Below are positions 1-20,000 of a DNA stretch of 20,000 bases, in pieces. The notes under the pieces were generated by a model. The model saw only the letters and a list, made by a program, of their open reading frames with translations, ran no database searches and was not told the DNA's origin. Within the stretch, counting starts at the first letter, position 1, and each line of letters starts with the position of its first letter. The stretch is taken from positions 48,320,427-48,340,426 of the forward strand of contig NC_057719.1 in assembly GCF_004010195.1 (NCBI RefSeq). Direction: 5' to 3'. Position numbers and translations under genes: made by a program. This DNA comes from Chiloscyllium plagiosum (Eukaryota).

Positions 1-1013
1 CTTGGTACCTAGAACAGCAATGTATAGATTAGCTAAGGAGCTACACCAAAGACTAAAACTTTGTAGAAGACTCACATCACTCCATCCACTCCACCCAAGA
101 ATTCCTGAACAACATCAAAGACACCAAGATAGAAGAGGATGAAATGATGGTCTACTTTGACGTAACAGCCCTGTTCACATCCGTCAACATCAACCTGGCC
201 AAAGAAATACTGACTACACTATTAGAACCAAAGACACATACACCAAACACCACCAACTTCATCAGCAAGGACAATATCATCAAGCTAGTGGACCTATGCC
301 TTACTACCCACTTCACTTTCAATAACAAAACCTACAGACAAACCAATGGGACGCCCATGGGATATCTGCACTTAGCAGAGGCAGTAGTGTAGCAATTCAA
401 ACAAACAGCTCTGCCAACCATCCAACCCATACTTTGAGTCCGCTACGTGAATGGCACTTTTGTCATCACTAAAGAAAACGAATTAGAGGATACCTTCAAC
501 ACCATTAATAATTTCCTTACTGGCATAAAATTCACTAATGAGGAGGAAAACAACAACAAACTGCCATTCCTAGATGTCACAGTAGATCGAACAGCCAATG
601 GGGAACTTAAAACCAGTGTCTACAGGAAAACAATACATCCGGACCAAATACTGAACTACAGAAGCAATCATCCAAACACCCACAAACAAAGCTGCATTAG
701 AACATTATTTCAATGAGCCATCACACACTGCAGCATAGAGGAACTATGAAGAGCAGAGGAAAATCACGTATACAGTGTATTCAAAAAGAATGGGTACCCA
801 ATGAAAACGGTCCGCCGATTTCTCAGCACCAAACCCAAACAAGCAGACAAAATACATCCAGAAACCTTAGCCACTCTCTCCTACATCAAAGACATCTCGG
901 AAATGACTGCCAGACTACTCAGACCTCTTGGCATCATGGTAGCCCACAAACCCACCAACACACTAAAACAGCAGCTAATGAACTTGAAAGACCCCATACA
1001 GACAAAAAGCTAA
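1..1013 (+). pseudogene. PLE reverse transcriptase and thumb/linker, disrupted by stops and frameshifts
   Basis: ORFs 144-392, 447-716 and 801-1013 give YFDVTALFTSV, YRQTNGTPMG and EEENNNKLPFLDVTVDR...VYRK..H...ILNYRSNHP. The catalytic RYVDD is mutated to RYVNG (441-455). In-frame stops at 390-392, 714-716 and 1011-1013. Confidence 0.92.
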
Positions 1014-1310
1014 ACTAATGTCATTTACAAAATATCTTGCAAGAACTGTAACAAACACTACATTGGACAAACTGGCAGAAAACTAACCACCAAGATACAT
1101 GAACATCAACTAGCCACAAAAAGACATGGCGCACTATCACTAGTATCCTTACATATGGATGAGGAAGGACACCACTTCGACTGGGACAACACATTCAACT
1201 TAGGATAAGCCAGAGACACACACAAGAAATACTAGAAGCATGGCATTCCAACTGGAACTCTATCAACAAATACATCATCGTGGGCTCTGTTTATCAACCT
1301 CTGAGAAAAA
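1014..1310 (+). pseudogene. PLE GIY-YIG endonuclease domain, disrupted (absent from the ORF track)
   Basis: Manual translation past the TAA at 1011 gives TNVIYKISCKNCNKHYIGQTGRKLTTKIHEHQLATKRH...HHFDWDNT: VIY at 1020, YIG at 1059, CxxC between them. Stop at 1206, then a frameshifted ILEAWHSNWNSINKYI. Confidence 0.92.
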
Positions 1311-1413
1311 GAACAGAAAATGACATCACCACCACAAATGACATCACCAATCCAAGGAAACCTAAACACATAAATAGATAGCGGATCACTAACACCAGTG
1401 CTTCACCAGAGTC

Positions 1414-1453
1414 TCACTAATGAAGTTACCTAGTATAGTGACGAAACATCTGA
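1414..1453 (+). ncRNA. Degenerate minimal type-I hammerhead ribozyme in the PLE 3' UTR
   Basis: CUAAUGA (G5>A) at 1417-1423; stem II GUUAC(1425-29)/GUGAC(1438-42); GAAA at 1443-46; CAUC (from CGUC by CpG decay); stem I UCA(1414-16)/UGA(1451-53). Confidence 0.75.
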
Positions 1454-1529
1454 AAATGAATCTTCCAGCTGAGTGAGCAAATTTACATCCAGAACCACAA
1501 CCTAAACTACAAACTTCTCAAAACTGCTG

Positions 1530-1890
1530 AACAGACTTCTCCAGCCTTCAATCAAGTCTGTGCGCTACCTCTGGTATTTCTATCTTATGTCTCCCTGACT
1601 GTTTATTCACTTCTATCAGGTTTCTAATGGACAAGCTTAAAGGCTTGTCATCTGCGTGGACTCAGTAGGTGTTGGTCACTAGCAATCATTTGAATATCAA
1701 AGGCCTCGGTTATCATACATTTCATCAACTGTGGACACGTGTCTGCATTGAGCTTATCAGGCTGTGACTCTTCAGCTAACCTACAGTGACTACCCATCGA
1801 GCTGAATATCATTACGGTTGACAGTACAGGCATCCTCAGCTGTGCTGGTGGTGGCAAAAAATGGAATAAATTCGTTTAGCCTTTTTTTCA
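1530..1890 (-). mobile_element. Possible very old CR1-like LINE fragment
   Basis: Minus-strand translation has DKLNADTCP, weakly like CR1 KLKVDKSPGPD. No clean RT motifs. Confidence 0.25.
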
Positions 1891-2752
1891 TGGTCTCCAT
1901 TCCCAAACCAGCAGTAAAGAACAAAACCAATTAGCTCATGGTTAAAAAAAATGCCTTTGCCCACCAACTTTTCTTGTATTATGTCACAGCACAAGACTGG
2001 AGGTATCCTCTTGGGACATTATGGATACGTGAGCCTCTCCATTCTATGCACTCTTGGCCACGGTCTTCCCTCATCACTTCCTCAGTTGGAGTGAGGAGTC
2101 TGAGATTAGAGAACTGTCCTCCAGTTTTCTCTCTCTCATTGATTGAGTTCCTTTGTCTTGCACAAAAACAGAAGGGTTTAGTGTTAGACAGAAGAGTCTA
2201 TCATTGATAAATGAGCATGCATTTTATGACATGCGACCTCCTATTCCTACCCTAGTAAGTGATCCACACATACATACTGTTCTGCAGCTGGTTACATTGC
2301 AGAGCATTAAATGGCCTTCAGATTCAATCCACTTTTCCCATCTGATGCACATGTCCACAACCTTAGATCCTGTCTTCCACATCTCTGCACTTGCATGTCC
2401 ACATTGATTGTTACCCTATGGCTGCCAACTTGTTGTCCAGATAATTTACCTTATTCTTTACCTTATCCTCACCCAGGTTCTTCAGTGGGCCTTCTTTTAA
2501 TCCTGCGACCAAACACAATGCAAGATTCTGCTTCTGCAATATAATGATGGTACAATAGATGTTTTATCGCACAGAAGTAATTTTTGCTCAGGTACTTTAT
2601 GCTGACAGGTCAATTAATTGATATCATGTAACATTTACTGACCTTCCTTAGTGGCAGCAAGAGACCCTGAGTTAATTAAATAAACCATTTAAGTGGTGGT
2701 GATCTGTATATGGAGAAAGCAACGATTACCGTCTGTTCTCACTTAGGTTTAT

Positions 2753-2787
2753 GATTAGATTATGTTAGATTACTTACAGTGTGGAAA
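2753..2787 (-). mobile_element. Tiny HE1/HER1-type 3' tail fragment
   Basis: Reverse complement TTTCCACACTGTAAGTAATCTAACATAATCTAATC matches the tail at 12043-12073. Confidence 0.65.
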
Positions 2788-2797
2788 TAATTATGCA

Positions 2798-3185
2798 TTT
2801 CCTGGGATGGCAGGGTTGGATTGGCTAGGACTGGAGTTCACTGGAGTTCAGAAGAATGAAGGGGATTGCATATAAACCTATGAAATTCTAAAAGCGCTAG
2901 ACAGAGTAAACATTGGAAGGATGTTCCTGATGACTGGAGTCCAGAATCAGGGGCCACCATTTGAAGAAATAGGATAGGCCATTTAGAAGTGAGGTGACGT
3001 CTTCTCGGCACTGCAAGTGTTTAAGGCCAAAACATTAAACATTTTCAAGAAGGAATTAGGTATAGTTCTTAGGAATACAGGGATCAATGGATATTGGGAG
3101 AAAACAACAACAGCCATGATCAGTTGCATGGTGGAACAGACTTGAAGGGCCAAATGCTCTACTCCTGCTTCTGTCTATGTTTTTA
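2798..3185 (+). mobile_element. CR1 LINE 3' end, 5'-truncated and degenerate
   Basis: Homologous to 4408-4975 (CTGGAGTTCAGAAGAATGAAGGGGAT; CAGCCATGATC; GAAGGGCCAAATG..CTACTCCTGCT; TCTATGTTT tail). Confidence 0.85.
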
Positions 3186-3424
3186 TACTATCAGACAAAA
3201 CAGGATATCTCTAAACACAGACTATCCCCATAAATAGGTACAGCCAATAGACAACTAGATAATCCTTTCATGGCTAATTTTGTCTCTCTTTCATGTACAA
3301 AAAAGCCCTCCATTCTAGCCTACAGGCATATTGAAGAGGAACTATCTGTGTGTAGAAAGAGAAAAATAGCACCCATATGTCACCATGATGGTGTCTGATA
3401 CAGATGATTTAGTGAGAAGACAGT

Positions 3425-3823
3425 ATGACTATAAGACGTGTAGCTTGTTAAGTCTACTCCACATTCATTGAGATCATGGCTGATCTGATAACTCTCAACT
3501 CCATTCTCCTGCCGTTTCCCCATAACTCTTGATTCCTTTATGGATTTAAAATCTCAATTTCAGCCTTGAATATACATAATGATCTATAGCTCTGTATAGG
3601 AAAGAATTCCACAGATTATGCCCTCTGGTCCAAGACTCTTCTGCAAGGGGAAACAACCTTTCTGCATCTACCCTGACAAGTCCCCAAAGAATCTTGTATG
3701 TTTCAGGAGGGTTGCTTCTCATTCTTCTAAATTTCAATGAGTATAGGGCCAACCTACTCAAGCTTTCTTCATAAGATAGCCCATACATATCTGGTATTAG
3801 CTTGGTGAACCTACTCTGGACCA
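3425..3823 (-). mobile_element. CR1 LINE (minus strand), 3' segment; continues at ~4976
   Basis: ORF 3546-3824 VQSRFTKLIPDMYGLSYEESLSRLALYSLKFRRMR..ETYKIL is the CR1 ORF2 C-terminus; CR1 3' UTR at 3430-3545. Confidence 0.9.
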
Positions 3824-4457
3824 CTACCTCTCTCGGAATGGCAGGCAGTGACCAGTGGGGTACCGCAGGGATCAGTACTGGGAACGCAGCTTTTTACAAT
3901 ATATGTTAATTATATAGAAGACGGTATGAGCAATAACATTAGCAAATTTGCTGATGATACTAAGCTGGGTGGCAAGGTGAAATGTGATGAGGATGTTAGG
4001 AGATTACAGGGTGACCTGGACAAGTTAGGTGAGTGGTCAGATGCATGGCAGATGCAGTTTAATGTGGATAAATGTATGGTTATCCACTTTGGTGGCAAGA
4101 ACAGGAAGGCAGATTACTACCTAAATGGAATCAATTTAGGTAAAAGAGCAGTACAGAGAACTCTGGGTATTCTTGTACACCAGTCAATGAAGGTAAGCAT
4201 GCAGGTACAGCAGGTAGTGAAGAAGGCTAATAGCATGCTGGCCTTCATAACAAGAGGGATTGAGTACAGAAGCAAAGAGGTTCTTCTGCAGCTGTACAGG
4301 GCCCTGGTGAGACCACACCTGGAGTACTGCATGCAGTTCTGGTCTCCAAATTTGAGGAAAGACATTCTGGCTATTGAGGGAGTGCAGCGTAGGTTCACGA
4401 GGTCAATTCCTGGAATGGCGGGATTACTTTACGCTGAAAGGCTGGAGCGACTGGGCT

Positions 4458-4490
4458 TCCTGATGAAGGGCTTTTGCCCGAAACGTCGAT
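4458..4490 (+). ncRNA. Minimal type-I hammerhead ribozyme with intact catalytic core
   Basis: CUGAUGA at 4460-66, A, stem II GGGC/UUUU/GCCC at 4468-79, GAAA at 4480-83, palindromic ACGU stem III, GUC cleavage triplet ending at 4487. Stem I is only 2 bp in this copy (UC/GA). Confidence 0.85.
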
Positions 4491-4584
4491 TTCGAAGCTC
4501 CTTGGATGCTGCCTGAACTGCTCTGCTCTTCCAGCACCACTAATCCAGAATCTGGTTGCCAGCATCTGCCGTCATTGTTTTTAC
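4459..4584 (+). mobile_element. Short non-autonomous hammerhead-bearing element, family A
   Basis: Splits the CR1 sequence between ...CTGGGCTT and (A)CTCTTGAGTTTAGAAG; homologous to 5106-5237, 16406-16622 and 16769-16878. Confidence 0.88.
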
Positions 4585-5105
4585 TCTTGAGTTTAGAAGA
4601 CTGAGAGGGGATTTGATTGAGACATATAAGATTATTAAAGGATTGGACACTCTGGCGGCAGGAAACATGTTTTCGCTGATGGGTGAGTGCCGAACCAGAA
4701 GACACAGCTTAAAAATACGGGGTAGACCATTTAGGACAGAAATGAGGAGAAACTTCTTCACTCAGAGAGTGGTGGCTGTGTGGAATGCTCTGCCCAGTCT
4801 CTGGATTCATTTAAGAAAGAGTTGGATAGACCTCTCAAGTATAGTGGAATCAAGGGTTATGGAGATAAGGCAGGAACAGGATACTCATTAAGGATGATCA
4901 GCCATGATCATATTGAATGGTGGTGCAGGCTGAAAGGGCAGAATGGCCTACTCATGCACTTATTGTCTATTGTCCTTTGATAAGGGACCCAAACTATTTA
5001 TAGTACTCCAGCTTGGTTTGACTAGTGCCTAGTATAGTTTCAGCAAAATCTCCCTACTTTAATGCTCTGTTCCCTTTTCAGTAAAGTCAACATTCCATTT
5101 ACTTT

Positions 5106-5237
5106 AGGCAAAAGTGGATACTGCAGATACTGGAGATTAGAGTCAAGATTAAATGGCGCTGGAAAAGCACACCAGGTCAGACAGCATCCAAGGAACAGGA
5201 AAATCGACATTTCAGGCAAAAACTCTTCATCAGGAAT
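5106..5237 (-). mobile_element. Family A hammerhead-bearing element with possible 5-6 bp TSD
   Basis: Reverse complement: ATTC-CTGATGA-A-GAGT-TTTT-GCCT-GAAA-TGTC-GATTTTCCTG..GGATGCTGTCTGACCTG..TCTCCAGTATCTGCAGT. TACTTT flanks at 5100-5105 and 5237-5242. Confidence 0.85.
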
Positions 5238-6102
5238 ACTTTCCCTATTACCTGCCTAATTGGATGCTAGCTTTTTGTGATTCATGGGCAAGAACTTCCA
5301 AATCTGTTATGTAGCTTTCTGCAGTCTTTCACTATTTAAATAATATTCAGTTCCTTTATTCTTCCTGCCAAAGTGTAAAACCTCAATTTTCCCTGCATTA
5401 TATTCTATCTGCCAAGATTTTGCCTAGTGCATAACCTGTCTATATCCCTCCACAGACTCTTTGTGTCATTCACGCCACTTATGTTCCCATCTTTTTTTTT
5501 GTTATCTGTAAATTTGGCTATAATACATTCACTTTCCTCATCCAAGTTGTAATATATATTGTAAATAATTGTGGCCCAAGCACTGATCCCTGTGGCACTC
5601 CACTAGTTTCAGGTGAAAATGATCCCCTTATCCCAACTCTCTATCTTCTCTTAGTTAGCCAATTCTTTATCCATGCTAACATACTGCCTCAAGCATCACA
5701 AGCTCTTATTAAGTAGCCTATTGTGTGTTAACTTATCAAACACTTTCTGAAAATCCAAACAAATTACATCCACTGCTTCATCTTTATCTATCTTATTTGT
5801 TACCTCCTGAAAGAATTCTAGTAAATTTGTAAGACAGAATTTTCCCTTCATGAAGTCATGCTGACTCTGCTCGATCATATTATGCATTTTTAAATATTCA
5901 GCTATTATATCCTTTATAATAGACATTAAGCTAACTGGCCTATAGTTACCTGTTTTTGTTGTCTCCTTCACTTTTTAACATAAAGTTGATAAATTGGCAG
6001 TTTTCCAATCCTCTGGGACTTTTCCAGAATCTAAGGATTTCTGGAAGATTATTACCATTGCATTTACTCTCTATCACTACTTCCTTTAATGTCTTAGTTT
6101 GC

Positions 6103-6583
6103 CTGAATCCCGTTTGCTTGGATTGGTACAGCTCCAACAACACTAAAGAAGCTTGATGCTATTCAGGCCAAAGCACTGGTGTGATTGGCACCAAATCCAC
6201 AAGCAAATACTCCTTTTACCACCAAGGCTCAGTTGTAACATTGTGTATTATCTACAAGATATCTGCAGAAATTTACCAAAGATCCTCAGATTGCACCTTC
6301 CAAACCCACAACTCCTTCCATCTGGAAGGACAAGGGTAACAGATACGTCGGAACACCATCACCTACACATTCTCCTCCAAGCCACTCAGCCACTGAGTTC
6401 CTTCACTGTCGCTGGGTGAAAATCTTGAAATTCCCTTTCTAAGGGCATTGTGGGTCAACCTACAGCATATGGACTGCAGCAGTTCAAGAAGGCAGCTCAC
6501 TACCACCTTCTCATGTGCAACTAGGGACTGGCTATAAATGTTGGACAACCAGCAATACTCATGTCCCACAAGTAAATAAAAAA
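6103..6583 (+). mobile_element. 3' end of a distinct non-LTR LINE (CR1/L2 group, family uncertain) nested in the CR1
   Basis: Decayed C-terminal coding region (APTTLKKLDAIQAKA), TTCAAGAAGGCAGCTCACTACCACCTTCTC, and a TAAATAAAAAA terminus. The host CR1 resumes at 6584. Confidence 0.75.
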
Positions 6584-7361
6584 TCTGCATCCATCAGGTC
6601 TAGTGGACTTCTTTAGCCCAATTAGTTTTGTGAGCTCTTTTTCTCTAGTGATAGTTGTGGCACTTATTTCCTCTCCTTTTGCCCCTTGATACTTTAATAA
6701 TTTTGGAATGCTAATAACGTCTTCTAATGTGAATGCTGATGGAACTCCTCTGCCATGTACTAATTTCCCAGCCTCAGTCTCTTAGGGGTCTATGTTCACT
6801 TTGGCTTCTCTCTTCCTTTCTACATATTTAAAGCTCTTGCAGTCGGTCTTGATATTACTTACAAGTTTCCCTTTAATGTTTATCTTCTCCCCTTTTATTA
6901 GCTTTTGGTCATCCTTTGTTGGATTCTAACACTTTTCCAATCCTCTGGCTTACCACTAATCTTTGCCAATTTGCCATTGTATGTTTTTCTTTCAATTTGA
7001 TACTATCCATGTTTTTCTGAGTTTGGTGTGAATTGTGTCATTACTTCTTAGTTTTCTAAACACCAAGAAAATGGATTTTACAAAAGCCATTTGCGTTAAC
7101 ATTGTACCTATATTTCTAAGACTTCTGAAATGTTTTTTTCAGATCACTATCTTTCTTCATAGTTACTGTATTTTTTTCTGTGTAGGAGGAATGTGTGCAA
7201 TTTACCAATTTTGGTGCTTGAAAATTGCTATCAGTGACACTTATGGTGGTTGGGGATAAATCTAAGAGAATGAAGGTGTGAAAGATCTATGATAATTATG
7301 TTATGGGAGGGATGAGAGACGTGGGGGAGAGAGCATTTGGGAAGGGGTGAAAGATCTTGGA

Positions 7362-7398
7362 TTGTAGGGTTGGTGTAGGGTTGTAGGGTTGGTGTAGG
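7362..7398. repeat. Tandem duplication of the 19-mer TTGTAGGGTTGGTGTAGGG
   Basis: Copies at 7362-7380 and 7381-7398; the first 18 nt are identical. Confidence 0.85.
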
Positions 7399-7891
7399 TG
7401 ACAAGTTGATAGACCGCTAAGAGTAGAGGAGATGCGAAAATGAGTTATTCTATAGTTTTTTTTTTGAGTAAAAAACACTTACCTTTCCACTGGATTTTGC
7501 AAAACAGAAATCAAGACTCAAAGGTGAAGCAATTAGGTAATGCCCATTATTAAAAAAAGCTGTGGTGGAGCAGTTGTTAGCGTTATGTTACAGCTCCAAG
7601 GGAGATATTGTAGCAGGACTCCAAAATCTCAGTTGGAGGCCTCACAGTTTGGGAAGTCTTGCTTTAGGATGAATGTGATTCATTGAACTTATTAGGAAGC
7701 ATGAAGCTCATTATTCAGTCTGGTTCAGTGCGAGAACAAATCATTTCTTGATGACCTGGACCTTTTGCATCATATTTCTAAAACATTGATTAAAGCAGTT
7801 AATAAGCCATTACTAAAATCAAGCCTCTGCTTGAACAATTTGTGTCTTCTGTTTTTGACTGTATGGTATATAGAATTACATCATATACTTA

Positions 7892-8082
7892 TGATTTGGA
7901 GTTGCCGGTGTTGGACTGGGGTGTACAAAGTTAAAAATCACACACCACCAGGTTATAGTCCAACAGGTTTAATTGGAAGCACTAGCTTTTGGAGTGCTGC
8001 CTGATGAAGGAGTAGCGCTTTGAAAGCTAGTGCTTCCAATTAAACCTGTTGGACTATAACCTGGTGTTGTGTGATTTTTAAC
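7892..8082. mobile_element. Family B hammerhead-bearing element in inverted (palindromic) configuration with ~14 bp TSD
   Basis: Arms 7930-8000 and 8012-8082 are near-perfect reverse complements, and the left arm extends further to 7892. Flanks ACATCATATACTTA (7878-91) and ACATTATATATTTA (8081-94) match 12/14. Confidence 0.88.
8000..8032 (+). ncRNA. Minimal hammerhead ribozyme, family B
   Basis: CUGAUGA at 8001-07, A, stem II GGAGU/AGC/GCUUU (wobble-decayed), GAAA at 8022-25, palindromic AGCU stem III, CUA triplet ending at 8029. Confidence 0.8.
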
Positions 8083-8149
8083 ATTATATATTTAAGTCAC
8101 ATGAATAGAGCTATTATGTGTCACATGATGTTTATGCGATACAAGGGCT

Positions 8150-8525
8150 CCCCACTATCTTACTTCATTTCACCTTATGAACATCTATGTTAATCACTTC
8201 AGCCACTCTATTTCTAAATTATACATTCTGATCACTCAGTGAAGAAGTTCCTCTTTAATTCCTTATTTGACTTATTAATGACAATCTTACACTTAGGGTA
8301 CCTATTTTCAGATGCCCACAAGTGAAAACATATCTGTCTAACATATTGATCCCTTTCAAACTTCAAAGACCTATTATATAACCACTCAGTTTTCTCTTTT
8401 TTATAGAACAAAGAACTCCAGCATGTTTAATCTTTACTGATGGTTGTGTCTACTTAATTGTAGATTCATTGTTAAACCTTTTCTCCAGTGCTTCTATATC
8501 CTTTCTTTAATAGGTAAACCAGTGT
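8150..8525 (-). mobile_element. Old CR1 LINE 3' fragment
   Basis: Similar to the reverse CR1 3' region (TCACTCAGTGAAGAAGTTCCTC; CCCACAAGTGAAAACAT; CCACTCAGTTTTCTC..AGAACTCCAGCATGTTTAATCTTT). Boundaries approximate. Confidence 0.7.
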
Positions 8526-9055
8526 CGAAGATTTTTTTGCTCTGACAAAACAGTAAATCAGTTTAACCCTTAACATGTTAAAGTGTTGCGCTTTAAAAAT
8601 TAACTGAACATTTTAAAAGCAAGAAGATAGTCATGATTGAATAATTTATCACATTCTTTTCTGTGTTTTATTTGTACCACATTATCCACTTCATTGTCAG
8701 GGTCATTTTAACACAGAAGAAATATTGACGAATCTGCTTTTTTCCCTGTAATGGTTTTGTTGTGAAATCAAACTGTTGGCCTGCTCTCAGGTTTTTGTTA
8801 GAGAATGAAAGGGACTTCATATTGCTTTTAATATTGCTTTTCATATTGTTGATGGGGTATCAACATGAGAGACAGATTGTTGACTTATTTAAATTGATCT
8901 CTTTGTATCAAGGCATGATATTCATTTGGTAGCATGAAGATCAAATCTACATCTTGTTATTTTGTGGTTTAATGTTTTGAAGTTCCAAATGCCACAAATG
9001 ACAGAGTAGTCATTTTATTTGTGACATATTGACATTGAGTTGCAAAGACACATTG

Positions 9056-9120
9056 GATTCAAAATGTTTTCTTTCTTGCTCCCTTCAAAGATGCTGCCAG
9101 ACCTGTTGTGCTCTTCACTT
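9056..9120 (+). mobile_element. Highly decayed fragment of a hammerhead-element family (3' half of core + conserved box)
   Basis: GGATTCAAAATGTT...GATGCTGCCAGACCTGTTGTG resembles GGACTCAAAATGTT...GATTCTGCCAGACTTG starting at 13600. Confidence 0.55.
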
Positions 9121-9197
9121 TCTGCTAGTATTACACATTGACTAGGATGTTCACACTGACAAACGGATACTAGACCTTGCGAGGAATTTCACATCCG

Positions 9198-9492
9198 GAA
9201 TCATAGAATCCCTACAGTGTGGAAACAGGCCATTTGGCCCAACAAGTCCACACCGACCCTCTGAAGAGTATCCCAACCAGACCCATTCCCCTACCCCATT
9301 GCTCTACATTTCCCCTGACTAATGCACCTAATCTATACATCCCTGAACACTATGGGCAATTTAGCATGGGCAATCTACCTAACCTGAACATCTTTGGACA
9401 GTGGGAGGAAACCCATCCAGACACAGGGAGAATGTGCAAAATGAACCCGGGTCCCTGGTGCTGTGAGGCAGCAGTGCTAACCACTGAGCCAC
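9198..9492 (-). mobile_element. HE1-like tRNA-derived SINE (V-SINE superfamily)
   Basis: Reverse complement starts GTGGCTCAGTGGTTAGCACTGCTGCCTCACAGC (A box) and GGGTTCA (B box, clipped by a deletion). V-domain-like CCAAAGATGTTCAGGTTAGGTAGATTGCCCATGCTAAATTGCCC follows, then a CR1/HER1-type tail CCTGTTTCCACACTGTAGGGATTCTATGATTC. Confidence 0.92.
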
Positions 9493-10531
9493 TAACCTAT
9501 AAAGATTTCCTTCAGTCCTAAAGCCATTTGATAGCTATCTTAATGTAATTGGCATGAAATAATTAGATCAGGATCATTCTAAGCAAAAGCCACATCCATA
9601 CTTTCATGTTATCTTAATTTAGTTCAGCTGCATAAGTGCATCTGTATCTGGACATATTGCAGTACATATTCAAACCAATATAATTAAATCATTCCTTTTA
9701 TTGGTAAGATTTACAAGACTAAATAAAACATAAGCTCACTTGCTGACTTAATGATCTTAAGCACATGTTCATTCAGTTCGTAATGTACAGCTCTGTTTAA
9801 TTAATCTTATTAATGCTTTTGTGTGTTACATTTGCAAACTGTGATTGGTGATTAAAAAAGCTTTCCAGCTTTAAACTTCCAGGACAGAGATCTCAAGTTG
9901 CAACAATTTCACTGTAGGAGTTGAGTGGTGGGTTTGAGAATGCAGAGAATTTGACAGGATTCCGAACAAAAGAGACTCTTTGATTAGATCAGAATGGCTT
10001 TTGTTTCTTCTCTCTGTTTGAGCTTTGGATCTGTCAAATAAAATGTCTGGCATAAGGAATGTTGCACATTTGGCAGTTTTCCATTTTATTGAACTGTATC
10101 CTGCTTTCATGCAGACAATTGGCAAACACTATATGGCTTTCAAATGCAGATTAACACATTGTGGGTGTATTGCGCTGTGTATCCCATTGTTGATGTTCCA
10201 AACTCAACACACATATGTTATCAAAATTAGTTTTTGTGATCGCTGCATGGAGATGTCGAGACAAAGTGGTCAAAAGAATAGCACCATGCCTTAAAACACA
10301 GGCAGTTGACTAAAAGAAAGCATTACTGGCACGGGCTTCATACATATATTGCAATTATATTTTTAAAAATTAAATTACAGCCAAACCTATCAGAGTGAAT
10401 ATTATGACAAATGCTTTTATGACTGATCTGGGAACTGAGATCAGCTGCAGAATTGCTCAGCTCATTGATAAGAGCTTTGGACAAAAAAATTTCAGAGAAT
10501 TTGTACAAGTTATGATAACTGATACATTCTC

Positions 10532-11638
10532 AGGCTAATATTTTGTCAATTGGAGAACACCTCAGCCATGATGGAAATGCTGGAAAAAGTTGGGAACCTC
10601 AAGTCCGAACCTGACATCTCTCATTGTTGTGGTGACAGACTTGATGTTGGGTTATAGTTCACACATGCATAGTTCCTGGATGCAGCTGGTCTTCCTGGAA
10701 GCAGCTGGCCAATTAAATAACCAGATGGCTCCACAGAAATCAGATTTTGGAGTTCCAGGTGTCTGGGATCTGGAGTGGAGAGATTAGTCCTGGAGAGAGC
10801 AGGTCTGTTTTCAGTGCATTTCTTTGGGGTAGCCCTGCATATGGCCTCTGTTCACTTGACGGGAGTGCAGGGTGCTGGGTTAAAGATTCTTTTGGGAGTG
10901 GGCGGAGGGAATATCCTTTAGTCGGAATATATCATGTGCCCTTTGAGACTATTAACATTGGAAAGGAGTGTGTGTAAGGTGCAAAAGCCCTTTGGAACTG
11001 TTCATCTTGTCAAGAACTCTGGTCTTATGAATGGAATGCTTTTCTCAGTACAGTGTAGCCTGTAATATAAAATTTTAGGTAAGACAACTATGTTTTTCTT
11101 CTGTGTGCATGGGCACTTGTGGATACTCAATGAATTGGCAAGGCAGATGACAATGGAAAGGATGGTGGGAAAGTAGGTACTAAGTTGGTATAGAAATGTG
11201 AAGGTCTATGGGGATGGGGAGGGGCATTAGCTTGTATGTAATGATATGGGTAGGGATCTGGTCCTCAGACCCTTTGCTGCTAATAAGGTGCTCTTTAGTG
11301 GAGATAAAGCACCACATAGGATTGTGAAAAAACAAGTTACTTAACTGCCATGCTTTCTGAGAGTGCTGGGCAGTTTTAGAATGCCACTGTTTGTCTGGGT
11401 GTACAACAGCATTTTATTGATGGAGCTGATGCCAGAGTTGCCTGTCTACTCTGGGTGGTCCTGGTAGTGGAACATACTCATGGTTACGGCAAATGGCAGA
11501 ACCAAGCTAGCTTCATATAGGATTGATGCCATAGGGGTTGGGGTTGGTAATTAATGTGGCAAGTGTGGGATAATTGCATGAGAAAATGCAATGATACCCT
11601 TCATGAATATGACACAGCCAAAATATAAGATTTAGCCC
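10532..11638. mobile_element. Possible ancient non-autonomous DNA transposon (Harbinger-like ends)
   Basis: G-rich block bounded by weak inverted ends: AGGCTAATATTT at 10532 and AAGATTTAGCCC at 11627-38. No transposase and no clear TSD. Confidence 0.25.
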
Positions 11639-12004
11639 CATGTGTTTGAACACGTTTTTGGTCATCTGACCTAATAGTTCCTTACATGGTTTGGCTTATT
11701 CTGTTTCATATTGCTCCTTGAAGTGTTTTGGGATATTTCAATGCAATCAAGGATACCTGCCTGATTTGGAATGTGGGCATCAAGGATTGGCACCAGACCC
11801 ATACAGAGATCCATGTAAAGACCCAGATTCATTTTAATTTTATTATGTCTTGGTGCCAACTTCAGATTTATATCTTTTTTTATCAGGTTTCTGTCTTCAT
11901 TCACTGCTTTATGGCAGTCTTATTTGCAAGGTAACTGAGTGTGTGTTGCTTGTTTATTAAGTTACGTGTTTGCAGATTGTTCTGAAGATATAATCAAGTT
12001 TCGC

Positions 12005-12073
12005 TTCGGCGGGTCGGTGTGGACTTGTTGGGCCGAAGGGCCTGTTTCCACACTGTAATGTAATCTAATCTAA
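12005..12073 (+). mobile_element. 5'-truncated HE1/HER1 3' tail, young
   Basis: GGGTCGGTGTGGACTTGTTGGGCCGAAGGGCCTGTTTCCACACTGTAATG plus a TAATC-repeat tail; matches the reverse complement of 9213-9260 with CpGs retained. Confidence 0.88.
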
Positions 12074-12855
12074 GTTCACGTTGAAGATTTGTTTAATAAA
12101 TATAACTGTGTTTCCGTGCTGTATGACTCCATGGGACTATGGATTGCTTTCATCAAAGTGTTCTTACCAGTAAATATAGAAAGTTCCAAATTTTGTTATC
12201 ATTAGAAAATTTTCTCCGGTGACATTTTCAAGTTTTGAAAAGTCAATGAAAAGTTATTGATAAGTTATTTGACAAGTTATTTCACCATGTTAACCCCAAT
12301 AATTCCAGACTGGCTAAAATGTATCTACAACAATGTAATGAAGACAACTTGAGCTGTAAAATATCTCAACTGTGCTTCTTGTTCATCTTTTGTGGCAAAG
12401 ATAAATATGTTCATTAACTCTAATGTTTGGTATGGATCCACTTGGTAAAAAGATGAGTGCTAAAGTTGATCTGCAAATAAGATGTTGCAAATAAGACAGG
12501 ATTTCATGGACAGTTGAGTTTTCACAGGTAGCTTATTCAGCATTTATTCTGTTTGCGCTTACTTTCTGGCTCTAATATGTGCTTGCTTTGAAAGGATGCC
12601 AAATGATTTTTATTTGGTTATGCCAGATGTAATAATCCTGGGTGAGCTTTTCCTAGGATTCAAAATCAATTTTAATAAAAGTCTGAAGTGAATATTCAGT
12701 GTCCTTGTAGCACTTCCTCTGATTTCATTGAGACCACACTCCAGAGTCAAGTTCTCCATAAGCAAGTATCAGGTGTTTCCATACAGCACACAAGAAGAAC
12801 TATTTCCCTACCCTGCTTGTACCAGTTTGGGACTGTGTGTCTATGTTATTGTATT

Positions 12856-13152
12856 ATAAGAACTAGGAGTAAGCAATTCAGCTTCTTGAGCTTGCTCCCC
12901 CATTTGAAACGATCATGGCTGATCCCATCTCGGATTTAATTCCACTTTCCTGAAGTTCTCCCTAAGCCTTCAACCCATCATTAATTAAAAATCTGTCTAT
13001 CTCTTCCTTAAAGTTACACAATGTCCCAGCACTCACACCATTACCCTTTGGGTAGTGAATTCAACAGATTCATGGCCCTTTGAGAGAATTACTTTCTCCT
13101 CAGCTCTATTTTAAATCTGTTAAACTTTACATTTATCCTAAAACTATGACTT
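12856..13152 (-). mobile_element. CR1 LINE 3' end
   Basis: AGAACTAGGAGTAAGCAATTCAGC..GATCATGGCTGATC..GGGTAGTGAATTCAACAGATTC..CTAAAACTATGAC is the reverse CR1 3' UTR and ORF2 end. Confidence 0.85.
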
Positions 13153-13216
13153 CATCTGGAGGTTGGATGCTTATTTGGACAAGTCAAAAATCTACTCTAT
13201 GTATCTTTATAGTGCC

Positions 13217-13580
13217 TATAGAATGCACATAGGAACATGAGTAAGCCATTCAGCCCCTGAGTCTGCTCTGTGATTCACTAAGATGATGGATAATGATGGC
13301 CAATGTGTGGCCTAACTCCACATTCCTGCCTTCGGCCTATGTCCCTTGATACCTTACTTAATGAAAAATTATCTGTCTGATTTAAGTTTAACAATTGAAT
13401 TAGCGTTGACCGCATTTTGAGGACGAGAGTTCCAAACCTCCTCTACTCTGTGTGGGTAGAAGTGCTTTTTAACACATCTCCTGAATGGTCTGGCCCTAAT
13501 GCTTAGAAAATGCCCCTGATTCTGGAAACTTCAACGAGGAGAAATAGTTTATCTACCCAGTCTTTCTCTGTTAATATCAT
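13217..13580 (-). mobile_element. CR1 LINE 3' end (second copy)
   Basis: ATAGGAACATGAGTAAGCCATTCAGCCCC..GAGAGTTCCAAACCTC..CTGAATGGTCTGGCCCTAAT..ATCTACCC. Confidence 0.85.
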
Positions 13581-13584
13581 CAGA

Positions 13585-13710
13585 AGGACGAAAGTCACTG
13601 GACTCAAAATGTTAACTCTGTTTTCTCTCCACGGATTCTGCCAGACTTGAGTTTTTCCAGCAAATTTTGTTTTGGTTTCTGATTTCTAGCATCCGCCATT
13701 CTTTCTTTTT
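13585..13710 (+). mobile_element. Family C hammerhead-bearing element, decayed core
   Basis: Stem II AGTC-ACTG-GACT at 13593-13604, then C-AAAA-TGTTAAC (from CGAAACGTTAAC), GATTCTGCCAGAC box and GATTTCTAGCATCCGC 3' box. The CUGANGA segment is not recognisable. Confidence 0.7.
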
Positions 13711-13711
13711 G

Positions 13712-13975
13712 ATTATGGTCAGGGTGTTGCAATGTGTTGTCCTACTTCCTTTAACACCTGGGGATTTGTCATTATTCAATTCCGTTAATTTTCCCATTGT
13801 TGATGATTTACTTAAGCTAATTTTATTTAGAAGCTGCCCCGAATCCCTCTTAATTTGTTTGGGATTTCCAGCAAGTCATCCTCTCTTTCTGCTGTGAATA
13901 CTTAAGAAAAATAATACCTCCCATTTCCCCATGGACAGTGACAATATTCTCACTCTCAATCTTCAGTGGGCCAAA
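13712..13975 (-). mobile_element. CR1 LINE internal fragment (region upstream of the RT domain)
   Basis: ORF 13612-13797 begins MGKLTELNNDKSPG, matching the CR1 KL..L..DKSPG(PD) motif. Confidence 0.7.
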
Positions 13976-14584
13976 TGGAATTGAAAGGAGAGAATAAAAT
14001 CAGTACCTTGTATTGCATCATATTTCTCAAAGTGTATTTTCAGCATCTTGCGCAGTGTTGATGAATCAGTTGTGTGATTGGTAAAATTATCAATGCTCAT
14101 ACCCAGTTTGAAAAAAGAAGTTTATTTCTGCTCAATTTGTTTATTTGTATTCAGTAAGTTCTTGTTACTCTGAATAGTGTTCATTGAAGCAGACAAATTT
14201 GAGTAGTTTAAGCCAGGGGAATAACCTTAGAATGTACTTGCTTTTTAACACATGGTTATCATTATGATCAGTCTTCCTCATGCAGTCTCTGATGATTATT
14301 TGCTACATTGTCAGTGCTTAATGGTGACTGAAGAAACAATGGGCTGTGATTAGTCTGAAATAGATCAAGCACACTGATTCCTGTAGTACTTTCCCTGGAG
14401 TTACTTTCCCTTTTAAAGAACTTACTGAGTCATACGAACTTTTATTCACTTTTGAGTTTTCATATGGTAACGGGATTAGGTTTTGATTTAGATAAATGAA
14501 AATTTCCTTTTTGAGATCTCATAGTTTTTCAAGAGTTGAATTTTTATTCAATGCCCCCCTCATGATAACTCGGCATTTTACAGA

Positions 14585-14798
14585 AAGCAACAAATGCTGG
14601 AGATCACAGCAGGTCAGACAGCATCCATGGAGAGACAGCAAGCTAATGTTTGAATTCTAGATGACTCCATCAGAGCTGAAGTGATGTATGGAGAGGACAG
14701 CATTTATACTATGTTTGGAGGGAGGGGGGTAGTACACGTAGGCTGCTGGAGGAGAAAAGATGCTGATAGTTCAGATTAAGCGATTGGAGTGTGAGAAT
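14585..14798 (-). mobile_element. Family D hammerhead-bearing element with perfect 13 bp TSD
   Basis: GGCATTTTACAGA at 14572-84 and 14799-811. Reverse complement has AGCT-CTGATG-GAGTC-ATCTA-GAATTC-AAA-CATT-AGCT then GGATGCTGTCTGACCTGCTGTGATCTCCAGCATT. Confidence 0.85.
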
Positions 14799-15171
14799 GG
14801 CATTTTACAGACTAACATGAACATGTCATAAACCGATAGACTTTATGGGGAATCTTTTTCACTGTGCTCATTGTAATTAAGTCCGAAGTAAGAATGGGTT
14901 TCTGATTTGAAAATGTTAGGAATCTCAAAGATTTTTTCTAACTAAAATAGAATAGCACAGAGGAAATCTCCCTTTCTCCTACAATGCTTTTAGAACTAAA
15001 GTTCCAATGTCACTTAGGTATCAAATTGAATTTTGGGTGCTTCAATGCAAATGCTGGCATGTAATTCAAGAGAATGGAATGCCTTAAAACTGAAATCATC
15101 AAATTGTCTTAAGCCAAAATGCCTAGTAGAGATCCTAACTCATGGCTAACAGGAGCATGTTAGTTCTAAGG

Positions 15172-15316
15172 TTTTTTATTCATTCACGGGATGAGGGTGT
15201 CATTGGCTAGGCCAGCATTTATTGCCCACCCTTAATTGCCCAGAGGGCAGTTAAGAGTCAAACACATTGCTGTCGGTTTGGAATCACAAGTGGACCAAAC
15301 CAGATAAGGATAACAG
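15172..15316 (-). mobile_element. SINE-like 3' fragment sharing its tail with the LINE at 6103-6583
   Basis: Reverse complement ends GGGCAATTAAGGGTGGGCAATAAATGCTGGCCTAGCCAATGACACCCTCATCCCGTGAATGAATAAAAAA, homologous to 6515-6583. Upstream of that it is unrelated to the LINE. Confidence 0.75.
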
Positions 15317-15319
15317 AGA

Positions 15320-15574
15320 TGAGGGTTTTTTTTCTTATGGATTGTGTGACTTTACAACTGAGTGCCTCAGGCAGCAGTGCCGAGGCAAGGCCATTACATA
15401 TTTTTAAGACAGTGATAGATTCTTGTTAGGCAAGGAAATCAAATGTTATTGGTATAGATGGGTATGTGGAATTTCAAGCACAAGTAATTCAGCCATGATC
15501 GTATTGAATAGTGGACCAGGTCTGAGGGGTTGAATGATGTTCTTCTTCTCCTATCTGGTCTGCTTGTATATTTA
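15320..15574 (+). mobile_element. CR1 LINE 3' end
   Basis: ATATTTTTAAGACAG..GATAGATTCTTG..TCAGCCATGATCGTATTGAATAG..GAGGGGTTGAATG..CTCCTAT. Confidence 0.8.
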
Positions 15575-15576
15575 TA

Positions 15577-15660
15577 AGATGCTGAAAAAAGCAGGAAATC
15601 AGGCAGTGTCTGAGGAGAATGAATAAGTGTTAATGTTTCATATCTGACCTTCTGTTGAAA
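15577..15660 (-). mobile_element. Very decayed family C-like hammerhead-element remnant
   Basis: Reverse complement AGGTCAGATATGAAACATTAACAC..TTCTCCTCAGACACTGCCTGATTTCCTG resembles GAAACGTTAACTC..CTCCACAGATGCTGCC. Confidence 0.5.
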
Positions 15661-16049
15661 TGTAATCATACCACCTAATATAAATGAGACAGTAGCAGCA
15701 CAATAATCCTGCTCAGTCTTCTGCAATCTTAATAGCAGCAGAAATTTAAGGTTGGACACTATTTTAATATGTAAACTGGCATCCTATGAGGTACATGAGA
15801 TCCTGTTTGTATTTTTGTGATAAAAATGACCAGTGTAAACTGACAATAGAGGCGGCAGAAAACCTTTTATTGCATTTCATTTTTGTGGACCTGGGAAATC
15901 CAATAGATTACTTCTACCCTTATAAAAATACAGTGGCCCTCTGTTGTCTCTTATTTTGCCCAATACTTGGATTGTTCACCATCACTGCACTGAAATTAAC
16001 TAAACAAAACAAAAATAAGCCCACCATTCAAATTATATTATTTCATTCG

Positions 16050-16185
16050 TTTTGACTATTTTGACATGTATTAAGGGATATGGAAACAAGGTATATAATT
16101 GAAGTTAGGACAAATGTCTCCTTGAATGGCAAAAGGAACTTGAGGGGCTGAATGGAGTACTTCTGTTTGTATTTTGTATGTTTCC
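16050..16185 (+). mobile_element. Old CR1 3' UTR fragment
   Basis: GTATTAAGGGATATGG..TTGAATGGCAAAAGGAACTTGAGGGGCTGAATGG..TATGTTTC. Confidence 0.7.
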
Positions 16186-16405
16186 AATGAAGTATTAAAC
16201 TTGCAATACATTCAGATTGATTGAGAAAAGAAAATTGAATTCTCTGGATTAAGTATGGAGTAAGATTCCATTCATTGCTCCAGAACACAAACTTAACCCA
16301 GAATATTTAAATGAAAGATTTGTTAATACTGTATACTAAAATCATTGAGCTGTGTTGTTGCTAGAGATCACTTTTAATATCAACAGTACAATGATAATGA
16401 AACAG

Positions 16406-16622
16406 GGAGAAAGTGAGTGCAGCAGATGCTGGAGATCTGAGTCAAGAATGTGGTTCTGTTAAAGTACAGCCGGTCAGGGAGCATCTGGTGACCAAGAGAA
16501 TCAAAGTTTCATTGCATAAGCCCTTAATCATTCCTGATGAAGGGCCTATACCCAATATGCTGATTCTCCTGCTCCTTGGATGATGCCTGACTGGCTATGC
16601 TTTTCCAGCACCACACTCTGGA
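16406..16622. mobile_element. Family A hammerhead element in inverted configuration with ~17 bp degenerate TSD
   Basis: Minus arm 16406-16530 and plus arm 16531-16622 (CTGATGA at 16534-40, GGGC-CTAT-ACCC, decayed GAAA). Flanks CAATGATAATGAAACAG (16389-405) and CAAAGATAACAAAACAG (16623-39) match 14/17. Confidence 0.85.
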
Positions 16623-16768
16623 CAAAGATAACAAAACAGCCTACCATGTGCTTTGACTTTAGTCTTAATGAAATTATTTCCATGGGACTAATCTGAAACT
16701 ATATTAATAATTAACCTTTGTTCTGAGAATAAGCTGTTTTGAATACAGGAGTATGTTATATTTTAATG

Positions 16769-16878
16769 CTGAAAATGTGTTGCTGGAAAAGCGCAGCAGG
16801 TCAGGCAGCATTTAAGGAGCAGGAGAATCGACACATTTTCAGCTCTGATCTCCAGCATCTGCAGTCCTCACTTTCTCC
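16769..16878 (+). mobile_element. Family A element lacking the ribozyme core, 5' part inverted, perfect 15 bp TSD
   Basis: TGTTATATTTTAATG at 16754-68 and 16879-93. Inverted 5' segment 16769-16830, then forward 3' segment ACACATTTTCAGCTCTGATCTCCAGCATCTGCAGTCCTCACTTTCTCC. Confidence 0.9.
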
Positions 16879-17749
16879 TGTTATATTTTAATGTCAATAA
16901 TAAAATTAGCATTTCTTATTTGTGGTATATTATTTTTAATGTGCTTGAGTTGGAAATAAATTGCCAGTAGGAGCACTGAATCAAAACTTCTAGCTGAATT
17001 TGCAGAAGGACTTCTGCTCAGTGGGTGATTAGTTGAAGATATGTGAGGGGTGATGGTTGTAGAGGGGAAAGTAAGTGCACATCACTTTGGGATACATAAA
17101 CATTTCCAAAAGTGAAATTTTCTGCGGGTTGAAGAGCGAAGCCCATAGGAGAGGTGAAAAATAAAAAATAAGAAATCTGATTACTGTTTTTATGCCAAGT
17201 GTAGGACTTTGGAAACTTTTTGGAGTTCCCTGTTCTTCAGTAGAATGTAGCTGCAGATTAGATGAAGACTAGGGAAATTCTTGTTTTTGTTTCTGTAAAC
17301 AGTTTCTGTTACGTCAACAAAATAAATGACTCCTTCTCGAATGGAGATCCCTGCTGTTTTTCCCAGTACAAATTTGTTAACACTTACAAGATGTGGATAT
17401 TTTTCTCTTGTGAAGTTTGAAGTGTGAAGTTATCTGATTTCAACAGTTTTTACATGGTTCCGTTTGACAGGCATCAATGTTTACTTGATGTGTAGGAACC
17501 TTGACAGAAATTCCAAAGAAAATTCTCTTGAAAAAAGTGACTGGACAAATCTTGTTGACTCCATCATTTTCAGACTTAAATTCCTTCCTTAAACCTTTCT
17601 GTTTCTCCACTTGTTTTTGTTGGTCTTCATAAAGATATTGGTCTTTGTGTTCATTAGAGCGTGTACAGCATTTTAACTGCAGGGCAACTAAAGACCACAC
17701 AGTATCCATTTCAGCAGCAAAAGCAGGACTTTGACAACAAGCTGCTCAG

Positions 17750-17879
17750 GTAAGTACTTTTTTTTTAATTTTTAAGGCATTCTGCGGGCCAGAGATAACA
17801 GGACTGATTTTTGTTCTGGTTAATATACTTTGGACCTCCATATTCCCCATTTCTGACTTATTGGGACTGTTTCTTTCAG
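17750..17879 (+). other. Candidate short spliceosomal intron (130 nt)
   Basis: Consensus donor CAG|GTAAGT at 17747-55, branch-like CTGAC at 17853-57, and pyrimidine tract + CAG (TGTTTCTTTCAG) ending at 17879. Confidence 0.35.
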
Positions 17880-18379
17880 GGTTTCAGATGGTAGCCAAAC
17901 CACTACAAATGTTGCTTAGCATCAAGTGTGAATTAGCATGTAAATGAGACCCTGGGATCATTATTTGCCCAACATCACAATCTGCTGGGGGTGATGGGGC
18001 ATCTGAGGCATCCAGCTTGCCTCTTGTAACTATCCACATTCTCAATTCCTGTTCCAAGGCGAAATCAGGGCTTGAGTGTCAGAATCTAACAAAACATGAC
18101 TTGCTGTCTATTATCATCTATACTACTGTATTTGAGTTGATTGGATTAGACATTGCCAGATTATACACATGAAATACTTCTCATTCACAGATGATTTTCC
18201 TTAAATATTTAATGCTGAATACTTCTAGGTCAGACTAAGAAACTCGATCTTACAAAAGTGAAAGTAAAATCTTGTTAGTATTTGGTTATTCTGATACTTT
18301 TTCTTTTTGATTGGTTAAAAGGTCACTGCCACCAACAAGCTGCTCAATCTTGTGAACTGACTGTGTAGAGAAGGAACTT

Positions 18380-18855
18380 AACACTTATGTAACAGCTTTC
18401 AAAACCCCAAGGCATGTACTATGCACAATCACTATTATTATGTGTATTAAAGGTGGCTGCCAATTTGCACAAACCATGTCCTACAAATTATTATGAAGTT
18501 TGGAAATGTGATGGTGGCAGGTTCTATTTAGGCATTCAAGATGGCATTGGATGATTATTTGGATAAAAATGGTGTGGAGGGATCTTGGAGAAAGCAGAAG
18601 TAGCAGTAGGTAATAGAGCCAGTCCAGACACAGTGGGCTGCAACAATTCTGTGATTCAGTGAAGTGATCAGATGATTTGCACTGGTGCTATTGGTTGAAG
18701 CGTAACTGTTAGCCAAGGCGCTGGGAGAATATCTCTTCTCTTCTCTTCTTTGAAAAGTGCCATCATGAGATATTTCACTATACCTGAGGCAGATGTCTCA
18801 CTTACAAGGTGGTACCTGTAATGCTGCAGTTTAATTTTATTCTTGTGCTTGGGGA
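18380..18855 (-). mobile_element. Old Deu-domain SINE (SacSINE1/AmnSINE1-related), split by a CR1 fragment
   Basis: GGCTGCCAATTTGCACA..CCTACAAA | GTGATCAGATGAT..TTGGTTGAAG..TAGCCAAGGCGCTGGGAGAA..CTCTTCTTTGAAAAGTGCCAT..ACCTGAGGCAGA matches, from memory, the reverse Deu domain. Boundaries approximate. Confidence 0.65.
18494..18657 (+). mobile_element. CR1 3' end fragment inserted in the Deu-SINE
   Basis: GGCATTCAAGATGGCATTGGATGATTATTTGG..CAGACACAGTGGGC..AATTCTGTGATTC tail. Confidence 0.7.
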
Positions 18856-19163
18856 ATATACCTTCATGTTGAATTCAACAAACCATTCTGTGGCTTCAGC
18901 TGACTTGAGTGTAATTTTCTGATCTTGCTGGCTGAGAGGCAGAAAGGACATTTAGGTAGAATGGTTGCAGGTTCTCTTTCCTGATGCAAAAATAAAATTC
19001 TGTTCTTATGGTGAACAGTTGAGATGCTATCCAGCATCACTCTTTTAGGGCAGAAGTTCAATATGCTGGTGATAATCTGACTTTGATGACCAAACCTTGC
19101 CAATCAGATTCCTAGTTCAATTTAGATTTAGAGGATTTCCTGTGACAGACAAAGCAAGTGCTT

Positions 19164-20000
19164 ATAGAGTCATAGAGATGCACAGCATGGAAACAGACCC
19201 TTTGGTCCAACTCATCCATGCCAACCAGATATCCCAACCCAATCTAGTCCCACTTGCCAGCACCCGGCCCATATCCCTCCAAACCCTTCCTATTCATATA
19301 CCCATCAAATGCCTCTTAAATGTTGCAATTGTACCAGCCTCCACCACATCCTCTGACAGCTCATTCCATACACGTACCACCCTCTGCATGAAAACATTGC
19401 CCTTAGGTCTGTTTTATAACTTTCCCTTCTCACCCTCAGCCTATGCCCTCTAGTTCTGGACTCCCCGACCCCAGGAAAAAGACTTTGTCTATTTATCCTA
19501 TCCATGCCCCTCATAATTTTGTAAACCTCTTTATGGTCACCCCTCAGCCTCCGACGATCCAGGGAAAACAGCCCCAGCCTGTTCAGCGTCTCCCTGTAGC
19601 TCAGATCCTTCAACCCTGGCAACATCCTTGTAAATCTTTTCTGAACCCTTTCATGTTTCACAACATCTTCCCGATACGAAGGAGACGAGAACTGCACGCA
19701 ATATTCCAACAGTGGCCTAACCAATGTCCTGTACAGCCGCAACATGACCTCCCAACTCCTGTACTCAATACTCTGACCAACAAAGTAAAGCACACCAAAC
19801 ATCTTCTTCACTATCCTATCGACCTGCGACTCCACTTTCAAGGAGTTATGAACCTACACTCCAAGGTCTCTTTGTTCAGCAACACTCCCTAGGACCTTAC
19901 CATTAAATGTATAAGTCCTGCTAAGATTTGCTTTCCCAAAATGCAGCACCTCGCATTTATCTGAATTAAACGCCATCTGCCACTTCTCAGCCCAATGGCC
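19164..20000 (-). mobile_element. HER1-like CR1 LINE, relatively young; runs off the window
   Basis: ORF 19305-19841: IEYRSWEVMLRLYRTLVRPLLEYCVQF.SP..VQKRFTRMLPGL..YRE.LNRLGLFSL.RRRLRGD..EVYKIMRG. The 3' UTR and tail at 19164-19230 are homologous to the HE1 tail. Confidence 0.95.

Follow-up and report, generated by a model that had tools for sequence, protein, structure and literature searches.

Short hammerhead-bearing inserts in Chiloscyllium plagiosum are end-pieces of Neptune-type Penelope-like retrotransposons, most of them probably run-off copies of the 5' leader

The stretch of the Chiloscyllium plagiosum genome analysed here (the window; 20,000 nt, NC_057719.1, positions 48,320,427 to 48,340,426) contains nine short inserts, all of those listed in the original prediction and at about the positions given there. 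A family A solo stub at 4457..4584 (+), located within a CR1-like ORF remnant, extends from -3 to +124 (counted from the C of CUGAUGA, at 4460) and carries an intact minimal hammerhead with stem II GGGC/GCCC and the long 3' end, while a family B1 solo stub at 5106..5237 (-) covers -4 to +126 with a mispaired stem II. The family C insert at 7892..8084 is a head-to-head pair, composed of a long arm with the tail (7892..7998, -, +17 to +118) and a short arm (7997..8084, +) with an intact core at 8001, an ATTAAA poly(A) hexamer and a GU-rich stretch, and is bounded by a 14-bp target-site duplication (TSD) with 2 mismatches (7878-7891 / 8081-8094). Three further stubs are more decayed: an old D-like stub at 9056..9132 (+) with the core missing and an 8-bp TSD (9048-9055 / 9133-9140), a family D stub at 13585..13711 (+) with a decayed core, aligned from +10 to +113, and a very decayed D-like stub at 15577..15662 (-), for which two genomic matches were found, both weak. 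The family E copy at 14585..14798 (-) has the short 3' end, a perfect 13-bp TSD (14572-14584 / 14799-14811) and, upstream of a decayed core, ~130 nt of 3' UTR including TATAAAT, which had been overlooked previously. Also overlooked was the two-armed, head-to-head structure of the inserts at 7892, 16406 and 16769. At 16406, a family B2 long arm (16406..16530, -, +1 to +121, core decayed) meets a short arm (16528..16621, +, -6 to +85, GAAA box lost) within an 18-bp TSD with 3 mismatches (16388-16405 / 16622-16639); at 16769, a coreless family B4 short arm (16769..16832, -, +25 to +89) meets a long arm (16831..16878, +, +77 to +122) within a perfect 15-bp TSD (16754-16768 / 16879-16893). The TSDs attributed to several copies are perfect at 14585 and 16769, imperfect or short at 7892, 16406 and 9056, and not convincing at 4459, 5106, 13585 and 15577. 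The window also holds a decayed Penelope/Poseidon-like copy at 1..1525 (+), with the end of the reverse transcriptase (RT), GIY-YIG, a terminal repeat and a dead core, CUAAUGA, at 1417; it belongs to a different family and did not give rise to the nine stubs.

A strict core scan (CUGANGA, a stem II of at least 4 pairs, and GAAA) detected two cores in the window, at 4460 and 8001, with a mean of 0.1 in Markov shuffles, none of which reached two (n=100). Across the window and the first 60 sample stretches it detected 37, against 3, 7 and 4 in three shuffles. The hammerhead core described as shared by the clearer copies is intact with a paired stem II in 4459 and 7892 only and mispaired or decayed in the others; the cores at 9056, 13585 and 15577 are partial and 16769 has none, as had been stated, and that at 14585 is also decayed. 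When five cores were folded, the 4459 core alone scored better than its shuffles (z -2.4). An Rfam scan of the window returned 10 weak matches with no hammerhead family among them, and the miRNA-like matches at 7951-8060 were discarded as the family C inverted pair. The reported absence of a Pol III head and poly-A tail was borne out, with no tRNA gene in the window and sharp, non-A 3' ends. No tandem array of insert units was found in the window, and positions 8020-8084 used as a search query returned no matches.

Comparison with other loci indicates that the short hammerhead inserts are end-pieces of protein-coding Penelope-like retrotransposons (PLEs) and do not constitute a mobile system of their own. 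Families A/B, C, D and E extend 5' into a GIY-YIG ORF elsewhere in the genome, and family A copies also extend into RT. One family A locus (L280) has a 462-aa open frame with GVAMGT..GPSYA, YIDD and GIY-YIG (Pfam E=7e-4, under the curated cut-off), followed by the family A core. This core lies downstream of the endonuclease (EN) in 19 of the 30 best EN loci, B-type cores follow EN at 10 loci in the first 60 sample stretches, and EN was detected upstream at 15/25 loci for family E, 4/25 for family C and 1/25 for family D. Linkage to both RT and EN was seen for family A, and to EN only for B, C, D and E; no parent ORF was found for 15577 and 9056, both old, weakly matching D-like copies. No unbroken full-length element was found: all 15 long candidates contain assembly gaps, so that we infer the link of the 5' open frame to RT. 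An extra zinc-finger-like motif between RT and EN (CHRRNCKTC in family A, CHGRRCKT in family C) is a feature of the Neptune clade in the available sections of Craig et al. (PMC8557442), suggesting that the parents are Neptune-type PLEs. These results support the part of the original prediction that proposed Penelope-type minimal hammerheads in several covarying families, inserted by Penelope RT/GIY-YIG with long TSDs, and leave its non-autonomous, ribozyme-processed system unsupported, since the families are ends of protein-coding PLEs, an outcome that the prediction itself had set against such a system. The accompanying doubt, that some inserts might be extreme 5' truncations, was nearer the truth, although the truncation point is sharp and not random.

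The families were followed in a genomic sample of 120 stretches (1.147 Mb), chosen arbitrarily and not at random, as six flank the window and the others were taken at round coordinates on large scaffolds. This sample contains 361 arms, or about one insertion per 3.9 kb once 65 pairs are merged. The claimed structural covariation across families is real: among 122 distinct core types, which are related by descent and were compared without phylogenetic correction, the first two positions of stem I pair in 79% and 85%, against permutation maxima of 69% and 60%. At position 15.2/16.2 the core types have CG (43), GC (28), CA (22) or TG (19), and position 17 is G in just 2 of the 122.

The 5' ends, counted after excluding arms that adjoin N or a stretch end, are concentrated at one place. 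Among 200 Neptune-type arms reaching +4, 125 stop within -10..+4 of CUGANGA, compared with 5-21% in six other 15-nt bins, the 62% share being somewhat too high in that a few old B2 and C copies counted there are actually long. Flanks at this barrier are unique and TSDs accompany 14 of 78 solos but none of 151 controls; an artefact of unrecognised upstream subfamilies was rejected for most copies on these grounds. In independent reads, depth rises about tenfold at the barrier; loose ends with mixed flanks before L025:1500 (equivalent to -4) were counted in 107 raw reads and, among contigs, in 52 and 64. The unit is not delimited by ribozyme cleavage, as 5' ends do not accumulate where the ribozyme would cut: 7 of 148 arms start at +26..+31, against 40 at -7..-2. 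The barrier is located 30-32 nt past a TATA-like box, namely TATAAA at -38/-40 in family C, TTATCT/TTTATC (non-canonical as a TATA box) at -35..-37 in A/B and TATAAA/CATAAA at -35 in D/E/H. Within -12..-2, the median start is -8 in C (25 arms) and -4 in A/B (48 arms; p=0.0003), in a comparison of a targeted family C set, mostly pair arms, with sampled A/B arms; with solos only (5 vs 40) the difference is not significant (p=0.07). In both groups stem I starts at -3 or -4, and the family C mode at -8/-9, five bases beyond it, fits the more distant TATA of that family. A post hoc and weak tendency towards G rather than A before the start, considered as a possible non-templated G at the 5' joint, was seen in 10/15 solos (p ~0.05) and in 14/21 with pair arms included. 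Judged from this spacing, the barrier could represent a Pol II start site set by the TATA-like box; in the reads, no place was found where many RNA molecules begin or end.

The 3' ends are bimodal, with two fixed ends ~35 nt apart, and in 54 of 65 head-to-head pairs a long arm is joined to a short one. TSDs of 10-18 bp were found for 31 of 67 pairs but for just 1 of 133 controls. The PLE hallmarks are present, including a 30-40-nt tail (the two 3' ends), an inverted 5' repeat and a variable TSD, as in the endonuclease-bearing PLEs of the available sections of Arkhipova et al. 2013 (PMC3846280) and Craig et al. 2021 (PMC8557442), where an inverted 5' pseudo-LTR (pLTR) and a 30-40-bp tail at one end are described. 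No continuation past the tail was found in copies of families C (58), B2 (115), B4 (111), D (13), E (11) or P (27), and in family A the pLTR passes the long 3' end into a common open frame at 25 of 30 loci, forming a partial tandem. Of 23 uncensored family A pLTRs, 21 start at -10 or further downstream, and beyond the module the first ATG is found ~40 nt downstream of the long start site. Family C RNA reads are polyadenylated at +57/+60, with 340 and 420 reads in one run, at a site 12-15 nt past the hexamer (ATTAAA in 41 and AATAAA in 17 of 58 pattern matches). This site is upstream of both 3' ends and none of 76 sampled copies ends there; the reads may come from host transcripts using the signal of an inserted copy. 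Family A poly(A) was not seen among the 18 loose ends listed of 609, and a second run of that sample, X21, gave no aligned reads. Runs X1 and X3 are tentatively taken to be RNA. In run X20, the strand bias over the family A EN region is opposite to that of family C, and in one run a single contig joint in family C goes back 119 nt.

The sharp start, together with a poly(A) site before both copying starts, makes these inserts likely first-step copies. On balance, we consider it probable that most of them are short cDNAs of Neptune-type PLEs that were primed 85-125 nt inside the 5' leader, ran off the RNA start and were then inserted. The endonuclease would nick both strands ~10-18 nt apart, and RT would prime within the 5' leader of an element RNA not cut by the ribozyme and run off its start, giving a strong-stop-like copy. 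Priming at both nicks, one per start site, would yield the head-to-head long-plus-short pairs, and long copies would require a read-through RNA template or a jump to the RNA 3' end. The stubs have no TATA box, and most of them would be dead on arrival. A close biochemical parallel is the Poseidon element PAc of Anolis carolinensis (Frangieh et al. 2024, PMC11167929), in which RT starts at two internal sites that define the tail and that are located at the pLTR-ORF junction, downstream of the hammerhead, much as observed here; in vitro, both target strands are cut and extended, the hammerhead is not required and no reads end at the cleavage site. However, PAc belongs to the Poseidon clade, was studied in vitro and has an ORF that begins in stem II, whereas the family A ATG lies past the long start site. 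The available text of that paper describes neither run-off stubs ending at a start site nor a poly(A) site that precedes the priming sites.

Ordinary 5' truncation at a structural hot spot, with RT entering from the 3' terminal repeat of a read-through RNA and falling off or switching strand on leaving the hammerhead, is a less likely origin, under which the TATA spacing would be coincidental. In its favour, the barrier of A/B, D and E falls on the 5' strand of stem I, the region immediately inside the core shows an excess of stops as well (21% at +5..+19), and heavy 5' truncation is general in PLEs according to the available part of PMC8557442. However, the family C mode lies five bases past stem I and tracks its TATA, the polyadenylated family C RNA ends before both 3' ends, and Poseidon-like families share the fold without the pile (0/12 and 1/13 arms; starts in family P are scattered, three at -27, and a search with family G gave no matches).

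The run-off reading also has to be set against two proposals closer to the original prediction. It is improbable that some stubs are true non-autonomous elements with their own or a neighbouring promoter, moved in trans by a Penelope protein without ribozyme processing. Both priming sites lie in the stub, mobilisation in trans requires no more than pLTR sequences (PMC3846280, available sections), Drosophila Penelope has an internal promoter (PMC2377424, in the portion available), internally deleted two-pLTR copies are common and family D is almost wholly short, with 2 long copies among 69 arms. Against this, the deleted copies differ in breakpoints, flanks at the barrier are not shared, the stubs hold nothing 3' of the long priming site, where the binding region of the lizard protein extends (PMC11167929), and no short-only subfamilies were found in A/B or C: short copies are no nearer to each other than to long ones (A/B p=0.078, 109 arms, leaning toward clustering; family C p=0.79, 53 arms; low power in both). 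More improbable still is a ribozyme-processed template, in which hammerhead dimers cleave and ligate the RNA into a circle that RT copies from the internal sites, a scheme proposed for PLEs and retrozymes. Conservation of core and stems across families would fit such a template, as would the proposal (PMC4209133, available sections) that RT could then pass from leader to 3' UTR without a jump. A circle, however, has no 5' end at -4/-8 and leaves the barrier unexplained, DNA and reads show no pile at the cleavage site, family C sense depth does not fall there, and hammerhead mutants insert normally in vitro (PMC11167929).

Dispersed minimal hammerheads from truncated PLEs are an already known kind. 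The available sections of Cervera and De la Pena 2014 (PMC4209133) report metazoan examples with the same core, including a base between positions 9 and 10.1, a short stem I, a palindromic 15.2-16.2 and many covarying families per genome, likewise mostly single, 'probably related to truncated PLEs', with some close opposite-strand pairs; sharks are absent from these sections, as are maps of 5' ends, promoter spacing and poly(A) sites. Similarly, TATA and Inr-like motifs in pLTRs, solo pLTRs and partial tandems are described in the portions available of PMC3846280 and PMC8557442, which attribute solo pLTRs to recombination or deletion and trace head-to-head palindromes to self-priming on antisense RNA. 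The shark stubs show TSDs, a fixed 5' edge and the long-plus-short arm rule. The non-LTR retrozymes of Cervera and De la Pena 2020 (PMC7229834) are, in the sections available, hammerhead-bearing non-coding units akin to PLE pLTRs and proposed to move with PLE proteins, and a recent preprint (Li et al. 2026, bioRxiv 10.64898/2026.07.22.740005) samples one chondrichthyan in its available text. Retrozymes are head-to-tail repeats with at least two hammerheads, whereas in the window the inserts occur singly or as head-to-head pairs and nest within coding families; no retrozyme-type repeats were found in the window, and the sample shows solos and head-to-head pairs. The accessible part of a killifish Neptune paper (PMC12602865) does not treat pLTRs. 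A literature search, with most subscription journals outside its coverage, found no paper giving the run-off reading of PLE stubs and nothing on shark Penelope hammerheads. In genome annotation, such stubs are best classed as ends of Penelope elements and not entered as new SINEs or retrozymes.

A broader and more tentative possibility, which we hold to be less likely true than false, is that Neptune-type elements copy themselves in a retrovirus-like manner without a tRNA primer, the pseudo-LTR acting as U3-R-U5 and a target-primed strong-stop cDNA jumping via the hammerhead-bearing repeat to the polyadenylated 3' end. In retroviruses and LTR retrotransposons, minus-strand strong-stop DNA, a short copy of the RNA 5' end, is the first product, and the U3-R-U5 order of TATA, start, poly(A) site and priming site is matched in family C. 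However, these Penelope elements are not LTR elements: priming here would be by nicked target DNA and not by tRNA, the short product would be inserted directly, and strand transfer is only hypothetical. Read-through RNA would yield the same product. If the scheme is true, the several hundred thousand stubs in the genome would be explained as products of jumps that failed, inserted at one or both of the nicked strands, and the stubs would map the RNA start site of each family. The stubs amount to a natural archive of reaction products on a very large scale; they predict at base level the RNA start, the two priming sites, the nick spacing and, for one family, the poly(A) site, and they offer a mechanistic lead on how Penelope-like elements move.

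All nine short inserts of the original prediction were found in the window, which is repeat-rich vertebrate DNA from a 3.56 Gb genome. The window holds a decayed Penelope copy (1-1525) and CR1-like stretches with ORF remnants at 3809-4950, 4970-6060 and 19160-20000, which we take to be CR1/L2-like; inserts 4459 and 5106 sit inside such ORF remnants. The predicted hammerhead cores were above chance in the window (two strict cores versus a chance mean of 0.1), but an intact paired core was present in inserts 4459 and 7892 only; in 585 kb of a sample from the same genome (120 stretches, 1.147 Mb without N), 37 strict cores were found versus 3-7 by chance. The claimed TSDs were clear at 14585 and 16769 and plausible at 7892, 16406 and 9056, but absent at the remaining four inserts. 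Inserts 7892, 16406 and 16769 are pairs, with two copies (arms) of the hammerhead-bearing end module head-to-head, and those at 7892-8084 and 16406-16621 form long hairpins with 75-nt arms that are 91% complementary; miRNA precursors called there by Rfam are in fact these head-to-head pairs. Retrozyme and SINE identities were not supported by tests of the window inserts. Separately, SINE-like or LINE 3'-end repeats recur at 9189-9495, 12004-12070 and 19167-19300, and presumably resemble shark HE1/V-SINE. Candidate host exons on the + strand (17639-17750 and 17880-17910), with an acceptor-like run before 17682 and a donor-like gtaagt at 17750, suggest that the window is intronic.

Comparisons with the rest of the genome lead from the inserts to coding elements. 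Half of the 30 best genomic matches of insert 4459 (family A) have upstream sequence of 47-402 nt in common, and three of them (L004, L013 and L025) extend upstream into a GIY-YIG reading frame. Conversely, a hammerhead core lies downstream of the endonuclease in 19 of the best 30 endonuclease loci. In locus L280, a single frame of 462 aa combines RT motifs with a Zn-finger-like linker and a GIY-YIG domain, and a core nearly identical to that of 4459 follows 3' of it. The first 60 sample stretches hold 10 loci in which a B-type core lies 3' of an endonuclease (inserts 5106, 16406 and 16769 belong to B families), and an endonuclease was found upstream in 15/25 loci of family E (insert 14585), 4/25 of family C (7892) and 1/25 of family D (13585); inserts 15577 and 9056 gave weak matches to D-like copies. 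The linker motif, also present in family C and described in PMC8557442, would place the clade in Neptune, an assignment by motif and not by tree. Because the families run into coding elements and short copies of A/B and C form no cluster apart from long ones, the separate non-autonomous system was rejected on the prediction's own terms, and the stubs (the short end-copies) are very probably products of the coding families.

Arm ends are not random. The sample contained 361 arms, about one insertion per 3.9 kb, whose 3' ends are bimodal, near +80 to +95 and +115 to +125 (all arm positions are counted from the C of CUGANGA). The 65 head-to-head pairs combine a long and a short arm in 54 cases, with no long arm in six and two in five; at 65 per 1.15 Mb, they could be a large dsRNA source in introns. 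With the window included, TSDs of 10-18 bp surround 31/67 pairs (1/133 controls) and 14/78 lone arms, or solos, at the sharp 5' stop that we call the barrier (0/151 controls). Among Neptune-type arms reaching +4, 125/200 stop within -10 to +4, compared with losses of 5-21% in six other 15-nt bins, and only 7/148 arms stop at the predicted A/B cleavage site (+28). Public reads show the same step: depth is about tenfold higher starting at -4, and the flanks preceding this base are mixed in 107 raw reads and in 52 and 64 contigs. No barrier pile-up was seen in two Poseidon-like families (0/12 and 1/13 arms).

The barrier could mark either a transcription start or the boundary of the hammerhead fold. 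Long copies of family C carry TATAAA at -38 or -40, those of D/E/H have TATAAA or CATAAA at -35, and those of A/B have TTATCT or TTTATC at -35 to -37; the barrier falls on an A 30-32 nt beyond this TATA-like motif and shifts together with it. Since Pol II promoters have an established TATA-to-start spacing, a Pol II start fits better than a fold boundary. The latter reading is also at odds with family C, whose starts peak at -8/-9 (39 loci, picked by sequence 3' of the core alone) while stem I starts at -3 or -4 in every family compared; the median start within -12 to -2 is -8 in C and -4 in A/B (p=0.0003; Fisher p=0.005), although the solo-only version of this comparison gave p=0.07.

A transcription start at the barrier bears on where priming could occur. 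In family A, the module extends beyond the long 3' end into a common open frame, where an ATG follows after about 40 nt, and a pseudo-LTR (pLTR) lies directly upstream of this frame in 25/30 loci; both priming sites would therefore occur in the RNA leader and again at the 3' end of the element. Starts fall at -10 or later in 21/23 uncensored loci of this kind. That the RT ORF begins with this frame is inferred, since all 15 long candidates contain assembly gaps. In family C, sense-strand poly(A) follows +57 in 340 reads and +60 in 420 reads of X20, one public run of raw poly(A) single-cell reads linked to the window by species label alone. These points lie 12-15 nt past the hexamer (ATTAAA in 41/58 and AATAAA in 17/58 pattern matches), ahead of a GU-rich stretch and upstream of both genomic 3' ends (+84 to +86, and +122), so RNA ended there has priming sites in its leader alone; the poly(A) site was an end point in 0/76 sampled family C arms. 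The reads could instead come from host transcripts. No poly(A) was seen for family A among 18 of 609 loose-end rows. Family B3 (the L172:5049 region and other copies) has AATAAA at about +76, which would place its poly(A) site between the two priming sites or beyond them, in contrast to family C.

Family A also has numerous two-pLTR copies with an internal deletion (839 first-look candidates; L304-L333, e.g. L313, L323, L325 and L330). In these, the leader and 90-570 nt of open frame connect to the 3' UTR, frequently near -75 but from differing 5' points. Template jumps could have produced them, and mobile mini-elements may be among them. Over the family A endonuclease region at L025:900-1490, X20 reads run about 3:1 in the mate direction opposite to the sense-strand poly(A) reads of family C, a possible sign of antisense transcription.

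A Poseidon protein from a lizard nicks both target strands and extends each of them, with two internal priming sites setting the tail, and insertion proceeds without hammerhead cleavage (PMC11167929). Similarly, a PLE protein could prime RT inside the RNA leader, copy about 90 or 125 nt and run off the uncleaved RNA 5' end; a single nick would give a solo, and two nicks a pair in which one long and one short arm meet at the 5' ends. Stubs, having no TATA box, would rarely be mobile again. Taken from the parent ORFs, two 3' ends, barrier, pairs, TSDs and family C poly(A), this run-off model is somewhat favoured, and a true strong-stop-and-jump cycle seems rather doubtful. Long copies would derive from a jump through the repeated region or from read-through RNA, with no jump needed, and we do not rank these routes.

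As predicted, the stems show covariation between families, and the core is conserved, a sign that selection acts on the parent elements and not on the stubs. The hammerheads here are predicted ribozymes; minimal hammerheads cleave weakly as dimers, according to PMC4209133, or when helped by protein (PMC11167929). In several copies of family H (L045:4750-4960, L180 and L029), TTGACAA replaces CUGANGA, with both stems and TATAAATA at -35 retained; in this young family, the catalytic core may be lost or altered.

Earlier work already covers solo minimal hammerheads of truncated elements, along with TSDs, tails and inverted pLTRs (PMC4209133, PMC3846280, PMC8557442), and a preprint traces retrozymes to pLTRs (bioRxiv 10.64898/2026.07.22.740005). 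No description of the run-off reading was found in the body text of the literature searched. The elements are thus of a known sort, and what is added is a testable lead on their mechanism.
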